Of a stretch of 55,863 nucleotides of DNA, positions 1 through 55,863 are shown piece after piece (positions within the stretch are counted from its first letter, which is position 1; each line of letters begins with the position of its first letter). The stretch comes from Candidatus Yonathbacteria bacterium (lineage in GTDB: Bacteria; Patescibacteriota; Minisyncoccia; Phycocordibacterales; UBA1550): positions 56,851 to 112,713 of the forward strand of contig DMXP01000002.1 in NCBI GenBank assembly GCA_003483855.1, read 5' to 3'. The notes under the pieces were generated by a model that saw only the letters and a list, made by a program, of their open reading frames with translations, made no database searches and was not told the origin of the DNA. Made by a program: the position numbers and the translations under genes.

Positions 1-15
1 TGTTTCTGTATTTCA

Positions 16-87
16 TGACTCTACGGAGAATCGAACTCCGGTTTAAAGCTTGAGAAGCTTTCGTCCTAACCACTAGACGATAGAGCC
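16..87 (-). tRNA. tRNA-Glu (anticodon CUC), CCA not encoded
   Basis: Reverse complement GGCTCTATCGTCTAGTGGTTAGGAC-GAAAGC-TTCTCAA-GCTTT...GGAGTTCGATTCTCC-GTAGAGTC-A folds as a cloverleaf with TTCGA T-loop and CTC anticodon. Confidence 0.95.
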
Positions 88-189
88 TAATTTAACTAAT
101 GCCAAAGCGCCCTATGGCGCTTGTTTGGTACTATATCACATTTTCCCCATTTTTGGCAATTTTTAATTGTTGTAGAACCTCTAAATTTA

Positions 190-279
190 TATAAAGAAAT
201 CGAAATCCCGCTCTCGCCCTTGCCGGAGCAGAGGAGGATTGTGAAAATTTTGGATGTGAGGTTTTTGGACTTGGGGTGA
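190..279 (+). pseudogene. hsdS: Fragment of a type I restriction-modification specificity subunit (HsdS conserved region)
   Basis: Frame reads YKEIEIPLSPLPEQRRIVKILD..., matching the HsdS IPLPPLxEQxRIVxILD conserved segment; no start codon context, stop at 277-279. Confidence 0.65.
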
Positions 280-282
280 GGG

Positions 283-328
283 CATAACCGTGAAAAACCT
301 AGTTTTTTTACTCTTTTTCACGGTTATG
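283..328. repeat. 15-bp perfect inverted repeat with 16-nt spacer
   Basis: CATAACCGTGAAAAA (283-297) and TTTTTCACGGTTATG (314-328). Confidence 0.85.
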
Positions 329-373
329 GGAGTAATTTCAGTTTCTGTGTATTTACTGTATAATTAATCCGTC

Positions 374-907
374 ATGAAAAAAATAGCTTTAATAGTAGCT
401 ATCCTGCTCGTAGTTGTCGTAATATTTGGCCTAGGCGTTTTTCGATTGAAATTTGTAGTAAATGATACGCCAATCGTTGATATTGACGCCAATGAATTAA
501 GCGATGCTACATACACAATTGGTGGAGGTTTGATAAAAATGAGAGCCAATAATGATATTGAACTCAACAAAAAAAACCCGAACACAAAAACATGGACATG
601 GGTTAGCACGACCTATAGTGATGGTACTATTGTGAAGCCAGTTGATTCAAAAATGTTCGCATTGATTTTAAATAGCGACCAAACTTTTTTTGCTAGCACA
701 GATTGCAACAACATATCGGGTAAATATACAACAGATGAATATAAAGTATCTTTTGAGCAGATTGCATCCACGCTCATGTACTGCGATGCATCACAGGAAA
801 AGGATTTCATAAAATCCCTACAGGAGGCTGTTGAGTATAAATTTAATTCCTCAGGAGAGTTTACTCTTTTGTTAAAGGATAACGGAGGGGTAGCTGTATT
901 TAGGTAA
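374..907 (+). CDS. META/HslJ-domain membrane-anchored protein
   Basis: N-terminal TM helix; STDCNNISGKY and ASTLMYC motifs typical of META domains. Confidence 0.75.
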   Translation: MKKIALIVAILLVVVVIFGLGVFRLKFVVNDTPIVDIDANELSDATYTIGGGLIKMRANNDIELNKKNPNTKTWTWVSTTYSDGTIVKPVDSKMFALILNSDQTFFASTDCNNISGKYTTDEYKVSFEQIASTLMYCDASQEKDFIKSLQEAVEYKFNSSGEFTLLLKDNGGVAVFR

Positions 908-957
908 CTAATGAAGGATAGTATTTGTTGTCACACGCAGAGCACTTTTGTTACTTT

Positions 958-1590
958 ATGAAAATATTTACACATAGAGGATGGTCGGCAGGTAACGACG
1001 AAAACACATTACGCGCCTTTAAAAAATCAGTAACATCTGGCGCAGATGGCGTGGAGTTTGATATTCGGTGTGGCACAGACAAAAAAACAGTTGTTTGCGC
1101 TCACGATCAAGTATTAAATGATTCCGCGCTCACTCTTGAGGAAGCGTTAAAATATTTAGCGCCAACAAATCTAGAATTGTTAATCGAATTCAAGGAGTTC
1201 TCAAAAGAATTTTATAATGATGCTATAAAACTAATCCGTAAGTATAATGTTGTAGACAGAACAACTATTTTTGGTTTTCCACCTGAGGCCGAGCTCTTTC
1301 CGTGGGATACAAGGCAGGACATTAAATTGGGGATTATTGCCCCTTACCCAAAATGTATAAAAAAATATATTGAAATGTATAATCCAGACATTGTTCTTTT
1401 AGGGTGGGGGAACAAAAAAGAGAGATTAAAATTCAGAGCAGTGTGGAGCTTTTTAACTCTTCAAAAAACATTTACAAAATATTCTAATATTAAATTTGTC
1501 ATTGGCGTTGCGTATACAACAAGTGATAAAAAATGGCTGTGCAGACAACACGGACTATATGGCATAACAGCCGATATGCCTCTAGTGTAG
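958..1590 (+). CDS. Glycerophosphodiester phosphodiesterase family protein
   Basis: HRG..ENT..AF and GADGVEFDI motifs; start moved to the ATG at 958 (MKIFTHRG). Confidence 0.85.
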   Translation: MKIFTHRGWSAGNDENTLRAFKKSVTSGADGVEFDIRCGTDKKTVVCAHDQVLNDSALTLEEALKYLAPTNLELLIEFKEFSKEFYNDAIKLIRKYNVVDRTTIFGFPPEAELFPWDTRQDIKLGIIAPYPKCIKKYIEMYNPDIVLLGWGNKKERLKFRAVWSFLTLQKTFTKYSNIKFVIGVAYTTSDKKWLCRQHGLYGITADMPLV

Positions 1591-1630
1591 CTATTTTGCT
1601 GAAGCGCGCATTATGCGATAGAATTAGTGA

Positions 1631-2341
1631 ATGGATAACCTAAGGAAAGTGGCAATTTTTGATATTGATGGCACTATTTTTCGTTCTTCGCTTTTGATAG
1701 AACTTGTGGAAGTTTTGATTGATTTTGGGTTATTTCCGCTACATGCCCGAGCGGACTATGAAAAAGAAAAAGTGAAGTGGCTAGACCGCGAGGGAGACTA
1801 CGAGGCATACATAATGGCAGTGGTTAAGGTATTTATGAGTAATATAAAAGGAGTTGCGTACAGTGAATTTATGCGCGCCTCAAAAATTGTTGTTGATCGC
1901 TATCGCCACCGCACCTATGTTTATACCGAAAATCTTATCAAGGATTTAAAAAAAGATGGATATTACCTTCTCGCGATCTCAAAGTCTCCAAAAGGGACTC
2001 TGGACTTATTTTGTAAGGATGTTGGCTTTGATAAAACATACGGGATGCTTTACGAGACAGGCCCGACGGAATGCTTCACTGGAAATGTCATTGATGAGCA
2101 TTTGATCGCCAACAAGGCAAATATAGTGCGACGAGCCTGCGAAAAGGAAGGGCTTACACTGGAAGGCTCTGTAGGCGTGGGGGACACGGAAGGAGACATT
2201 TCATTTTTGGAAATGGTGGAGCGACCTATTTGTTTCAATCCAAATCAAAAACTTTCTCGCCACGCAAAGCTAATGGGCTGGGAGATAGTGGTTGAACGCA
2301 AGGATGTGATTTATAAACTTAATGAGAAAGGTAGTGTATAA
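1631..2341 (+). CDS. HAD-IB family hydrolase (phosphoserine-phosphatase-like)
   Basis: DIDGT motif I; GVGDTEGD motif IV; FNP near the C-terminus. Confidence 0.85.
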   Translation: MDNLRKVAIFDIDGTIFRSSLLIELVEVLIDFGLFPLHARADYEKEKVKWLDREGDYEAYIMAVVKVFMSNIKGVAYSEFMRASKIVVDRYRHRTYVYTENLIKDLKKDGYYLLAISKSPKGTLDLFCKDVGFDKTYGMLYETGPTECFTGNVIDEHLIANKANIVRRACEKEGLTLEGSVGVGDTEGDISFLEMVERPICFNPNQKLSRHAKLMGWEIVVERKDVIYKLNEKGSV

Positions 2342-2346
2342 AAATT

Positions 2347-2610
2347 ATGGAACCAATAAATATCATTAAAAATGAGGGAAGTCGTATAACAAACGAAGTC
2401 CGTGAACGTTCAATGACTTACATAGCAGGAGGTTTAGGTATCGTAGTTGGCCTCGCATGGAATGAGGCAATCAAGTCGCTCATTGATTACCTTTACCCAG
2501 CTTCATCAGCTAACTCAATTTCTGCAAAATTTGTTTATGCAATCATTATTACAGTAATTGTAGTACTTGTGACAATGTACATAGTGCGTCCTCCAGCAAA
2601 AAAGGTATAA
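2347..2610 (+). CDS. Small 2-TM protein, DUF5654-like
   Basis: GLGIVVGLAWNEAIKSLI pattern and two hydrophobic helices. Confidence 0.7.
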   Translation: MEPINIIKNEGSRITNEVRERSMTYIAGGLGIVVGLAWNEAIKSLIDYLYPASSANSISAKFVYAIIITVIVVLVTMYIVRPPAKKV

Positions 2611-2616
2611 AATATT

Positions 2617-3525
2617 CTATGAAACAAGTGACTGAATAGGAACCTCCAATTTTGCGAATGCGGAATTTTTGTGCACGTTGCCTTCTTCGTCTATGAGAAA
2701 GTAGGGAAGCCCGCTTTGCTCTAGGCGAGCGGTGGCTTGTATCGGTCCGAGGAGTATCGCGAGCGATGCTTCTGTATCGGCGCGCTCGCATGTTTCCGCT
2801 ATTACTGTCGCGCTTACCACGCCGTTTGCAGGACATTTATTTTTCATATTCACTAGATGGTGCCATTTTTTGCCGTCCTGCTCGCCTTTTGTTTGGTACA
2901 CGCCAGATGTCGCTATACCAGCGTTTTTTAGCCCCACAGCAGACACAATGGCGTCTGGATTGTTCGGAGCCTGCACCGCGATATTCCATGCCGAACCCCC
3001 ATCGTAGTCCCCTTTTGTTAAAATATCCCCGCCGACATTTATCATAAATCCTGGCACTTTTTCTAGTGCCTTTCCAGCAGAGTCTATCGCCATTCCTTTT
3101 ATAATGCACGCAGGTTCCAAAATTTGCCCAGGCGCGAGACGGATGAGAAGCTCGCGTTCATTGAAAGCAAGGTCGCGATATGTGGGAGAGTTTGCAGGCG
3201 AAATAAAATTTTCTGGTAGCCCGTAACCATACGATGCTAGAATACCACCGACAGATGGGTCAAATGCGCCATCTGTTTCCGCAGATAGGGCTACGCATTT
3301 TTTGATAACCTGAAAAAGTTCCACGCCAACTTTGTGCCATGCGCCATTACTCATATTTAGAGCCATAAGCTCGCTATCTGGTTCGAAGCGACTAAAGCGA
3401 AGATCGTATTCATTGAATACAATCTCGGCTTTTTTAACTGCTTCGCCTGCTTCTTTTTTTGGTAATCCAACAATCGTGATATGAATTGGAATACCCATTG
3501 AGTGAAAAACGTAGTGTTCGGTCAT
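2617..3525 (-). CDS. apbE: FAD:protein FMN transferase (ApbE family), no N-terminal signal peptide
   Basis: SMG start motif, RFSRF..DSEL, GAFDPSVG, IIKG.AID, NVGGDI, ATSG, HHL, SATV. Confidence 0.9.
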   Translation of the reverse strand: MTEHYVFHSMGIPIHITIVGLPKKEAGEAVKKAEIVFNEYDLRFSRFEPDSELMALNMSNGAWHKVGVELFQVIKKCVALSAETDGAFDPSVGGILASYGYGLPENFISPANSPTYRDLAFNERELLIRLAPGQILEPACIIKGMAIDSAGKALEKVPGFMINVGGDILTKGDYDGGSAWNIAVQAPNNPDAIVSAVGLKNAGIATSGVYQTKGEQDGKKWHHLVNMKNKCPANGVVSATVIAETCERADTEASLAILLGPIQATARLEQSGLPYFLIDEEGNVHKNSAFAKLEVPIQSLVS

Positions 3526-3536
3526 ATAGTAAAATT

Positions 3537-4097
3537 TTAATCATCGTCATGATCGTCATCCCATTCATCATCATCATGATCGTTACCTTTTCGGTATTTT
3601 TTAGGTACTGCAGGTTTTGCAGTTGATGTGGTTATTGCGCTTCCAATATTTGCAGTTATTGATTGTCCTTCTGTATTTGCCTTAGCAATAGCGCTTTCCA
3701 GTGAGGATTTGAAGGCGATACTTGTATACGTTGCGCCTGATACCCCCTGTATATTTGCTGAACCTGCCCTAAGTGCTTGCTCAACTAAAAATGGCTCAGC
3801 ATAAACAGATGGGGGAGAATCGGGGATTGATGGCATATTTGTAGCAATAATTTTCCCATCCTTAACAGTAATAGAAGCAACCGCGTTGCCCCACGGGGTT
3901 TGGTATGCTTTTCCAGTAATGGTCGTCGCAGAGGATAGAACAGACGGAGATAGAGGAGCTGTTCCTTCTGGCGTTGTCGCTGTTGCAAGTACCCCCTCCT
4001 TCTTAATACGAGTAATGCCGGCAAATACTAAAACAACTGAAACCGCTGTAAAGAAGATAACGAAAAACTTTTGAAGAATTTTTGATAAAGAGGTCAT
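3537..4097 (-). CDS. Membrane-anchored FMN-binding (flavinylation substrate) protein with acidic His/Asp tail
   Basis: N-terminal TM helix; TPWGNAVASITVKDGKI and GVSGATYTS ([S/T]GA[S/T] motif); ends NDHDDDEWDDDHDDD. Confidence 0.85.
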   Translation of the reverse strand: MTSLSKILQKFFVIFFTAVSVVLVFAGITRIKKEGVLATATTPEGTAPLSPSVLSSATTITGKAYQTPWGNAVASITVKDGKIIATNMPSIPDSPPSVYAEPFLVEQALRAGSANIQGVSGATYTSIAFKSSLESAIAKANTEGQSITANIGSAITTSTAKPAVPKKYRKGNDHDDDEWDDDHDDD

Positions 4098-4099
4098 AA

Positions 4100-4570
4100 T
4101 TATACTGCTTCAAATATCTCGCGAACTTTAGAGCGAATAAAGAACCACCAACCAAGAAGAAGCACCAACTCTCCTAGATAAAGAGCTACGAGCGCAAATG
4201 CGAAACTCGTTACCTCTCTTTGAATAGCTGTAGTGGATTTCATTAGCACAGCTTGTTTATCAATGTCAGCGTAAGCGAGGTATCTTTCATCGCCAATTGA
4301 GGTTTCGTAAAACCCGACATGTGCGCTCGATTGGGTACGAAATAACAAAATATCTTCCGGTAGCGTAACCGTTTGTTCAGTGGCTGTTGCATCTGGTGAT
4401 GGAAGAGACTCACTATATCTTAGAAGCTCATCATGTAGTTCGTTGTTTTCTATCCAGTTAAGAGCTCCTAATGTAACGCCATTTAATGCAAGGAGCGCAA
4501 AAAGAACCGCAATACCATAATTGCGCACTGCCCCTAGCCCTCTATACACAGCTATTTCGTTTGATTCCAT
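4100..4570 (-). CDS. 2-TM membrane protein with an ~85-aa extracytoplasmic loop (orphan sensor-like domain)
   Basis: Two hydrophobic segments flank a soluble loop; ends about 10 aa after TM2 with no signalling domain. Confidence 0.65.
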   Translation of the reverse strand: MESNEIAVYRGLGAVRNYGIAVLFALLALNGVTLGALNWIENNELHDELLRYSESLPSPDATATEQTVTLPEDILLFRTQSSAHVGFYETSIGDERYLAYADIDKQAVLMKSTTAIQREVTSFAFALVALYLGELVLLLGWWFFIRSKVREIFEAV

Positions 4571-4594
4571 AATGTTTTATTATTATCTCTAAAT

Positions 4595-4671
4595 TATACC
4601 CCCACACCTACTTTTTTCATAGTCAGTTCTGTTGTTGAATACAAAAAAGTGAAAGTAGGTGTGGGGGTATA
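4595..4671. repeat. 20-bp perfect inverted repeat with 37-nt spacer inside the operon
   Basis: TATACCCCCACACCTACTTT (4595-4614) and AAAGTAGGTGTGGGGGTATA (4652-4671). Confidence 0.9.
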
Positions 4672-4675
4672 CTCC

Positions 4676-5404
4676 CTAGCCAAACTTTTGTACAAATACT
4701 TGTTTCTTAGGCATTCCAATATCCTCAAGAGCGGAGAGTACGCCAAGTGTCATTGGAGGAATACCGCAAATATAAATATCGCTCTCTTTTATTGATTCCG
4801 CGTTTTTTGGAACATAGTCGGTTACGTATCCACGAGCCCCTCTCCACGACGGGTCTCCGTTTGAAAGAACAGGGTTAAATGTAACGAGTCCTGGATACTT
4901 TTGAGCAAGATCCTCAAATTCATTTTTGAAAGCGATGTCCGATTCTTTTGGAGAGCCAAGGTAGATGGTTGAATGCGCGCCCTCTTTGATAGCTTCCTCA
5001 AGCATCATTCTAAAAGGCGCGATACCAGTAGATGTGGCAAAGAATACTTTTGGTCTGCCTGTGCCAGAGCGGTACGGAAAATCATCAAAGGGTCCGTAAA
5101 AAAGCACTTTTGTTCCAACTGAAGTGTCGCGAAAGAATCGCGCCCCGCATCCACCTCCAGAAAAACTTACTAATAGTGTGAATGAATGATCGTCGCTTTT
5201 TGCGGTGGAGTAGCATCGTGGTACGCAGTCCCATGTGAGAGCCGTAACATACGACCCAAGGGGGAATGGCGCCTTTATGTTTTCTGGAAGGCCGATTCGG
5301 ACTCGTTGAATACGCGAACCAATGCGCTCGCTTTCAATGATTGCGCCAGTGAAGTGATGCGCTTCTGTGAACCATTTGCGAACGACGCGAGGAATAATTT
5401 TCAT
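4676..5404 (-). CDS. FAD/NAD(P)-binding oxidoreductase, ferredoxin-NADP reductase (FNR/Fre) superfamily
   Basis: RCYS (RxYS FAD motif), GGCGARFF, GPF, ATSTGIAPF, YICGIPPM, terminal KFG. Confidence 0.85.
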   Translation of the reverse strand: MKIIPRVVRKWFTEAHHFTGAIIESERIGSRIQRVRIGLPENIKAPFPLGSYVTALTWDCVPRCYSTAKSDDHSFTLLVSFSGGGCGARFFRDTSVGTKVLFYGPFDDFPYRSGTGRPKVFFATSTGIAPFRMMLEEAIKEGAHSTIYLGSPKESDIAFKNEFEDLAQKYPGLVTFNPVLSNGDPSWRGARGYVTDYVPKNAESIKESDIYICGIPPMTLGVLSALEDIGMPKKQVFVQKFG

Positions 5405-5406
5405 AT

Positions 5407-5649
5407 TTAGAAGAATACAAAGAATACCGAACTAAAGAGCGCGAGGAGAAAGTGAACCAAGAGAATTCCAAAGCAGAGCCAGCCAAACCAGTGATGAAAC
5501 GGCGTGAGCGGTATTTGAAACTTTGTAAAAATATTGTAGTTGTACTGTTTCGTAAGGGCGGTAATGAGGAGCAATAAAAAAAAGAACCCGCCAATCATGC
5601 CAGTCCACCACACGAGTCCGTGCCCCATAAATATTGTCATTGGTGTCAT
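5407..5649 (-). CDS. Small 2-TM protein with paired His on TM2 (putative half cytochrome b, DUF4405/ferric-reductase-like)
   Basis: HHWFGWLCFGILLVH places His residues 13-14 apart in one helix; directly upstream of the FNR gene (2-nt gap). Confidence 0.55.
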   Translation of the reverse strand: MTPMTIFMGHGLVWWTGMIGGFFFLLLLITALTKQYNYNIFTKFQIPLTPFHHWFGWLCFGILLVHFLLALFSSVFFVFF

Positions 5650-5797
5650 ATTCGTAATACAGACGGCGATAATTAGCCATTCTTACCGATATATTATCAC
5701 TTATATTGCTATGTTGTAAACGGTGGTTGTCATTTGCGAGTGGTTGTGATACGTTAAAAATAGAAGTACCGACAAACCGTAGAAGGAGAACATTCAA

Positions 5798-5908
5798 ATG
5801 CTGAAAAAGATATTTTGCGCAATTTTGGAAGCAATCAAATGTTTGGACCCCTCAAGATTCAAGGAGTTCAAGAACGAGATGGATCGCGACCAAAAACACG
5901 CGCAGTGA
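5798..5908 (+). CDS. 36-aa small ORF (MLKKIFCAILEAIKCLDPSRFKEFKNEMDRDQKHAQ)
   Basis: AAGGAG SD at 5783-5788; followed immediately by the palindromic terminator. Confidence 0.4.
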   Translation: MLKKIFCAILEAIKCLDPSRFKEFKNEMDRDQKHAQ

Positions 5909-5914
5909 AAAGAA

Positions 5915-5946
5915 AATGCCCACATCGCAATTGCGATGTGGGCATT
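5915..5946. terminator. 32-bp perfect palindrome between convergent ORFs (bidirectional terminator-like)
   Basis: AATGCCCACATCGCAA|TTGCGATGTGGGCATT. Confidence 0.75.
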
Positions 5947-5956
5947 CATTTTGTTG

Positions 5957-6253
5957 CTAAAGATCATGAGCGGGGATTCCCGCTATGAGTGACGCTTCGC
6001 ATTTCCCAGCGTCCTCAATGTGTTCGTCTCTGGTCATTTTTGAAAATAAATTCATTTGCTGACCAGAGATTTTTAACTTCCTCGGACGTTTCTTCCTCTT
6101 GCCGAGGATGCTCCCGACTTCACGACGTGTTGTTGCGAAGTCAAGATTGTAATTTCGCATCACTTGCGCGAATGCAAAATCAAACCCAATCTTCTCGGAT
6201 TTCATTACGAATGAAATCCGATTTGCGACTTCAACATAAATGTCGTTGCTCAC
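5957..6253 (-). CDS. Hypothetical basic protein with QMNLF clamp-binding-like motif
   Basis: GTG start with AAAGGTGG SD 6 nt upstream and TGGTATAAT promoter further upstream; 98-aa ORF. Confidence 0.65.
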   Translation of the reverse strand: MSNDIYVEVANRISFVMKSEKIGFDFAFAQVMRNYNLDFATTRREVGSILGKRKKRPRKLKISGQQMNLFSKMTRDEHIEDAGKCEASLIAGIPAHDL

Positions 6254-6348
6254 AGCACACCACCTTTCAAAATTTATCTTTTTATATTATACCATATCCA
6301 CAGAAAAAAGCAAGCGAAAACGCTATGCACAAAATATCCACAGAATTA

Positions 6349-6537
6349 AGGGTCTACCTCCAATCTCGCATCCGAACAGAACGGCAGAATTTCTTGGCAA
6401 AAAGCAAGCTGGAGCCCGAATCATATCGAGATATTATGAGGGCGAAGCGAAGGTTTTTTGACAGAAATTCTGACGTTCGGACGGATGAGCAAGAATTTTC
6501 AAATGTATATATTGCGTCGAGATTGGAGGTAGGCCCT
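6349..6537. repeat. 189-bp rod-like palindromic element (MITE-like or structured ncRNA)
   Basis: Terminal 20-nt IR AGGGTCTACCTCCAATCTCG / CGAGATTGGAGGTAGGCCCT (19/20) plus nested inner stems. Confidence 0.7.
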
Positions 6538-6620
6538 ATGCATTTTTTTGGAATTTTGAAACTTGCGAAGGCATGCGGTTGTGTTAAGATAAGTGCACAC
6601 AAATTAATTTTATACTCTTT

Positions 6621-7625
6621 ATGCCAATCGGAATGCCAAATCAAATGTATCAAAATTCAATCTTCTGGATTGAAATTGAAAAAATAAAACCAAATCCTTT
6701 TCAACCTCGAAAAGAATTTGATGAGTTTAAGCTTCGCGACCTTGCGGACTCTATAAAACAATACGGCATTTTGCAACCGCTCGTTGTTACACGCAGAGAA
6801 ATTGAAAAGCCCGAAGGTGGACTCGCGGTAGAGTACGAACTCATTGCTGGAGAGCGTCGCTTGCGCGCTTCAAAAATTGCAGGGCTTCAACAAGTGCCAG
6901 TGCTTATTCGCATCGGTGAAGAAGGTAAGGAGGAAGAAGACCGAGTGAAGCTTGAGCTCGCCATCATTGAAAACCTTCAGCGTGAAGACCTAAACCCAGT
7001 AGACCGCGCAAAAGCGTTTCAGCGTCTTGCGGACGATTTTGGTTTCAAGCATGTGCAGATTGCGATGAAGGTGGGCAAGAGTCGTGAGTATGTTTCAAAC
7101 ACTCTTCGCCTGCTTGCTCTCCCAGAGGAGATGCTTACAGCGCTCGCAGAAAGAAAAATTACCGAGGGACACACACGTCCGCTACTTATGCTTTGCGATC
7201 GCAAAGAGGAGCAACTTACTCTTTACAAAGAAATTATTTTCAAAAAACTTAATGTTCGCGAGTCGGAAAGAATTGCGCGTCGTATTGCGGTGGAAAAAGT
7301 TCGGAAAATTAGTCTCATAGATCCAGAGGTTGCGGAATTTGAAGCAGAGCTTACGGAAGTGCTTGGAACCCGTGTTCAGATTGAAAAGAAGGATGTTGGT
7401 GGAAAGATAGTTATTGATTTTTTCTCAAACGACGATGTGCGAGCTTTTATGAAGCGTTTGCACAATGAAATGAAAGGCGTGTCCGTAGCGGAGGCCCCAT
7501 TGGGTGAAACTAAAGCAGAAGCGGCACAACCCGCAGTGGCTGGTGACCTTGCTGAAGGCGGGGAGGATGTGATGGAAAAGGATCCAGACGAAGATTTGTA
7601 TAACGTAAAAAATTTCTCATTATAA
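6621..7625 (+). CDS. parB: ParB/Spo0J chromosome partition protein (no adjacent parA)
   Basis: IKPNPFQPRK, GILQPL, LIAGERRLRA, IIENLQREDL, HTH with GKSREYVSNTLRLL. Confidence 0.93.
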   Translation: MPIGMPNQMYQNSIFWIEIEKIKPNPFQPRKEFDEFKLRDLADSIKQYGILQPLVVTRREIEKPEGGLAVEYELIAGERRLRASKIAGLQQVPVLIRIGEEGKEEEDRVKLELAIIENLQREDLNPVDRAKAFQRLADDFGFKHVQIAMKVGKSREYVSNTLRLLALPEEMLTALAERKITEGHTRPLLMLCDRKEEQLTLYKEIIFKKLNVRESERIARRIAVEKVRKISLIDPEVAEFEAELTEVLGTRVQIEKKDVGGKIVIDFFSNDDVRAFMKRLHNEMKGVSVAEAPLGETKAEAAQPAVAGDLAEGGEDVMEKDPDEDLYNVKNFSL

Positions 7626-7630
7626 ATAAC

Positions 7631-7725
7631 AGAATATGGAATTTTGAATAGATGCAAGAATGGGTGTGTTGCCTAAGGCAACCCACCCATTCTTTATTCT
7701 AAATTCAACATTCAATATTCTATTC
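7631..7725. repeat. Heptamer-flanked palindromic repeat, copy A
   Basis: (NNNGAAT)n arm, core GTTGCCTAAGGCAAC (7668-7682), (ATTCNNN)n arm; between convergent parB and rel. Confidence 0.75.
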
Positions 7726-7728
7726 CCC

Positions 7729-9225
7729 TTACTTCTTCCCAAAAAGTTTCTGAGCGATTGCTCCTATTGCGCTGTTTTTGTCCAAGTAGTTTCTAATATG
7801 GCGTTTTGCCATTGTTGTTTTAGCGTAATCCAACCATTTTCTTTTTGGGCTCGCGCTCTCTTTTGTTTCTATTTCAACGATGTCTCCGTTTTTAAGTTTT
7901 GTATCTATGGAAACAAGTTTTCCGTTTACTTTCGCGCTTGAAACATGGTCACCGATATTTGAGTGAATAGTGTACGCTAGGTCAATCGGGCAAGAATCCT
8001 CCGGAAGGTCAATGACGTCTCCTTTTGGCGTGTATACGAAAACTCGATTCTTAAAGAAATCCATATTAAGGTGCTCCAAAAATTCATCGGACGTGGCAAC
8101 TGTCTTTTGCCATTTTGCGAGTTCCTTTACCCACGCCATATTCTTGTCCAAGTCGCCATTTGAACCACCTTTTTCCTTGTAGGATAGGTGTGAGGCGATA
8201 CCATACTGCGCCTCCTCGTGCATTTCCTCCGTGCGAATCTGTATTTCAATAATACCTCCATCACCGCGAAAAATAGTGGTGTGAAGCGAGCGATACCCGT
8301 TTGCTTTTTCGCTTGCAATATAGTCTTTGATTCGTCCTGGAACTGGTATCCAGTGTTTGTGAATGATGCCGAGTGTCCTGTAGCAGTCTTCCACAGTTTT
8401 CACAATAACCCGCACAGCAAGGATGTCGTACACCTTGTTCGGGTCCATCTCTTTTCTTTTGAGTTTTTTCCAAAGACTAAAAAGATTTTTCACGCGGTAG
8501 TCTACACGCGCGTTTTTTATGCCGTTTGCAACAAGCTCCTTCTGAATAGAGTGATGCATCTTCTCCGCGTATTTCTCATCGGCAATTCTTTTTGTTTTTA
8601 TGACTGCGACAACCTTTTCGTAATCTTCAGGAAAGGCGTACGGGAAAGCAGAGTCTTCAAAGATTGCTTTCCACTTTCCCATACCAAATCTATCAGCTAG
8701 GCGAGCGTGTATTTCCAGCGTCTCTAAAGCGATTCGTTTTCTTTTTTCTTCTGGCACATGCTCTAGTGTTTGAATATTGTGTAGGCGATCGGCGAGCTTG
8801 ATAAGTAGCACACGGATATCGTGCGACATTGCGATGAAGAATTTTCTCAGACTTTCCACATGTCGTTCAACTCCATGATAACGAAGTTTACCAAGCTTTG
8901 TTGCCCCTTCTACGAGTGTCAAAACTTCATTTCCAAATTCTTCTTCAATATTTCTAGGTGTTATGGACGCGTCTTCAAGTGCATCGTGCAGAAGCCCTGC
9001 AGCGATTGTTTCAGCGTCCACATTGATAGCGGCGAGATAGCTTCCAACATTCGCAAGATGGCAAAAATACGGTTCCCCGGAATAGCGTTTTTGACCCTCG
9101 TGAGCTTTTTGGGAAAACTCGTATGCCTTTTTTATCAATACAGCATCTTCTTTTGTGTGTTTTTTGAGTAGCGCGATAATATCCTCGGCTGTCGGGCAAT
9201 CCTTGTAGTCTTTAGGGGTAAACAT
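7729..9225 (-). CDS. rel: RelA/SpoT homologue (HD hydrolase, synthetase, TGS; C-terminal ZFD/ACT absent)
   Basis: AHEGQKRYSGEPY..H, LLHDALED, KLADRLHN, GRIKDY, YRSLHT, EIQIRT, VFVYTPKG (TGS). Confidence 0.92.
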   Translation of the reverse strand: MFTPKDYKDCPTAEDIIALLKKHTKEDAVLIKKAYEFSQKAHEGQKRYSGEPYFCHLANVGSYLAAINVDAETIAAGLLHDALEDASITPRNIEEEFGNEVLTLVEGATKLGKLRYHGVERHVESLRKFFIAMSHDIRVLLIKLADRLHNIQTLEHVPEEKRKRIALETLEIHARLADRFGMGKWKAIFEDSAFPYAFPEDYEKVVAVIKTKRIADEKYAEKMHHSIQKELVANGIKNARVDYRVKNLFSLWKKLKRKEMDPNKVYDILAVRVIVKTVEDCYRTLGIIHKHWIPVPGRIKDYIASEKANGYRSLHTTIFRGDGGIIEIQIRTEEMHEEAQYGIASHLSYKEKGGSNGDLDKNMAWVKELAKWQKTVATSDEFLEHLNMDFFKNRVFVYTPKGDVIDLPEDSCPIDLAYTIHSNIGDHVSSAKVNGKLVSIDTKLKNGDIVEIETKESASPKRKWLDYAKTTMAKRHIRNYLDKNSAIGAIAQKLFGKK

Positions 9226-9262
9226 CTATCCATATTATGGGAATAGGTCAGGAAAAGCAAAC

Positions 9263-9293
9263 GCCCCCATTTTCGCGATGCGAAAATGGGGGC
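9263..9293 (-). terminator. 14-bp stem hairpin downstream of ORF 9317-9562
   Basis: GCCCCCATTTTCGC-GAT-GCGAAAATGGGGGC. Confidence 0.65.
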
Positions 9294-9316
9294 TGGGTTT
9301 ATCATGACACAAAAAC

Positions 9317-9562
9317 CTAAATAAGATCATATGCGACAGAATAGTAGCTTTTTACATTTATTCCGTCATCACAAAGAACCATTCCTTTGTTTACATAACA
9401 ACTGTTGTCGCATTTATATTGAGCAGACTTGTTTCCGTTGTTCGCACGATCAACCAAATCCTCCAGACTTTTTCTCAGCTTGCGGGAATCTCTGAATTCA
9501 AGTTTCCAAACAAACCAAGCTAGCAAAAGGACGACAGCAATCACTCCTAGTTTTTCAAACAT
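9317..9562 (-). CDS. Hypothetical single-TM protein with three Cys
   Basis: GGAGG SD 5 nt upstream; N-terminal hydrophobic helix. Confidence 0.65.
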   Translation of the reverse strand: MFEKLGVIAVVLLLAWFVWKLEFRDSRKLRKSLEDLVDRANNGNKSAQYKCDNSCYVNKGMVLCDDGINVKSYYSVAYDLI

Positions 9563-9600
9563 AATAACCTCCGTAAGTAATATCTATCGAAAGACTATAC

Positions 9601-11826
9601 TTATTTCCCCTTGGCGTCAATCCTCGCTTTTTCCAACTTGTGTGGGTTATGGTTGGGGCAGGTCTTGTCACTGCATCTTTCTGGTATCGTTTTTGTACCA
9701 TCCATCATGAGTGAACCACAAGGAGTGCCATCTACTTTTGGATACTGACAAATTTTTCCAGTTGGCTTTGCCTTTATAGCGTACTTGCAGTCAGGGTAGC
9801 CGGTGCAACTATAAAAAATTCCAAAACGCCCTTTGCGCTCAGTCATAAAACCTTTTTTGCAAACAGGACACCCAACACCGGTGTGATTTAGGAGCGCGGC
9901 AGTCTCGTCTTTTTTAATAAATTTACACTTTGGGTAACTTCCGCAAGCGATGAAGCGACCGAAACGCCCGTCACGCTCAACAAGGTTTGCTTTTTCGCAC
10001 TTTGGACAAAGCTCGCCCGTGTCACGCGGTCCCTCTAGCTCCTCGCCGTCAATTGTGCGCGCGCCTTCACAATCTGGATATTTTTTACATGAAAGAAATT
10101 TTCCGTTGCGAGCGAGTTTGATAATCATCGGGCCATTGCACTTTGGACATTTGTGCTTTGGGTCAGCATCTCCCATATTTGTTTGCTTCTCAATTTCATC
10201 CTTTGCCTTTAGGTCCTTCGTAAAGGGTACATAAAATTCTTTGAGAACTTTTACATACTCGCGTTCGCCGTTTGCTATATCGTCAAGCTTGTTTTCCATC
10301 TCTGCGGTAAATGTATCAGAAATATAATTAGCAAAATGTTCCTCAAGGAATGAGCTCACCACGTCGCCAGTATCTGTGGGCTTCAAAGTTTTTCCGTCTT
10401 TAATCACATACCCTCGGTCGCAAATAGTTTTTATAATAGAAGCGTAAGTAGAAGGACGACCAATGTCGCGCTTTTCAAGCTCTTTTACGAGCCCTGCTTC
10501 AGAGTAGCGGGAAGGTGGTTCTGTAAACTTTGCTTCATCGTTCAAAGAAAGAAGGATGAGGGACTCGCCCTCGGCAACTTTTGGAAGCTCCACATCCTCG
10601 CCACGAGAGTCTGGGTCCGCGGATAGCCAGCCGGGCATAATGACACGTGAGCCTGTGACGGAAAAGTTTGGTATTGAAAAATCACGAACGTTTGCGAGTA
10701 TGGTTGTCCTTGCGAGCTTCGCATCCACCATTTGCGACGCCATTGTACGCGCCCAGATAAGTTTGTAAAGTTTTTTCTCCTCGGGGTTGATGCCAAGATT
10801 GTCCTTGCTCATATCGGTAGGGCGTATAGCCTCGTGCGCTTCCTGCGCGTTCTTTGATTTTGTTTTATACACACGCGCTTCCGCAGACGATGCGCCGTAG
10901 CGTTTCGTTGCCTCTGCTATAACTGCTTTCTGAGCATCAGCAGAAAGTGTCGTGCTGTCGGTACGCATATATGTGATGAAACCTTTTTCGTAAAGCTTCT
11001 GCGCGATGCCCATTGTGCGCGAAGGCGCAAAGCCGAAACGAGACGAGCCCGCTTGCTGGAGAGTGGATGTGATAAACGGCGCTTTTGGCGCGCGACCAAC
11101 TTCGCTTTCTTTCACTTCACGCACAATCCACTGATTTGAGCGACCAATTTTTAAAATATCTTTTCCGATTTTTTCATCGCGAGGTTCCTCAGTACATGAA
11201 AGTTCAAGTTCAAAACCTTTCTCAGTTTTTACTTTTGCGGTGAGCGACCAATATGCCTCGGGAATGAACGCGCGGATTTCACGCTCACGCTCCATGATGA
11301 TACGGAGAGCAGGGGACTGCACGCGCCCAGCCGAAAGGCCGTAACGCACTTTTTTCCAAATGAGCCCCGAAAGGTCGTATCCTACGAGTCTGTCCAAAAC
11401 ACGACGCGCCTCTTGCGCTTTGCGAAGGTTCTGATCAATCTTACGTGGGTGTGCGATAGCTTCCTCAATGGCAGTCTTGGTAATCTCGTGGTACGTAACA
11501 CGCTTTGGGTTTTTTAGTTTGCACGCCTCTGCAATGTGCCATGCGATAGCTTCACCCTCACGGTCGGGGTCGGTTGCGAGCAACACCTCGCTTGCTTTTT
11601 TTGCGAGAGAATCAATCTCAGAGAGCACCTCCGCTTTTCCTTTTGAAATTTCGTAATGAGGAATAAAGCCACCGGGAATGTCTATAGCTTGCTTGTTTGA
11701 TTTTGGAAGGTCGCGTACGTGTCCTACGCTCGCCTTCACGATGTAATCATCGCCGAGATATTTTCCAATCGTCTTTGCCTTTGATGGTGACTCGACAATC
11801 AGAAGCTTGTATTGTTTAACAGTCAT
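9601..11826 (-). CDS. topA: DNA topoisomerase I with C-terminal Zn ribbons
   Basis: LLIVESPSKAKTI, ATDPDREGE, SAGRVQ, ITYMRTDS (catalytic Tyr), repeated CxxC ribbons. Confidence 0.97.
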   Translation of the reverse strand: MTVKQYKLLIVESPSKAKTIGKYLGDDYIVKASVGHVRDLPKSNKQAIDIPGGFIPHYEISKGKAEVLSEIDSLAKKASEVLLATDPDREGEAIAWHIAEACKLKNPKRVTYHEITKTAIEEAIAHPRKIDQNLRKAQEARRVLDRLVGYDLSGLIWKKVRYGLSAGRVQSPALRIIMEREREIRAFIPEAYWSLTAKVKTEKGFELELSCTEEPRDEKIGKDILKIGRSNQWIVREVKESEVGRAPKAPFITSTLQQAGSSRFGFAPSRTMGIAQKLYEKGFITYMRTDSTTLSADAQKAVIAEATKRYGASSAEARVYKTKSKNAQEAHEAIRPTDMSKDNLGINPEEKKLYKLIWARTMASQMVDAKLARTTILANVRDFSIPNFSVTGSRVIMPGWLSADPDSRGEDVELPKVAEGESLILLSLNDEAKFTEPPSRYSEAGLVKELEKRDIGRPSTYASIIKTICDRGYVIKDGKTLKPTDTGDVVSSFLEEHFANYISDTFTAEMENKLDDIANGEREYVKVLKEFYVPFTKDLKAKDEIEKQTNMGDADPKHKCPKCNGPMIIKLARNGKFLSCKKYPDCEGARTIDGEELEGPRDTGELCPKCEKANLVERDGRFGRFIACGSYPKCKFIKKDETAALLNHTGVGCPVCKKGFMTERKGRFGIFYSCTGYPDCKYAIKAKPTGKICQYPKVDGTPCGSLMMDGTKTIPERCSDKTCPNHNPHKLEKARIDAKGK

Positions 11827-11868
11827 TAACGTACATTAGTACTATGAAGTGATTTATTTTGCAAATTG

Positions 11869-12741
11869 TTAGACTCTTTCAATTTTACCCATACGCTCCT
11901 TAATCAAGCCTTTGATTTCTAAAACGGTAAGTACTGAAAGTGTTTGTGATGGTGGAGTATCAAGCGATGCGATTATTTCTTCGCGCTCGCGTGGTTCATC
12001 TAATAGTATAAGCACCGCCTGTTCCTCGGGTGTGAAAAGCGTGAGATCAAGCGCGCCGAAAGTCTGTTCTACAAAACCAATTTCTTCAAGCAAGTCTTTT
12101 GCAGATGTAATCGGTGTCGCGCCTTGGCGAAGAAGATTGTTTGTGCCTTTTGATGTTGCGGAGAAAATTGGGCCAGGGACTACAAAAACATTTTTATTGT
12201 AATCCAGCGCCATACGCGCGGTTATGAGAGTCCCTGATTTTTCTTCTGCTTCTATAATTAGCACGCCTTGGGAAAGCCCCGCCATTATCCTGTTGCGCTG
12301 AGGGAAGCTCCACGGAGTCGCGCGAAAGTCCGGCTCATATTCGGAAAGAAGCGCGCCGTCATTTTCTACAATCTCTCTTGCGAGATTTAAATGTGTGCGT
12401 GGATAAATAACAGACTGGGCAAGCCCCGAGCCCGGTACCGCGATAGTGCGAAGACCAGCGTCAAGCGCCGCGCGATGCGCAATGCCGTCAATACCCATTG
12501 CGAGTCCTGAAACGATTACAATAGGGTAGCCAGCGAGTCCTTTTATTATTCGCTCGCATGCTTCTTTGCCGTAGCTTGTGTACTTGCGTGAGCCAACGAC
12601 AGACAAATAGTAGTAGTCCTTTGGGTCTGGGAGCTCACCTGCCAAGAAAAGCTTTTCCGGAGGCTGAGGAATTTCCAAAAGGGCTTTTGGAAATTCCTCA
12701 GGCGAAAGCGTAGTAATAGTATATGAATCTGAGGAGTTCAT
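11869..12741 (-). CDS. dprA: DNA-processing protein DprA
   Basis: SVVGSRKYTSYG, IVSGLAMGID, FPQRNRIMAG, SGTLITA; start set at MNSSDSY (12741) because the longer ORF overlaps serS antisense. Confidence 0.93.
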   Translation of the reverse strand: MNSSDSYTITTLSPEEFPKALLEIPQPPEKLFLAGELPDPKDYYYLSVVGSRKYTSYGKEACERIIKGLAGYPIVIVSGLAMGIDGIAHRAALDAGLRTIAVPGSGLAQSVIYPRTHLNLAREIVENDGALLSEYEPDFRATPWSFPQRNRIMAGLSQGVLIIEAEEKSGTLITARMALDYNKNVFVVPGPIFSATSKGTNNLLRQGATPITSAKDLLEEIGFVEQTFGALDLTLFTPEEQAVLILLDEPREREEIIASLDTPPSQTLSVLTVLEIKGLIKERMGKIERV

Positions 12742-12784
12742 AATTTTACTCATTCTATCATGTTTGCTATACTCAGTCATACAT

Positions 12785-14050
12785 ATGTTAGACATCAAAT
12801 TCATTCGTGAGAATGCGGAGCTCGTAAAGGAGGCGGCGCAGAAAAAGAACATTGCTTTTGACGTGCAGGAGCTTTTGAGCGCCGACGACAACCGCAAGGC
12901 AATTTTAGCCGAGGTGGAAGCAATGCGTAGCAAGCAAAACGAGATTGCCGACGCTGTGCCACGCGCGGAAAATGTAGAGGCGCGCGAAAAGCTTATAGCT
13001 GAATCAAAGTCATTGAAGGATATTCTACAGACTAAGGAGACTGAACTCACTTCGGCGATGCACACATGGCAGGCACTAATGGTGCAAGTGCCAAACATCC
13101 CAGATATGTCGGTACCTGACGGAAAGGATGACGCGGACAATGTGGAGGTGAGGGCATGGGGCACGATTCCCAAATTTGATTTTACGCCGAAGGATCACAT
13201 TGAACTTTTTGAAAAGCACGGCATGGCGGATTTTGAGCGAGGGACAAAAATTGCGGGTTTTCGCGGATATACGTTGAAAGGCGATGGCGCGCGATTCGTT
13301 TTTGCACTCTCGCAGTTTGTTTTGGAGGAGCTTTCTAAAGAAGGGTTTGAGCCGATGATTGTGCCATCTCTCGTGCGTCGCGCGCCACTCGTTGGCACAG
13401 GATTTTTGCCACAAGGAGAGGAGGATCTTTATAAAACTCAGGACGGAGATTTTCTTGCTGGTACTGCCGAGGTAGGCACGATGGGTCTTCATATGGATGA
13501 GGTGATGACTGTTTCAGATTTTCCGAAAAAATATCTTTCTTTTTCTCCAAGTTTTAGACGCGAGGCGGGAAGTCACAGCAAAGATACAAAAGGACTGATT
13601 CGTGTGCATGAATTTTTCAAATGGGAGCAAGTAATTTTGTGCGAGGCGAGCCACGAACAAAGTGTGAAGTTCCACGAGCACCTCACGGAGAATAGCGAGA
13701 AGCTTATGCAAAAGCTCGGCATACCATATCATGTGGTTTTAAACTGCGGTGGCGACTTGGGACTTGGGCAAGTAAAGAAGTACGACATAGAGGCATGGGT
13801 TCCTTCGCAAAACACATACCGAGAGACGCACTCCGCGTCATACTTTCATGATTTTCAAACCCGTCGTTTAAACATTCGTTATAAGGATGCCGAAGGAAAA
13901 CTTCGTTTTGCGCACTCACTCAACAACACGGCAATTGCGATGCCACGCATCTTGGTTCCACTTGTAGAAAACTATCAAAACGCTGACGGTTCTATAACAA
14001 TCCCTGAAGTCCTTCGTCCATATATGGGAGGCAAAGAAAAGATTGGGTAA
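12785..14050 (+). CDS. serS: Serine--tRNA ligase
   Basis: MLDIKFIREN start, FRREAGS..D.KGLIRVHEF.K.EQ motif 2, HSLNNTAIA..R motif 3. Confidence 0.96.
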   Translation: MLDIKFIRENAELVKEAAQKKNIAFDVQELLSADDNRKAILAEVEAMRSKQNEIADAVPRAENVEAREKLIAESKSLKDILQTKETELTSAMHTWQALMVQVPNIPDMSVPDGKDDADNVEVRAWGTIPKFDFTPKDHIELFEKHGMADFERGTKIAGFRGYTLKGDGARFVFALSQFVLEELSKEGFEPMIVPSLVRRAPLVGTGFLPQGEEDLYKTQDGDFLAGTAEVGTMGLHMDEVMTVSDFPKKYLSFSPSFRREAGSHSKDTKGLIRVHEFFKWEQVILCEASHEQSVKFHEHLTENSEKLMQKLGIPYHVVLNCGGDLGLGQVKKYDIEAWVPSQNTYRETHSASYFHDFQTRRLNIRYKDAEGKLRFAHSLNNTAIAMPRILVPLVENYQNADGSITIPEVLRPYMGGKEKIG

Positions 14051-14058
14051 ATAATTTT

Positions 14059-14904
14059 ATGACACGTTTGACGAATATTTTTCTCCGTCTCCGTGAACAA
14101 TCTCAAATCTGGTTTAGCAGGTTTATTATTCTCGTTCTTCTTGGACTTATTTTTTTTGTCGCAGGTGGTGGAGTATCGCATAATAAAAAATGGCAGATTA
14201 TTCAGATAAATGTAGAGGGCGCGAATGCGGTTTCTTCGGACGAGATTCGCGAAATTGCGCTTGAAAAAATACTTGGAAATTATTTCCTAGTGTACGCAAG
14301 AAACAATAGCCATTTGTTTCCAGAGAGTGAAATTGCTCAAACGCTTCTGCACACTTTTCCTCGTATCGCGAGTGTTTCAGCAGTTCGCGACGATGAGCAC
14401 ACAATCACTATAAATATTTCTGAACGTAAACCATATGTGCTTTGGTGCGGGGAAGAACAAAGCTCAAAAGATTGCTGGTTTATAGATGAGGGCGGATTTG
14501 TGTTTGACAAAGCGCCGGAGTTTTCAAAAGGCGTGTATATAGAAGTATACGGAAAGCTTGTAGAAAAAAACGCTGAGAAACCACTTCGCGCATCTGTGCC
14601 ATTTGATAGATTTGCTGTAGCAAATACTTTCGTAAAACTTCTTCGTGAAAGTATCGGTAAACCATTTCGCATTGCATTAAAACCGGAAGATGAAATTGAA
14701 GTCACTATGTACACAAGCGCCAAACATCCGTTTCTCGCGGATGTTGCAATACGATTTAATGATGCATCAGACCCCGCGGTTCTAATAAACAATTTAGAAA
14801 AAGCGATATTAACTCAATTTCCAAATAACACTTCACCTAAAAAGAAACTTCAATATATAGATATGCGCTTTGGAAGCAAGGTCATCTTTGGGTTTGAACA
14901 GTAG
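14059..14904 (+). CDS. FtsQ/DivIB-like cell division protein (TM plus POTRA)
   Basis: N-terminal TM helix, I.VEGAN..S POTRA start, I.ERKP, C-terminal YIDMRFG. Confidence 0.75.
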   Translation: MTRLTNIFLRLREQSQIWFSRFIILVLLGLIFFVAGGGVSHNKKWQIIQINVEGANAVSSDEIREIALEKILGNYFLVYARNNSHLFPESEIAQTLLHTFPRIASVSAVRDDEHTITINISERKPYVLWCGEEQSSKDCWFIDEGGFVFDKAPEFSKGVYIEVYGKLVEKNAEKPLRASVPFDRFAVANTFVKLLRESIGKPFRIALKPEDEIEVTMYTSAKHPFLADVAIRFNDASDPAVLINNLEKAILTQFPNNTSPKKKLQYIDMRFGSKVIFGFEQ

Positions 14905-14938
14905 AAATGAACGCACAAATTGTGATAGAGTGCGTGTA

Positions 14939-15982
14939 ATGAAGAAAGACGAATCGCAAAAGCCAATAATGGGATTTTGGGCAGACTTGCCAAAGCCTTT
15001 TTTTGTGTCTGCGCCGATGGCGGATGTGACTGATTCTGCATTTAGGCAGATGATTGCAAAGTACAGCAGACATGGCGAGAAAGGCGGTGGCCCAGATGTA
15101 TTCTGGACGGAGTTTGTTTCCGCAGACGGACTTTGTAGCGCTGGGCGAAAGGTTTTGAAAAGAGATCTAGCGTTTGGTGAAAACGAGCATCCAATTGTCG
15201 CGCAGATTTTTGGTTCAACGCCAGAGCATATGAAAAAAACTGCTGAGCTCATCAAAGAGCTTGGTTTTGACGGCATTGATATCAATATGGGTTGTCCAGA
15301 TAGAAGTATAGAGAAACAGGGAGCAGGCGCCGCGCATATTAAAAATCCAAAACTAGCTCAGGAAATAATTCGCGCGGTAATGGATGGCGCTGGTGATATG
15401 CCAGTTTCTGTAAAAACTCGTGTTGGGTACAACAAGGAAAATCTGGAAGAATGGATTGGAGCAATTTTGGAAACAAAACCTGCGGTGATTACCGTGCACG
15501 CGCGCACGCGAAAAGAGCTTTCACTCGTCCCTGCAAACTGGGACTATGTAGCTCACGCAAAAAAACTCGCAGATGGGACTGGCACGCTCATCATTGGTAA
15601 CGGAGATGTGAAAGACATTGCTGATGCGAATGAAAAAGCGCGCGCGACTGGCGCGGATGGGGTGATGCTTGGTCGCGCGATGTTTGGCACGCCGTGGCTA
15701 TTTGATCGCGAGCGTAAAGAGCCACCCACACTAGCGGAGAAATTTGAAATACTTATTGAGCACACGCATCTCTTTGAAAAACTTCTTGGCGACGTAAAGA
15801 ACTTTGCCATTATGAAAAAACACTACAAAGCGTACGTTCACGGCTTTGATGGCGCAAAAGAACTCCGCGTGCATATGATGGACGCAAAAAACGCCGACGA
15901 GGTGGAGGGGATTGCGCGGGATTTTTTGAAAATTTATAACCTTGGCATTATTCCTTGTCTGTGGTATTCTAAAAATAGATAA
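14939..15982 (+). CDS. dus: tRNA-dihydrouridine synthase (Dus family)
   Basis: APMADVTD, TEFVS, GIDINMGCP, VSVKTR, VHART, GNGDV, GVMLGRA. Confidence 0.93.
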   Translation: MKKDESQKPIMGFWADLPKPFFVSAPMADVTDSAFRQMIAKYSRHGEKGGGPDVFWTEFVSADGLCSAGRKVLKRDLAFGENEHPIVAQIFGSTPEHMKKTAELIKELGFDGIDINMGCPDRSIEKQGAGAAHIKNPKLAQEIIRAVMDGAGDMPVSVKTRVGYNKENLEEWIGAILETKPAVITVHARTRKELSLVPANWDYVAHAKKLADGTGTLIIGNGDVKDIADANEKARATGADGVMLGRAMFGTPWLFDRERKEPPTLAEKFEILIEHTHLFEKLLGDVKNFAIMKKHYKAYVHGFDGAKELRVHMMDAKNADEVEGIARDFLKIYNLGIIPCLWYSKNR

Positions 15983-16006
15983 CTTTCACAGAAAGGTAGG
16001 CCAGAG

Positions 16007-16381
16007 ATGAATCTTCGGACGTTAGTCCTTCGGTACCGGGACACAAGCCACGGCCCCGAAGCAGTCATTGAGGTTGCTGTGGATGGCGGTGGTGCTGGAG
16101 TGTTTTTTGTTCAACATTCAATACAGGCGAATGAAACAATGTTGTGCAGGATACTCACATTTCTCACCTTGGGCGATGCGATTGCGTGTTTCAGCGGTTA
16201 CGAGCATCCTCCTCCGTTGTTTCAGAAAGACGTTACCGACGAGTCACTTTTTGAACTAGTGAAGCGATCAATCGGAGATCCGGCAGGTAAACCCCCGGGG
16301 GAAATGGTCGAGGAACCCAGCACGGGTATTGTCGGTGAATGTTATTATCAAACAGTATTGCATATCGTTCTAGAAGCATAA
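16007..16381 (+). CDS. Hypothetical protein
   Basis: AAAGGTAGG SD 6 nt upstream; own terminator; no recognisable motif. Confidence 0.6.
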   Translation: MNLRTLVLRYRDTSHGPEAVIEVAVDGGGAGVFFVQHSIQANETMLCRILTFLTLGDAIACFSGYEHPPPLFQKDVTDESLFELVKRSIGDPAGKPPGEMVEEPSTGIVGECYYQTVLHIVLEA

Positions 16382-16403
16382 TGATTGGCTCGACGTGACA
16401 AGG

Positions 16404-16432
16404 AATCCCCGCATTTTCGCGGGGATTTTTTT
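16404..16432 (+). terminator. Intrinsic terminator
   Basis: AATCCCCGC-ATTTTC-GCGGGGATT followed by a T run. Confidence 0.75.
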
Positions 16433-16518
16433 GTGATATAGTGGGAGAAACAGAATACGAGTTTTGAATTGTGTCTGTATTTATTCTACATTCTATATTC
16501 CATATTCAACCCCACACC

Positions 16519-17550
16519 ATGTCCAACCTCGCCCTCTACACCAAATATCGCCCAAAATCCTTTGAAGAGGTAATAGGGCAGGAGCAGGTCATTAAAACAC
16601 TAGAGGGGGCTATCAAGGCTGGCAATATTGGGCATGCGTACCTTTTTTCAGGTTCTCGCGGTACTGGCAAAACCTCCATCGCGCGTATTTTTGCGCGAGC
16701 TATCGGCGCGCACGATGATGATATTTATGAAATAGATGCTGCATCAAATCGCGGTATTGATGACATTCGCGCGCTTCGCGACGCTGTGCATACTGTACCG
16801 ATGCACTCTAAATACAAAGTGTACATAATAGATGAGGCGCATATGCTGTCGCGAGAGGCATTTCCAGCGCTCCTGAAAACGTTAGAGGAGCCTCCAAAGC
16901 ATGTCGTGTTTATTCTCGCCACTACAGATGAAGAAAAGATTCCTGAAACTATTGTGTCTCGTTGTCAGAGTTTCCGTTTTGATAAACCTTCGCAAACAAC
17001 ATTAAAAACTCTTGTTGAAACTGTTTCAAAAAAAGAAGGTTACTCGCTAGAACCCGCATCGGCCGACCTCATTGCACTTTTAGGCGACGGGTCATTTCGT
17101 GACACGCTTGGGATTTTACAAAAAGTTATTGCATCGTCTTCTGATAAAAAGATTTCAGCGCAAGAAGTGGAGGCGGTTACTGGCGCGCCGGACAGCCGTT
17201 TGGTGAACTCATTTCTAAAGGCGATTGTAGCGCGTGATGTAGAAGCGGGATTAACCGCTTTACAAAGTGCCGTAGAACGCGGAGTGGAAGAAAGGGTGTT
17301 CCTTGATTTACTTCTTCGCAAGATGCGCGCAGTAATGATGTTTCGTTTCGTTGAGAATTCGCGAAAAGAAATGTCGGAAAATTTTCCTGCGGAAGATATA
17401 GCGCTCATAGAAGACCTCGCAAAAAACTCAATTCAAACACTAACTTCAAAAGAGCTCGCGGAAGTTTTGAAAGCGTACGAAAGCGTGCGAGTAGCAGTCG
17501 TGCCAGGACTCGCATTGGAAATCACACTCTTGCGTATCTGTGGCAAATAA
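16519..17550 (+). CDS. dnaX: DNA polymerase III gamma/tau subunit (short, gamma-like)
   Basis: LYTKYRPKSF, GSRGTGKTS, EIDAASNRGIDDIR, IIDEAHML, SRCQ, GSFRD. Confidence 0.93.
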   Translation: MSNLALYTKYRPKSFEEVIGQEQVIKTLEGAIKAGNIGHAYLFSGSRGTGKTSIARIFARAIGAHDDDIYEIDAASNRGIDDIRALRDAVHTVPMHSKYKVYIIDEAHMLSREAFPALLKTLEEPPKHVVFILATTDEEKIPETIVSRCQSFRFDKPSQTTLKTLVETVSKKEGYSLEPASADLIALLGDGSFRDTLGILQKVIASSSDKKISAQEVEAVTGAPDSRLVNSFLKAIVARDVEAGLTALQSAVERGVEERVFLDLLLRKMRAVMMFRFVENSRKEMSENFPAEDIALIEDLAKNSIQTLTSKELAEVLKAYESVRVAVVPGLALEITLLRICGK

Positions 17551-17609
17551 GGCGTTGCCGAATCATGCCTTTTGGTGTATTGTGCGTCATTATAAGTAGT
17601 AAATTGATC

Positions 17610-17630
17610 AGATCGTCTAATAGTATGGAT
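17610..17630 (+). repeat. Degenerate copy of the tRNA-Gln D-arm region upstream of the tRNA
   Basis: AGATCGTCTAATAGTA (17610-17625) vs AGATCGTCTAATGGTA (17701-17716), 15/16. Confidence 0.75.
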
Positions 17631-17696
17631 AATGAAACAGTGTGTAAACACTGTTTCATCCTGTCCGAAGGAATCGGTGTTGTTTGTATTCATTGC

Positions 17697-17767
17697 TGGG
17701 AGATCGTCTAATGGTAGGACAGCGGCCTTTGAAGCCGTCAATCTTGGTTCGATTCCAAGCCTCCCAG
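17697..17767 (+). tRNA. tRNA-Gln (anticodon UUG), CCA not encoded
   Basis: TGGGAGA-TC-GTCTAATGGTAGGAC-A-GCGGC-CTTTGAA-GCCGT-CAAT-CTTGG-TTCGATT-CCAAG-CCTCCCA-G cloverleaf. Confidence 0.95.
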
Positions 17768-17795
17768 CAATGAATATAAACCACCGATAGGGTGC

Positions 17796-17927
17796 CCTTT
17801 GAAGCCCGAATTTAAGTTTTTTACAAGCGAAGCGCTCCTTTATAAAAAAGCTGAAATTCGCGTCGCTGTGTTTCCCCTAGAAACACAAGGCGTGAACTAA
17901 TCTTGGTTCGATTCCAAGCCTCACAGC
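17796..17927 (+). repeat. Degenerate copy of the tRNA-Gln 3' half with a 92-nt hairpin-rich insert
   Basis: CCTTTGAAGCC (17796-17806) = 17726-17736; AATCTTGGTTCGATTCCAAGCCTCACAGC (17899-17927) = 17740-17768 at 28/29. Confidence 0.85.
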
Positions 17928-17969
17928 TTTGAGCGTGAACCGCTGTTCATATTTGCTATACTTAAGTAT

Positions 17970-18608
17970 ATGAACAAACGCCTTATCCTTTTCCTCTGCA
18001 TCGCAATAATAATTGCATTTCTATTTTGGTATTCAAGCGTTCTTCAGAGCGCGTTTTATACTATCGCGGGATACCTAAATACGCTCGCCGTAGAAAATGA
18101 GCTTCTCGCGATTTTTGTGTTTGTTCTAACGTCAGCTCTTGCCGCGCTTATCAGCCCTCTAACAAACATCCCACTTGTACCAATCGCGACATTAATTTGG
18201 GGGCCTATACCTACTATAATTTTTTTGCTCGCTGGATGGCTCATTGGCGACATCATTGCGTATCTCATTGGGCGCTACTATGGCTACAAGGTTGTTTCTT
18301 ATTTCGTATCAAAAGAAAAAGTTGATGATTGGAGCAGTATGGTCAAAAAACACACAACTTTTTCCACCGCTTTGCTTTTACGCGTCGCTCTTCCTGCCGA
18401 GCTTGGGTACGCGTTTGGCATCATTCGTTATCCGTTGAATTTATACATATTTATTACATTTCTCGCAGAGTTGCCGTTTGCTATTATTTCCACATATGCG
18501 AGCGAGGCAGTATTGCTTGGCGACGCTATGAAATTCTTTGGGCTCATAGGAATATTGTTTGTGGTCATCATTGTAGCGTTCCGCACGACACATTCGGATT
18601 TGGTATAA
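17970..18608 (+). CDS. VTT/DedA (TVP38/TMEM64-like) membrane protein
   Basis: Multi-TM; GDIIAYLIGRYYG and LLLRVALP..L.Y.FG pattern. Confidence 0.8.
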   Translation: MNKRLILFLCIAIIIAFLFWYSSVLQSAFYTIAGYLNTLAVENELLAIFVFVLTSALAALISPLTNIPLVPIATLIWGPIPTIIFLLAGWLIGDIIAYLIGRYYGYKVVSYFVSKEKVDDWSSMVKKHTTFSTALLLRVALPAELGYAFGIIRYPLNLYIFITFLAELPFAIISTYASEAVLLGDAMKFFGLIGILFVVIIVAFRTTHSDLV

Positions 18609-18615
18609 TTGGCGT

Positions 18616-18756
18616 ATGGACGCGCCTATCTCCCTAAAAAACTCAAATTCTAAGGTCATTTTGCACATAGACGGCGATGCGTTTTTTGTGGGTGTTGAAT
18701 GCGCAAAAAATCCTAAGTTAAAAGGTTTACCTGTGGTGACTGGAGAGGAGCGTTAA
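18616..18756 (+). pseudogene. dinB: Truncated 5' fragment (46 aa) of a Y-family polymerase allele
   Basis: MDAPISLKNSNS-KVILHIDGDAFFVGVECAKNPKLKGLPVVTGEER-stop; 34 codons protein-identical to the N-terminus of 20309-21553. Confidence 0.9.
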
Positions 18757-18797
18757 GAGTATTAATTAATATTGTCTTTTAATGTTATAACTCGTTT

Positions 18798-19359
18798 CCC
18801 TGTGGTCTCTGCCACAGGGACCTTGTAGGAAAGTCAGAAAACCCTCGGTTTTCTGATGTATACTGTGCCAATGACTCCACAAAAAGGTTACCACTGTGCA
18901 TACGATACCCACTACCACATCGTGTTTCCCGTAAAGTATCGTAAGGCACTGCTCTCCGACGACGTAACGAAAACCATTAAGGAAATTTCAAAAGGACTTG
19001 AAGAACGCTACGATTTAACCATTGAGCAAGTAGGATGCGACAGTGACCACATACACATGTTGGTTTCCATTCATCCAAAATATTCAATTGGTCAATTCGT
19101 ACGTCTCTACAAAAGCATCACCGCGAAGCAAGTCTTTTTGAAATTTCCTGAGGTAAAGAAAGACCTCTGGGGTGGAGAATTCTGGACAGATGGTTACTAT
19201 GTTGCAACCGTCGGAGAGAAGGCGAACTGGTCTATCGTAGAACGATACGTAAAGAATCAGGGGAAACACGATGAAAAGCCTCCCACACTATGGTAGACTG
19301 TTACTACTAACGAACTGCGTCATGGGCCCGGGTCATACCCTGTGGTCTCTGCCACAGGG
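18798..19359 (+). mobile_element. IS200/IS605-family element, tnpA only, with identical subterminal hairpins
   Basis: CCCTGTGG-TCTCTG-CCACAGGG at 18798-18819 and 19338-19359 flanks a Y1 transposase; exact ends lie a short, undetermined distance outside the hairpins. Confidence 0.88.
18871..19296 (+). CDS. tnpA: IS200/IS605 Y1 (HUH) transposase
   Basis: HYHIVFPVKYR, DHIHML (HUH), LWGGEFWTDGYYVATVG, catalytic Y in RYVKNQ. Confidence 0.95.
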   Translation: MTPQKGYHCAYDTHYHIVFPVKYRKALLSDDVTKTIKEISKGLEERYDLTIEQVGCDSDHIHMLVSIHPKYSIGQFVRLYKSITAKQVFLKFPEVKKDLWGGEFWTDGYYVATVGEKANWSIVERYVKNQGKHDEKPPTLW

Positions 19360-19383
19360 TTGTTGATTAGCCTAATAAACAAA

Positions 19384-20025
19384 ATGTTACGTTTTCAAAT
19401 ATTTAAAAAAAAACTACCAAAAGTCACCATAGAGTACAGCAAGCTGCTCGATTCTTTTTTTGTTTTTTACTGCCAAAATAAACCTGAATTAAAAAAAGGT
19501 TGGAGTGATTGGGCTCCTCTTCCTACAGATAAATTAATTGAGAATGTTGAACTATTTAGACAGGCTTGGGAAAAGGATGGAAAAAGGATGCTTCTGGAGG
19601 CCTGCAGTGTTCTTAATTTGGATTTTTCCAGAAATATCATTCCAGTTTATGTTGTTAGTGGAAGCCCAAGACCGTTCGGAGATCCGGTAGTTATTAGAGC
19701 TGATTTTGCAAGGCCAGATAGTTTTATAGATGTACTCGTCCATGAGCTGATACATGTACTATTTGCCGATAATCAAAAAAAAGTTCCATGGAGTATTCAT
19801 ATGGAGATGTTCCCCAATGAAAACCCTGATACACAGAACCATATTATTGTTCATGCAGTACTCAAGTATGTTTATTTAGATGTGTTGAAAGATCCAGAGA
19901 GACTACAAAGAGATGTCAATAGATCGGCAAAACACAGAAGTAGCGACTATGTGCGTGCATGGGAAATTGTAGAGCAATATGGATACCAGGAATTAATAAC
20001 TAAATTTCTGAGTAAATATAAATAA
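19384..20025 (+). CDS. Hypothetical protein with HExxH motif (zincin-like)
   Basis: DVLVHELIHVLF; start placed after the IS right hairpin. Confidence 0.6.
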   Translation: MLRFQIFKKKLPKVTIEYSKLLDSFFVFYCQNKPELKKGWSDWAPLPTDKLIENVELFRQAWEKDGKRMLLEACSVLNLDFSRNIIPVYVVSGSPRPFGDPVVIRADFARPDSFIDVLVHELIHVLFADNQKKVPWSIHMEMFPNENPDTQNHIIVHAVLKYVYLDVLKDPERLQRDVNRSAKHRSSDYVRAWEIVEQYGYQELITKFLSKYK

Positions 20026-20056
20026 AAACCTCTCCGCAGTAGACTGGGAGAGGTTT
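20026..20056. terminator. Hairpin between convergent ORFs
   Basis: AAACCTCTCC...GGAGAGGTTT 10-bp stem with inner CAGT/ACTG. Confidence 0.65.
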
Positions 20057-20076
20057 GTTGGTAGTGGCTGGTTGTC

Positions 20077-20169
20077 TTATCCTTGCTGGCTTCCGTCGCC
20101 GTCTGGCCCGTGCGGATCTGGATAGGATGGGGCATCCTTGTCATCGCCATACAATTTTTGCTTGCTCAT
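20077..20169 (-). CDS. 30-aa acidic peptide (MSKQKLYGDDKDAPSYPDPHGPDGDGSQQG)
   Basis: GAGGAG SD 6 nt upstream, TTGACG-N18-TACTAT promoter upstream, terminator hairpin downstream. Confidence 0.5.
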   Translation of the reverse strand: MSKQKLYGDDKDAPSYPDPHGPDGDGSQQG

Positions 20170-20308
20170 GATAAGCTCCTCTGGTTGTGGGTTCATCTGT
20201 TAGCGGACGCCAACAGTAATTATATAGTAGCATGTAATATGTGTGTTCGTCAAGTTGCTTTGCAATAAGGACGCACACCCCTATCATATTTGCTACAATA
20301 TGGGGTAA

Positions 20309-21553
20309 ATGAGCCCACAGACCACAAAAAATAAGGTCATTTTGCACATAGACGGTGATGCTTTTTTTGTGGGTGTGGAATGCGCAAAAAATCCTAAACT
20401 AAAGGGTTTGCCAGTAGTGACTGGCGAAGAGCGGGGAATTGTTTCAGCTCTTTCGTACGAAGCAAAGGCGCTTGGCGTTGTGCGTGGTATGTCGATATTT
20501 AAAATTAAAAAAGAATTCCCAAATGTCGTCGTCCTTCCGGGCGACTACAAATCGTACGTAGAGTATTCCAGCAAGATGTTTGAAATCGTAAACAGATACG
20601 CGTATGGCGTGGAGGAGTACAGCATTGACGAATGTTTTGCCGATGTTACTGGTTTGGATAGAACTCTCAAAAAAACTTACAGAGAAATTGCTGAAAAAAT
20701 TAAAAAGGAAATCGGTGACGAGCTCGGGATCTCGGTGTCCATTGGTCTCGCGCCAACAAAAGTTCTAGCGAAAGTTGCATCCAACTGGGTGAAGCCAAAT
20801 GGTCTGACAATAATTGACGCAAACACCGCAGGAGATTTTCTCGCCAAAGTGCCTATCGGAAAAGTGTGGGGGATAGGACCGAGAACTGCGGAGGTACTAA
20901 TACGCCGAGGCGCAAAAACAGCGCTTGATTTTCGCGAGAAGGATCTCCTGTGGGTAAAAAAGTGCCTGTCAAAACCTTATGTGGCAATTTGGCTGGAGCT
21001 AAACAGCGTTTTGGTTATGGGTGTGAACACAGAAGTAAAGAGCACATACTCCTCCATTCAAAAAACGCGAACGTTTCACCCTACGACAAATGATAAAGTT
21101 TTTCTGTGGTCGCAGATTTCAAAACACATAGAAGACGCGTGCCGAAAGGCGCGATATTACGAATTAACTCCAAAGAAAATTTCTATTTTTCTCAAGACAA
21201 ATGATTTCAAAATAGCATCTGCTTCAACCACGCTTCCATCGCCATCAAACTCGCCAGAAATATCTCTTTCACTCGCGCGCGAGCTGTTTAAAAAAATTCA
21301 CGCAAAGGGTATTTTGTACAGAACTGCAGGCGTAACACTGGAAGCCCTCACTGCCGATTTTACGCCTCATGCAGACTTGTTTGGAGAAACAGCAAAGGGT
21401 GACAAATTTGACCTCATACACAAGCAGATTGATTTTTTGGAGAACAAACTTGGCAAACGCGTAATTTACCTTGGTTCAACCAAGCAGGCTCTTGACCACA
21501 AAGAACTCGGTACAGATGCCGACGAGCTTGACCGCGATTTGCTGTTTTTGTGA
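20309..21553 (+). CDS. dinB: Y-family DNA polymerase (Pol IV/UmuC-like)
   Basis: HIDGDAFF, SALSYEAK, YSIDE catalytic motif, K.LAKVAS, VWGIGP, little-finger domain. Confidence 0.92.
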   Translation: MSPQTTKNKVILHIDGDAFFVGVECAKNPKLKGLPVVTGEERGIVSALSYEAKALGVVRGMSIFKIKKEFPNVVVLPGDYKSYVEYSSKMFEIVNRYAYGVEEYSIDECFADVTGLDRTLKKTYREIAEKIKKEIGDELGISVSIGLAPTKVLAKVASNWVKPNGLTIIDANTAGDFLAKVPIGKVWGIGPRTAEVLIRRGAKTALDFREKDLLWVKKCLSKPYVAIWLELNSVLVMGVNTEVKSTYSSIQKTRTFHPTTNDKVFLWSQISKHIEDACRKARYYELTPKKISIFLKTNDFKIASASTTLPSPSNSPEISLSLARELFKKIHAKGILYRTAGVTLEALTADFTPHADLFGETAKGDKFDLIHKQIDFLENKLGKRVIYLGSTKQALDHKELGTDADELDRDLLFL

Positions 21554-21689
21554 TTCTATTTTTGCCAAAATTTGACATAAAAACCATAGTAGTGTAGTAT
21601 ATGCAAATCGACCCACCCGGGCCGATTTCGTTTTTTACCAAGAAGGCAAGAACGAATGTTCTTTCAACCATAACTACGAGGGTTCAAAT

Positions 21690-21995
21690 ATGCAAAAGCA
21701 AAATAAGGGTAACCAAATGTTCAAAACCGTTCCGATCATTCTGGACACAGGAATCACCGCCACGATGAAACCGCAGGATATCCCGGAAGACAAGTGGAGC
21801 CACCATCACGGGAAAACGGCGGCAGGCCAGCAGGTCAACAGCTTGCAGTCAGCCACAATCGGAAAATCCCTGATCCTCCGCAAGAATACCGGCGGTCCAG
21901 TGCTCTCCGTCTCGCAGGCCGAGTTCGAAGTTGCCGCGGTTCAGATCCTGGCCGGCATGGGCTACAAGATGCAGGCCCCCACAAACCTCAGCTAA
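21690..21995 (+). CDS. Hypothetical protein, visibly GC-rich codons
   Basis: TTGACA-N17-TAGTAT promoter, GAGGG SD, own terminator. Confidence 0.65.
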   Translation: MQKQNKGNQMFKTVPIILDTGITATMKPQDIPEDKWSHHHGKTAAGQQVNSLQSATIGKSLILRKNTGGPVLSVSQAEFEVAAVQILAGMGYKMQAPTNLS

Positions 21996-22017
21996 CCTCT
22001 GAGGTCGTAGTAAAACC

Positions 22018-22050
22018 AAAGACGGTCCCCATAAAGGGCCGTCTTTTTTT
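22018..22050 (+). terminator. Intrinsic terminator
   Basis: AAAGACGGTCCC-CATAAA-GGGCCGTCTTT followed by a T run. Confidence 0.75.
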
Positions 22051-22093
22051 TCTTGCAAATTTTTTAAATGTCCAGATGTGATATAATTTTAAT

Positions 22094-22480
22094 ATGAAAG
22101 GATACATTTCAAATATTGAAAAAGCAACTCTTGAAAATACAGACTATCGTCGCGTGCTTTATACCGCGAAAAACAGCCAGCTTGTTTTAATGAGTATTGC
22201 TCCAGGAGATGAGATTGGAGAGGAGACGCACCACCTTGATCAATTTCTTCGTTTTGAGAGCGGGGAAGGGAAGGTAATTCTGGATGGAGTGGAACACGAT
22301 GTCTCTAATGGATTTGCAGTAGTCATCCCGCAAGGCACAAAACACAATGTCATCAACACTGGAAGTACGCACCTGAAGCTTTATAGTGTTTACTCGCCGG
22401 CGGAGCACAAGGACGGCACTGTGCATAAAACTAAATCAGACGAACGCGAGGAACACTTTGACGGAGTCACAACAGAATAA
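22094..22480 (+). CDS. Cupin domain protein
   Basis: QLVLMSI.PG.EIGEETH..DQF, HNVINTG, LYSVYSPAEH. Confidence 0.88.
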   Translation: MKGYISNIEKATLENTDYRRVLYTAKNSQLVLMSIAPGDEIGEETHHLDQFLRFESGEGKVILDGVEHDVSNGFAVVIPQGTKHNVINTGSTHLKLYSVYSPAEHKDGTVHKTKSDEREEHFDGVTTE

Positions 22481-22611
22481 TGCTTGTTGATGGGAACAAA
22501 ATCACAAAGACTCTTGAAGAGAAGCTTGCAACAGAGCTTCTCTTTATGACGCCAGTCCCCGGTGGAGTCGGCCCAATCACTATTGTTAGCCTATTACGAA
22601 ATCTCTTGTAA
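22480..22611 (+). pseudogene. folD: Internally deleted folD remnant (43 aa; N- and C-termini fused in frame)
   Basis: MLVDGNKITKTLEEKL (FolD-like N-terminus, DG motif) joined to LFMTPVPGGVGPITIVSLLRNLL (FolD C-terminal signature TPVPGGVGP). Confidence 0.8.
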
Positions 22612-22661
22612 TCCTTCATTTTTTGTGTTATTATTAAAATATGGTTGGAAACAAGAAAAAT

Positions 22662-22868
22662 ATGAAGGAAGCGCCTGTGTTGATTCCAGTTTCAGAATTC
22701 TTGGAATCCTACAACAAAAATATGCCTGCTGGGTGGCCTCGAGTCACTGGAGCGCTTCTACAAAAGTTTAGAGACGCTCACGCGTCGCTCTTTACTCATG
22801 GCGACCTTTGGTCACTAGATCAGCACAGAAAAAAACTAATGGATTGGCTTCCACGCAATTCAGACTAA
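22662..22868 (+). CDS. Small hypothetical protein
   Basis: 68-aa ORF with plausible composition ending WSLDQHRKKLMDWL; followed by a hairpin and T run. Confidence 0.6.
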   Translation: MKEAPVLIPVSEFLESYNKNMPAGWPRVTGALLQKFRDAHASLFTHGDLWSLDQHRKKLMDWLPRNSD

Positions 22869-22911
22869 AACACCTAACCTGGTGTTTTTTTGTTATAATA
22901 AGACCTACAAA

Positions 22912-24414
22912 ATGATAATCTCAAAAACCATATTTCTTGATTATGTTTTCTGTCCAAAGAACACTTGGCTCAAGCTTTACAAGAAGGAGCTCCTAGAAAA
23001 GTTTGAACTTTCGGCTTTTGAGCAAAATCTTATGGAGCAGGGGAACGAGGTGGAGGCAGAGGCGCACAAGCTTTCAATTTTTTCTGGCGGTGTAGAGGTT
23101 CTGGAAAGAGGCGAGGAGGCTGTAGAGAAAACCCGCGAGCTAATGGAAGAGCGAACGCCATGTATTTTTCAGGCAACATTTATTGAGGATGGCTTCATTG
23201 CGCGAAACGACGCGCTCGTGTGGAATGGAAAAGAAAGTTGTTGGGATTTGTATGAAATAAAAGGCACAAACTCGCTCAAAGAGGGCGGTACCGACCACAA
23301 TCATATTGACGACCTCACGTTTCAGGCGTCGGTTCTTTCTCGCGCGGACGTGCCAATGGGAAAATATTTCCTTGTTCATCTAAACAAGGATTATGTTCGT
23401 TTCGGAGCTCTTAACACAGAAGAGCTATTTTTGATTGAGGACCAAACTGAGGCCGTCACCGCGGGTCTTCCATTGGTTGAGGAACAAATGAAAACAGCCA
23501 AGGAATATTTAAATAATAAAAAGGAGCCTTCTGGCGGGTGCGAATGTATCTACAACGGAAGGAGTCGCCACTGCACAACTTTTAAGTATTCAAATCCTGA
23601 AGTGCCGGATTATTCTATACATGATATCTCACGCATTGGCACAAGCAAGAAGAAACTTGCAACGCTTGTTGATGGAAAAATATTCAACATGCTGGATATT
23701 CCCGAAGATATGGAACTTTCTGATGTTCAAGTGAACCAGATTACAGTGCATCGCAAGCAACAGTCAATGGTAAACAAGGATGGCATTGCTGATGAAATAA
23801 AAGACCTCGTATTTCCTTTATATTTTTTTGATTATGAAACATACGCGCCGGCTATCCCAGCGTTTGATGGTTTTCGCCCGTACCAAAGAATTCCATTCCA
23901 ATTCTCACTTCACATACTAGAGAAGCCGGGAGAAAAAATGTCCCATATTGAATACCTTCACGAAAAGAGGAGCGACCCTTCTGATGCTGTGGCGAAACTT
24001 CTAGAAAAACATATCGGTAAGTCAGGAACTGTTATCGCATGGAACAAATCTTTTGAGGCTGGCGTAAATCGCGAGCTCGGTGAGCGACTACCTGAGCACA
24101 AGGCTACGATGGAGCGTATCAATAATATGCTCTACGACCTTATGGATGTGTTTAAAAAACAACATTACGTCCATCCAAAATTTAAAGGAAGCACCTCCAT
24201 TAAAAAAGTTCTCCCCGCGCTTGTTGATTTGTCGTACGACAGCCTTGTTATTAAAGAGGGCGGGCAGGCATCCAACTCGTGGTGGGAGATGACAGACAAA
24301 AAAACTCCTCCAGAAACAAGCGGGCATATTTCAAAACACCTAAAAATTTATTGTGGACAAGATACTTACGCTATGTATGCTATTTGGGAAAAGCTCTATC
24401 AGATGCTCGCGTAA
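22912..24414 (+). CDS. DUF2779-type protein (N-terminal PD-(D/E)XK-like and C-terminal RNase-H-like domains)
   Basis: NDAL...LYEIKGT; FFDYETY, PYQRIPFQFSLH, IAWNKSFE, GSTSIKKVLP, YCGQDT. Confidence 0.75.
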   Translation: MIISKTIFLDYVFCPKNTWLKLYKKELLEKFELSAFEQNLMEQGNEVEAEAHKLSIFSGGVEVLERGEEAVEKTRELMEERTPCIFQATFIEDGFIARNDALVWNGKESCWDLYEIKGTNSLKEGGTDHNHIDDLTFQASVLSRADVPMGKYFLVHLNKDYVRFGALNTEELFLIEDQTEAVTAGLPLVEEQMKTAKEYLNNKKEPSGGCECIYNGRSRHCTTFKYSNPEVPDYSIHDISRIGTSKKKLATLVDGKIFNMLDIPEDMELSDVQVNQITVHRKQQSMVNKDGIADEIKDLVFPLYFFDYETYAPAIPAFDGFRPYQRIPFQFSLHILEKPGEKMSHIEYLHEKRSDPSDAVAKLLEKHIGKSGTVIAWNKSFEAGVNRELGERLPEHKATMERINNMLYDLMDVFKKQHYVHPKFKGSTSIKKVLPALVDLSYDSLVIKEGGQASNSWWEMTDKKTPPETSGHISKHLKIYCGQDTYAMYAIWEKLYQMLA

Positions 24415-24487
24415 ACTCGGGGTTAGCAAAGTGACATTAGTTTTAATAATGATATAATATTGGTAATTATTAAGTAATAGATAGAAT

Positions 24488-24901
24488 ATGAAAGAATTAA
24501 TCAAATGGAGCGACATGTACAAACTCGGCTTAGAGGAAATTGATCCTCAGCACCAAAAGCTCGTTGGGATTATTAACAGGCTTTATCAGGTGATGCAGGA
24601 ATCAACTGAAAAGGATGAATTGAATACAATCTTTAGTGAGCTTACTGATTACGCAGAATATCATTTTTCAACAGAGGAGAGACACTTTGAGGAATTTAAC
24701 TACATAGACAAGGTAGAACACACTAGATCTCATGAAGCATATAAAGAAAGGATTGCTCATTTTGCAAAGGAATACGAGGATAAGGGGTCGACAATACTAC
24801 CTTTCCAGTTGCTTGATTATCTTGGGGAATGGTGGACTGGACATATTCTTGGTGAAGACCGCAAGTATGTTGAGTGCTTCCACGAACACGGTTTGAAATA
24901 A
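24488..24901 (+). CDS. Bacteriohemerythrin
   Basis: W...Y..G..EID.QH, YHF..EE, H...H, W..GHILGED: full di-iron ligand set. Confidence 0.9.
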   Translation: MKELIKWSDMYKLGLEEIDPQHQKLVGIINRLYQVMQESTEKDELNTIFSELTDYAEYHFSTEERHFEEFNYIDKVEHTRSHEAYKERIAHFAKEYEDKGSTILPFQLLDYLGEWWTGHILGEDRKYVECFHEHGLK

Positions 24902-24910
24902 AAAATACAT

Positions 24911-25156
24911 ATGTCATATGTTGTGTATATATTAGAATGCGTAGACGGCACATTTTATGTTGGTAGCACAGACAATCTAAAAAAAAGGCTGTACGCGCAC
25001 AACAATCTAAAAAGTGGCGCTCATTACACAAAAATCCGCCGACCTGTCGTGCTTAAATATTCCGAGGAAGTGCCAGACTTTGCAATAGCTCGCGCGCGCG
25101 AGGCTGAATTCAAAAGGTGGAGCAGGTCAGAGAAGTTGGATTTCATAAACTCGTAG
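24911..25156 (+). CDS. GIY-YIG nuclease family protein (UPF0213-like)
   Basis: YVVYIL.C.DGTFYVGST..L..R...HN, GAHYT..RRP. Confidence 0.88.
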   Translation: MSYVVYILECVDGTFYVGSTDNLKKRLYAHNNLKSGAHYTKIRRPVVLKYSEEVPDFAIARAREAEFKRWSRSEKLDFINS

Positions 25157-25189
25157 ACCTTATAGCGATAAATTTGCTAGAATGACAAA

Positions 25190-27910
25190 ATGAACTCCAC
25201 CAAGGAAAATAATATTAGGCCAGTATGGCACACAAAATCATTTGAGGAAATATTTACGATACTTGAAACGGACGGAGAAGGCCTCAACTCCCCTGAGGTA
25301 GCCCGTCGTAAAGAAAAGTACGGTGAAAACAAACTACCGGAAGTTGCTCCAGACAGTATTTTACGCATTTTTTTTCGCCAATTTGAAAGTCCTCTCATCT
25401 ACGTCCTCCTTGCTGCAGCTGGTATCGTGCTTATTCTTGGAGAAGCTCTCGATGCGGTAGTTATCTTCGCAGTGCTTTTTATAAACGCCATAATCGGTTC
25501 AGTGCAAGAAGGACGAGCACAGAATACAATTGCAAGTTTACGAAAATATATAGAAACTAGAGCAACTGTTTTAAGAGAGGGAAGAGAAGTCATTATTCCA
25601 GATAATGAGCTAGTGCCTGGGGATATCATTGTGGTGCAAGAGGGAGAAATGGTACCTGCCGATGCCCGCCTTGTTACAATACGAAATCTTCGCGTTAGTG
25701 AGGCTGCGCTCACTGGCGAATCTGTCCCAGTTAGAAAAACAACTGACACTCCAACATGGGACAATATGGCCGTATCTGACCGTCGCAATATGATATATCG
25801 TGGAACTCACATAACAACTGGGACAGGGAGAGCTATTATTGTTGGAACTGGCCTTAACACCGAAATCGGGACTATCGCGAGGGAAATTGTTTCTATTAAC
25901 AGCGACGTGCCACTAAAAATTGAGATAGGTCGTCTTGCGCGTTTAATTGTCATTATTACCGCGCTTATTTCCATCTCGCTTTTCACTATAGGAATTGTTG
26001 CTGGCAAAGGAGTAATAGAAATGTTGCTAACTGTTGTAACCCTTTCTGTGTCTGTTGTTCCAGAAGGTCTACCGATTGTGCTTACTGTTGTGCTTGCAAC
26101 TGGTGTGTGGCGAATGAGTAAGCGAAATGCGCTGGTAAAGAGAATGCAAGCCGTAGAGGCTCTAGGGCAAATTGATATCTTGGCTGTAGACAAGACTGGT
26201 ACACTAACAAGAAATGAGATTATTGTGCAGAAAATCTACACAAACAACAAATTTTTTAAAGTTGGTGGTGTTGGATATGAACCGCATGGAGAAATTATTT
26301 TAAATGGCGCTGAGGTGGAGGTGGCAAATCATCCAGAGCTTTTGCTACTTGGAAAAATGTCCTCGTTGTGCGCGAGCGCGCGTGTATTGTTTAACGATGA
26401 AACAAATCAATGGAATATTTCTGGAGACCCCACTGAGGCGGCGATGCTTGTGTTGTCACAAAAGCTTGGTTTTCACAAGGATGTGCTTGAAAACGAATTT
26501 CCCATCATCTCAGAGATGCCGTTTGACTATAATTTAAAATACCACGCGGTTCTAAACAGAGAAGGCGATATAAATGTTTTGTCTCTTTCAGGCGCTCCTG
26601 AAATTATTTTGGATTTCTGTAACACTATTATTATAAATGGTGATACTGTCACTATAAATGAGACGATGAGATCTGAAATTGAATCCGTGCTTATGGGGAT
26701 GTCCAAGGACGGACTTCGCGTGATTGCATTGGCGACATTAAAAGGGGCGAGTGATTTGCCAAGTATTACGACTCCTCCACATGCTACATTTGTGGGCTTC
26801 CTAGGGATGCACGATGCCTTGCGCTCGGAAGTGCCGTCTATTGTTGTGCGAGCACGCGATGCAGGAGTGAGAACAGTGATGATCACCGGTGACCACAGAG
26901 TTACAGCGCAAGTTGTCGCGTCTGAAGCTGGAATTTTTAGCGAAGGCGATAAAATTCTAACTGGCAGAGACATAGACACTATGTCCGACGAGGAGCTAAC
27001 GAATGCTATTCAGAATGTTTCGGTTTTTGCGCGCGTTACTCCAGAGCATAAAATAAAAATTATTCACGCATATAAAAGCGTTGGAAACATTATAGCTATG
27101 ACAGGAGATGGCGTGAACGACGCGCCATCCTTGTCCGCAGCAGATCTAGGAGTTTCTATGGGTGTGATAGGGACCGAGGTTGCAAAATCTGCCTCAGACA
27201 TTGTACTTCTAGACGATAATCTTGAAAGTATTATTTCTGCAATAGAAGAGGGTAGAAGTATTTATAGAACAATCAAAAGAGTTATTTTATATTTATTTTC
27301 AACAGCAACTGGAGAAGTTCTGACTATCTCAGGAGCATTATTGCTCGGCTATATGGTGCCAATTTTACCAGCGCAGATTATTTGGCTCAACTTTGTGACA
27401 GACGGTTTCCTAGACGTATCTCTTGCAATGGAGCCAAAGGAAAAAGACATTTTGCTTGAAAAACGGTCAAAGGAGTCTCGTCGTCTTGTGGATCGCCTTA
27501 TGTACACGCGCATCATAATAATGGCAAGCGTGATGGCTGTTGGAACTTTGTATCTCTTTGGCGACTATGCGTACGGCGAACCAGCAAAGGCGTGGACAAT
27601 ATCGCTTACGCTTCTAGCAGTGTTCCAATGGTTCAACGCAATAAATTGCCGTTCTCACAGGTTGTCAATTTTCCAAATGAACCCATTTTCAAATCTGTAC
27701 CTTCTCGTCGCGTTGTTGATAGTTGTTCTCCTTCAAATGTTTGCTCTTTACACAAGTGTGGGACAGAGGCTCCTACATACAGTTCCTCTCTCGCCATCGG
27801 AGTGGGGTACAATATTCGCAATCGCTTTGTCTATAATTCTAGTTGAGGAAATACGAAAATTTATACACCGCACAAAGGATTCAAAAAAGACATCAGTAGT
27901 GCTACAATAA
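25190..27910 (+). CDS. P-type cation-translocating ATPase (type II, Ca2+-like)
   Basis: TGES, VPEGL, DKTGTLT, MITGD, MTGDGVNDAP, QIIWLNFVTDG. Confidence 0.93.
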   Translation: MNSTKENNIRPVWHTKSFEEIFTILETDGEGLNSPEVARRKEKYGENKLPEVAPDSILRIFFRQFESPLIYVLLAAAGIVLILGEALDAVVIFAVLFINAIIGSVQEGRAQNTIASLRKYIETRATVLREGREVIIPDNELVPGDIIVVQEGEMVPADARLVTIRNLRVSEAALTGESVPVRKTTDTPTWDNMAVSDRRNMIYRGTHITTGTGRAIIVGTGLNTEIGTIAREIVSINSDVPLKIEIGRLARLIVIITALISISLFTIGIVAGKGVIEMLLTVVTLSVSVVPEGLPIVLTVVLATGVWRMSKRNALVKRMQAVEALGQIDILAVDKTGTLTRNEIIVQKIYTNNKFFKVGGVGYEPHGEIILNGAEVEVANHPELLLLGKMSSLCASARVLFNDETNQWNISGDPTEAAMLVLSQKLGFHKDVLENEFPIISEMPFDYNLKYHAVLNREGDINVLSLSGAPEIILDFCNTIIINGDTVTINETMRSEIESVLMGMSKDGLRVIALATLKGASDLPSITTPPHATFVGFLGMHDALRSEVPSIVVRARDAGVRTVMITGDHRVTAQVVASEAGIFSEGDKILTGRDIDTMSDEELTNAIQNVSVFARVTPEHKIKIIHAYKSVGNIIAMTGDGVNDAPSLSAADLGVSMGVIGTEVAKSASDIVLLDDNLESIISAIEEGRSIYRTIKRVILYLFSTATGEVLTISGALLLGYMVPILPAQIIWLNFVTDGFLDVSLAMEPKEKDILLEKRSKESRRLVDRLMYTRIIIMASVMAVGTLYLFGDYAYGEPAKAWTISLTLLAVFQWFNAINCRSHRLSIFQMNPFSNLYLLVALLIVVLLQMFALYTSVGQRLLHTVPLSPSEWGTIFAIALSIILVEEIRKFIHRTKDSKKTSVVLQ

Positions 27911-27916
27911 TCAAGT

Positions 27917-28261
27917 ATGAGAAAATTAATCAAAAGTTTTGGGTGGGCGATAAATGGTTTGAGAACTGTCTGGCAAGAAGAGGTGAATTTTCGCATAGAG
28001 GTTGCGGTAGCGCTCGCTGTTATTGGGGGTGGCTTATACCTTCAATTTTCAAAACTTGAGTGGGCATTTATTATTATTTCCATTTGCTCAGTACTCTCTG
28101 CAGAAATGGTGAACACGGCAGTTGAAGACCTTTGCAATAAAGTTGAGCCAAACACCGACCCGATAATCGGCAAGATCAAAGACATGATGGGCGGGGTGGT
28201 GCTTATTGTGTGCGTAACATCTGTAATTATTGGTGTTATGGTTTTTACTAACCACCTATAA
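27917..28261 (+). CDS. dgkA: Diacylglycerol/undecaprenol kinase (DgkA family)
   Basis: SFGWAINGL, E.NFR, AEMVNTAVEDL, IKDM..G.VL. Confidence 0.88.
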   Translation: MRKLIKSFGWAINGLRTVWQEEVNFRIEVAVALAVIGGGLYLQFSKLEWAFIIISICSVLSAEMVNTAVEDLCNKVEPNTDPIIGKIKDMMGGVVLIVCVTSVIIGVMVFTNHL

Positions 28262-28266
28262 TTTTT

Positions 28267-28695
28267 ATGGCTACTATTGAATGTATTGCGCGAGGAGTTA
28301 TAGAAGAGAATGGAAGGATTTTACTTTGCAGAGGAAAAGGGAACGGAAACTTCTTCTTCCCCGGTGGACATATTGAAGAGGGTGAAAGCGCGCCTGAGGC
28401 GCTCATGCGAGAAATAAAAGAAGAACTTGGTGAAGAAAGCGAAGTAAAGCGATTTATTGGCGCATCAGAAAACAAATTTAATACAAAGAATGAGGAGGTG
28501 CACGAAATCAATCTCGTGTTTGAGATAGCACTACTCAATGATGGCGAGCGTATAAGAAAGGAAGATCATTTGGAGTTTGCATGGCTTACACATGAAGAAC
28601 TTCGTGACGCTGTTGTCTTCCCAACATCACTCAAAGACGCCGTACTTTCATACCACACAAAAGAAAAACCCTTCTGGGTTACCGAAGGGTTTTAG
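28267..28695 (+). CDS. NUDIX hydrolase
   Basis: GGHIEEGESAPEALMREIKEELG Nudix box. Confidence 0.9.
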   Translation: MATIECIARGVIEENGRILLCRGKGNGNFFFPGGHIEEGESAPEALMREIKEELGEESEVKRFIGASENKFNTKNEEVHEINLVFEIALLNDGERIRKEDHLEFAWLTHEELRDAVVFPTSLKDAVLSYHTKEKPFWVTEGF

Positions 28696-28722
28696 ACATA
28701 AAAAAGTTTAACTTTTTTTGTA

Positions 28723-29439
28723 TTAGAGCCCGATACTTTTCTTGAGTTCTGCGAGTTCATCACTGACAATTTCACGATAAGCTCCTTCTTTAAGATTGCC
28801 GAGTTTAATATTCATAATACGAACACGCTTAAGCTCAAGCACTTGGTAGCCTTCGGCGGCGCACATACGGCGGATCTGGTGTTTTTTGCCTTCGGTAAGA
28901 ACAATACGGAAAAGAGTTTCTCCGGCGCGACGCGCCTTTGCGGGCTTGGTCTTGTAAGTTTCTATCAAAATCCCACGTTCAAGGTGTCGGATGAACGTGT
29001 CTGTGATTTTTTTGTCTACTTTTACCAAATATTCTTTTTCGTGCACGCGGTCTGGAGAAAGCACGCGGTCTGTCAAACGTCCGTCGTTTGTGAGAATCAC
29101 AAGCCCTTCAGAGTCTTTGTCTAGGCGACCAAGCGGGAAGAGCCCACGGAGCGCAGGGAGCTCTGACTTAATGCTTTCGCCTTCTGTCTGTGTGTCTGTA
29201 GAAATGCCTCTCGGCTTGTAGTACGCGAGATAGCGATGCGAGCCTTCTATCTTTGCAATGACTTTTTCTGAAACTTCTATCTTGTCGTCAGGAGACTCTA
29301 CTTTATCTCCAAGCACGGCAACTTTGCCATTTATTTTGACAAGCCCTTTTGTAATAAGCTCGTCGGCGCCACGGCGCGTGGAAAAACCTTTGTGCGCAAG
29401 GTAACGGTTGAGACGAACAGGAAATTCAAGAGGTTCCAT
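28723..29439 (-). CDS. rRNA pseudouridine synthase (RsuA/RluB/RluF family, S4 domain)
   Basis: RLNRYLA...STRRGAD, GRLDKDSEGL, EGKKHQIRRM. Confidence 0.92.
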   Translation of the reverse strand: MEPLEFPVRLNRYLAHKGFSTRRGADELITKGLVKINGKVAVLGDKVESPDDKIEVSEKVIAKIEGSHRYLAYYKPRGISTDTQTEGESIKSELPALRGLFPLGRLDKDSEGLVILTNDGRLTDRVLSPDRVHEKEYLVKVDKKITDTFIRHLERGILIETYKTKPAKARRAGETLFRIVLTEGKKHQIRRMCAAEGYQVLELKRVRIMNIKLGNLKEGAYREIVSDELAELKKSIGL

Positions 29440-29518
29440 AGAGCACGAACTGTACCACTATCTCATGAAGAAATCAAATTTTTGCTCATCCACACACTCT
29501 AATCTTACTTAAAAGCGA

Positions 29519-29612
29519 GGTCGGCCAGTTTGAATTGCCTTGCGCAGGCTGGCGAGCCGAGCAGAGCAAATTTTCAACAGAAAATTATGCGTGCAATTCA
29601 AACTAACCGACC
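29519..29612. repeat. 94-bp element with 20-bp imperfect terminal inverted repeats
   Basis: GGTCGGCCAGTTTGAATTGC / GCAATTCAAACTAACCGACC (18/20) with an inner hairpin. Confidence 0.7.
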
Positions 29613-29693
29613 GAGCGTCACTTATCCCCAATTTTCTTGCACACTTTTGTATTCGCACGTGTTACAATGGTGAAGATACCTTTACATTAAATT

Positions 29694-30926
29694 ATGCGAG
29701 TACTTATGTTCGGATGGGAATTTCCTCCTCATAACAGCGGTGGCCTAGGCACTGCGTGTTTTGGTCTTACTCGCGCGCTCGCCGGAAGGAAAATTGACGT
29801 CCTCTTTGTACTTCCAAAAAAAGTTGGCGTATCTGCGGACTTTATGAACATACTTTTTGCGGATACGCGCAAGGTAAAGTTTTTAGAAATTGAAACCCCG
29901 CTTAAACCGTATGTAACATCAGAGGGCTATATCCACGAACGCGACAAAATTCTCTCGGACATTTACGGAAACACTCTTATGCAGGAGGTTCGTCGCTATG
30001 CCCTTCGCGCTCGCGATATCGCAAAGAAAGAAAAGTTTGATGTGATTCACGCGCACGACTGGCTTTCTTTCCTTGCTGGAGTAGAGGCGAAAAAAGTTTC
30101 TGGCAAGCCTCTAATTCTTCATATGCACGCAACGGAGCTTGACCGCACTGGCGGACAAGGCGTGAATCAGGATGTTTACAAAATTGAACGCGAAAGTATG
30201 AACTACGCCGACGGCATTATCGCTGTTTCAAATTTCACTAAAGAAAAGATTGTTCAGCACTATGGTATTCCTAGAGAAAAAATTGAAGTGGTGCACAACG
30301 GCATTGATGAATGCGACTACGCGAATATTCCTGATAGACTTTCAGAGCTCAAAAAGTCGGGGCAAAAAATTGTCCTCTTTGCGGGGCGCATCACAATTCA
30401 AAAAGGACCTGAATATTTTATTCGCGCCGCGAAACGAGTACTTGAAGTAAATCCAAATGTTCTTTTTCTAGTCGCAGGCTCGGGCGATATGGAAAGGCAG
30501 ATGATGCTCGAAGCGGCGTACCTCGGTATTTCTGACCGAGTGCTCTTTGTAGGATTTCTTCGCGGGAATGATTTGAACGCGGTGTATAAAATTGCAGACC
30601 TGTTTGTGATGCCATCCGTATCAGAGCCATTTGGTATCACACCACTTGAGTCAATTATCTCTGGAGCTCCTGTTCTCATTTCAAAGCAGTCTGGTGTGGC
30701 GGAGGTGCTTACACACGCTTTGAAGACTGACTTTTGGGACACGGAAGACATGGCAAACAAAATTCTTGGTGTCATCTCGCACCGCTCACTTAAGGACACT
30801 CTCTGGGGAAACAGTCGTGAGGAGGTAAAGAAAATCAGCTGGGATACTGCAAGCAAAAAATGTATAGACTACTATGAAAAAATTATTTGCGCATGCGGAG
30901 TTACGCCAGAAACTCGCTACATTTAA
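29694..30926 (+). CDS. GT4 glycosyltransferase (alpha-glucan synthase-like)
   Basis: MRVLMFGWEFPPHNSGGLG, HAHDWL, GRIT.QKGPEYF, PSVSEPFGI. Confidence 0.88.
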   Translation: MRVLMFGWEFPPHNSGGLGTACFGLTRALAGRKIDVLFVLPKKVGVSADFMNILFADTRKVKFLEIETPLKPYVTSEGYIHERDKILSDIYGNTLMQEVRRYALRARDIAKKEKFDVIHAHDWLSFLAGVEAKKVSGKPLILHMHATELDRTGGQGVNQDVYKIERESMNYADGIIAVSNFTKEKIVQHYGIPREKIEVVHNGIDECDYANIPDRLSELKKSGQKIVLFAGRITIQKGPEYFIRAAKRVLEVNPNVLFLVAGSGDMERQMMLEAAYLGISDRVLFVGFLRGNDLNAVYKIADLFVMPSVSEPFGITPLESIISGAPVLISKQSGVAEVLTHALKTDFWDTEDMANKILGVISHRSLKDTLWGNSREEVKKISWDTASKKCIDYYEKIICACGVTPETRYI

Positions 30927-30950
30927 TTAGTTTCTGCTATACTGTTTTTT

Positions 30951-32186
30951 ATGGCGTCAATATGTTTTTATTTCCAAGTGCACCAGCCGTTCCGCGTAAA
31001 GGATTATCGCGTTTTTGATATTGGGCGAGACAGCGAGTACTTCAATGATAGTTCAGAGCGTTCCATAAACAACAAAAAGATTTTAAACAAAGTAGCGGGG
31101 AAGTGCTACCTACCTGCAAACGCAGTAATGCTTGAGCTTTTGAACAAGCATCCAGAATTCAAGATAAGCTTCTCTTTTTCTGGGATATTTTTGGACCAAC
31201 TTCAAGAGTTCAGCCCAGAAACATTGGAGTCATTTCAAAAACTTGTAGCAACAGGCCGAGTGGAAGTACTTTCAGAAACCTACTATCATTCGCTTTCATT
31301 CCTCTACTCGCCAGATGAGTTTCGCCGTCAGGTAAAAATGCACCGCGAAAAAGTACAAGAACTTTTTGGCGTCACACCAACAGTATTCCGCAACACTGAG
31401 CTTATATACAACAACGCGCTTGCGATGGAGGTAGAAAAAATGGGATACAAGGGGATAATTGCCGAGGGAGCAGATCATGTGCTCGGTTGGAGAAGCCCAA
31501 ACTTTTTATATCGCCCGCAAGGCACAGAAAATTTGAAGCTAATGCTAAAAAACTACCGTCTCTCCGACGACATCGCTTTTCGCTTTTCTTCAAAAGACTG
31601 GGCGGACTTTCCACTTACCGCTCCAAAATTTGCAAAGTGGGCATCTCAAGTTAATGGCAACGGGCACGTCATCAACCTCTTTATGGATTACGAAACATTT
31701 GGAGAACACCAGTGGGAAGACACAGGCATTTTTAATTTCCTTCGTCATTTGCCAGAAGAAATTTATAAGCATCCGGACAATGATTTTATAACACCGAGCG
31801 AAGCGATAGAACGATACGAGCCCGTGTCTGAGCTAGACGTGCACAACTATATGTCATGGGCAGACGTGGAACGCGACCTTTCCGCATGGCTCTCAAACCC
31901 AATGCAACACGATGCAATAAAGAGCGTGTACGCCCTTGAGGAAGAGGTGCTCGCCACAAATGATGAAAAGCTTATAAGCGACTGGCGCAAACTTCAAACG
32001 TCTGACCATTTCTATTATATGTGTACAAAATGGTTCAACGATGGCGATGTTCATAAATATTTTAACCCCTACAATACTCCATACGAAGCATTCATCGCGT
32101 ATATGAACGCTCTCCAAGACTTGCGTCTTCGTGTTGTTGGTCACCCAGCGTATGCAAAAAAGATAAAGGTAAAAGAGTTGTCATAA
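30951..32186 (+). CDS. Glycoside hydrolase family 57 (alpha-amylase type)
   Basis: FQVHQP, ETYYHSL, FRNTELIY, FMDYETFGEHQ, SDHFYYMCTK. Confidence 0.9.
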   Translation: MASICFYFQVHQPFRVKDYRVFDIGRDSEYFNDSSERSINNKKILNKVAGKCYLPANAVMLELLNKHPEFKISFSFSGIFLDQLQEFSPETLESFQKLVATGRVEVLSETYYHSLSFLYSPDEFRRQVKMHREKVQELFGVTPTVFRNTELIYNNALAMEVEKMGYKGIIAEGADHVLGWRSPNFLYRPQGTENLKLMLKNYRLSDDIAFRFSSKDWADFPLTAPKFAKWASQVNGNGHVINLFMDYETFGEHQWEDTGIFNFLRHLPEEIYKHPDNDFITPSEAIERYEPVSELDVHNYMSWADVERDLSAWLSNPMQHDAIKSVYALEEEVLATNDEKLISDWRKLQTSDHFYYMCTKWFNDGDVHKYFNPYNTPYEAFIAYMNALQDLRLRVVGHPAYAKKIKVKELS

Positions 32187-32268
32187 AATTTTTGTTTTGT
32201 CTGTTGTAAGTTGCGAATCAGCTGATTCGTGTCTTGGACATAAACGTTGTTAGTTGTATAATTATCAT

Positions 32269-34263
32269 ATGCCTAAGTCCCTTTCTCTTGGTAATGGAAA
32301 TATTCTTGTCTGCACCGACAAGCGCGCGCAGGTGCGTGACTTTTATTTTCCGTATGTGGGACTTGAGAACCATGTCGGCGGTCACTACACTCATCGTATA
32401 GGTGTGTGGGCGGACTATCAGCTCAACTGGTTTGATAACCCAAACTGGGATATACAAATTCGCTCGGCAGATCAGTCGCTACAGGGGGCTACTACAGCCA
32501 CAAATAGAACGCTTGGTGTAACTCTCAATCTAACCGACACTGTATACAATGAAAAAAATATTTTTCTCCGTGAAGTAAAAGTAACAAACGATTCCGACCG
32601 CAAGCGTTCAATCAAACTTTTCTTTGGACACGAGTTTGAAATATACGAATCCCACCGCGGAGACACAGCGTATTTTGACCCTATCAATCATGTCGTCGTT
32701 CATTACAACGGCAAGAGAGTTTTTCTTATAAACGGATTATCGGAAAAGGGAAGTTTTGACGATTACACCGCAGGGATATTTAAAATAGAAGGAAAAGAAG
32801 GAAGCTTCAAGGACGCAGAGGATGGCCAGCTTGCCAAAAACTTGATAGAACACGGCCCGGCAGATTCCGTTATGGGGTTTTACCTTGATATTCCCGCGAG
32901 TGAATCAAAAACTATTCATTACTGGGTTGCTGTTGGAAAATCCATGAAGGAGGCGCAGGAGCTAAACAAATACGTTTTAGAAAAAAATCCTGGTCATTTG
33001 CTCCGCACCACTCGCGATTTTTGGCATGCGTGGGTAAATAAATACAATTTTACTTTTTACGGACTCACACAGGACGAAATCTCATTGTTCAAAAGATCAC
33101 TCCTAACCATTCGCACGCACGCAGACAACCACGGAGCAATTATTGCCTCTGCGGATTCGGATATGCTTCAAAACGGTCGTGATACATACAGCTATATGTG
33201 GCCCAGAGACGGAGCGTTTTCAGCTATTGCGTTTGATATGGCGGGGGATTTTAATGTTGCAGAACGTTTTTTTGATTTCTGCAATCATGTGCTCACTGAC
33301 GACGGGTATTTTATGCACAAATATCGCCCAGACGAATCGCTTGGCTCCTCTTGGCACCCATGGATGAGAGACGGCAAAATAGAACTCCCGATACAAGAAG
33401 ACGAAACGGCGTTGGTTCTTATAGCTCTTTGGCATCATTACGCTCAGACAAAGGATTTGGAGTTCATTGAAAAAATTTATAATTCTCTGATAAAGCGTTC
33501 AGCTGATTTTATGGTCGGATATCGCGACCCAAAAACACAGCTCCCTAAAGCATCGTACGATTTGTGGGAAGAAAAATTCGGTATTCACACATTTACTTCC
33601 GCGTCGGTTTACAGTGCTCTTATGTGTGCCGCAAAATTTGCAAAACTTTTGGGCAAAGAAAAGAGCGAACATATTTACACTACAGCCGCCTTTGAAATTC
33701 GCCAATCCATACTCAACTATTTGTATGATGAAGAGCAGGGAATTTTTGTAAAAATGATAAATGTTGCTGACGATGGAACAATTACCTACGACCGCACACT
33801 TGATATGTCCAGCGTGTACGGCATCTTTGCGTTTGGTGTTCTTGATGTGGAGGATCCTCGTTTGGCTCGTACTGTAAAACAGGTAGAGGACAGACTTTTA
33901 ATAAAAACTGCCGTAAGCGGTATTGCTCGTTACGAAGGGGACATCTATTTCCGCGACACAACTGGCGTGCCGGGGAACCCATGGATTATTACCACGCTCT
34001 GGCTCGCTCAGTATTATATAGCTCGAGCAAAAAAGGAGGCGGATTTTACCCCCGTGCATCAGTGGCTAGAATGGGCTGTTAAGCACGCAGGTTCTTCGGG
34101 AGTATTTTCTGAGCAACTTCACCCATACAGCGGAGAGCTTCTTTCCGCAACGCCTCTTACGTGGAGCCACTCGGAATATATTATGACCATCGTAAAATAC
34201 CTGGACAAATTGGAGGAACTGGGAATTTGCCTAAAGTGCAACCCGATGTATACGGAGAGTTAG
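32269..34263 (+). CDS. Glycoside hydrolase family 15 (glucoamylase-like)
   Basis: GAIIAS.D, YSYMWPRDG, QEDETA, DLWEE, ARYEGD.Y, SEQ, PLTWSH. Confidence 0.88.
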   Translation: MPKSLSLGNGNILVCTDKRAQVRDFYFPYVGLENHVGGHYTHRIGVWADYQLNWFDNPNWDIQIRSADQSLQGATTATNRTLGVTLNLTDTVYNEKNIFLREVKVTNDSDRKRSIKLFFGHEFEIYESHRGDTAYFDPINHVVVHYNGKRVFLINGLSEKGSFDDYTAGIFKIEGKEGSFKDAEDGQLAKNLIEHGPADSVMGFYLDIPASESKTIHYWVAVGKSMKEAQELNKYVLEKNPGHLLRTTRDFWHAWVNKYNFTFYGLTQDEISLFKRSLLTIRTHADNHGAIIASADSDMLQNGRDTYSYMWPRDGAFSAIAFDMAGDFNVAERFFDFCNHVLTDDGYFMHKYRPDESLGSSWHPWMRDGKIELPIQEDETALVLIALWHHYAQTKDLEFIEKIYNSLIKRSADFMVGYRDPKTQLPKASYDLWEEKFGIHTFTSASVYSALMCAAKFAKLLGKEKSEHIYTTAAFEIRQSILNYLYDEEQGIFVKMINVADDGTITYDRTLDMSSVYGIFAFGVLDVEDPRLARTVKQVEDRLLIKTAVSGIARYEGDIYFRDTTGVPGNPWIITTLWLAQYYIARAKKEADFTPVHQWLEWAVKHAGSSGVFSEQLHPYSGELLSATPLTWSHSEYIMTIVKYLDKLEELGICLKCNPMYTES

Positions 34264-34338
34264 TCGGTGTGTAGAGTAAAAAGTTCATAAAATTGGGTAC
34301 ATTTGGATTTAGTCGCCAACTATATTAGAATAGGGGGT

Positions 34339-35187
34339 ATGTATATCCTTTTTGATATTGGTGGCACAAAAATGAGGGTTGTGGCAGCTGATCGAGACAA
34401 ATTTCTCGGCGAGCCTGTTGTCGTTTCCACACCAAAGGACTTTGGAGAAGGTATTGATACGCTGAAACGCATAATTGATAACCTTGCTCAAGGTCTAGCC
34501 TCAGAAAATCGCGCCGTAACGGCAATAGTGGGTGGGATCGCAGGGCCTTTGAACGACCTTCAAACATTGCTCGTAAAAAGCCCGAATCTTCCTGGCTGGG
34601 TTGGGCACGATATTAAAGAAACTCTCCACGCGACATACAGAGTGCCTGTGGAGCTTGAAAACGACTCTGCTCTTGTTGGTCTAGGTGAAGCCCACTTTGG
34701 CGCAGGGCGAGGCAAATCAATCATTGCGTATCTAACTGTGAGCACGGGTGTTGGTGGCGCGCGCATAATTAATGGAAAGATTGATCGCTCTTCGCTCGGC
34801 TTTGAACCTGGACATCAAATCATTGACCCAGACAACACCCTCTGCCCAAAGTGTGAAGGCAACGACCTTGAAGCATATGTATCTGGCACATCAGTAGAAA
34901 AAAGATTTGGAGTAAAGCCGTACGAAATACACGACGACGCGGTGTGGGACGAGCTCGCAAAGTTTCTAGCGTACGGACTCAACAACACTATTGTTCACTG
35001 GTCGCCGGACATTGTTATTGTTGGCGGTTCAATGATGAAGGAGGTCGGCATTCCTATCCCGGCTGTTCGCAAACATCTCGCAGAAGTTTTAAAAATATTC
35101 CCGCAAATCCCGCAGGTTGAAAAAGCAGAGCTCGGTGATTTTGGCGGTCTTTACGGCGCGCTCGCTCACGCCCGCGCGCATTACTAA
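34339..35187 (+). CDS. ROK family sugar kinase (glucokinase-like)
   Basis: FDIGGTK, ENDSA...GE..FGAG, TVSTGVGG, FEPGHQ, C..C...DLEAYVSG. Confidence 0.88.
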   Translation: MYILFDIGGTKMRVVAADRDKFLGEPVVVSTPKDFGEGIDTLKRIIDNLAQGLASENRAVTAIVGGIAGPLNDLQTLLVKSPNLPGWVGHDIKETLHATYRVPVELENDSALVGLGEAHFGAGRGKSIIAYLTVSTGVGGARIINGKIDRSSLGFEPGHQIIDPDNTLCPKCEGNDLEAYVSGTSVEKRFGVKPYEIHDDAVWDELAKFLAYGLNNTIVHWSPDIVIVGGSMMKEVGIPIPAVRKHLAEVLKIFPQIPQVEKAELGDFGGLYGALAHARAHY

Positions 35188-35192
35188 TAAAT

Positions 35193-36332
35193 ATGGACGA
35201 CGTATACAAACGATCCCTTAGTCTTCACAAAAAGCACAAGGGCAAAATTGAAGTAATAAGCAAAGTTCCTCTCACAAATCGCGAGGAACTTTCTCTTGCG
35301 TACACACCAGGAGTAGCAGAGGCTTCGCGTGAGATTGGGCGCGACGAATCGCTTGTTTACGATTACACGATAAAAGGCAACACAGTTGCCATTGTTTCCG
35401 ACGGATCAGCAATCCTTGGTCTAGGTAACCTCGGAGCGCATGCGGCTATCCCTGTAATGGAGGGCAAAGCGGCAATTTTTAAAGAATTTGCAGGAATAGA
35501 CGCGTTCCCTATTTGTGTAAACACTCAGGATGTAGAGGAAATTATTACCCTCATAAAAAATATCGCGCCTGTTTTTGGCGGTGTTAATCTTGAAGATATT
35601 TCTGCCCCGAGATGTTTTGAAATAGAGGGGCGTCTACGCGCGGAGCTTCCAATACCAGTGATGCACGACGATCAGCATGGCACAGCAACGGTCGTTCTTG
35701 CGGGGCTCATCAACGCGCTAAAACTTCGTGAAAGCAAAAAAGAGGATGTGAAAGTAGTAATGAGCGGGGCGGGAGCTGCAGGCACTGCTATCACAAAACT
35801 TCTACTTGAGTATGGGTTCAAGCATTTCATCGTTTGCGACACAAAAGGCGCGATATTTGATGGACGCGGCGATTTGAATTCTGAAAAAGAAGAGCTTGCG
35901 CGCATTACAAATCTCAACAAGAAAGCTGGAGCGCTTGCCGAAATTCTTCACGATGCAGACATTTTTATCGGCGTATCAAAAGGCGGGTTGTTAACCGCAG
36001 AGATGGTAAAAACAATGGCCGACAAGCCGATCATTTTCGCGCTTGCAAATCCGATACCAGAAATAATGCCTGACGTAGCAAAAGAGGCAGGCGCATTTGT
36101 TGTTGCGACTGGTCGTTCTGACTTTCCAAATCAAATAAATAATTCGCTTGCCTTCCCAGGAATTTTCCGCGGTGCTCTAGATAACCGCATCAAGCAGTTT
36201 AATGAACAAATGTTCATTCGCTCGGCAGAAGCGCTTGCAGGATATGTAAAGGACCCAAAACAAGATCAGGTGCTTCCTTCAATGTTTGATAAGGGAATTA
36301 TTGAGGTTGTCAAAGAGGTGATTCGCGATTAA
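35193..36332 (+). CDS. NAD(P)-dependent malic enzyme (short form, no PTA domain)
   Basis: AYTPGVA, VMEGK, NLEDI.APRCF, HDDQHGTA, GAGAAG, FALANP, NQINN.L.FPG. Confidence 0.92.
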   Translation: MDDVYKRSLSLHKKHKGKIEVISKVPLTNREELSLAYTPGVAEASREIGRDESLVYDYTIKGNTVAIVSDGSAILGLGNLGAHAAIPVMEGKAAIFKEFAGIDAFPICVNTQDVEEIITLIKNIAPVFGGVNLEDISAPRCFEIEGRLRAELPIPVMHDDQHGTATVVLAGLINALKLRESKKEDVKVVMSGAGAAGTAITKLLLEYGFKHFIVCDTKGAIFDGRGDLNSEKEELARITNLNKKAGALAEILHDADIFIGVSKGGLLTAEMVKTMADKPIIFALANPIPEIMPDVAKEAGAFVVATGRSDFPNQINNSLAFPGIFRGALDNRIKQFNEQMFIRSAEALAGYVKDPKQDQVLPSMFDKGIIEVVKEVIRD

Positions 36333-36336
36333 AAAG

Positions 36337-36368
36337 AAAACCCAGCCATTCTAAAATGGCTGGGTTTT
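36337..36368. terminator. Bidirectional terminator hairpin
   Basis: AAAACCCAGCCATT-CTAA-AATGGCTGGGTTTT between convergent malic enzyme and folA. Confidence 0.8.
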
Positions 36369-36370
36369 TG

Positions 36371-36901
36371 CTAATTTGCAGAACGTATCAGTGTTATAAA
36401 AGACATCGCATGTTTGTTCTTTTGATCAGCGGGGTGGAATACTTCCTTTCTTGCCACCCACTCTGTGTTATGCAAATGAGGGAAAAAAGTATCACCATGA
36501 TACTTTGCAAAAATTCGTGTCATATGCACAACCCGAGTTTGCGGAAGCTCAACAAATTGATGATAAATATCCTCTCCTCCAGCGATAAATATACGGCACC
36601 TTGTGCCGATGCGCGCAATTGAATCAATGTCTGAAACACCGATGCAGTCTGGGAAACGACCGTTCAACTTCTGCGGATCGCGTGTCAAAACATAAATTAC
36701 GCGACCAGGAAGTAGTTTTGTTGTGCGATTTCGCATACTGGAAATTGCAACCAGTGTATTATAGCCAATCACAATAGCATGACCCATTGTCATATCTCTG
36801 AAATGCTTCAGATCCTTTTGTAAACTACCCCATGGTAATTGCCCTTTGTACCCGATAACATTATCCTTTGCAACAGCTACAATAACTTCAAATGTTGGCA
36901 T
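36371..36901 (-). CDS. folA: Dihydrofolate reductase (divergent)
   Basis: IVAV..DNVIG...LPW, DLKHF, LPGR, IAGG..IY, GDTFFP; AGGGGGG SD. Confidence 0.88.
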   Translation of the reverse strand: MPTFEVIVAVAKDNVIGYKGQLPWGSLQKDLKHFRDMTMGHAIVIGYNTLVAISSMRNRTTKLLPGRVIYVLTRDPQKLNGRFPDCIGVSDIDSIARIGTRCRIFIAGGEDIYHQFVELPQTRVVHMTRIFAKYHGDTFFPHLHNTEWVARKEVFHPADQKNKHAMSFITLIRSAN

Positions 36902-36946
36902 AATACCCCCCTTATTTAACTAATGACATAGAACTACTACTTGTAA

Positions 36947-38223
<1,277 letters not shown>

Positions 38224-38224
<1 letters not shown>

Positions 38225-38251
38225 ACACAGGCGTACTAGTACGCCTGTGTT
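38224..38251. terminator. 28-bp perfect palindrome between convergent genes
   Basis: AACACAGGCGTACT|AGTACGCCTGTGTT. Confidence 0.75.
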
Positions 38252-38264
38252 GGTTATGCTGCTT

Positions 38265-38624
38265 TTAGATAAGCCCGGGGAGTTGCTTTGTTTCTCCTTT
38301 CGCGACGAGCTCCTCTATACAGTTAAACTCAGTGCAAACATTTTCAAAATAATCAAAGGCTTCTGTTTTTGCGCACGAAACAACGTAACCTCTGAGCGCG
38401 ACAGCCATCTTTGGAGTAAACATTGCCGATCTTCCAAACCAGTTTTCAAAATTCTTCGGGTCTGGTGGTGGTGAGTTAGGTAGTGATATTTTCATATCAA
38501 CAGAAGGACCTTTTAACGAGAGCTTAACGTACTGTAATCCTCGCTCTTCGTGTTCTTTTTGCAGCCAGTTGCAAAATTTAAGTATTTCAGGGTAGTGATT
38601 ATCAGCCAGCGACTCAGTGTTCAT
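38265..38624 (-). CDS. Hypothetical protein (119 aa)
   Basis: Start MNTESL chosen from AGGAGG SD 5 nt upstream; TTGACA promoter upstream. Confidence 0.65.
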   Translation of the reverse strand: MNTESLADNHYPEILKFCNWLQKEHEERGLQYVKLSLKGPSVDMKISLPNSPPPDPKNFENWFGRSAMFTPKMAVALRGYVVSCAKTEAFDYFENVCTEFNCIEELVAKGETKQLPGLI

Positions 38625-38815
38625 AACGTCCTCCTTTATCTGATTATTTAAATGTATCCTCCCTAAAACTACCATTCTATGGTATATTGTCAACCTTACC
38701 GTTATGTCTACATTTAAAATAAAATCAGATTGGCCTCCAGTAGGGGACCCCAGTACCATATCCTCGCAAGGCTCGGCTAGCTACGGGGCGAGAAGTTGTA
38801 TAACAACTTTAACGT

Positions 38816-40873
38816 ATGAATCCTAACATCTTCAAAATAAAAGCGCCGTTTCCTCCGAATGGGGACCAACCAAAGGCGATTAAGGAGCTTTTGACTGGGC
38901 TTAAAAAAGGGATGCGCGCGCAGACTTTGCTTGGTGTTACCGGCTCCGGAAAAACTTTTACGATGGCGAATGTCATTGCTTCTGTCGGCAAACCGACACT
39001 TGTCATCGCGCACAACAAAACCCTCGCCGCGCAGTTAGCGCAAGAGTACAAGGAATTCTTCCCCGACAATGCGGTGCACTACTTTGTTTCTTACTACGAC
39101 TACTATCAGCCAGAGGCGTATATGCCGACGACGGACACATATATAGAAAAGGACGCGCAGATTAACGAGGAAATTGACCGCCTACGTCACGCATCCACGC
39201 AGGCGCTCCTTACTCGCAAGGATGTGATTATCGTTGCCTCTGTTTCGTGTATTTATGGCTTGGGTTCACCCGCAGAATACGAAAAGGAAAATATGAAGCT
39301 TTTGTCGGGCCAAAAAATTGACCGTAAGTCGCTCATGCAGAAGCTCATCAACATTCACTTCACACGTACGAACGCCGACCTTACCCCCGGAACATTTCGC
39401 TCTATCGGCGCTCTTATAGAAATAATGCCAGTATCAGAAAAGATAGTGTGGAGTATCACAATGGGTCGCACTTCAACGGACACTGCGCGACATGATTCTG
39501 CAGAATCAGGCATTGAGTCAATCAACAAAGTTGACCCAGTATCACAGAAAATCGTAGACACTCCGGAATCAATTTTTATTTTCCCCGCAAAACACTTCAT
39601 AACCAATGAAGCTGAAAAATCGCGCGCAATAAAAGTTATTAAAAAAGAGCTGGACACTCAACTAAAGAAATTTGAGAAGGAGGGGAAGCTACTTGAGGCT
39701 GAAAGATTAAAGCGTCGCACCACGTACGACTTGGCTATGATTCGCGAAGTTGGCTACTGTAGTGGCATAGAGAACTATTCAAGGCATATGTCTGGGCGTA
39801 GCGCAGGCTCTGCTCCTGATACGCTTTTGTCGTACTTCCCAAAAACTAAAGACGGAGACCCTGACTTCCTAACTATCATAGATGAATCACACGTAACAAT
39901 TCCACAAATAGGCGGAATGTACGCAGGCGATCAATCGCGCAAAAAAACTCTTGTGGAGTTTGGCTTTCGTTTGCCTTCTGCAATAGATAACCGACCACTT
40001 CGTTCCGAGGAATTTCACGAGCGCGTTGGGCAAATGATTTTTACATCCGCAACGCCATCCGTATATGAAAAAGAAAATAGCGAACAGGTTGTGGAGCAAG
40101 TAATTCGTCCAACAGGCCTAATTGATCCTGAGATTTCTATTCGCCCGATATTGGAGAAAGGGCATTACAAAGGACAAATTCAGGACCTCATCGCTGAAAC
40201 AAAAATTGCTGTTTCAAAAGGTGGACGCGTGATAGCAACAACCCTTACTAAAAAAATGGCTGAGGACCTTTCAGAATATTTAAAAGGAGAGGGAATCAAG
40301 GCTGAGTATGTGCATAGCGACATCAAAACATTAGAACGTATCCAAATCCTAACCGCATTCAGAAAGGGTACTTTTGACTGCCTCGTGGGTGTAAACCTAC
40401 TCCGAGAAGGCCTAGACCTGCCAGAAGTAACACTCATTGGGATTCTTGACGCAGACAAAGAGGGTTTCCTTCGTTCAGAAACATCGCTTATTCAGATTAT
40501 TGGTCGCGCGGCGCGAAACGTAGAAGGACGTGTAATTTTGTATGCGGAAAAAATTACTGGTTCTATTGAGCGCGCGGTTTCCGAAACAAGTCGCCGTCGC
40601 GCTATTCAGGTTGCCTACAACAAAGAGCACGGCATAACCCCAAAAACTATCATCAAACAAATCAAGGACATCACCGAGCATCTAGAAACAGACCATATGA
40701 AAGCAGTGCGAATGAATTTGGACATTGACGCCCAAGTATTTATAAAAGACCCCCAAAAACTATTGAAATTAAAAGAAAAAGAAATGTCTAAAGCGGTAAA
40801 GGAGCTGGATTTTGAAACCGCAGCAATCTTAAGAGATGAAATCGCAATGCTTAGAGAGCAACTTTTGAAATAA
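38816..40873 (+). CDS. uvrB: Excinuclease ABC subunit B
   Basis: GDQPKAI, GVTGSGKT, YYDYYQPEAY, DESH, NLLREGLDLPEV, C-terminal UVR (FETAA.LRD). Confidence 0.97.
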   Translation: MNPNIFKIKAPFPPNGDQPKAIKELLTGLKKGMRAQTLLGVTGSGKTFTMANVIASVGKPTLVIAHNKTLAAQLAQEYKEFFPDNAVHYFVSYYDYYQPEAYMPTTDTYIEKDAQINEEIDRLRHASTQALLTRKDVIIVASVSCIYGLGSPAEYEKENMKLLSGQKIDRKSLMQKLINIHFTRTNADLTPGTFRSIGALIEIMPVSEKIVWSITMGRTSTDTARHDSAESGIESINKVDPVSQKIVDTPESIFIFPAKHFITNEAEKSRAIKVIKKELDTQLKKFEKEGKLLEAERLKRRTTYDLAMIREVGYCSGIENYSRHMSGRSAGSAPDTLLSYFPKTKDGDPDFLTIIDESHVTIPQIGGMYAGDQSRKKTLVEFGFRLPSAIDNRPLRSEEFHERVGQMIFTSATPSVYEKENSEQVVEQVIRPTGLIDPEISIRPILEKGHYKGQIQDLIAETKIAVSKGGRVIATTLTKKMAEDLSEYLKGEGIKAEYVHSDIKTLERIQILTAFRKGTFDCLVGVNLLREGLDLPEVTLIGILDADKEGFLRSETSLIQIIGRAARNVEGRVILYAEKITGSIERAVSETSRRRAIQVAYNKEHGITPKTIIKQIKDITEHLETDHMKAVRMNLDIDAQVFIKDPQKLLKLKEKEMSKAVKELDFETAAILRDEIAMLREQLLK

Positions 40874-40876
40874 GAA

Positions 40877-40910
40877 AATAGCGGTAACGATATATATCGT
40901 TACCGCTATT
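40877..40910. terminator. 34-bp perfect palindrome between convergent uvrB and the barrel gene
   Basis: AATAGCGGTAACGATAT|ATATCGTTACCGCTATT. Confidence 0.75.
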
Positions 40911-40922
40911 GAATGACCCTGT

Positions 40923-41591
40923 CTATTTGAATTCATAAACGAGTATAGCTGAAAAAATGCTAAATGCTCCAGTTCTTTGCCCTTCAAACCTGAGTGATAT
41001 TTTGTTTGGAAACTTAGCGTCTACTCCAACGCTTATCATTGGAGTAGTTCCTCTGTACTTGCTTTCATCTGCCAGAAAGGTTGATGTGTCCGGGAGTAAA
41101 ATCCTGGTGGTCGTTTTTACGTTATATTCATAAAAACCAACTCTCCCAAATATATCAACATAATCACTGGCGGGTAATTTCAATAATGCAGATAATTGTG
41201 ACGCCGTAACATCTGCATCCTGTCGAACAAAAATATTCGCAGGCAGGGCGTTAAAATTTACTGCTGACCCGTTAACATTTATAACACCTATGCCTGTATT
41301 ATTAATTGAGAGACTTTTACTAAAGCGAGCTCCCCACAAATATGCTGCCTCTATGCAAAAAATCTCATTCCAACAGCGACCAAGAGCTAACGATTTGTAC
41401 GTCGTTTTATTCTTTATATCTGAATTATTAATGATACCCGTAGCGTTTGAAATCTGCTTTTCGGTGTCTGACTGCCTGAATGTGTTGAGGACTGCCATCT
41501 GCCCAACACCGATACTACCTGTCCAGATTGCTTCTGCATGAACATGCATTGGCAACAAAAGAACAATTACAAATACAAGATACTTTTTCAT
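40923..41591 (-). CDS. OmpA-like 8-stranded outer-membrane beta-barrel protein
   Basis: Sec signal peptide (..VHA|EA); strand pattern KSLALGRCWNEIFCIEAAY, LSALLKLPASDYVDIFGRVG, ISVGVDAKFPNKISLRFE, C-terminal LVYEFK. Confidence 0.7.
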   Translation of the reverse strand: MKKYLVFVIVLLLPMHVHAEAIWTGSIGVGQMAVLNTFRQSDTEKQISNATGIINNSDIKNKTTYKSLALGRCWNEIFCIEAAYLWGARFSKSLSINNTGIGVINVNGSAVNFNALPANIFVRQDADVTASQLSALLKLPASDYVDIFGRVGFYEYNVKTTTRILLPDTSTFLADESKYRGTTPMISVGVDAKFPNKISLRFEGQRTGAFSIFSAILVYEFK

Positions 41592-41717
41592 CTTGACCCC
41601 CTATTTGTATTTTAAGAAGATTTCCTTGCTAAATAGGATACTATCACAAATGACCATGCTCAACAACAGCAATTGCCATAATTAAGAAAATCTGGTATAC
41701 TATGTACCTTATTCACT

Positions 41718-44282
41718 ATGGCTGAAAATAAAAAAAATAAGCATCTCGACAAAATCACAGTCCGCGGTGCTCGCACACACAATCTGAAAAACATCAGCGT
41801 AGAGATGCCACGCAACAAAATGATAGTTTTTACTGGACTCTCGGGATCTGGTAAATCATCGCTTGCTTTTGACACCATCTTTGCAGAGGGTCAGCGTCGT
41901 TACGTTGAGTCTCTTTCGGCATACGCAAGACAGTTTTTGAATCAGATGCAGAAGCCCGATGTGGATGAAATCACAGGTCTTTCTCCATCTATTTCCATAG
42001 ACCAAAAATCCCACTCATCGAACCCACGTTCTACAGTGGCAACCATCACCGAAGTATACGACTACCTTCGTGTGCTTTACGCGCGCATTGGTAAACCACA
42101 CTGTCTGGTCTGTGGACAGGAAATCAAGCGTCTTGGTACCGAGGAAATTATTAATTTCATAATGGATGAGATGAAGGGCGATTCGGGGAAAAAGGCATCT
42201 TCCATCCGTATCTTTGCTCCGCTTGTTCGAGGACGCAAGGGAGAATATTATCAGCTTCTTTATGATCTATTAAGCAAAGGATATTTGATGGTGCGCGTGG
42301 ATGGGGTGATGCATAATCTCCGTGAGAAAATTGAACTTTCAAAAACAAAGAAGCATGAGATTGATGTACTAGTGGATGAAATTCTACTTGCAGATTTTAA
42401 AGGAAAAGAAAAAGGGAGAGAGCGTCTCGGTGAAGCAGTAGAGAAAGCTATAGATGAATCGCAAAGTTTGGTTCGCATTGTGCTATCAAATGCAAAGGGT
42501 GATATTAAGGACTTTATAATGTCTAACCGCTTTGCCTGTCCAAACGACGGTTTTTCATACCCTGAAATAGAGCCGAGACTTTTTTCATTCAATTCCCCAT
42601 ACGGCGCATGCTCTCTTTGTAACGGGCTTGGTACAAAGCATTTTTTTGGGAACGAAAAATGTCCAGACTGCGACGGAGCGCGTCTTCGAAAAGAAGCGCT
42701 CAATGTTTTTGTGAGCGGAAAAAATATTGTTGAGCTCGTAAACATGTCCATTCAAGACGCATCTGATTTTTTCGCTACATTGAAAATCTCTGCGAGAGAT
42801 CGCGACATTTCTGTGCCAGTGGTTAAGGAAATCCAGAATCGTCTTTCATTTATGTTGGAAGTGGGCTTGAGCTATCTCACACTCAGCCGTCGCGCTGGGA
42901 CGCTCTCGGGGGGAGAGGGTCAGCGTATTCGACTTGCGTCACAGCTTGGTTCCCGTCTTGTCGGAGCTCTCTATGTTTTGGACGAGCCAACAATAGGACT
43001 TCATCAGCGCGACAACGACCGCCTCATCAAAACTCTCAAGGAGCTTCGCGATATAGGCAACACAATCATTGTGGTTGAACACGACGAGGATACTATTTTC
43101 GCTGCTGACTATATGGTGGACATTGGCCCTGGCGCTGGTGTGCACGGAGGAGAAATAGTAGTTTCAGGCGACTTGGACGAAATCATAACTAACACAAAAA
43201 AATACAAATCGCTCACGCTTGATTATTTGCGTGGAGATATTTCTGTACCAATTCCAAAAAGACGCGATACTGACAAAGGGCATCTTCGCATTCGCGAAGG
43301 TAGTATTTTTAACATCAAACGAATGAACGCCGATATTCCACTTGGAAAACTTGTTGCTATAACAGGCGTTTCCGGCTCTGGAAAGTCAACCTTTATGTAT
43401 GAATTAATACATAGAAACTTGCAGGCTCGACTAGAGTTTAAGTATCGGACCAATGATATTTTTAATTGTGAGAGTTTTACAGGGACAGAATACCTAGCAC
43501 GCACAGTCTTGATAGATCAGTCAGCCATTGGTCGCACGCCACGTTCTAATCCTGCAACCTATACTGGAGCATTTACATTTATTCGCGATCTTTTTTCTGA
43601 AACAGCCGAGGCACGTTTGCGTGGGTGGGGGCCGGGTCGTTTTTCATTCAACGTAAGGGGTGGGCGATGCGAAACATGCCAAGGAAACGGAACTATTGCT
43701 GTGGAGATGCATTTTTTGCCTACAGTGTACGTGACCTGTGACGTATGCCGTGGCAAACGTTTTGAAAAAGATACGCTTGAAATTAAATATAAAAAGAAGA
43801 ATATTTACGAGGTGCTTGAAATGAACGTGGAACAAGCATTGGATTTTTTTATAGACATTCCAGCAATTTATGACCGACTAAAGACGCTTAATGATGTTGG
43901 GCTTGGATACTTAAAACTTGGACAATCCGCAACGACGCTTTCTGGAGGGGAGGCACAGCGTGTTAAAATTTCTTCTGAACTCTATCGTCCGCATGTAGAA
44001 AAAACTATTTATCTACTTGATGAGCCAACAGTCGGTCTTCACTACGAGGATGTTCGAAAACTAATTGAGATTTTACAAAAACTTGTTGATAAAGGAAATA
44101 GTGTAATCCTTATTGAACATAATATGGATGTTATTAAAAGCGCGGATTATGTTATAGACATTGGCCCTGAAGGGGGAGAAGGTGGTGGACAAATTGTTGC
44201 GCGTGGGACCCCTGAGCAAATTGCCACGAGTCCGCTTTCTCACACAGGAAAGTATCTGAAAAAAGTACTAAAAAGAAAATGA
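41718..44282 (+). CDS. uvrA: Excinuclease ABC subunit A (insertion domain missing)
   Basis: GARTHNLKN, GLSGSGKSSLAF, LSGGEGQR, GVSGSGKST, LSGGEAQR. Confidence 0.97.
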   Translation: MAENKKNKHLDKITVRGARTHNLKNISVEMPRNKMIVFTGLSGSGKSSLAFDTIFAEGQRRYVESLSAYARQFLNQMQKPDVDEITGLSPSISIDQKSHSSNPRSTVATITEVYDYLRVLYARIGKPHCLVCGQEIKRLGTEEIINFIMDEMKGDSGKKASSIRIFAPLVRGRKGEYYQLLYDLLSKGYLMVRVDGVMHNLREKIELSKTKKHEIDVLVDEILLADFKGKEKGRERLGEAVEKAIDESQSLVRIVLSNAKGDIKDFIMSNRFACPNDGFSYPEIEPRLFSFNSPYGACSLCNGLGTKHFFGNEKCPDCDGARLRKEALNVFVSGKNIVELVNMSIQDASDFFATLKISARDRDISVPVVKEIQNRLSFMLEVGLSYLTLSRRAGTLSGGEGQRIRLASQLGSRLVGALYVLDEPTIGLHQRDNDRLIKTLKELRDIGNTIIVVEHDEDTIFAADYMVDIGPGAGVHGGEIVVSGDLDEIITNTKKYKSLTLDYLRGDISVPIPKRRDTDKGHLRIREGSIFNIKRMNADIPLGKLVAITGVSGSGKSTFMYELIHRNLQARLEFKYRTNDIFNCESFTGTEYLARTVLIDQSAIGRTPRSNPATYTGAFTFIRDLFSETAEARLRGWGPGRFSFNVRGGRCETCQGNGTIAVEMHFLPTVYVTCDVCRGKRFEKDTLEIKYKKKNIYEVLEMNVEQALDFFIDIPAIYDRLKTLNDVGLGYLKLGQSATTLSGGEAQRVKISSELYRPHVEKTIYLLDEPTVGLHYEDVRKLIEILQKLVDKGNSVILIEHNMDVIKSADYVIDIGPEGGEGGGQIVARGTPEQIATSPLSHTGKYLKKVLKRK

Positions 44283-44324
44283 GTACCCAGCGTTTGCTGA
44301 ATACTCATTTATTTCTCGTTTCGG

Positions 44325-44849
44325 TCAATTGGTCTCGTTAAACCAACGCTCAAAGGTTTTATTAATCAAGATGTCATTATAGAGCCATTTGTTCCCCTTA
44401 TAATAAACGTGCGTATTTTTGGTAATAAGCATAACAAGGGAGGCGATGTCGTTCTCTGAAAGATAAAACAACGAATCCTCTGGTTCCTTATCAAGCACTT
44501 GATTACGAACATATTCAAAAACTTGTGGGCATGCGACGCGCGCTATGTCTGGATCATCATACGTGCTAATGTTGTTTCGCCAATACACCACAAGTCCTTC
44601 TATTCGTTCTTCTCCCACATATCGCAAGTCCTTGATATCGATATAGGCGATAAAACGCTCCTTTTTTTCAGGTATAGCAACGGCGTACCGCGTCAATTTC
44701 TCGGCGCATACCGCCAAAAGCTTGCCGACGCAACGAAGATGCAATACACGGAAGTGTCGCGTTAATGCACAGGTGACTAATTTGTGTAATTCCGGAAACA
44801 GCACCGAGAATGGCAAATGTTGGCTGACTACTATTTCACGAGACGACAT
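44325..44849 (-). CDS. Hypothetical protein
   Basis: AGGGGG SD 5 nt upstream; inserted antisense between uvrA and uvrC. Confidence 0.6.
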   Translation of the reverse strand: MSSREIVVSQHLPFSVLFPELHKLVTCALTRHFRVLHLRCVGKLLAVCAEKLTRYAVAIPEKKERFIAYIDIKDLRYVGEERIEGLVVYWRNNISTYDDPDIARVACPQVFEYVRNQVLDKEPEDSLFYLSENDIASLVMLITKNTHVYYKGNKWLYNDILINKTFERWFNETN

Positions 44850-44922
44850 GATTTCCCCCTATTTGTTTGTTTAAGGACATGTTTCTATAATTACTATATA
44901 CTCTCATTTAAGAAACTGCAAT

Positions 44923-46140
44923 ATGATGAAATTAACTACAAAACTTCCTGATAAGCCTGGCATATACATTTTTCGCGGATCTGCCCGCACGATTCTATAT
45001 ATTGGAAAAGCGACTTCTTTGCGCACACGGATTGCGAGCTATTTTCGTCGTAACCTTATCGCAACTCGTGGGCCTATCATCGCTGAAATGGTAGAGCAGG
45101 CAAAATCGGTAGATTTTATAGAAACCGATTCTGTGTTGGAAGCGCTAATTCTAGAGGCACACCTTATCAAAAAACATCAACCACCTTTTAACACAAAAGA
45201 AAAAGACAACAAAAGTTTTAATTATGTGGTCATCACAAAAGAAGATTTTCCGCGTGTCCTGACGATGCGCGGGCGTGAGCTCGGCGAAGCTGACCTAAAA
45301 CCTAACACCTCAAACCTAAAAGCTATTTTCGGTCCTTTTCCACAAGGAAGTGTCTTGCGCGAAGCACTCGCTATCGTTCGTAAAATTTTTCCATTTAGGA
45401 ACAAATGCAAACCAAACTCTGGCAAACCCTGCTTCAATGCGCAGATTGGACTTTGCCCAGGCGTGTGCGCGGGATTAATTTCAAAAACAGAATACGCAAA
45501 AACAATTCATCGTATAAAAATGTTTTTTGAAGGAAGGAAAAAAACTCTTGTGAGCCGACTTGAGCGCGAGATGAAAACCTCTGCAAAAAATCTTAAATTT
45601 GAAGAAGCGGGACGAATCAAAAAAATGATTTTCGCGCTTAATCACATTCAAGATGTGGCTTTCTTGAAGGCAGACTTCTTAAAAAGCCCCGGCCTTTTTG
45701 AGCGCATTGAGGCGTATGACGTCGCGCATATTTCTGGCACAAATGTAGTGGGGGTAATGGTTGTTCTGGAGGATAACGAACCAAAAAAGAGCGATTATAG
45801 AAAATTCAAAATCAAAACAAGCACAAACGACGACAACGCATCTCTACGCGAAATGCTTGAGCGTCGGTTTAACCACACCGAGTGGTCAATGCCGAAATTA
45901 ATAGTAGTAGACGGGGGGAAGGCACAGGTAAACACCGCTGAAAAGACGCTCAAAGAGTGGGGCATCCAAATCCCCGTCGTAGGTGTAGTAAAGGACGAAC
46001 GTCACAAGCCAAAAGGCTTCATCGGCAATGAGATTATCGTTCAAGAACGAGACCGCGTCATCCTCCTTGCCAACAGTGAAGCCCACCGTTTTGCTATAGG
46101 CTTTCACCGACAACTTCGTGGCAAAATTAAGAAAAATTAG
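44923..46140 (+). CDS. uvrC: Excinuclease ABC subunit C, lacking the C-terminal (HhH)2 domain
   Basis: LPDKPGIY, YIGKA..LR.RI.SYF, four-Cys region, UVR, IEAYDVAH, VDGGKAQ, ends just after EAHRFAI. Confidence 0.9.
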   Translation: MMKLTTKLPDKPGIYIFRGSARTILYIGKATSLRTRIASYFRRNLIATRGPIIAEMVEQAKSVDFIETDSVLEALILEAHLIKKHQPPFNTKEKDNKSFNYVVITKEDFPRVLTMRGRELGEADLKPNTSNLKAIFGPFPQGSVLREALAIVRKIFPFRNKCKPNSGKPCFNAQIGLCPGVCAGLISKTEYAKTIHRIKMFFEGRKKTLVSRLEREMKTSAKNLKFEEAGRIKKMIFALNHIQDVAFLKADFLKSPGLFERIEAYDVAHISGTNVVGVMVVLEDNEPKKSDYRKFKIKTSTNDDNASLREMLERRFNHTEWSMPKLIVVDGGKAQVNTAEKTLKEWGIQIPVVGVVKDERHKPKGFIGNEIIVQERDRVILLANSEAHRFAIGFHRQLRGKIKKN

Positions 46141-46589
46141 AACAGTTCATCCACCACCGCCTTTACGTCACCCCCATCTGCTTTACCAGCAAGTTCTTTC
46201 ATAATGGCGCCTGTGAGCTGACCTGCTTTTGATTTGTCCGTAACACCGAATGCTTCTTTTTTTGCAAGCGCGATTTTTTTAATTTCATCACGAGACATGA
46301 GAGGGGGAAGATACTTTTCAAGAATTGCGAGTTCTGCTTTTTCACTGTCCGCAAGCTCTGGGCGTCCGCCGTTGATAAATTGCTCAATGGAATCTTTGCG
46401 TTGATTTGCAAGACGCTTGATGACTTTTAAAACGCCGGCATCATCTAGGGTATCTTGCGGGGTCTTGCCTGTTGCAACAAGCTCATTTGTAAACGCGGAA
46501 ACCATATTGCGCACAACAGAGAGACGCACAGCGTCCTTAGCTTTCATCGCTTCCTTTACTTCACCCTTGATTTGTTCGTGTAGAGACAT
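46137..46589 (-). CDS. GatB/YqeY domain protein
   Basis: AMKAKD, QRKDSIEQF..GGR.EL...E..E...L..YLP. Confidence 0.9.
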   Translation of the reverse strand: MSLHEQIKGEVKEAMKAKDAVRLSVVRNMVSAFTNELVATGKTPQDTLDDAGVLKVIKRLANQRKDSIEQFINGGRPELADSEKAELAILEKYLPPLMSRDEIKKIALAKKEAFGVTDKSKAGQLTGAIMKELAGKADGGDVKAVVDELF

Positions 46590-46742
46590 TGTGAAAAAAT
46601 ATTGTTAGACCAGTTATTTATTCCTTACAGTATACGGTTTTTTTATGGCTTTGCCACCATTGACATATATCTATAATCATGCTAATCTTGAAGGAGATAT
46701 TGTTAGTTATTTCTCAAAAAACACAGATACAGGAGGTATAAA

Positions 46743-47462
46743 ATGTCTGACCAGTCTGGTAGGTTTGTATTCTTATCACGCGATACCGAAATAGAGTTGT
46801 TGAAAAAAGAAATACAGCAACTTCATTTACGATACGAAGATGCGCTTACATCCTTACGTTCTACAATTCTTGAACTCGAGGAATCAAGACGAAGAGCAAG
46901 GATGCTTGAACAGGAGGTAAAGGAAACAAGGAAACTTGCAGTTTACGACAATCTCACAAACCTATTTTCGCGGTATGAGATGGAAGGGCAGATTAACCAC
47001 CATTTTTCGCTTCTTTTACGAGCCGAACATATGATGGAAAAAGGGAAGCTCACTCAAACCGAACCGGAGCATTTTTCGATTTTGTTTATAGACCTTGACG
47101 GCTTCAAGGAAATCAACGATACACATGGGCACCAGTGTGGAGATCGCGCTCTAAGAACTTTCTCTTCCTTGCTCAAACAATCTTTTCGTGAGGCTGACAT
47201 TATATCCCGATGGGGCGGTGATGAATTCGTTGTGTTGCTTCCCGGCGTAAATCGCGAAAAGACTGTAAAGATTATCAGTGTGTTGCAAGACAATCTGACG
47301 AACGTGTCTATCCCTTGCGACGATGGCTCATATATTCCTTTGAGAGCCTCAATCGGGATTGCTTCTACTTCAGAAATAAGCGCGCCACGAACACTCGAAG
47401 AAATGATCAAGCGCGCCGACAATGAAATGTACACAGAAAAAACTAACAATCGTGGAAAATAA
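46743..47462 (+). CDS. Diguanylate cyclase (coiled coil plus GGDEF)
   Basis: D.LT.L, DLDGFK.IND.HGH..GD, RxxD I-site (READ), RWGGDEF, SIG, AD..MY..K; AGGAGG SD. Confidence 0.9.
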   Translation: MSDQSGRFVFLSRDTEIELLKKEIQQLHLRYEDALTSLRSTILELEESRRRARMLEQEVKETRKLAVYDNLTNLFSRYEMEGQINHHFSLLLRAEHMMEKGKLTQTEPEHFSILFIDLDGFKEINDTHGHQCGDRALRTFSSLLKQSFREADIISRWGGDEFVVLLPGVNREKTVKIISVLQDNLTNVSIPCDDGSYIPLRASIGIASTSEISAPRTLEEMIKRADNEMYTEKTNNRGK

Positions 47463-47477
47463 ACAAGATGTTCATTC

Positions 47478-47510
47478 AAATCCCATACGAAATTCGTATG
47501 GGATTTTTTT
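47478..47510 (+). terminator. Intrinsic terminator (14-bp stem, 1-nt centre)
   Basis: AAATCCCATACGAA-A-TTCGTATGGGATTT followed by a T run. Confidence 0.75.
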
Positions 47511-47538
47511 TATGCATCATATGTAGTAGAATGTTTAT

Positions 47539-47736
47539 ATGGAGCAAGAATTTTTAAACCGACTTCAAGCACAGGACGAACTACTGCAAAAGGTGTACAT
47601 TTCAACTGAAAAAACACGCAAATATTTTCTGTGGACTTTTTATGCGACACTTGCGCTTTTTGTACTCCCGCTTGTCGGACTTATGTTTACAATACCGGTG
47701 CTTCTATCTACACTAGGTAGCGCGTACGGATTTTAA
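47539..47736 (+). CDS. Small membrane protein
   Basis: Leaderless-type TAGAAT 6 nt upstream; C-terminal hydrophobic segment; 2-nt gap to rmuC. Confidence 0.65.
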   Translation: MEQEFLNRLQAQDELLQKVYISTEKTRKYFLWTFYATLALFVLPLVGLMFTIPVLLSTLGSAYGF

Positions 47737-47738
47737 CT

Positions 47739-48854
47739 ATGGACTCAATTCTACTCATTTTTATCGGGTTAGCAATAGGCGCAATCGTTGCATTTATTTT
47801 TGTGGCATTTTTGCGAAAGCAAAGCGACGCGAATGCAGAACCGCAAGGCGACGCTTTGATGCTTATTCAAAATCAGCTAGGCAACTTTCAGGCGCAACTC
47901 GGAGATTTTATGAAAACAGTAGACGCAAAAGTCGGCTCTTCAAACAAGGAGATGCAGCAGGCGGTGCATATGCAGTTTAGCGAATCCCAAAAACTCATTC
48001 GCGAAATCAACGAACAAGTAGAAAGAAATCTTTCAAACGTTGCAAAAGAAATGACGACTGCAAATGAAACAAGCAAGCAAGTTTTGGGTATCACAGACCA
48101 GCTTCAAAATCTTGAAAAAGTTCTCACTCATCAAAAACAAAGGGGTAACTTGGGCGAGGCGGCGCTTGAACTCATTCTTTCAAATATTTTGCCACCGACA
48201 GCGTATAAGCTTCAGTATCAGTTCAAAAGTGGAGAAACAGTTGATGCCGTTATAATTACAAAAGACGGAATGATTCCCGTGGACGCAAAGTTTTCTCTTG
48301 ATAATTACAATAGAGTTGTAAATGAAACTGACGGAGCGCGCAAAGAGGAATTGGAAAAAGATTTTAGAAGCGATCTTAAAAAACGTATTGATGAAACTGC
48401 AAAATACGTTCGTCCATCCGAAGGAACACTTCCGTTTGCTTTTATGTTTATTCCCGCGGAGGGGATTTATTATGACCTTCTTGTAAATGAAGTTGGCGCT
48501 GTGAAGGTAAACACTAGGAGCCTCATCGACTACGCGACCAACGAAAAGAAAGTGATTATAGTTTCGCCGACGACTTTTTCCGCATATTTGCAGTCAGTGC
48601 TTTATGGTTTTCGCGCATTCAAGATTGAGGAGTCTGCACAGCTCATTATTGGCCGTGTGGAGGAGCTCCGCAAGCACCTTGTTGCTTACGAGGATTATAT
48701 GAAAAAGTTGGGAAGCACCCTTGGCACAACTGTAAATCATTACAATACGGCCTACAAAGAGCTTAAAAAGGTGGACAAAGATATGGTAAAGATTACAGGC
48801 GAGACGGCAAGCATCGATCCTCTCCTCATTGAAAAACCTGCGATTGAGGAATAA
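47739..48854 (+). CDS. rmuC: DNA recombination protein RmuC
   Basis: N-terminal TM helix, coiled coil, RGNLGE, VDA.I, IPVDAKFS, FMFIPAEG.Y, VSPTT. Confidence 0.9.
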   Translation: MDSILLIFIGLAIGAIVAFIFVAFLRKQSDANAEPQGDALMLIQNQLGNFQAQLGDFMKTVDAKVGSSNKEMQQAVHMQFSESQKLIREINEQVERNLSNVAKEMTTANETSKQVLGITDQLQNLEKVLTHQKQRGNLGEAALELILSNILPPTAYKLQYQFKSGETVDAVIITKDGMIPVDAKFSLDNYNRVVNETDGARKEELEKDFRSDLKKRIDETAKYVRPSEGTLPFAFMFIPAEGIYYDLLVNEVGAVKVNTRSLIDYATNEKKVIIVSPTTFSAYLQSVLYGFRAFKIEESAQLIIGRVEELRKHLVAYEDYMKKLGSTLGTTVNHYNTAYKELKKVDKDMVKITGETASIDPLLIEKPAIEE

Positions 48855-48906
48855 AAATATCCCTCCTTCATTTTCATTTCATTATTCTTAATCTCTATTT
48901 TGTGGC

Positions 48907-48945
48907 AAAAAAAAAACCCGAAACGCAAGGGGGGAGCGTCTCGGG
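48907..48945 (-). terminator. Intrinsic terminator on the minus strand
   Basis: Minus strand CCCGAGACGC-loop-GCGTTTCGGG followed by T10. Confidence 0.8.
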
Positions 48946-49116
48946 GTGGTCATATTATCCCATTGTGGTAAAAAGTGGGGACCTAAGGGTGCATCATATG
49001 GATCTGTCACAAGAGAGAGGGGAGTCATACTCAACCCGTACCTCAAAAGCTAATCTCCACATGATAGGATTTTCCTTTAGCCTCGGGAGGGTGAGGCATC
49101 AGGTCATCCTAGGCCA

Positions 49117-49145
49117 AACATAACAAAAAAGCGTTGTTTTGTCAA
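49117..49145 (-). promoter_or_regulatory. Sigma70-type promoter, minus strand
   Basis: TTGACA-N17-TATGTT pointing toward the terminator at 48907-48945. Confidence 0.6.
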
Positions 49146-49149
49146 GGGA

Positions 49150-49190
49150 ATCCTCCTCCCACAGATGTCGGACCTCTGTGGGAGGAGGAT
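49150..49190. repeat. 16-bp perfect inverted repeat between divergent promoters
   Basis: ATCCTCCTCCCACAGA-TGTCGGACC-TCTGTGGGAGGAGGAT. Confidence 0.85.
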
Positions 49191-49232
49191 AGGGCTTGCA
49201 TTTCGTTTTATTTAGTGTAGAATACGGGGACT

Positions 49233-49550
49233 ATGAATTTTGCAGTAATACAGACAGGTGGCAAGCAATACAAGGTCGCTCCGGGCGAAACCCTCCTTAT
49301 TGAGAAGCTCCCTGGAGAGCCTAAAGTTGGAGACAAAATCGTCTTTGACCAGGTTCTTCTTGTAAACGACGGCTCAAAGACCCTCGTTGGCGCGCCAGTG
49401 GTTACAGGCGCCTCAGTACACGCAACCCTCGCAGAGGAAGGACGTGGCAAGAAGGTGATTGTCATCCGCTACCGCAACAAGTCCCGCTACTTCAAGAAAA
49501 ACGGACATCGTCAGCCTTTTATGAAGGTAACGATTGACGCGATTAAGTAA
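49233..49550 (+). CDS. rplU: 50S ribosomal protein L21
   Basis: AVIQTGGKQYKV, K.IVIRYRNK, GHRQPF. Confidence 0.96.
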   Translation: MNFAVIQTGGKQYKVAPGETLLIEKLPGEPKVGDKIVFDQVLLVNDGSKTLVGAPVVTGASVHATLAEEGRGKKVIVIRYRNKSRYFKKNGHRQPFMKVTIDAIK

Positions 49551-49560
49551 CTCTTTGGAT

Positions 49561-49654
49561 AGAATATCGAATTTTGAATGTTGAATTTAGAATAGGGTTA
49601 GTTGCCTACGGCAACTAACCCTATTCTCACATCATTCCATATTCTATATTCTAT
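49561..49654. repeat. Heptamer-flanked palindromic repeat, copy B
   Basis: AGAATATCGAATTTTGAAT start (18/19 to 7631-7649), core GTTGCCTACGGCAAC (49601-49615), ATTC heptamer arm. Confidence 0.8.
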
Positions 49655-50283
49655 CCACGATTCTTTAGCGCGTGGCGGAGGGTATCGCCGTCGGAATACT
49701 CAAGCTCGGTGCCTGTGGAAAGCCCGCGACCAAGAGTGGTGATGGTGATGCCAAGCTGTCCTGCGAGAGGAGTGAGAGCCTTCGAAACATAATCGCGCGT
49801 AAAATCTCCTTCTGGATTCACAGATAGAGCAAGAATTATCTCTGTTAGTCCATCGGTTGCCGAACCTTCAATCCGTTCCAAAAGCTCACGAATACGAATC
49901 TTTGAAGCAGGATCTTTTTCAAGAACAGGAATGGTGCCACCTAGTATAAAGTATCTCCCCGCGTAGCTACCGCTCCTACGCACGCTGTCAAAGTCGGTGT
50001 CCTTTTCTACAACCATAAGAGTCGCGCTGTCTGCGTCATCCACGCACACGGAACATAGTCCACGTCCAAGACGCGAATCTGCTGATTCGCCAACGCGAGG
50101 ATAAAAACGAAAACACGAGGTGCATTGTGTAATATTTTTCTGAAGTTCTGAAATTTCCTTAGCAAGAGTATCAACAAAACTCGGATTTTGGGCAAGCAGA
50201 AAATAAACGAAACGCTTTGCCTGGCGTGTTCCAATACCTGGGAATTTCATAAACAATTGCGCAAGTGTATCAATGTTGCTCAT
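49651..50283 (-). CDS. recR: Recombination protein RecR
   Basis: FPGIG.RQAKR, C..C...C..C, Toprim Y.G.YFILGG, N.EGD, TTLGRGL..G.ELEY.D..TL. Confidence 0.95.
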   Translation of the reverse strand: MSNIDTLAQLFMKFPGIGTRQAKRFVYFLLAQNPSFVDTLAKEISELQKNITQCTSCFRFYPRVGESADSRLGRGLCSVCVDDADSATLMVVEKDTDFDSVRRSGSYAGRYFILGGTIPVLEKDPASKIRIRELLERIEGSATDGLTEIILALSVNPEGDFTRDYVSKALTPLAGQLGITITTLGRGLSTGTELEYSDGDTLRHALKNRG

Positions 50284-50292
50284 TTTGGAAAA

Positions 50293-51696
50293 TTAGAACT
50301 CTTCAAAATCTCCTCCAGCATGACGGGTTACACCATTATACTCGTGGTTTTTATCAATCGACATAAATGTTGATTTTTCCTCGTCAAAGTAAAGTTTAAT
50401 AGCTCCAACCGGCCCGTTTCTGTGCTTTTCTACGATAATTTCAGCAACATTTGTTTTTTCGGCATTTTTATCCATCTTATCCTCGCGGTGGATAAACATC
50501 ACCACATCAGCATCTTGCTCAATAGAACCAGAGTCACGAAGGTCAGACAACTTCGGCTTGCCCCCACGAGACTCAAGCGCTCGAGAAAGCTGAGATAATG
50601 CAATCACTGGGACATCAAGATCCTTTGCTAGCCCCTTGAGTGAGTGCGAAATTTCTGTAACTTGGTTCACCATAGAGTCGTAATGACGCGCGGTGTTCAT
50701 AAGCTGAAGATAGTCCACTATAATTAGCCCGAGCCCGTGCTCGCTCTTCAGCTTTCGCGCAGCAGAACGCATTTTCATAATAGTATTACCAGATTGGTCG
50801 TCAATAAAAATAGGCGCCTTTGAAAGTCTATCGAGAGAGTTGCGAAGTTTGTCAAAGTCCTCATCTAGTGATAGCTTTCCTGTTCGAAGCTTCCATGCAT
50901 TCACGCGCGCTTCCGCAGAAAGCATTCTGTCTACTAACTGTTGAGTATTCATTTCTAGTGAAAAAATACCAACAGGGATATTGTGATGGACTGCCGCCTG
51001 ACGCGCGATATCCAAGGCGAGCGTTGTTTTACCCATAGATGGGCGCGCAGCGAGAATAATAAGGTCTGACTTTTGAAAACCTGACAGAAGTGTGTCTAAC
51101 TCAGCAAAACCAGACGGGACACCGCGAAGCTCACCTCCAGTTTTGTGCATTTTATCCAAACGTTCCCACGCTTCTTCTAGAGTATCCTTGAGTCCAATAA
51201 ATTTTTTACTAACACTAGAGTTCGTGACAGAATATATTTTCTTTTCTGCTTCGTCTAACACATTTTCAATTTGCTCAACTTCATTATAGCCAAGCTCTGA
51301 AATGTGCGCGGCTGCATCAATGAGTGTGCGTAAAATATATTTTCGCTGAATGATTTCAGCGTAATGCTTTGCGTTTGTAGAAGAGGGAACAGAGTCCACG
51401 AGCTCAGTAAGGTAGCTACCACCGCCAATATTGTCAAACTTGCCACGCTCCTTGAGGCGCGTAGACACAGAAAGTAGATCGATGGGCTCATGCCTTGTGT
51501 GGAGCTCGAGCATAGCGTCAAATACCATGCGGTGTTTGTCCACATAAAAGGTTTCGCGAGTCACCATATCTGCCACGTCGTACATTCCGTCCGGACGGAG
51601 CATAAGGGAGCCAAGTAGAGCTTTTTCAGAATCAATGTTCTGTGGAGGAATCCTGAGCTCATGCGTCTTGAATTGTCTGTTTTTAACATCTGCCAT
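50293..51696 (-). CDS. dnaB: Replicative DNA helicase
   Basis: PPQNIDSE, AARPSMGKT, FSLEM, IVDYLQL, LSQLSR, LSDLRDSGSIEQDAD, KHRNG. Confidence 0.97.
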   Translation of the reverse strand: MADVKNRQFKTHELRIPPQNIDSEKALLGSLMLRPDGMYDVADMVTRETFYVDKHRMVFDAMLELHTRHEPIDLLSVSTRLKERGKFDNIGGGSYLTELVDSVPSSTNAKHYAEIIQRKYILRTLIDAAAHISELGYNEVEQIENVLDEAEKKIYSVTNSSVSKKFIGLKDTLEEAWERLDKMHKTGGELRGVPSGFAELDTLLSGFQKSDLIILAARPSMGKTTLALDIARQAAVHHNIPVGIFSLEMNTQQLVDRMLSAEARVNAWKLRTGKLSLDEDFDKLRNSLDRLSKAPIFIDDQSGNTIMKMRSAARKLKSEHGLGLIIVDYLQLMNTARHYDSMVNQVTEISHSLKGLAKDLDVPVIALSQLSRALESRGGKPKLSDLRDSGSIEQDADVVMFIHREDKMDKNAEKTNVAEIIVEKHRNGPVGAIKLYFDEEKSTFMSIDKNHEYNGVTRHAGGDFEEF

Positions 51697-51842
51697 AAAG
51701 GCTATCTTAGCATGAGAATACTACGTTCGGAACCTTAGTCTGTGGGCAAAACAGGGGAAAAGAGGTGGACAAGGGCAGAATGTAGAATTAGCGTCCAAGA
51801 GTCTACGGCCAAGCCGTGAAATCTGCTGATTCAGAATTTGCT

Positions 51843-51930
51843 AATTCAAGAATGTAGAATTAATCAACAAAAAACCGCTTTTTTTGGCGGGTTCTTGTTG
51901 ACATTCAATATTCAATATTCAATATTCTAG
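51843..51930. repeat. Heptamer-flanked hairpin, copy D, overlapping the cysS stop
   Basis: CAAGAAT-GTAGAAT arm, CAACAAAAAACCGC/GCGGGTTCTTGTTG hairpin, (ATTCAAT)x3 at 51903-51923. Confidence 0.7.
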
Positions 51931-53257
51931 ATATCTTAGGACCTTTATCGGTGTCTTCAATGGTCCAACCAAGAGAATTAATTTCATCGCGTATTTTGTC
52001 GGATTTTACCCAATCCTCGTTTTCGCGCGCTTCTTCGCGTGATTTAGCAAGCGCATTGATATGAGTTGGGATAGTTTCCTTTTTGCGAGTCGCAAGCCCT
52101 AATCCAAACACGCGGTCAAAGTCTAAAAGCGTCGCGGTTTTGTCTGCAGGAGAGAGAGATGCGTCTTTTGCAACCTCCCACACTAGGGCAAGAGCGCGTG
52201 GCGTATCCAAATCCTGTGTTACAAAATCTCGGAAACGCTCTTGATAATCCTTGTTTACAGAACCAACTTCCTCCCCTATATGCTCTGTGAGTTTTCTTAG
52301 AGCATTTTGCGCGCCTTCCAGCGCTTCAAATGTAAAATTAAGTTTTGAACGATAGTGAGCCCCTATCACAAAGTATCTATAGGCAAGTGGTGAAAAACCG
52401 CTTTCTGTTATTGTCTTTAGTGTCGTGTAGTTTCCTAGGGACTTGGACATTTTTTGTCCGTCAACCATCACATGCTCATTATGAAGCCATATTTTCACAA
52501 ATGGTTTTCCGTTGAATGCTTCTGACTGCGCTATTTCATTTGTGTGATGTGGAAAAATAAGATCTACTCCGCCAGTGTGGATGTCTATTGTATCGCCTAA
52601 AGTATCTCGCGCCATTTCGGAGCACTCTATGTGCCACCCAGGGCGCCCACGCCCAAACGAGGCATCGTATGCGTTGCCGTAGTCATCGGACGTTTCAAAT
52701 TTCCATAAAGCAAAATCACGAGGGGATTTTTTATCCAACGCGCCCTCCACGCGCGATTCTGTCTCGGCGTCCATGTCCAGATGCGCGAGATCGCCGTAAT
52801 TTTTTGCCTTTGCGACCTCAAAATAAATACCGTCGGACGCTTTGTACGCAAACCCTTCACGCAAAAGTTTTTCTATCATCACGACCATACCGCCAATATG
52901 ATTAGTGGCGTGAGGCATTTTATGTGGAGTGAGAACATTTAATGATTTAAGGTCAGCGAAAAGAAAATTTTCATATTCCAGTCCTAGCGCGTGAATAGAA
53001 ATACCCTGCTCATTCGCGCGCGCGATCATTTTGTCGTCAATATCAGTAATGTTCATCACTTGCCTTACATCATGTCCTGTATATTCAAGTACGCGACGAA
53101 GCACGTCGTTTACAACAAACGAACGTAAGTTGCCGATATGCGCGAAGCCGTACACAGTAGGACCGCAGTTGTACATCCGCACCTCTCGGTCGTGAATAGG
53201 CTCCAATTTTTCAATAGAGCGAGTAAGTGTATTAAAAAGTTTAAGGTAGTGGTTCAT
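51905..53257 (-). CDS. cysS: Cysteine--tRNA ligase
   Basis: MYNCGPTVY..AHIGN, NITDIDDK, DFALWK, GRPGWHIECS, HTGGVDL.FPHH.NE, KMSKS. Confidence 0.97.
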   Translation of the reverse strand: MNHYLKLFNTLTRSIEKLEPIHDREVRMYNCGPTVYGFAHIGNLRSFVVNDVLRRVLEYTGHDVRQVMNITDIDDKMIARANEQGISIHALGLEYENFLFADLKSLNVLTPHKMPHATNHIGGMVVMIEKLLREGFAYKASDGIYFEVAKAKNYGDLAHLDMDAETESRVEGALDKKSPRDFALWKFETSDDYGNAYDASFGRGRPGWHIECSEMARDTLGDTIDIHTGGVDLIFPHHTNEIAQSEAFNGKPFVKIWLHNEHVMVDGQKMSKSLGNYTTLKTITESGFSPLAYRYFVIGAHYRSKLNFTFEALEGAQNALRKLTEHIGEEVGSVNKDYQERFRDFVTQDLDTPRALALVWEVAKDASLSPADKTATLLDFDRVFGLGLATRKKETIPTHINALAKSREEARENEDWVKSDKIRDEINSLGWTIEDTDKGPKISRILNIEY

Positions 53258-53425
53258 GTTTAATGTATGATTAAATACCAAAACTTCTTGCGAACATTAT
53301 GAAGTGGGAGGAGGCATATCGTGATACGTCGACAAACACTGAATAATTTGTAGCAGAAATTTTGGCATTTTGGCAGGCAGGCAGTTCTCTCTTCATGCGA
53401 TTGTGGTTAAACATGGATCACGACA

Positions 53426-54340
53426 TCAGAACCATTTACGAATCTTAAAGAATAGGGCGAGTATAATTCCCAATATTGCCATCCCAGAAAGGATCATCCA
53501 GAAGGCATTTGGGTTATCAAGAATCGGCGTGCCGAGAGCTCCGATCTGGAAAAGCCCACCAATAAACGAAAGAGGGAGAAATATAAATGACAATACGGTC
53601 AATAGCTTCATTATGTCGTTCGTCTTTGTGGTGAGCAGAGAGTCGTTTGTGTCGCGAATGTCAAGCACGGTCTCGCGGTGCCCGTCTAAAATTGAGGAAA
53701 CCTTATAAAACTCACCGACGATAGTTCTCAGATAATACGCAAAATCTTGTCCAAAGAATTTTGTTCCTGCAAGTTCAAATGATTCAAGAACCTCCTTGTG
53801 CGGACGAATAATTTGTTTGAAATTCAAAAGGTCGCGGTTGAGATGCGAGATAGAGCTTACCATTTCGCGCTCGTTTCCACTAAAGATTTTTGCTTGTATT
53901 TCAAAGAAATCCTGATTGATGTGGTCAAGTTCTGTGTCCATCAATTTGTAGAGGTCCTTCAAAATATAGAAAAGAATAAATCCAGCATGATCGCCAATAT
54001 TTGATTTATCTAAAATTGAATTCACCTCAAACACCTTTGAAAATTCATGAAGTTGGTCTATGTGATCGTAGTGAGCAGTTATGATAAACTTTTTGCCGAT
54101 AATGAAGTCAATCTCCTGATCCTCTCCGCCATCGTGCTTGTGAGAAATGGTTGGGAAGTGCAATATTAGGTAAATGAAGTTATGATATAGGTCTACTTTT
54201 GGGCGAAGCGTCGGCCCCAAGAGCTCGTCAGCAACAAGCGGGTGAATATCAAACTCCTCCATCAGTGTTCGAACTTCCTCTTGTGTTGGCGACTGCACGT
54301 CAACCCAAACGAGGTCCTTGTATTTGTATCTTGAAATCAT
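53426..54340 (-). CDS. corA: CorA-family divalent cation transporter
   Basis: WVDVQSPT, RPKVD..Y.N, TNDIMK.LT, two C-terminal TM helices; GMN signature degenerate (GGLFQI). Confidence 0.85.
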   Translation of the reverse strand: MISRYKYKDLVWVDVQSPTQEEVRTLMEEFDIHPLVADELLGPTLRPKVDLYHNFIYLILHFPTISHKHDGGEDQEIDFIIGKKFIITAHYDHIDQLHEFSKVFEVNSILDKSNIGDHAGFILFYILKDLYKLMDTELDHINQDFFEIQAKIFSGNEREMVSSISHLNRDLLNFKQIIRPHKEVLESFELAGTKFFGQDFAYYLRTIVGEFYKVSSILDGHRETVLDIRDTNDSLLTTKTNDIMKLLTVLSFIFLPLSFIGGLFQIGALGTPILDNPNAFWMILSGMAILGIILALFFKIRKWF

Positions 54341-54603
54341 GTTAAATATTCTACCATTTCAACATTCACGAATCAACAGGTTCGCATCTTGGATACTATT
54401 CAATATTAAATAGCGACACGACCCCACAATGTACGTATAATATACTATTCTCAAATAAGTGAGAGAAATACAAACACGGAGTTTGTATTTCTGAGCGAAC
54501 GCAGAGAATATTGTACCCAGTTATATCGGACAAATACGTACATAGGGGGAATATTTACTCAACATGTTTGACCAGACCCTCAACTTTTGCGATACTACAG
54601 AAG

Positions 54604-55836
54604 ATGAAACTTAAAATACCTGTTAGCAAGCCATTTATTATCGCAATTTCAGTTATTGCGCTCGTGGGGGCGTATAGTCTGGGTATCCAATCTGGGCTGG
54701 AAAAATCCGCGGTCACAAATGCTTCAAAAAACACGATAGCAACGTCCTCAGATATTTTGGACCTCGCGCCTTTTTGGAAAACCATTGAGACGCTCAACGA
54801 GCGATTTGTCGCAACAACTGCTTCTTCGTCTGCTCCTACAAACAAGGAAAAAGTGTACGGAGCAATAGAAGGCCTCACAGCATCATACGGCGACCCATAC
54901 ACTATTTTTTTTCCACCAAAGGAGACGACGGCTTTTGAGGAGGAGGTGCGCGGAAGTTTTGAAGGTGTTGGAATGGAAATAGCGATTAAAGACAAAGTAC
55001 TCACAGTTGTGGCTCCTCTAAAAAACACGCCCGCAGAACGAGCAGGGATTCAACCAGGCGATCAGATTTTGAAAATTGACAAGCTCTACACTGGCGGAAT
55101 GACAGTAGAGGAAGCAATCAAACATATTCGCGGGCCACGCGGAACGACAGTTACGCTCGCTATAAAACGAAACGGTGGAATTGAGGATATCAAAGTGACT
55201 CGCGATGTCATTAATATTCCAACAATAGACACGAAGCTTCGCGATGACGGCGTGTTTGTAATCTCTCTCTACAATTTCTCCGCAAACTCCGCAAGCCTCT
55301 TCCGCGATGCGCTTCGCGAGTTTATTCAGTCTGATTCTGACAAGCTTGTGCTTGACCTTCGCAATAACCCTGGTGGATATCTAGAGTCCGCTGTTGATAT
55401 GGCAAGCTTCTTCCTTCCATTAGGCAAAACAGTAGTCATTGAAGACTCTGGCGCGAGTGTAAAACAAAAAGCAGAGAGAAGCGCGGGTTATGATGTGTTT
55501 ACTGAAAACCTAAAAATGGTGATTATTATCAACGAAGGCTCGGCGTCAGCATCTGAAATTCTCGCAGGAGCTCTCCACGAGCACGGCATAGCAAAGCTTG
55601 TCGGTGAAAAAAGTTTTGGAAAAGGTTCGGTGCAAGAGCTTATTGAAATCACGTCAGAAACCTCGCTCAAAGTTACTATAGCTCGTTGGCTCACTCCAAA
55701 AGGTAAATCAATTTCTGAAAATGGACTTGAACCAGATGTAAAGATAGAACTAACTGAAAAGGATATTGAGAAGAAACTTGACCCGCAAATGGACAAGGCG
55801 GTCGCGATGTTATTGGACCCAGCATTTAAACGCTAA
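54604..55836 (+). CDS. ctpA: S41 family C-terminal processing protease with PDZ
   Basis: GDPYT, FEGVGMEI, PAERAGI..GD, LDLRNNPGG, SASASEI, SFGKGSVQ. Confidence 0.93.
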   Translation: MKLKIPVSKPFIIAISVIALVGAYSLGIQSGLEKSAVTNASKNTIATSSDILDLAPFWKTIETLNERFVATTASSSAPTNKEKVYGAIEGLTASYGDPYTIFFPPKETTAFEEEVRGSFEGVGMEIAIKDKVLTVVAPLKNTPAERAGIQPGDQILKIDKLYTGGMTVEEAIKHIRGPRGTTVTLAIKRNGGIEDIKVTRDVINIPTIDTKLRDDGVFVISLYNFSANSASLFRDALREFIQSDSDKLVLDLRNNPGGYLESAVDMASFFLPLGKTVVIEDSGASVKQKAERSAGYDVFTENLKMVIIINEGSASASEILAGALHEHGIAKLVGEKSFGKGSVQELIEITSETSLKVTIARWLTPKGKSISENGLEPDVKIELTEKDIEKKLDPQMDKAVAMLLDPAFKR

Positions 55837-55863
55837 CCAATCTCAGGAAGTCCAGGACTTAGT

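Follow-up and report, generated by a model that had tools for sequence, protein, structure and literature searches.

Does a five-gene cluster built around an 80-residue membrane peptide allow a CPR bacterium to send electrons out of the cell? The question is raised by a locus of Candidatus Yonathbacteria (Patescibacteria), a tiny-genome groundwater bacterium, in which a preliminary description recognized a tightly spaced five-gene operon for flavinylation and transmembrane electron transfer and considered it to be notable in such a lineage. CPR organisms generally lack haem synthesis.

Several known systems offer points of comparison. MsrQ-like flavinylation-associated systems possess a PF01794 cytochrome with six transmembrane (TM) helices, usually carrying a C-terminal PF00175 module, and are clustered with FMN_bind and apbE genes (Meheust et al., 2021, eLife, PMC8238504); the same survey found flavinylation to be under-represented in CPR. 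In CPR, the only flavinylation-linked export systems noted previously are the two-subunit Nqr/Rnf-like ones, which also occur in Actinobacteria (PMC8238504, PMC11334425). In FRD proteins a four-helix h2–h5 core carries both cofactors, and MsrQ has a separate soluble FNR-family donor, Fre (PMC12525009). FezC is a small cytochrome that has been modelled to build its haem b sites by homodimerization (Huang et al., 2024, mSystems, PMC11334425). The novelty claimed for the locus is tempered by the published MsrQ-like design, by the precedent of the FezC dimer and by the occurrence of PF01794 ferric-reductase domains in 1427 of 7645 CPR genomes (bioRxiv 10.1101/2021.11.17.468889).

Organization of the gene cluster

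The window, i.e. the whole stretch of DNA analysed, comprises 55,863 nt, and all five reading frames are present on its minus strand within positions 2617–5649. The features are as follows, with the genes named g1 to g5 in the order of transcription.

5914–5947: terminator hairpin ending the preceding gene, upstream of the g1 promoter-like site
5693–5720, minus strand: promoter-like site TTTACA-16-GATAAT upstream of g1 (consensus scan; candidate only)
5407–5649, minus strand: g1, 80-aa two-TM hairpin protein, candidate homodimeric b-type mini-cytochrome (reading frame and homologues)
4676–5404, minus strand: g2, 242-aa soluble FNR-family FAD/NAD(P)H oxidoreductase (PF00175, PDB matches and motifs)
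4595–4671, minus strand: perfect 17-bp inverted repeat (GTAGGTGTGGGGGTATA) with a 43-nt loop, in the g2–g3 gap (sequence and RNA fold)
4100–4570, minus strand: g3, 156-aa membrane protein with two TM helices (reading frame; 15 orthologues aligned)
3537–4097, minus strand: g4, 186-aa membrane-anchored FMN_bind protein (PF04205)
2617–3525, minus strand: g5, 302-aa ApbE, an FAD:protein FMN transferase by family (PF02424)

The reading frames and Pfam assignments concur with the preliminary description of five co-oriented genes for an 80-aa two-TM peptide, an FNR, a two-TM protein, an SGAT-bearing protein and ApbE, and the assignment to a CPR-type genome agrees with closest homologues that are named Candidatus Yonathbacteria. 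Tight spacing holds for three of the gaps (g1–g2 and g3–g4, 2 nt each; g4–g5, 11 nt), but not for g2–g3, which are separated by 105 nt. The g2 start lies 2 nt after the g1 stop codon, and these two genes are translationally coupled. Promoter-like sites are no commoner here than in shuffled sequence in the consensus scan, so that the site upstream of g1 is listed as a candidate only.

Within the g2–g3 gap, the distal arm of the inverted repeat ends in TATAAT, a −10-like box, 24 nt before the g3 ATG, and the RNA fold of the hairpin has an energy of −39.7 kcal/mol (z −5.9). The same repeat arms stand at the same site in locus L028, relatives carry a conserved GTATAAT/GTATACT box there, and the 16-mer is dispersed in Patescibacteria genomes. 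The repeat probably acts as a promoter inside the cluster, as a hairpin in the transcript or in both ways. In g3, two TM helices flank an acidic, predicted extracytoplasmic domain of approximately 85 aa, and the aligned orthologues share a Glu (E134) and a GWW in TM2. No relative of g3 was found in Pfam, NCBIfam or the PDB, and an AF2 model built from the single sequence is of poor quality for the loop. The gene is missing from L022 and L031–L034; g3 is a lineage-specific membrane accessory.

The membrane peptide and its histidine pair

The second hydrophobic helix of g1 holds H52/H53 and H66 (codons of H52 and H66 at 5494–5496 and 5452–5454), which places the histidines 13–14 residues apart in one helix, as originally noticed. 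Approximately 60 homologues or clusters were found, each of 77–85 aa and nearly all from Patescibacteria. Loss of the pair in homologues had been named as an outcome that would count against the proposal; H52 is kept in 59 of 60 family members and H66 in 58 of 60, including homologues at 27–35% identity. Residues W15, G17, G21, K34, N37, H52, G56, W57 and H66 are essentially invariant, several of the helix-packing Gly residues being of this class. Conservation down to 27% identity covers H52/H66 (14 apart), G56 (+4 from H52), K34/N37 of the loop and the TM1 packing motif G17xxG20G21. The TM1–TM2 loop, which bears conserved K34, N37 and Q45, is predicted to be cytoplasmic. Comparison with the closest orthologue gives dN/dS of 0.016/0.206 (~0.08), and g1 is a real gene under purifying selection. 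AF2 models it as a confident helical hairpin (pLDDT 93.5; helices 12–35, 39–45 and 49–76).

One conserved histidine pair is present per chain, so that four histidines would need a dimer. In a distant homologue, P0024 (loci L031/L032), the hairpin occurs twice in tandem, head to tail, giving four TM helices with both H-x13-H pairs kept, the only case in the family of a four-helix unit in one chain; the P0024 gene lies directly upstream of an FNR gene and overlaps the start of the latter. As judged from its sequence, P0024 would be a natural 'fused dimer', and it fits the idea of the g1 dimer as a four-helix, four-histidine bundle.

Similarity to cytochrome families is seen only below curated thresholds. 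Ferric_reduct, Ni_hydr_CYTB and DUF4405 are bis-His membrane b-cytochrome families. The sole Pfam match of g1 is to Ferric_reduct (PF01794) at 17.6 bits against a cut-off of 28, spanning model positions 33–59 of 121. When 50 family members were examined, matches were obtained to PF01794 in 40 (best E 9.6e-5), to PF01292 (Ni_hydr_CYTB) in 22 and to PF14358 (DUF4405) in 16 (best E 6.1e-4), every one of them below its curated threshold; no other family recurs comparably, and neither g1 nor any of these members reaches the PF01794 gathering score. The g1 of this genome itself has no PF14358 match. A profile search of the PDB with g1 returned no FRD, b561 or NOX chain, hhalign against Escherichia coli MsrQ and YodB was not significant (P ~0.4), and Foldseek gave no match at E < 3. 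With two TM helices only, g1 lacks the six helices and the h2–h5 four-helix cofactor core in a single chain. The HMM searches proposed in the preliminary description thus came out divided, with ApbE, FMN_bind and NAD_binding_1 above their cut-offs and Ferric_reduct/DUF4405 only below.

The reductase, the FMN_bind protein and ApbE

An FNR-like FAD/NAD(P)H reductase had been proposed for g2, and NAD_binding_1 (PF00175) is matched well above its cut-off (71.1 bits against 22; E 1.5e-19), FAD_binding_6 (PF00970) falling below (18.4 against 21.1). The protein has no Fe–S domain and no TM helix. Its RxYS motif reads PRCYS, in which R-C-Y-S aligns with the RSYS of BenC reductase and the RPYT of cytochrome b5 reductase across the whole N-terminal domain, and the GxGxxP and CG motifs can also be read. 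Its top-scoring PDB entries are BenC reductase (1e-15) and NADH-cytochrome b5 reductase (8e-14), with NqrF and Fre (2e-9) also among them.

The membrane-anchored SGAT protein is borne out in g4, which matches FMN_bind (PF04205) at 25.9 bits against a cut-off of 22 over residues 69–137 and carries S120-G-A-T123 at 3729–3740. An N-terminal TM anchor is followed by a Thr/Pro/Ser-rich linker, the FMN_bind domain and a C-terminal KKYR plus poly-Asp/His tail of the ...WDD type, the tail being conserved in the Yonathbacteria clade. QGVSGAT[YV]TS is kept in all orthologues and paralogues. The canonical flavinylation motif is D-x-x-[ST]-G-A-[ST] (PMC12052999); its leading residue is Gln117 in g4 and the Yonathbacteria clade, L034 has Asp and L033 Ser at this position, and exchange of this Asp for Ala had only minor effects in published work. 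The hydrophobic anchor (residues ~11–28) is found in all g4 relatives. It is flanked by two to three Lys/Arg on both sides, in balance, in the Yonathbacteria clade, and by Lys on the N-terminal side only in L033/L034, which indicates an N-in/C-out topology there. Relatives include FMN_bind proteins with multiple SGAT sites or domains (two to about four or five; 584 aa and four sites in L015), N-terminal anchors and Thr/Pro-rich low-complexity linkers, an architecture that would indicate an extracytosolic conduit.

g5 matches ApbE (PF02424) at 167.6 bits against a cut-off of 25.6 (E 5e-49) over residues 10–271, and residues 10–286 can be aligned with the mature ApbE domain of E. coli (4xgw, E 8e-26) and with that of Salmonella. 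The ATSGxY and H-H-L-V motifs are recognizable in the alignment to ApbE structures ('giatsgvy' against 'gistsgsy'; 'kkwhhlvnm' against 'krlshvidp'). Neither a signal peptide nor a lipobox was found in g5. This absence is real, because the frame is already closed by a TGA 15 nt before the ATG and residue 10 is where the Pfam match starts. The puzzle over the compartment of flavinylation that was raised on this ground is real and general, since ApbE is leaderless in every locus examined (L008, L015, L033 and L034 as well as the present one); within the cluster the motif occurs in g4 alone, which is membrane-anchored and probably exported.

Conservation of the cluster

Homologous loci span 35–98% identity, which excludes their being copies of one assembly sequence. 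The g1 and FNR genes are adjacent or overlapping in every locus with downstream sequence available, and FMN_bind and ApbE accompany them in about 20 of about 25 loci, with differing flanking genes. Co-conservation, on which the preliminary description had staked its proposal, is kept even where the order is rearranged to FMN_bind–ApbE–g1–FNR (L033/L034). L010 and L031/L032 have the g1–FNR pair without FMN_bind and ApbE, and therefore the flavinylated branch is not obligatory. The core of the cluster is the peptide plus FNR, with FMN_bind plus ApbE as the usual add-on and g3 as the accessory. Of the five-gene operon first envisaged, this core and its usual add-on stand, whereas g3 is confined to a lineage and a probable internal promoter or hairpin lies between g2 and g3. 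Recurrence in more than 20 species-level genomes, together with the dN/dS of g1, is more than chance. No haem or flavin acquisition gene was found within the window, and no acceptor-related gene (VIT1, reductase) is linked to the cluster.

Comparison with known systems

The cluster is best read as a miniaturized form, split over separate chains, of the MsrQ-like/NOX-like systems known to export electrons in association with flavinylation. The four modules of the MsrQ-like systems (PMC8238504) recur in it, namely a candidate for the bis-His cytochrome, a reductase with PF00175, an FMN_bind substrate and ApbE, and so does the proposed flow from NAD(P)H through haems to an extracytosolic FMN. The cluster differs in its membrane part, which has two TM helices in 80 aa instead of six TM helices and stays below the PF01794 threshold, in having the reductase on a polypeptide of its own, in an ApbE without a leader and in its lineage, which is CPR and not, as in the published cases, mainly actinobacterial. 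The operational definition of an MsrQ-like system is a PF01794 gene with FMN_bind and/or apbE (PMC8238504); here FMN_bind and apbE are present but g1 is sub-threshold, so that under this definition the cluster falls outside the group although it would operate in the same manner. The filters of that survey (PF01794 match, signal peptide) would have missed the cluster.

As proposed for g2, the electron donor of the membrane FRD haem protein in the 'two-component NOX-like' pair of MsrQ and Fre and in bacterial NOX is a soluble NAD(P)H flavoprotein of the FNR family on a chain of its own (PMC12525009; PMC5676040). The four-helix core of MsrQ/NOX holds two stacked redox cofactors, and by analogy the g1 dimer may do likewise. 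E. coli MsrQ, however, crosses the membrane with six TM helices and its gene is not linked to fre, whereas g1 would need to dimerize and is coupled to g2; the proposed acceptor is the FMN_bind protein here and MsrP for MsrQ. FezC and DUF4405 proteins are likewise small membrane proteins with conserved TM histidines, which in them bind haem b, and DUF4405 is flavinylation-associated; g1 is shorter than FezC (two TM helices), is paired with an FNR and lacks threshold-level homology, while FezC sits in ferrosome clusters. The Nqr/Rnf-like two-subunit systems share a PF00175 module, an FMN_bind subunit (NqrC/RnfG-like there) and a proposed one-way flow from NAD(P)H to the outside, but their membrane conduit is formed by an NqrB/RnfD-like domain in one chain with the reductase and not by a His-bearing hairpin. 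Relatives of the cluster with 2–4 SGAT sites on low-complexity linkers resemble 'beads-on-a-string' multi-flavinylated proteins (PMC11334425; PMC10339131), although g4 is single-domain and the Yonathbacteria basic plus poly-acidic ...WDD tail is undescribed in these two reports. The cytosolic ApbE of Klebsiella pneumoniae also lacks a secretion signal (PMC12052999), but its substrate is a soluble cytoplasmic fumarate reductase, unlike g4, the presumed substrate of g5.

Proposed mechanism and alternatives

We rate as somewhat better than even the proposition that the cluster specifies an electron-export module of the NOX/MsrQ-like type, minimal in size, split over separate proteins and associated with flavinylation. 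Those points of the preliminary interpretation that computation could address were all supported; haem binding, dimerization, topology, flavinylation, the direction of electron flow and the acceptor we infer. g2 would oxidize NAD(P)H in the cytoplasm and dock on the conserved loop of g1, two hairpins of which would form a four-helix bundle. The H52 pair would ligate a cofactor near the inner face, either haem b or perhaps a flavin of the kind seen in MsrQ/STEAP, and the H66 pair a haem b further out, the two passing electrons across the membrane. FMN held covalently on T123 of g4, and attached there by g5, would take up the electrons outside and hand them to an acceptor beyond the cell, for example Fe(III), O2 or a host/partner surface. 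Counted against this scheme are the sub-threshold homology of g1, a leaderless ApbE facing a predicted outside substrate domain, Gln in place of the motif Asp, the general lack of haem synthesis in CPR, the absence from the window of haem or flavin acquisition genes, the absence of a linked acceptor gene, and the loci L010 and L031/L032 with the g1–FNR pair alone.

The leaderless ApbE would be accommodated by an inverted geometry, in which the FMN_bind domain of g4 is cytoplasmic and flavinylated there, and electrons pass from FNR to the covalent FMN, to the g1 haem(s) and on to an outside acceptor, the tethered FMN playing the role of the cytoplasmic-side flavin in MsrQ/STEAP. FAD export would not be needed, there are cytosolic ApbEs with cytosolic FMN_bind domains as substrates (K. 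pneumoniae; PMC12052999), and a flavin replaces the inner haem in MsrQ and STEAP (PMC12525009); moreover, with balanced anchor charges the positive-inside rule is neutral as to how g4 is oriented in the Yonathbacteria clade. The one-sided Lys of the L033/L034 anchors nevertheless points the other way, the Thr/Pro/Ser linkers, tandem FMN_bind arrays and poly-acidic tails resemble extracytosolic multi-flavinylated proteins (PMC11334425), and FMN_bind domains of the NqrC, RnfG and PplA types are extracytosolic. This arrangement appears unlikely.

We think it quite unlikely that g1 is not a cytochrome at all but a small membrane tether or regulator of the FNR, with histidines that are structural or bind a non-haem ligand (metal ion, flavin), while g2 acts like Fre and reduces free flavins that exit the cell or reduce iron. 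The lack of threshold-level cytochrome homology, the doubtful haem supply in CPR organisms and the matches of g2 to Fre/LuxG-type flavin reductases (E 2e-9 to 7e-15) favour it. Yet histidines 14 apart in a TM helix, with Gly at +4, small residues on the same face and GxxGG in the partner helix, form a classic di-haem b signature, the recurrent Pfam similarities are to cytochrome b families only, the tandem four-TM homologue retains all four histidines, and g2 retains the RxYS FAD-binding motif of bound-FAD enzymes, a position at which Fre has RPFS. Incidental juxtaposition, or a pseudogene origin of g1 as the degenerate remnant of a complete ferric-reductase/NOX gene that has parted from its dehydrogenase domain, is very improbable and effectively refuted by conservation: the 2-nt, out-of-frame g1–g2 junction does look like a frameshifted fusion and g1 covers only ~27 of the 121 PF01794 positions, but its length stays within 77–85 aa across ~60 clusters, it is under strong purifying selection, a terminator and promoter-like site rather than further TM-coding sequence lie upstream, no full-length or FNR-fused relative occurs among 1.84 billion representatives or 90 FNR homologues, and synteny is kept despite different flanking genes and rearranged order.

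On the preferred reading, that of a split electron-export module, NAD(P)+ would be regenerated in an organism without a respiratory chain, and g1, as the membrane part of such a system, would be far smaller than any described relative.

Organization of the gene cluster

The preliminary description placed five co-oriented genes at 2617-5649, and all five are present in the window, on the minus strand.

Features of the cluster (window coordinates)
5914-5947: strong terminator hairpin preceding g1
5693-5720: promoter-like site preceding g1
5407-5649, minus strand: g1, two-TM hairpin protein, 80 aa
5494-5496, minus strand: His52 of g1
5452-5454, minus strand: His66 of g1
4676-5404, minus strand: g2, FNR-type reductase, 242 aa
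4100-4570, minus strand: g3, two-TM protein, 156 aa
3537-4097, minus strand: g4, FMN_bind protein, 186 aa
3729-3740, minus strand: Ser120-Gly-Ala-Thr123 of g4
3537-3602: g4 tail, shared with the L011-L028 orthologues; P-[KR]-[KR]-Y-R, then an Asp/Glu run (sometimes His), often ending ...EWDD
2617-3525, minus strand: g5, ApbE, 302 aa

Spacers of 2, 2 and 11 nt bear out the tight spacing described for these genes, but g2 and g3 lie 105 nt apart. Pfam and NCBIfam scans returned the families expected for g2 (NAD_binding_1, E = 1.5e-19, with a weak FAD_binding_6 match), g4 (FMN_bind, 25.9 bits against a cut-off of 22) and g5 (ApbE, E = 5e-49), whereas g1 matched Ferric_reduct alone, over its His-bearing helix and below threshold (17.6 bits against a cut-off of 28), and had no match in the NCBIfam scan. 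The attribution to a CPR-type genome is correct, since the closest homologues bear the name Candidatus Yonathbacteria (Patescibacteria/Parcubacteria group). A gene for a DUF5654 small membrane protein (E = 8e-18; 2347-2610, plus strand) is convergent to that for ApbE; as such a gene also adjoins ApbE in the related loci L003/L030, L016, L020 and L028, it may be loosely linked to the cluster.

The hairpin protein and its reductase

Word-indexed searches recovered about 60 clusters of g1 homologues of 77-85 aa, unnamed or annotated as 'hypothetical'. The family is small, since an exhaustive phmmer search of 1.84 billion representatives gave just eight matches, three of them spurious. The matches P0025, P0029 and P0030 were rejected as homologues, being large repetitive surface proteins that align through repeats of the 'GWLCFGIL' or 'VNWTG' type. 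A family-profile search recovered 22 species-level genomes, every one a MAG of an uncultured organism and most of them labelled Yonathbacteria, Paceibacterota, Nomurabacteria or similar. Against the closest orthologue dN/dS is 0.016/0.206, and at larger distances, where dS is saturated, dN is still 0.12-0.17; g1 is a real gene under constraint. The most conserved positions in a 60-sequence alignment are Trp15, Gly17, Gly21, Lys34, Asn37, His52, Gly56, Trp57 and His66. The His pair to which a haem-binding role had been ascribed is retained (His52 in 59 and His66 in 58 of the 60 sequences), the exceptions being a frameshifted fragment; His10 and His53 are not kept universally. The conserved pattern of the second helix is thus a single His pair exactly 14 residues apart, with a Gly four residues after the first His. 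The first helix holds a GxxGG packing motif and the interhelix loop, which should be cytoplasmic by the positive-inside rule, holds conserved Lys, Asn and Gln residues. AF2, run with a 50-sequence alignment, gave a confident hairpin (pLDDT 93.5; helices 12-35, 39-45 and 49-76). Conservation and dN/dS together led us to reject the view of g1 as what a frameshift has left of a full-length gene joining a ferric reductase domain (FRD) to an FNR.

The g2 protein has no TM segment and no Fe-S domain, and it carries the RxYS, GxGxxP and CG motifs. Its best PDB relatives are BenC reductase (1e-15), NADH-cytochrome b5 reductase (8e-14), NqrF and Fre (2e-9), of which cytochrome b5 reductase is a good analogue of a two-domain FAD enzyme that passes electrons directly to a b haem. 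No Rosetta-stone fusion of the hairpin to an FNR occurs among the eight phmmer matches from the 1.84 billion representatives, and all 90 of 90 g2 homologues stand alone, at about 240 aa. Wherever the sequence is available, g2 follows g1 closely, at junctions ranging from a 14-nt overlap to a 30-nt gap, which argues for translational coupling and a putative stoichiometric complex of the two proteins.

Is the hairpin protein a miniature b-type cytochrome?

When 50 members of the g1 family were scanned singly, 40 matched PF01794 (Ferric_reduct), 22 matched PF01292 (prokaryotic cytochrome b561) and 16 matched PF14358 (DUF4405), all below threshold and with best E values of about 6e-5 to 6e-4; no other family was recurrent. 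All three are families of bis-His membrane b-cytochromes. The distant homologue P0024 (151 aa) is a hairpin duplicated head-to-tail, both halves of which keep the Lys, the Asn, the H-x13-H pair and the Gly. It occurs twice in one MAG (loci L031 and L032), each copy overlapping the start codon of a 228-aa FNR gene, with no FMN_bind or ApbE gene near either. If g1 works as a homodimer, a natural fusion of this kind, bringing together four TM helices and four His residues, would be expected. In the FRD superfamily both cofactors lie within a four-helix core, h2-h5; MsrQ, which holds one outer haem and an inner FMN, receives its electrons from a separate protein, the soluble FNR-family member Fre (PMC12525009). 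The small DUF4405-like protein FezC binds haem b at sites modelled as formed by a homodimer (PMC11334425).

Remote-homology searches were negative. The family profile, run against all PDB sequences, found no cytochrome, its sole match being the Bor1p transporter (E = 0.21); hhalign comparisons with Escherichia coli MsrQ or cytochrome b561 YodB were not significant (probability <1 %); and Foldseek with the g1 monomer model returned nothing at E <3.6. The chains that Foldseek listed, subunits of cytochrome bc/b6f complexes and human Dcytb (TMq 0.67), are not counted as evidence because the hairpin is too simple. On balance, g1 is somewhat more probably than not a functional member of the bis-His membrane cytochromes, but it cannot be assigned demonstrably to PF01794 or PF14358.

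The two P0024 copies lie in near-identical regions of MAG FK3.bin15 (L031:4968-5423 and L032:1695-2829) in which the tandem 4-TM cytochrome-like gene (in L032, 1695-2150) is accompanied by genes for a glycosyltransferase and the FNR, the L032 copy adjoining a Wzm/Wzt-like ABC exporter. Either the segment was duplicated recently or the bin combines two strains.

Genes for haem or flavin acquisition were absent from the 20 larger ORFs scanned between 9.6 and 41.6 kb of the window, which encode malic enzyme, a P-type ATPase and proteins of glycan metabolism and housekeeping; the listing of ORFs continued past about 41.7 kb. The malic enzyme gene (35193-36332, plus strand) lies within a glycan-metabolism block (GT4, GH57, GH15 and ROK kinase), and the enzyme is a possible source of NAD(P)H. 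A 222-aa ORF (40923-41591, minus strand) matches OMP_b-brl (32.1 bits against a cut-off of 28.7) and OmpA_membrane β-barrel models; Parcubacteria are usually considered monoderm, and an outer-membrane-type β-barrel is unexpected there.

The FMN_bind protein and the place of its predicted flavinylation

Every orthologue and paralogue of g4 carries a hydrophobic anchor at the N-terminus, a linker rich in Thr, Pro and Ser, and the motif QGVSGAT[YV]TS. The published flavinylation motif is D-x-x-[ST]-G-A-[ST], in which changing Asp to Ala had minor effects experimentally (PMC12052999); in g4 this Asp is replaced by Gln. Loci whose FNR is 81-86 % identical (L001, L002/L011, L014-L018, L020 and L030) have 3-5 FMN_bind domains between g3 and ApbE, and L015 encodes both a 204-aa single-domain protein and a 584-aa protein with four sites. 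Since the window has a single domain and no remnant of further ones, the array has recently expanded or contracted. The extra-copy proteins of these close relatives resemble the 'beads-on-a-string' multi-flavinylated proteins that are thought to be extracytosolic electron conduits (PMC11334425). In the Yonathbacteria clade g4 ends in a conserved tail, basic and then poly-acidic (for example PKKYRKGNDHDDDEWDDDHDDD, PRKYRGDDDEWDD and NRRHHDDDDD), which is missing from the divergent clade (L008, L022, L023, L027, L029, L033 and L034); one guess is that it binds cations, iron, other metals or a surface, or is a sorting signal.

The ApbE of the window had been described as lacking a signal peptide, and this stands: a TGA closes the frame 15 nt upstream of the ATG, and the alignment with the mature domain of its E. 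coli counterpart starts at residue 10, with the catalytic-region motifs kept. The ApbEs of L008, L015, L033 and L034 are equally leaderless. The compartment problem is therefore real and conserved, and it has two candidate solutions. In the first, the substrate would be flavinylated in the cytoplasm while unfolded and then exported; ApbE accepts a seven-residue tag (PMC12052999). In the second, which is possible, the FMN_bind domain would face the cytoplasm and serve as an inner cofactor like the FMN in MsrQ. The g4 anchor of the window has balanced flanking charges; in L033 and L034 Lys residues stand on its N-terminal side only, which points to an outside-facing domain. Because of these anchors, the linkers and the multi-domain forms, we consider an outside-facing domain likely and a cytoplasmic one distinctly less so. 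Other bacteria use an FAD exporter; pre-export flavinylation in the cytoplasm, if true, would remove the need for one in these CPR bacteria. A leaderless ApbE with an apparently exported substrate makes the place and timing of flavinylation a testable question.

The most far-reaching reading joins both proposals: g1 would be an unduplicated, homodimeric four-helix core for transmembrane electron transfer with two cofactors, the smallest natural di-haem membrane cytochrome, and the leaderless ApbE would flavinylate the unfolded FMN_bind protein in the cytoplasm before Sec export. As a whole it is improbable. If true, g1 and its tandem-duplicated cousin would capture the duplication step that gave rise to FRD/b561-type bundles.

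Conservation of gene order

Synteny was mapped over 22 species-level loci from the genome collection and over metagenome contigs. About 18 loci, in which FNR identity ranges from 50 % to 86 % and the flanking genes differ, share the order g1-FNR-g3-FMN_bind (one to five copies)-ApbE. The flanks in L008, for example, are RarA, a SWEET transporter and UvrD; in the window, HAD and DUF5654 genes lie to one side of the cluster and ParB and RelA to the other. L022 is without g3. In L033 and L034 (g1 identity 46 % and 35 %) the FMN_bind and ApbE genes come first, giving FMN_bind-ApbE-g1-FNR, with overlapping stops and starts and no g3, and L010 and L031/L032 have g1 and FNR alone. The g1 and FNR core is thus obligatory, the FMN_bind and ApbE module usual and g3 clade-specific. 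The co-conservation looked for in these genes persists despite rearranged order and changed flanks, which is good evidence that they are functionally linked.

On L010 (5636-6564), a long-read-type contig, g1 is intact (77 aa), the FNR ORF is called N-terminally truncated and only short fragment ORFs follow, FMN_bind and ApbE being absent; either the cluster is in decay or the assembly contains frameshifts.

The g3 protein and transcription

In the g3 protein two TM helices flank an acidic domain of about 85 aa, and the conserved features are GFYE, YLAY, a membrane-embedded Glu (Glu134) and GWW. No relatives were detected in Pfam, NCBIfam or the PDB, and a single-sequence AF2 model reached pLDDT 66.6 overall and <50 in the loop. 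The gene is dispensable in several lineages. We tentatively regard g3 as an accessory protein, perhaps a scaffold or sensor.

The 105-nt gap between g2 and g3 contains a perfect inverted repeat with arms of 17 bp, which folds into a hairpin (-39.7 kcal/mol, z = -5.9). Its g3-side arm terminates in TATAAT (4593-4598), 24 nt upstream of the g3 ATG. L028 has identical arms around a different loop, and in many other relatives the gap is short and holds a conserved GTATAAT/GTATACT box. On these grounds an internal promoter is likely to drive g3-g5. The genes are co-oriented as claimed for a single operon, but the 'operon' may instead consist of two coupled units, an arrangement that matches the modular evolution seen in the synteny.

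Both hairpin arms are copies of the 16-mer TAGGTGTGGGGGTATA (4595-4611, minus strand, and 4655-4671, plus strand), which is also found in L028 (about 5950-6040) and L036-L115 and is dispersed in Patescibacteria genomes (at least 120 stretches). Among the matches listed each genome has several copies, often paired in inverted orientation at a distance of 30-100 nt, and in the retrieved loci an ATG-started ORF begins 8-14 nt after about 40 % of copies. This pattern suggests a G-rich extended -10 promoter (TATACT/TATAAT) for near-leaderless mRNAs, or a small palindromic mobile element carrying one.

Relation to known systems

The overall logic of the cluster is that of the published 'MsrQ-like' systems, which comprise 1797 clusters, mostly actinobacterial, with PF00175 fused to the cytochrome in 1437 (PMC8238504). 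The same survey, which filtered for signal-peptide-bearing ApbE/FMN_bind and for PF01794 matches, found flavinylation strikingly under-represented in CPR and noted just Nqr/Rnf-like clusters there (PMC8238504). A literature search on ApbE in Patescibacteria found no report. Because its cytochrome candidate is sub-threshold and its ApbE lacks a signal peptide, the cluster in the window is missed by existing surveys; the extent of flavinylation-based electron export in CPR is therefore probably underestimated. The preliminary description considered the cluster notable for this group, which needs qualification: candidate haem proteins are no surprise in CPR, as FRD domains occur in 1427/7645 genomes (bioRxiv 10.1101/2021.11.17.468889). 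What is new is the architecture: the membrane subunit is a two-TM hairpin, the FNR is a separate protein whose translation is coupled to that of the hairpin, ApbE has no leader, and a tandem-duplicated relative exists in nature.

Should g1 prove to be a b-cytochrome that acts as a homodimer, no natural transmembrane electron conduit of the NOX/MsrQ/STEAP type would be more reduced; with 160 residues per functional unit, it would be an attractive minimal model for structure, for evolution (hairpin to tandem duplication to six TM helices) and for protein design. Patescibacteria are usually described as purely fermentative and without electron-transport chains. The cluster would give a group of them a defined outward route for NAD(P)H electrons, with iron acquisition, O2 handling, redox balancing and exchange with a host as candidate uses.

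Follow-up and report, generated by a model that had tools for sequence, protein, structure and literature searches.

Genomic islands and prophages that occupy tRNA genes are bordered by attL and attR sites, in which a segment of the tRNA is duplicated; derivatives of them without an integrase are known as cis-mobilizable elements. The Correia elements of Neisseria are miniature inverted-repeat elements whose transcripts form a stem that is cut by RNase III. Bacterial pre-rRNAs are enclosed by leader-trailer helices that are also processed by RNase III (PMC11404451, PMC10250234). In Archaea and red algae, disrupted tRNA genes include genes with introns at noncanonical positions as well as split and permuted tRNAs, and mobility has been proposed for the tRNA introns of Archaea (PMC4033280, PMC3978253, PMC4390854). 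Here we describe an intact tRNA-Gln gene nested in the remains of another copy of itself, in what looks like a previously undescribed small gene-replacing insert. A limited literature search yielded no description of nested tRNA genes in the bacterial group concerned.

The locus lies on the chromosome of Candidatus Yonathbacteria (Patescibacteria), a groundwater CPR bacterium, in a 55.8-kb stretch of DNA that was analyzed as a whole and is referred to below as the window. In relatives, dnaX is directly followed by tRNA-Gln(UUG), with a conserved promoter ahead of it. In the window, only a decayed 5' part of the gene was found at this ancestral position, and a decayed 3' end is followed by the ancestral downstream flank. 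The insert between the two relic parts is noncoding and consists of a 12-bp hairpin, a C-GAA-G mini-hairpin and a 7+15-bp helix with an intact tRNA-Gln. All features are on the forward strand, and what the initial annotation had observed at positions 17555 to 17930 held up in every respect. The promoter-like motif ahead of the entire unit (TTGCCG-N17-TATTGT, 17555 to 17583) was read directly and is conserved in most relatives; its form TTGCC...TTTTGGTGTATT(G/C)TG is present upstream of tRNA-Gln in L006, L007, L009, L013, L018 to L020, L092, L093 and L095 (loci are designated by L numbers). A simple promoter scan left the motif unlisted, below threshold, because only 8 of 12 consensus positions match. 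No plausible coding ORF was found between positions 17551 and 17969, where the sole ORF, of 52 aa (17632 to 17790), is a read-through of the tRNA; this segment thus encodes no integrase or recombinase of its own. A 10-nt inverted repeat bracketing the whole intergenic region (17547 to 17556 and 17977 to 17986) was judged to be due to chance, because it is not conserved in L006 and both of its arms lie within coding sequence.

Misassembly had been a concern from the outset. The 436-nt stretch is identical over its full length in an ENA and a JGI assembly record, and since these records are independently listed, misassembly is unlikely, although one of the two may be the source of the window's own sequence. 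Two Logan contigs begin inside the region, at window position 17805, which suggests a branch of the assembly graph at that point. Nevertheless, nested versions of different sequence were recovered in MAGs and metagenomes from unrelated studies, and an artefact in which reads from tRNA-Gln copies were chimerically joined is scarcely credible.

The inner tRNA-Gln(UUG) (17697 to 17767, CCA not encoded) was called by ARAGORN at 17697-17767/8 and reached 58.6 bits with the Rfam tRNA model RF00005, for which the gathering threshold is 29. At 71/71 positions it agrees with the sole tRNA-Gln that was detected downstream of dnaX in L006, L009, L011 and L093. Its leader and trailer form a helix that continues the acceptor stem. 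The 5' strand of this helix spans positions 17673 to 17696 and the 3' strand, which begins at the discriminator G, positions 17767 to 17788. The pairing comprises 15 bp with one G-U (17682-17696 with 17767-17781), a bulged TT (17680-81) and a further 7 bp (17673-17679 with 17782-17788). As had been proposed, the nearly perfect pairing sequesters the discriminator base, G17767 being paired with C17696. The helix was seen by direct reading, by inverted-repeat search and in both minimum-free-energy and centroid folds. The corresponding 131-nt segment folds at -58 kcal/mol, compared to -33.9 +/- 3.5 for shuffled sequences (z = -6.9), and none of 200 shuffles was as low.

The check for covariation at orthologous loci, suggested in the initial annotation, came out in favor of the helix. 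Across the window, L019, L092 and L096a, 97% of the cells were paired and 9 of the 22 flank pairs had changed on both sides, values that were reached by 0/500 shuffles; slid controls scored far lower. One-sided exceptions were G-U on the forward strand, and no A-C was present in this alignment of four sequences. The layout of helix, TT bulge and helix is retained in L096a despite a different sequence. Similarly, direct reading of L189 against L190 revealed a C-G pair replaced by G-C and another by T-A. We then compared 61 distinct tRNA loci from all DNA examined: leader and trailer paired at 9 to 18 positions in the eight nested tRNA-Gln loci scored and at 6 or fewer in the 53 non-nested ones, among them the tRNA-Glu of the window. 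The helix is absent in these 53 loci, and the proposed check for the same architecture at other tRNAs was negative in this set. A long helix formed by the flanks around a mature RNA and kept by covariation is what is expected of an rRNA-type processing helix. When the leader was shuffled, the inner acceptor stem, which is predicted with a probability of ~1.0, fell to mean probabilities of 0.23 to 0.97, depending on the locus; this test is purely thermodynamic, and the effect is small in L019 and L190. The leader-trailer helix is probably a processing or insulating stem. An RNase III-type cut before RNase P would be a reasonable candidate step, given that the leader is paired throughout and that pairing of the leader is reported to hinder bacterial RNase P (PMC9433436). 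A regular-expression search for the RNase III signature motif gave no match within the window, a result that is uninformative for the rest of the genome.

The remains of the resident tRNA lie outside this helix, and, as initially annotated, copies of the D-arm (17610-17625, 15/16), the anticodon loop (17796-17806, 11/11) and the T-arm and acceptor (17899-17927, 28/29) follow each other in tRNA order. BLAST E-values against a 2-kb subject were 0.006, 0.025 and 1e-10, respectively. The 5' relic (17604 to 17629) consists of the leader motif AAATTGA and D-arm positions ~5 to 24, the 5' acceptor strand being deleted; it can be aligned with L166's outer 5' fragment and occupies the site of the plain tRNA of L006. 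A second relic (17788 to 17806) harbors TAGG, i.e., the 3' side of the D-stem, a degenerate 5' strand of the anticodon stem and the intact anticodon loop (CCTTTGAAGCC), and its junction TAGG(T/G)TGCC recurs in L019, L092 and L096. The third (17898 to 17927) contains the variable loop, the T-arm, the 3' acceptor strand and the discriminator, and is followed by the ancestral flank (17928 to 17969), which extends to the start of the DedA/VTT gene and can be aligned with what follows L006's last tRNA fragment. The promoter, the leader motif and the downstream flank of the outer fragments all align with the plain locus L006, whose DnaX is 97% identical, and this alignment places the outer fragments at the ancestral tRNA position.

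The three further hairpins that had been described (17632-17659, with 12 bp and a GTAA loop, 17807-17860 and 17861-17892) are all present. Hairpin 1 of the cassette (17632 to 17659) was identified as an inverted repeat, in folds and in relatives, and has a perfect 12-bp stem. Equivalent 28-nt hairpins occupy the same position in L019, L189 and L096 (two), and 8 of 11 pairs have changed on both sides with 100% pairing maintained. All five sequences are perfect palindromes without any G-U, so that DNA template switching could keep hairpin 1 in the absence of RNA-level selection. The adjacent mini-hairpin TCC-GAA-GGA (17664 to 17672), read directly, is conserved in L019 and L096b; in L189 it reads TGC-GAA-GCA, with the middle pair swapped. 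Module Y (17807 to 17897, detected by inverted repeats and folds) comprises a 17-bp A/U-rich hairpin (17807-17860) enclosing the AGCGAAGCG mini-hairpin, the hairpin at 17861-17892 and TGAAC. It interrupts the relic between tRNA positions ~41 and ~44, and its homologue is located elsewhere in L007/L166, L008 and L092, namely after the outer 5' fragment. Comparison of these copies gave four covarying pairs and one invariant U-G pair. By eye, module Y resembles the P7/P8 part of the group I intron of Azoarcus, a similarity that was dropped as Rfam gave it no support. In scans of viral contigs, modules X (see below) and Z and two tRNA-Gln patterns gave zero matches. The Y motif gave 16, mostly in contigs of ~4 to 13 kb, which were judged unrelated; we suspect that they are small phages with a GCGAAGC hairpin in common.

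Including the window, nested tRNA-Gln genes were found at nine loci, some of common ancestry (the other eight are L019, L092, two in L096, L097, L189, L190 and L191). In every one of them, the inner tRNA is intact and identical to the plain tRNA of relatives, and the break in the old copy lies in the D-loop, each junction having TA or TAGG. The 3' relic always starts at TAGG, and the surviving 5' relics end within positions 20 to 24; the junction repeat could be anything between TA and TAGGA (2 to 5 nt) in length. Such matched breakpoints are not expected from independent deletions. L189 has three layers: an outermost 5' fragment with a left module of the window type, a middle tRNA split at GGTA|TAGG and an intact tRNA in the inner cassette. 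This indicates repeated events at one site. Junctions with TA or TAGG on both sides, outer fragments that repeat the inner tRNA and an inner tRNA that is intact are what an integrative element would leave.

Without its tRNA, the insert measures only ~45 to 140 nt. The hairpin-1 module is missing from L092 and L097, and in L096b the same module has a TTTA loop in the tRNA's stead. The right inverted repeat reaches the junction, whereas the left one lies 11 to 45 nt inside, except in L097. Furthermore, the outer fragments of L097 and L191 share a derived feature, an identical 18-nt palindrome after G10. Related cassettes are carried by hosts with only ~45 to 50% DnaX identity to the window, while sister loci are plain (L006 compared to the window, with DnaX 97% identical, and L018 compared to L019, 90%). 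Additionally, the cassette of L096a is more distant from that of L019 than the window's is, though the DnaX proteins of L096a and L019 are 89% identical. The inner tRNA has, in each lineage, the sequence proper to that lineage, and the outer fragments of L019 match its inner tRNA at 61/61 positions. Transfer between lineages fits this less well than does spread within a lineage, gene conversion or local duplication.

A BLAST search of 17551-17969 against the window revealed no second copy of any module; a repeat family of the REP or MITE type was consequently rejected, the cassette behaving unlike a multicopy element. No recombinase gene was seen beside the nested loci L019, L092, L189, L190 and L191, and the window has only an unrelated IS200 copy ~1 kb downstream. 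A link to this IS200-like transposase (18800-19360) was rejected, since its end hairpins CCCTGTGGTCTCTGCCACAGGG are unrelated to the cassette hairpins, which speaks against a palindrome element derived from IS200/IS605. Neither an inserting enzyme, nor an excised form, nor an empty-versus-filled polymorphism within one population was seen.

The surrounding locus is a site of integration in relatives, and one alternative is that the nested copies are debris of ordinary site-specific recombination. According to this explanation, tRNA-Gln is an attachment hotspot at which islands carrying full or partial tRNA-Gln copies leave tandems, and deletions later trim these to a 5' stump and 3' stumps. 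Several relatives speak for it. A 492-aa large serine recombinase gene abuts the 3' end of tRNA-Gln in L169, and the same flank is found in L009, L011, L090 and L093. Although L166, L167 and L168 share one DnaX protein, the sequence directly after the tRNA differs among all three; L168 has two full tandem tRNA-Gln genes, and the tRNA unit is inverted in L012, L170 and L172. In L006, a 198-nt insert (module X) lies downstream of the tRNA and has a 13-nt repeat of the tRNA's 3' end on both sides. At a distance of 0.7 kb downstream from the tRNA locus, dinB displays the same pattern of 5' relic, insert and full gene. An ORF between dnaX and tRNA-Gln in L016 and L094 was considered as a homing endonuclease; it gave only weak helix-turn-helix matches (Pfam, NCBIfam, PDB) and was dropped because those loci have plain tRNAs. 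However, in all nested loci, and in L189 in both layers, the 5' stump ends where the 3' stump starts, at the D-loop TA/TAGG, which independent deletions do not predict. The recombinase island joins the 3' end of the tRNA, not its D-loop, and the nested loci have no adjacent integrase. Under this explanation, the hairpin modules would be leftover att-arm DNA, and the helix would have arisen secondarily or be an attP dyad symmetry. The helix arms are separated by an entire tRNA, away from the crossover, and their exceptions (G-U but no A-C) and several compensatory changes are not predicted for attP half-sites. We thus consider recombination debris unlikely, if still to be reckoned with.

The same observations bear on two readings at the RNA level. 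If the insert were a true intron, the outer halves would be exons that are, or recently were, spliced, joined by the helix, with the inner tRNA as a passenger in the terminal loop. The insert does lie inside a gene, with a long helix rising from the break point, the module of L096b has a loop where the tRNA would be, the outer copy is nearly complete in L189 and L191, and many introns have been reported in the rRNA genes of this bacterial group (meeting report PMC10714607). Nevertheless, we regard an intron as improbable. Removal of the insert yields an intact tRNA from no outer copy: the window and L096b lack the 5' acceptor strand, and L019 and L092 have no pairing anticodon stem. The intact inner tRNA found in plain relatives is present throughout. 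The geometry is not that of a bulge-helix-bulge, the helix having a single 2-nt bulge on one strand only. Rfam, including the group I intron model RF00028, ribozymes and large ncRNAs such as GOLLD, for which a scan had been recommended, gave no family other than tRNA (E <= 10 for the window region, E <= 1 for nine related loci); the permissive scan added chance hairpin-type matches (miRNA and one sRNA), far under gathering scores. The idea that the tRNA is embedded in one large structured ncRNA of ~330 to 390 nt that functions as a whole is more improbable still. A 391-nt stretch does fold far better than shuffles (z = -7.7) and several helices covary, but the tRNA and the local hairpins account for much of the fold energy. 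Moreover, the modules are separable and differently ordered in relatives, as the other location of module Y and the loci without hairpin 1 illustrate, and the tRNA of close relatives is plain; L006, the closest, has no hairpin-1 module, module Y or leader-trailer helix, although its own module X is a different insert. The single conserved multibranch RNA of ~330 nt put forward in the initial annotation was thus not upheld. Its other suggestion, a hairpin element with a tRNA that inserted into its own parent gene, is favored by the ancestral position of the fragments and by the same layout in eight other loci.

The insert resembles each of the known systems in part. Like tRNA-gene islands, it lies inside a tRNA gene at a demonstrable integration hotspot and carries tRNA sequence that keeps the gene functional, with the displaced old piece beside it, and, like cis-mobilizable elements, it has no recombinase of its own. 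Unlike these islands, it has a non-tRNA part of only the small size given above, carries a whole tRNA including the 5' end rather than only a displaced 3' part, and flanks this tRNA with a covarying helix. It also sits in the D-loop and left both 5' and 3' relics, not the 3'-only duplication of a crossover at the anticodon loop, T-loop or 3' end. A simple attL/attR duplication had been judged insufficient to explain the locus, rightly so. As in pre-rRNA helices, the flanks pair around a mature RNA, covariation rather than sequence is kept, and the stem would be a plausible RNase III substrate; here, in contrast, a single tRNA is enclosed in direct continuation of its acceptor stem, and this in nested loci only rather than at the organism's tRNAs generally. 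With Correia elements it shares its small noncoding nature, a possible TA repeat at both junctions and inverted repeats that would fold into a stem in transcripts. It differs from them in being single copy in 55.8 kb, in having one specific target gene, in that no transposase family is implicated, and in inverted repeats that flank a tRNA cargo and stop short of the left end of the insert. The unusual position of the interruption, which includes the D-arm region, and the long complementary flanks recall the disrupted tRNAs of Archaea and algae, but the host is bacterial, the bulge-helix-bulge is absent, the interrupted copy is decaying and unrestorable, and function comes from a second, complete copy within the interruption. 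As with group I introns of bacterial tRNA genes, a structured RNA insert lies in a bacterial tRNA gene, yet it has no Rfam group I match, is outside the anticodon loop, and its exons do not reconstitute a tRNA.

We see about an even chance that a small, nonautonomous cassette overwrote the resident tRNA-Gln downstream of dnaX, the helix being a processing or insulating stem. A protein-less structured cassette would have split the resident tRNA-Gln(UUG) in its D-loop, after GGTA (position 20/21), and delivered a complete tRNA-Gln at the tip of a long leader-trailer helix. As the cassette would supply a working copy, the split resident copy would be dispensable; here it would have decayed into three fragments, one of which module Y would later have split. 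The unit would probably be transcribed from the conserved promoter ahead of the outer 5' fragment. In the RNA, the 7+15-bp helix stacked on the 7-bp acceptor stem would amount to ~29 bp, a stack that would hold the inner tRNA in its proper fold in spite of the neighboring half-tRNA decoys. The helix would most likely be a double-strand-specific, RNase III-type processing stem, and RNase P, RNase Z and CCA addition would have to wait until it is cut or opened. From sequence comparison, the cassette appears to be mobile now or to have been so recently, and to be nonautonomous. More tentatively, and with doubt prevailing, we hypothesize a family of protein-less, gene-overwriting elements that carry a tRNA-Gln on a processing helix and home into any tRNA-Gln D-loop, including that of their own cargo. 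Such an element would kill the resident gene and become indispensable, producing Russian-doll loci, and the family would be spread across deeply divergent Patescibacteria.

Nested loci are invisible in current CPR annotations, since the relics escape standard tRNA finders, which list the inner gene alone. If our interpretation is correct, the cassette would represent a new, cost-free means by which mobile DNA can settle in an essential gene, by replacement of the whole gene and not by repair of a cut end. It would also provide a natural bacterial tRNA that needs to be released from a long double-stranded stalk, and, in bacteria with reduced RNA-processing toolkits, it would become testable how RNase III, RNase P and RNase Z work together when the leader is fully paired.

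Seryl-tRNA synthetase, an ORF that would be FtsQ-like on a reading of its translation, Dus, dnaX (16471-17550), the tRNA region, a DedA/VTT membrane protein gene (17970-18608), an IS200-like element and dinB follow one another in the window. The closest DnaX matches are from MAGs of Candidatus Yonathbacteria / Paceibacteria. Most relatives carry tRNA-Gln 45-80 nt 3' of dnaX, preceded by the conserved motif TTGCC...TTTTGGTGTATT(G/C)TG, which corresponds to the promoter proposed in the initial annotation. ARAGORN and Rfam (tRNA, 58.6 bits) place an intact "inner" tRNA-Gln(UUG) at 17697-17767. Its leader and trailer form a helix that continues the acceptor stem and holds the discriminator base in a pair: 17682-17696 pairs with 17767-17781 (15 bp, one G-U) and, once past a TT bulge, pairing resumes between 17673-17679 and 17782-17788. 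Predicted folds reach -58 kcal/mol (z = -6.9) for a 131-nt segment and -140 kcal/mol (z = -7.7) for a 391-nt region. The intact tRNA with paired flanks, claimed in the initial annotation, was borne out by ARAGORN, Rfam, folding and direct reading, and its three hairpins and three tRNA-like fragments (identities of 15/16, 11/11 and 28/29) were found where it had placed them.

We aligned the window with two related loci, L006 (97% DnaX identity, plain tRNA) and L166 (93%). Downstream of the promoter and of the AAATTGA leader motif, the D-arm fragment of the window holds the exact place of the L006 tRNA, and the flank GAGCGTGAACCGCTGT... comes after the last tRNA piece in both (17898-17927 in the window). 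Moreover, the inner tRNA is identical (71/71) to the tRNA of L006, L009, L011 and L093. Given the matching promoter, leader and downstream flank and the identical inner tRNA, the outer pieces are the ancestral gene and everything in between was inserted. A promoter scan also flagged TTGATC-N18-GATAAT at 17604-17633, with a -35 from the ancestral leader and a -10 from a conserved GGATAAT at the left junction of the inserted cassette; its counterparts are TTGATT-N17-GATAAT in L096b and TTGGGG-N16-GATAAT in L019, two other nested loci. The inner tRNA may have gained an internal promoter through this junction.

Among loci gathered via DnaX and via spurious ORFs reading across the tRNA, we found eight further nested tRNA-Gln loci, with an intact gene inside a split copy of itself (L019, L092, L096 with two, L097, L189, L190 and L191). 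In all eight, the 3' relic starts with TAGG (tRNA positions 19-23), and the surviving 5' relics stop between positions 20 and 24 (...GGTA, ...GGTAGG or ...GGTAGGA). The old gene was therefore broken at one point of the D-loop, with TA up to TAGGA on either side. The relics are perfect in L019 (23, 19 and 19 nt, each 100%) and partly decayed in the window, and the 3' relic of L097 is almost lost, which suggests events of different ages. In L189 the nesting is three layers deep: the outermost layer is a 5' fragment that carries a window-type left module, next comes a middle tRNA, and an inner cassette with the intact tRNA splits the middle one at GGTA|TAGG. Such matched breakpoints, occurring twice in L189, would not be expected if spare copies had been deleted independently.

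The nested state is patchy on the DnaX similarity tree. The window is nested whereas its 97% DnaX sister L006 is plain; likewise, L018 is plain whereas its 90% sisters L019 and L096 are nested. Related cassettes occur in L189, L190 and L191 even though their DnaX identity to the window is just 45-50%; in the window-type left module of its outer layer, L189 has the same 28-nt hairpin slot as the window, together with the C-GAA-G mini-hairpin and the ATCG.TGTTGTTT leader. Similarly, the outer tRNA fragments of L097 and L191 have the identical 18-nt perfect palindrome CCTGCCTGCGCAGGCAGG inserted after G10 (4207-4224 and 1920-1937, respectively), despite DnaX proteins only ~50% identical, and it has no other occurrence in the 191 loci or the window. 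The cassettes of L096a and L019 also diverge more than those of the window and L019, although the L096a and L019 hosts are closer. This distribution fits better with turnover and spread than with one ancient fixed rearrangement, but frequent precise loss, by recombination of the inner gene with the relics, could also produce it.

In an ungapped alignment of the helix from the window, L019, L092 and L096a (n = 4), 97% of the cells are paired and 9/22 pairs have changed on both sides, values reached by 0/500 shuffles; slid controls were 34-49% paired. The covariation check proposed in the initial annotation thus came out in favor of the helix. The layout (15-17 bp, TT bulge, 5-7 bp) also holds in L096a, whose outer helix differs in sequence, and direct reading of L189 against L190 gives C-G to G-C and C-G to T-A. 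Single-sided departures are G-U on the + strand, with no A-C seen among them, suggesting that the pairing matters in the transcript or in single-stranded DNA of the + strand. The helix is under selection, probably as RNA. Across the 61 distinct tRNA loci in all the DNA gathered, leader-trailer pairing of 9-18 positions occurs only in the eight scored nested tRNA-Gln loci; in the remaining ones, the tRNA-Glu of the window included, it covers ≤6 positions. On the question raised in the initial annotation, whether other tRNAs show the same architecture, the helix therefore tracks nesting rather than host tRNAs generally.

Hairpin 1 (17632-17659) fills a 28-nt slot in five cassettes, with 8/11 pairs changed two-sidedly and 100% Watson-Crick pairing among sequences chosen as the hairpins at that position; DNA template switching can keep perfect palindromes of this kind intact. 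Module Y (17807-17892) has its homolog in the module after the outer 5' fragment of L007/L166, L008 and L092, with four covarying pairs and one invariant U-G pair. Its place differs in the window, between relic positions ~41 and ~44, which makes module Y a separable unit. C-GAA-G mini-hairpins were found again in every module. Two Logan contigs from different sequencing runs (L003 and L004) both start at window position 17805, exactly where the anticodon-loop relic meets module Y, a hint of a co-occurring variant in which another sequence lies to the left of this module. Module X, present in L006 (4168-4365), L019 (~4530-4650) and L022 (~3990-4090), has an inverted copy of the local tRNA T-loop, T-stem and acceptor 3' strand (13-18 nt, in each case matching the tRNA of that genome), then ~65-110 nt, then a direct 3' tRNA fragment. 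Its similarity is clear between L006 and L019; the intervening sequence of L022 looks different. In L006, module X is probably outside the tRNA transcript, since a strong terminator hairpin comes before it. Between dnaX and tRNA-Gln, L096 carries a RelB/YafQ toxin-antitoxin pair (2810-3385), and L016 (4077-4781) and L094 (3593-4303) carry a helix-turn-helix protein of 234-236 aa and of no known family; these genes are small and mobile-looking.

tRNA-Gln is clearly a recombination hotspot, and the main rival explanation, rather unlikely in our view, is that ordinary site-specific recombination left the nested locus as debris. Five relatives have an island with a large serine recombinase adjoining the tRNA-Gln 3' end: in L169, the gene of a 492-aa CcrA/XisF-like enzyme (3235-4713, - strand) overlaps with its end the 3' part of tRNA-Gln, and the recombinase-side flank recurs in L009, L011, L090 and L093, which indicates integration of the island at the tRNA 3' end in these plain-tRNA relatives. 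L166, L167 and L168 have an identical DnaX protein and three different sequences from the tRNA 3' end on; in L168, two full tRNA-Gln genes stand in tandem, and the leader and trailer of the second are those seen in L020. L012, L170 and L172 carry the tRNA unit, promoter included, inverted with respect to dnaX, and a bidirectional terminator hairpin separates the two. The pattern of 5' relic, insert and full gene is also found at dinB, a short distance downstream: a 5' coding fragment (18651-18752; 102 nt, 89% identical to 20332-20433) is followed by an insert of ~1.6 kb and then by full dinB. The insert comprises an IS200-like element (18800-19360; Y1 transposase gene 18856-19296, Pfam Y1_Tnp, E = 3e-37) with identical end hairpins, CCCTGTGGTCTCTGCCACAGGG, at 18800-18821 and 19339-19360, and a 227-aa ORF without family match. 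However, recombination debris leaves the matched D-loop breakpoints, the three-layer locus and the covarying helix unexplained. A true intron is improbable, as none of the outer copies could be restored and the locus matches no intron family, and a single large ncRNA is more improbable still, its parts being separable. Misassembly, a concern of the initial annotation, is very unlikely, because independent assemblies agree: a 436-nt stretch is identical in one ENA and one JGI assembly record.

As in tRNA-targeting integrative elements, the insert keeps the gene alive; unlike them, the locus has no integrase and sits at the wrong sublocation in the tRNA. As in the pre-rRNA leader-trailer helix, its flanks enclose the mature RNA. 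We rejected a multicopy element family (the locus is single-copy in the 55.8-kb window), the bulge-helix-bulge tRNA intron type (the motif is absent) and membership in an Rfam family (no match of the locus other than tRNA). The locus thus lacks defining features of each candidate family compared, and the literature searched yielded no earlier account of tRNA gene nesting in CPR bacteria.

We favor a model, to which we give an even chance as a whole, in which a small non-autonomous cassette would enter the D-loop of the resident tRNA-Gln, bringing its own full copy, and the resident copy would then decay. No recombinase genes were found beside nested loci. The whole unit would be transcribed from the upstream promoter. 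The helix would insulate the inner tRNA, keeping it folded apart from the decoy half-tRNAs, and would also act as a double-strand-specific processing stem. Shuffling the leader lowered the predicted inner acceptor-stem probability from ~1.0 to means of 0.23-0.97, a thermodynamic test that is mildly supportive of an RNA role but not decisive. Bacterial RNase P is reportedly impeded by acceptor-stem-extending pairing (PMC9433436), which makes a prior cut or unwinding of the helix plausible, again not decisively. Tentatively, the nested loci may represent a genuinely new class, a self-targeting gene-overwriting element.

Follow-up and report, generated by a model that had tools for sequence, protein, structure and literature searches.

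A predicted OmpA-type β-barrel family diverges rapidly under purifying selection at a fixed locus in Yonathbacteria-like Patescibacteria

Introduction

What place could an OmpA-type β-barrel have in a bacterium regarded as lacking an outer membrane? In diderm bacteria, BAM inserts such barrels into the outer membrane from its periplasmic face, and no CPR membrane is known that could hold one. OmpA-class barrels are taken to form a single package with BAM and the outer membrane; this package serves as a marker from which the frequency of outer-membrane loss in bacterial evolution is inferred, and CPR bacteria are scored as having lost that membrane. In the literature they are regarded as being without an outer membrane (PMC10160955, PMC12329446, PMC7906910).

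The question is raised by a gene that lies antisense between uvrB and uvrA, both on the plus strand, in a 56-kb stretch of DNA (the window, meaning the whole stretch analysed). The original prediction had described an OmpA-type barrel taken from a diderm host or its phage. In the literature on outer-membrane proteins, BamA, porins and OmpA in Patescibacteria, Parcubacteria and Yonathbacteria, no report of such barrels was found.

Results

The gene order across 20 kb of the window matched that of LCHR01000003 (Parcubacteria GW2011_GWA1_44_13), and the same order occurred in DNMN01000044 (Ca. Yonathbacteria UBA12043) and in one Ca. Paceibacterota contig. By its gene order the contig carrying the barrel gene is of Patescibacteria, Parcubacteria/Yonathbacteria type. 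The source organism is a tiny groundwater bacterium. An identical barrel gene and protein were present on 12 contigs from independent assemblies, with identical flanks and a longest contig of 394 kb, which, as far as sequence data allow, argues against misassembly or misbinning. The GC content of the gene is slightly lower than that of the window (0.389 versus 0.435), as might be seen if it were a misplaced piece of diderm DNA or a horizontally transferred gene that had died, but nine other genomic contexts have the locus filled as well. Together with the marks of selection described below, this makes artefact or decay extremely improbable.

The open reading frame runs on the minus strand from an ATG at 41591 to a stop codon at 40925-40923 (Table 1). 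With membership defined by the curated family cut-offs of Pfam, the protein scored 32.1 bits against OMP_b-brl (PF13505; cut-off 28.7, E = 1.6e-7) and 31.0 bits against OmpA_membrane (PF01389; cut-off 21, E = 2.5e-7); as both scores exceed the cut-offs, the match is far past chance. No match was found to the Ail_Lom or Opa profiles, nor to OmpA_C (PF00691) at E values up to 10, and strand 8 is the end of the protein. The family HMM matched only this gene in the 56 kb, so that the window holds no second copy.

Table 1. Coordinates of the barrel gene, its sequence features and its flanks within the window
Feature	Position	Strand	Basis
uvrB, conserved flank of the variable locus	38816..40873	+	Pfam families
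Hairpin (15-bp stem) separating the barrel gene from uvrB, which converge	40877..40910	.	Sequence; same hairpin in L007, L014
OmpA-like barrel gene (type A paralog), 222 aa, stop codon included	40923..41591	-	ORF; Pfam; AF2; Foldseek
Last strand, aa 210-222 (FSIFSAILVYEFK), beta-signal-like motif plus one extra Lys after Phe	40926..40964	-	Sequence, alignment
RCWNEIFC, aa 72-79 (Cys73, Cys79)	41355..41378	-	Alignment; DSSP of AF2 models
Predicted Sec signal peptide, residues 1-20 (MKKYLVFVIVLLLPMHVHAE), cleavage after VHA	41532..41591	-	Sequence by eye; AF2 helix
Shine-Dalgarno AGGGGG, 5 nt before ATG	41597..41602	-	Sequence; AGGGGGT in L007 and L014
Extended -10-like element TGATAGTAT, candidate promoter of barrel gene	41638..41646	-	Sequence; cross-lineage conservation
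uvrA, conserved flank, divergent from barrel gene	41718..44282	+	Pfam families

The sequence features first described for this protein (a signal peptide, the barrel motifs, RCWNEIFC and the antisense position between uvrB and uvrA) were all present. Read by eye, the N-terminus is MKKYLVFVIVLLLPMHVHA followed by EA, an n/h/c layout composed of MKK, a 12-residue hydrophobic core and VHA/EA, in which V-H-A would be the cleavage site and a lipobox Cys is absent. AlphaFold2 placed a helix at residues 2-16, and the n/h/c pattern was kept in all 25 aligned family members. Residues 139-152 (LPASDYVDIFGRVG) match LPxxDxxxxFGRxG, and residues 189-203 (GVDAKFPNKISLRFE) match GVxxxFxxxxxxRxE. DSSP of the AlphaFold2 models puts Cys73 and Cys79 on either side of the first turn on the periplasmic side, which joins strands 2 and 3; because of this placement, a cross-strand disulfide is likely. 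The CX5C pair occurs in eight of the 25 aligned members, all of type A, and in three more distant relatives. Glu44, in loop 1, is nearly invariant across the family alignment and hints at a conserved site.

The protein ends in ...VYEFK. The extra terminal Lys, put forward as a deviation of this protein, is present but not unique: all five close orthologues end in K, so that it is common to the sub-clade of the window. The four closest end in ...IK, and the window protein ends in F-K, with Phe second to last, while the canonical terminal Phe occurs in 14/25 family members. As read from the sequence, the F-K and I-K endings weaken the canonical C-terminal signal.

Two AlphaFold2 models (pLDDT 79.4 and 83.2, pTM 0.68 and 0.73) showed eight main strands, with pLDDT above 90 in the belt. 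The best PDB matches found by Foldseek were OmpA (9fzd_A, E = 2.7e-10, TM 0.77 normalised by target), then Ail (E = 8.6e-7) and OmpX (E = 1.2e-5), and a profile built from the family matched OmpA chains in the PDB (E = 3e-5). From the strand count and the Foldseek matches, we infer that the eight-stranded barrel is closed.

The alignment displayed a dyad pattern in each strand, with four to five outward positions hydrophobic in 88-100% of the 25 sequences: from the N-terminus, W23/I27/V29, L68/L70/W74, F78/I80/Y84 and V145/I147/V151/F153, and in later strands I186/V188/V190/A192, L200/F202 and A215/L217/Y219/F221. The alternating inward positions were mostly G, S, E81, R150, R201 and E203. This lipid-facing hydrophobic belt and polar interior are kept across the 25 relatives at 20-25% identity. 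Among close relatives, identity was 62% in the belt versus 43% in the projecting part, where dN was about 1.5 times that of the belt. Sequence, predicted fold and hydrophobic belt thus support an OmpA-type membrane β-barrel, as originally proposed. The soluble barrel offered as an option is disfavoured by the conservation of the outward hydrophobic belt.

Hydrophobic molecules are handled by certain eight-stranded barrels, OmpW and PagP among them, and the protein might likewise be secreted to attack the membranes of other cells, as a toxin or bacteriocin, or to shuttle scavenged lipid, and not be a structural surface protein. The hint of a conserved site at Glu44 would suit such an activity, and CPR bacteria are unable to synthesise fatty acids themselves and may obtain lipids from hosts (PMC7906910, PMC7242380). 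The interior, however, is charged or small like that of OmpA and not an OmpW-like hydrophobic channel, the structures that match best are those of OmpA, Ail and OmpX, and no catalytic motif was found. We consider a role of this kind very unlikely.

The original prediction had also given the gene its own promoter and Shine-Dalgarno sequence. The Shine-Dalgarno sequence is present, but a consensus scan of the minus strand upstream of the gene returned no sigma-70 site, the -10-like element falling below threshold; a sigma-70-like site for uvrA was found at 41673-41701 by the same type of scan. The -10-like element reads TGCTAGCAT in L007 and TGTTAGCAT in L014, with its spacing to the gene unchanged. 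Because the element (TGnTAG(T/C)AT) and the Shine-Dalgarno sequence are conserved in three lineages at equal spacing, they support a candidate promoter belonging to the barrel gene itself. At the other end, the hairpin occupies the 49-bp gap from the barrel stop codon to the end of uvrB and is probably a bidirectional, terminator-like element. In L007 and L014 it likewise lies 3' of the type A gene, with a type B gene next.

Relatives recovered with their flanks carried, in every case, one or two barrel genes (types A and B) just downstream of uvrA, which in most relatives fill the uvrA-uvrB gap; tandem copy number was 1 or 2. The family keeps this position in nine or more different genomic contexts. 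OmpA_membrane was matched by 24/25 relatives and OMP_b-brl by 20/25, and one distant relative is labelled 'opacity protein-like surface antigen' by its source.

The family is rare. Homologue searching gave 3-10 clusters among 5.8 billion, and the narrower family alignment A4 found one locus among 185,579 species genomes and four loci in JGI metagenomes. An exhaustive profile search produced 336 matches, only 40 of them with E ≤ 1e-10, and graded continuously into generic OMP_b-brl proteins at E values of about 1e-12 and weaker (P0043 and P0047-P0050, for example, ending in ...YKF or ...WRF). The stronger matches with recognisable flanking markers all lay in one CPR neighbourhood, with the exception of L024, whose flanks were uninformative. 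Across these searches, the family is restricted to a Yonathbacteria-like Patescibacteria clade, in which the window gene is a type A member.

These data bear on the origin of the gene, for which a transfer from a diderm host or its phage had been envisaged. A clade-restricted family of two types, in one or two tandem copies and at least nine contexts, does not fit a recent single acquisition; since the family is held at uvrA in all these contexts, any transfer from a diderm would predate the diversification of the clade. Nor does a donor lineage emerge. Types A and B are 22-27% identical, as distant from each other as each is from generic diderm OMP_b-brl proteins. The suggested phage origin was without support: a scan of IMG/VR gave no relatives, PHROGs gave none for type A and only E = 0.014 for type B against Lom, and the BFVD matches were generic ones of fold alone, with identity near 10%.

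Divergence of the barrel was compared with that of its neighbours. UvrA and UvrB of the relatives were 86-97% and 82-95% identical to those of the window, whereas the barrels were 61, 58, 55, 38, 34, 28 or 26% identical, or undetectable. For the barrel dN was 0.26, versus 0.03 for uvrA and uvrB. Barrel dN/dS was about 0.06-0.2 in each pair with estimable dS, values that are rough because dS was saturated, though well below 1. Five orthologues had exactly 222 codons with no indel. The barrel gene is diverging fast under purifying selection at a fixed locus. Across relatives, barrel genes turn over, by divergence, gain and loss, at a much higher rate than the genes around them. The low dN/dS argues that the gene is not decaying; as far as sequence data allow, neutral decay of a dead transferred gene is rejected by the intact reading frames, dN/dS and the conserved Shine-Dalgarno sequence, promoter-like element and terminator. 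Thus none of the three outcomes named beforehand as refuting the original prediction (a fold other than a membrane barrel, a contig of a diderm organism, a neutrally decaying gene) was seen.

Outer-membrane machinery was sought in the same DNA. Neither the 56-kb window nor the flanks fetched from the clade contained BamA, LPS, Lol or Tol genes; this DNA is a small part of each genome, and the only POTRA domain in it was of the FtsQ type.

Discussion

Our best reading, held tentatively, is that the gene encodes a fast-evolving, surface-exposed and membrane-embedded barrel resembling an adhesin or receptor. The gene is real and has the look of an expressed one; its product would be exported through Sec and is predicted to form an eight-stranded barrel, embedded in lipid, of the OmpA/OmpX/Ail/Opa class. 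On each strand some ten residues make up the conserved hydrophobic belt, and five of the eight strands would extend as long, polar and more variable hairpins some 3-4 nm beyond the membrane surface. The place of the barrel would be a layer that contains lipid and lies beyond the cytoplasmic membrane, and it would be assembled without a recognised BAM machine; its surface exposure, the membrane that holds it, its assembly and its role are the conjectural parts of this picture. By analogy with Opa, Ail and OmpA, it would most likely serve in recognition or adhesion on the symbiont's own envelope, in contact with a partner cell, as a phage receptor, or both. Such a role would explain the accelerated divergence of the barrel.

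Alternatively, the barrel may not stay with the cell that makes it. Small eight-stranded barrels can fold into lipid in vitro without BAM, and one secreted by the symbiont could insert in the outer membrane of a Gram-negative host as a mooring, channel or decoy. The complete lipid-facing belt has been retained, and quick divergence suits a host-specific interaction. Ultrasmall, CPR-sized groundwater cells were seen by cryo-TEM to lack an outer membrane and yet attach to Gram-negative hosts (PMC7906910). Insertion from outside, however, would have to cross the LPS leaflet and push long polar hairpins through the bilayer, and no delivery system was linked to the locus in the window and related flanks. 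An exported effector or anchor seems unlikely.

The same images weigh against a different proposal, that the clade has an outer-membrane-like bilayer with a BAM-type insertase, and that the barrel is an ordinary outer-membrane protein, retained from a diderm ancestor or acquired with its machinery. A canonical C-terminal ...Y-x-F in 14 of 25 members, and a belt kept at such low identity, are what one would expect of a BAM substrate. According to reviews, the outer membrane was lost along the stem that leads to CPR and Chloroflexota, and the CPR lineages with imaged envelopes are few (PMC12329446, PMC8871954). Against this stand the absence of outer-membrane biogenesis genes from the window and the fetched flanks and the confinement of the family to one narrow clade (3-10 clusters, one species genome and four JGI loci in the searches above); because of that confinement, acquisition fits better than ancient retention. 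We regard a hidden diderm envelope as improbable.

A more far-reaching reading is possible but doubtful: that the clade assembles OmpA-type barrels without BAM or a conventional outer membrane, in its own lipid-poor layer or in the outer membrane of a Gram-negative partner, and diversifies them at a hypervariable locus for host recognition. If this were true, it would be the first case of a monoderm-type lineage using OmpA-class barrels, and BAM-independent barrel assembly would have an example in nature. More generally, a selected, clade-wide barrel family in CPR bacteria would mean either that some of them still have an outer lipid layer, or have gained one again, or that such barrels can be built and used without BAM; the reading of the marker would change in both cases. 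The barrel would also be a testable candidate for the molecule through which an uncultured Parcubacteria lineage makes contact with its host or with phages, and in groundwater metagenomes the fixed, hypervariable uvrA-uvrB locus offers a convenient means of typing strains and studying host association.

Among known systems, the N-terminal domain of E. coli and Klebsiella OmpA (PF01389; 1BXW, 1QJP, 9FZD, 2K0L) shares eight antiparallel strands and a signal peptide with the predicted protein, and its inward charged motifs have counterparts in the window barrel (window/OmpA: IEAAY/FEMGY, FGRVG/YTRLG, RFE/RLE). Unlike OmpA, the window protein lacks the peptidoglycan-binding OmpA_C and has nothing after the barrel; the two are about 15-17% identical, strands 2-6 of the window protein are far longer, the Cys pair would staple hairpin 2-3, and the organism is a Patescibacterium without a known outer membrane. 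OmpX, Ail, Lom and the Neisseria Opa adhesins (COG3637) are alike in being stand-alone barrels of about 200 aa with protruding hairpins and a variable exposed part, multi-copy and fast-evolving, but for type A no similarity in sequence to Ail, Lom or Opa could be detected (none in PHROGs), and there was no evidence of phase variation. Generic proteobacterial OMP_b-brl proteins (PF13505) share the above-cut-off Pfam match; the window family is only 22-27% identical to them, and its examined CPR members share one chromosomal neighbourhood. The 'toga' sheath of Thermotogae, on the Terrabacteria side, is a beta-barrel-rich, lipid-poor envelope layer (PMC10160955) and may serve as an analogy only; Thermotogae have BamA.

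Signals and predicted fold of the barrel gene

Analysis of the reading frame between uvrB and uvrA confirmed the predicted OmpA-type barrel in a lineage regarded as lacking an outer membrane, and this core claim of the original prediction stands. Every motif quoted for it was found in the translation, among them LPASDYVDIFGRVG, GVDAKFPNKISLRFE, RCWNEIFC and the C-terminal VYEFK. Both expected Pfam families matched above cut-off: OMP_b-brl with 32.1 bits (curated cut-off 28.7) and OmpA_membrane with 31.0 bits (cut-off 21). The OmpA match in NCBIfam was sub-threshold only. Read by eye, the N-terminus MKKYLVFVIVLLLPMHVHA/EA appears to have the layout of a Sec signal peptide, with no lipobox. An own promoter and Shine-Dalgarno sequence had also been claimed. 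The latter was found (AGGGGG, 5 nt 5′ of the ATG). A consensus scan identified no sigma-70 site for the gene, but an extended −10-like element, TGnTAG(T/C)AT, was kept with the Shine-Dalgarno sequence at equal distance in two other lineages. Between the gene and the convergent uvrB, a gap of 49 bp contains a hairpin with a 15-bp stem. The GC content of the gene is 0.389, versus 0.435 for the window.

Coordinates of features in the window and in loci of relatives carrying barrel genes (L numbers)
Feature	Sequence	Positions	Strand
tRNA gene	Window	17697-17767	
Y1 transposase gene	Window	18856-19296	+
Glycogen-type cluster, ROK kinase, malic enzyme	Window	29694-34263	+
Small hypothetical protein	Window	38265-38759	-
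uvrB	Window	38816-40873	+
Counterpart of the A-B intergenic region	Window	40874-40922	
Terminator hairpin	Window	40877-40910	
Barrel gene, 222 aa (ATG at 41591; stop included)	Window	40923-41591	-
Codon of Glu44	Window	41460-41462	-
uvrA	Window	41718-44282	+
GGDEF-domain protein	Window	46743-47462	+
S41 peptidase	Window	54511-55836	+
Gene A-B intergenic region	L007	10670-10839	
Gene A-B intergenic region	L014	3126-3295	
Gene run downstream of two barrel genes	L025	11500-20630	

AlphaFold2 was run twice, with 9 and 25 aligned sequences (mean pLDDT 79.4 and 83.2; pTM 0.68 and 0.73, respectively). Both runs agreed on the topology, a signal helix followed by eight main strands (21-34, 53-74, 78-98, 118-140, 145-165, 172-194, 198-207 and 210-221), with pLDDT >90 in the parts adjoining short turns. 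The prediction is of a membrane-type barrel with OmpA as its closest match in the PDB: OmpA transmembrane domains ranked first in Foldseek (9fzd_A, E 2.7e-10, TM 0.77 normalised by target; 1qjp and 1bxw among the top matches), followed by Ail and OmpX. A profile of 25 relatives also matched OmpA chains by sequence, at E 3e-5. Across these 25 sequences each strand carried the dyad pattern of a transmembrane barrel. The four to five outward positions per strand were hydrophobic in 88-100% of sequences, and the alternating inward positions were mostly E81, R150, R201, E203, Gly and Ser. Charged interior residues of OmpA occupy the same local motifs, as found by alignment comparison. The conserved outward pattern makes the soluble barrel raised as one possibility unlikely.

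At 21-23 residues each, strands 2-6 would extend past the bilayer for about half their length. In the models, Cys73 and Cys79, flanking the first short turn, should face each other across the hairpin, and would probably form a disulfide. The first long loop is otherwise variable, but its short predicted helix contains a Glu44 that hardly varies across the two paralog types of the family (at least 90%). This residue could indicate a conserved contact, functional or plug-like.

Taxonomic assignment of the contig

An identical barrel protein was found on 12 contigs from independent groundwater assemblies, the longest of 394 kb. The recurring gene order was L21-RmuC-GGDEF-YqeY-uvrC-x-uvrA-[barrel]-uvrB-x-TGT-DHFR-malic enzyme. 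The same order occurs in LCHR01000003 (Parcubacteria group bacterium GW2011_GWA1_44_13), DNMN01000044 (Candidatus Yonathbacteria UBA12043), a 129-kb contig of a Candidatus Paceibacterota MAG, GCA_964350485.1 and GCA_030649835.1. By this shared order the contig belongs to Patescibacteria; NCBI taxonomy places Yonathbacteria within the Parcubacteria and Patescibacteria groups. We set aside misassembly and a diderm source of the contig, given the 12 identical copies and the recurrence of the order in CPR records. Pfam annotation showed ordinary small-genome housekeeping genes throughout the window and no BamA, LPS, Lol, Tol-Pal or secretin genes in it; its sole POTRA domain is FtsQ-type.

Elsewhere in the window, a tRNA gene adjoins an IS200-type Y1 transposase gene (Pfam Y1_Tnp, in the annotation of loci L012 and L013). 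A glycogen-type cluster of glycosyltransferase (Glyco_transf_5/GT4), GH57 and GH15 genes, with genes for a ROK kinase and malic enzyme after it, is conserved in the window's relatives.

A small family at a variable locus

The family is tiny: homologue searches over 5.8 billion proteins recovered 3-10 clusters, a scan of 185,579 species genomes found one locus, and JGI metagenomes yielded four. When 1.84 billion representatives were searched exhaustively with a profile, 336 matches resulted, 40 with E ≤1e-10. Down to E 5e-13, the barrel gene lies directly downstream of uvrA in nearly every member with readable flanks, and in most of these within the uvrA-uvrB gap. The exceptions were one more distant genome, where it sits in a related L21-RmuC-YqeY neighbourhood, and a short contig, L024, without recognisable marker genes.

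Two paralog types were distinguished: type A, which includes the window gene and mostly has the Cys pair, and type B, of 224-243 aa. They share 22-27% identity, and each is equally far from generic diderm OMP_b-brl proteins. Tandem A and B genes occur in L007, L014 and L025, a single A or A-like gene in the window, L021, L022 and L026, and type B only in L016. The window's terminator hairpin recurs 3′ of gene A in L007 and L014, where a near-consensus promoter for gene B (TTGACT-N17-TATTAT) comes next, together with a leader containing an inverted repeat and a strong Shine-Dalgarno sequence. The corresponding window interval holds no gene B or remnant of it, though the hairpin is kept.

In L025 (GCA_030649835.1, JAUSES010000073), the place of uvrB in other genomes is taken by a run of helicase, HATPase_c_3, N6_N4 methyltransferase, Metallophos/Pua-like and BpsA_C/N6-adenine methylase genes, which looks like a defence island. 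The space 3′ of uvrA thus seems to act as a hotspot for integration.

Identity (%) of proteins from related loci to those of the window
Locus	UvrA	UvrB	Barrel
L007, L015, L019	95	91	60-61
L020	94	94	58
L014	94	95	55
L021	97	91	38
L022	92	86	34
L025	93	no uvrB within 10 kb fetched	28
L016	86	82	26
L026	92	90	not detectable at E 1e-3

The barrel gene had a dN of 0.26 between the window and L007, and uvrA and uvrB a dN of 0.03. Five type A orthologues all have exactly 222 codons, with no indel. Barrel dN/dS was 0.06-0.2 in every pair with estimable dS; these ratios are rough, since dS is saturated (pS 0.55-0.85, likewise for several flanking genes), but are far from neutrality and from the neutral decay against which the gene was checked. 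Identity in the lipid-facing belt versus the projecting part was 62% versus 43% among close relatives and 38% versus 19% across the family, and dN was ~1.5 times higher outside the belt. The pattern is that of a functional protein that has changed several-fold faster than the genes around it, with old paralogs differentially retained or replaced.

The GGDEF-domain protein and the small hypothetical protein beside uvrB were 34-36% and 34% identical to their syntenic L007 counterparts, whereas their neighbours were 83-98% identical; the block thus holds two more fast-evolving genes.

Origin of the gene

The family merges gradually into ordinary diderm OMP_b-brl proteins at E ~1e-12 and weaker, one of which carries the source name 'opacity protein-like surface antigen'. 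Acquisition from a diderm host or its phage had been proposed. No phage relative was found in IMG/VR, or in PHROGs for type A, and BFVD matches were generic phage-encoded barrels at ~10% identity, so that the phage source was not borne out. The diderm part may hold in modified form: in view of the narrow distribution, the simplest account would be that the ancestor of the clade received the gene from a diderm long ago. That CPR kept it from a diderm ancestor of their own seems less likely for the same reason.

Membrane context and proposed role

CPR are treated as being without, or having lost, an outer membrane (PMC10160955; PMC12102498; PMC12329446), and a single-membrane cell offers no obvious bilayer for the barrel. 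In cryo-TEM, groundwater ultrasmall cells had a periodic surface layer and lacked an outer membrane (PMC7906910). According to the authors, lipids may come from hosts (PMC7906910), and lysolipids are reportedly enriched in CPR (PMC7242380). We consider the most likely location to be an outer layer of the symbiont itself that contains lipid and has gone unrecognised. Such cells attach to Gram-negative hosts (PMC7906910); placement in the partner's outer membrane seems improbable to us, as does a true outer membrane with BAM in the barrel clade. A 3.2-nm periodicity was seen in the outermost layer of both an ultrasmall cell and its Gram-negative host (PMC7906910 Fig. 5). By our own estimate this spacing is within the size range of small β-barrels, and is a lead only.

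The canonical Y-x-F end is present in 14 of the 25 family members. In the nearest relatives of the window, type B copies finish with F-Q/K-L, whereas the last residue in the type A sub-clade of the window is K (EFK, KIK, RIK, NIK). The extra Lys, taken originally as a deviation of the window protein, is present but is therefore a sub-clade trait. The terminal aromatic residue is eroding in the sub-clade, which might fit a relaxed need for BAM recognition. A PDZ-containing C-terminal processing peptidase (S41) is also encoded in the window; we note it solely on account of the extra Lys.

The best supported reading is a protein that would be exported by Sec and embedded in lipid as an eight-stranded barrel with projecting variable hairpins. 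At the cell surface it could serve in recognition or adhesion, or be a phage receptor under pressure to change. We found no description of OmpA-class barrels in Patescibacteria in the literature, and GenBank homologues with displayed names are 'hypothetical protein'. The proposed role resembles those of Opa, Ail, OmpX and OmpA. The barrel is classical in fold and family but not in its lineage, its missing membrane context or its dedicated hypervariable locus.
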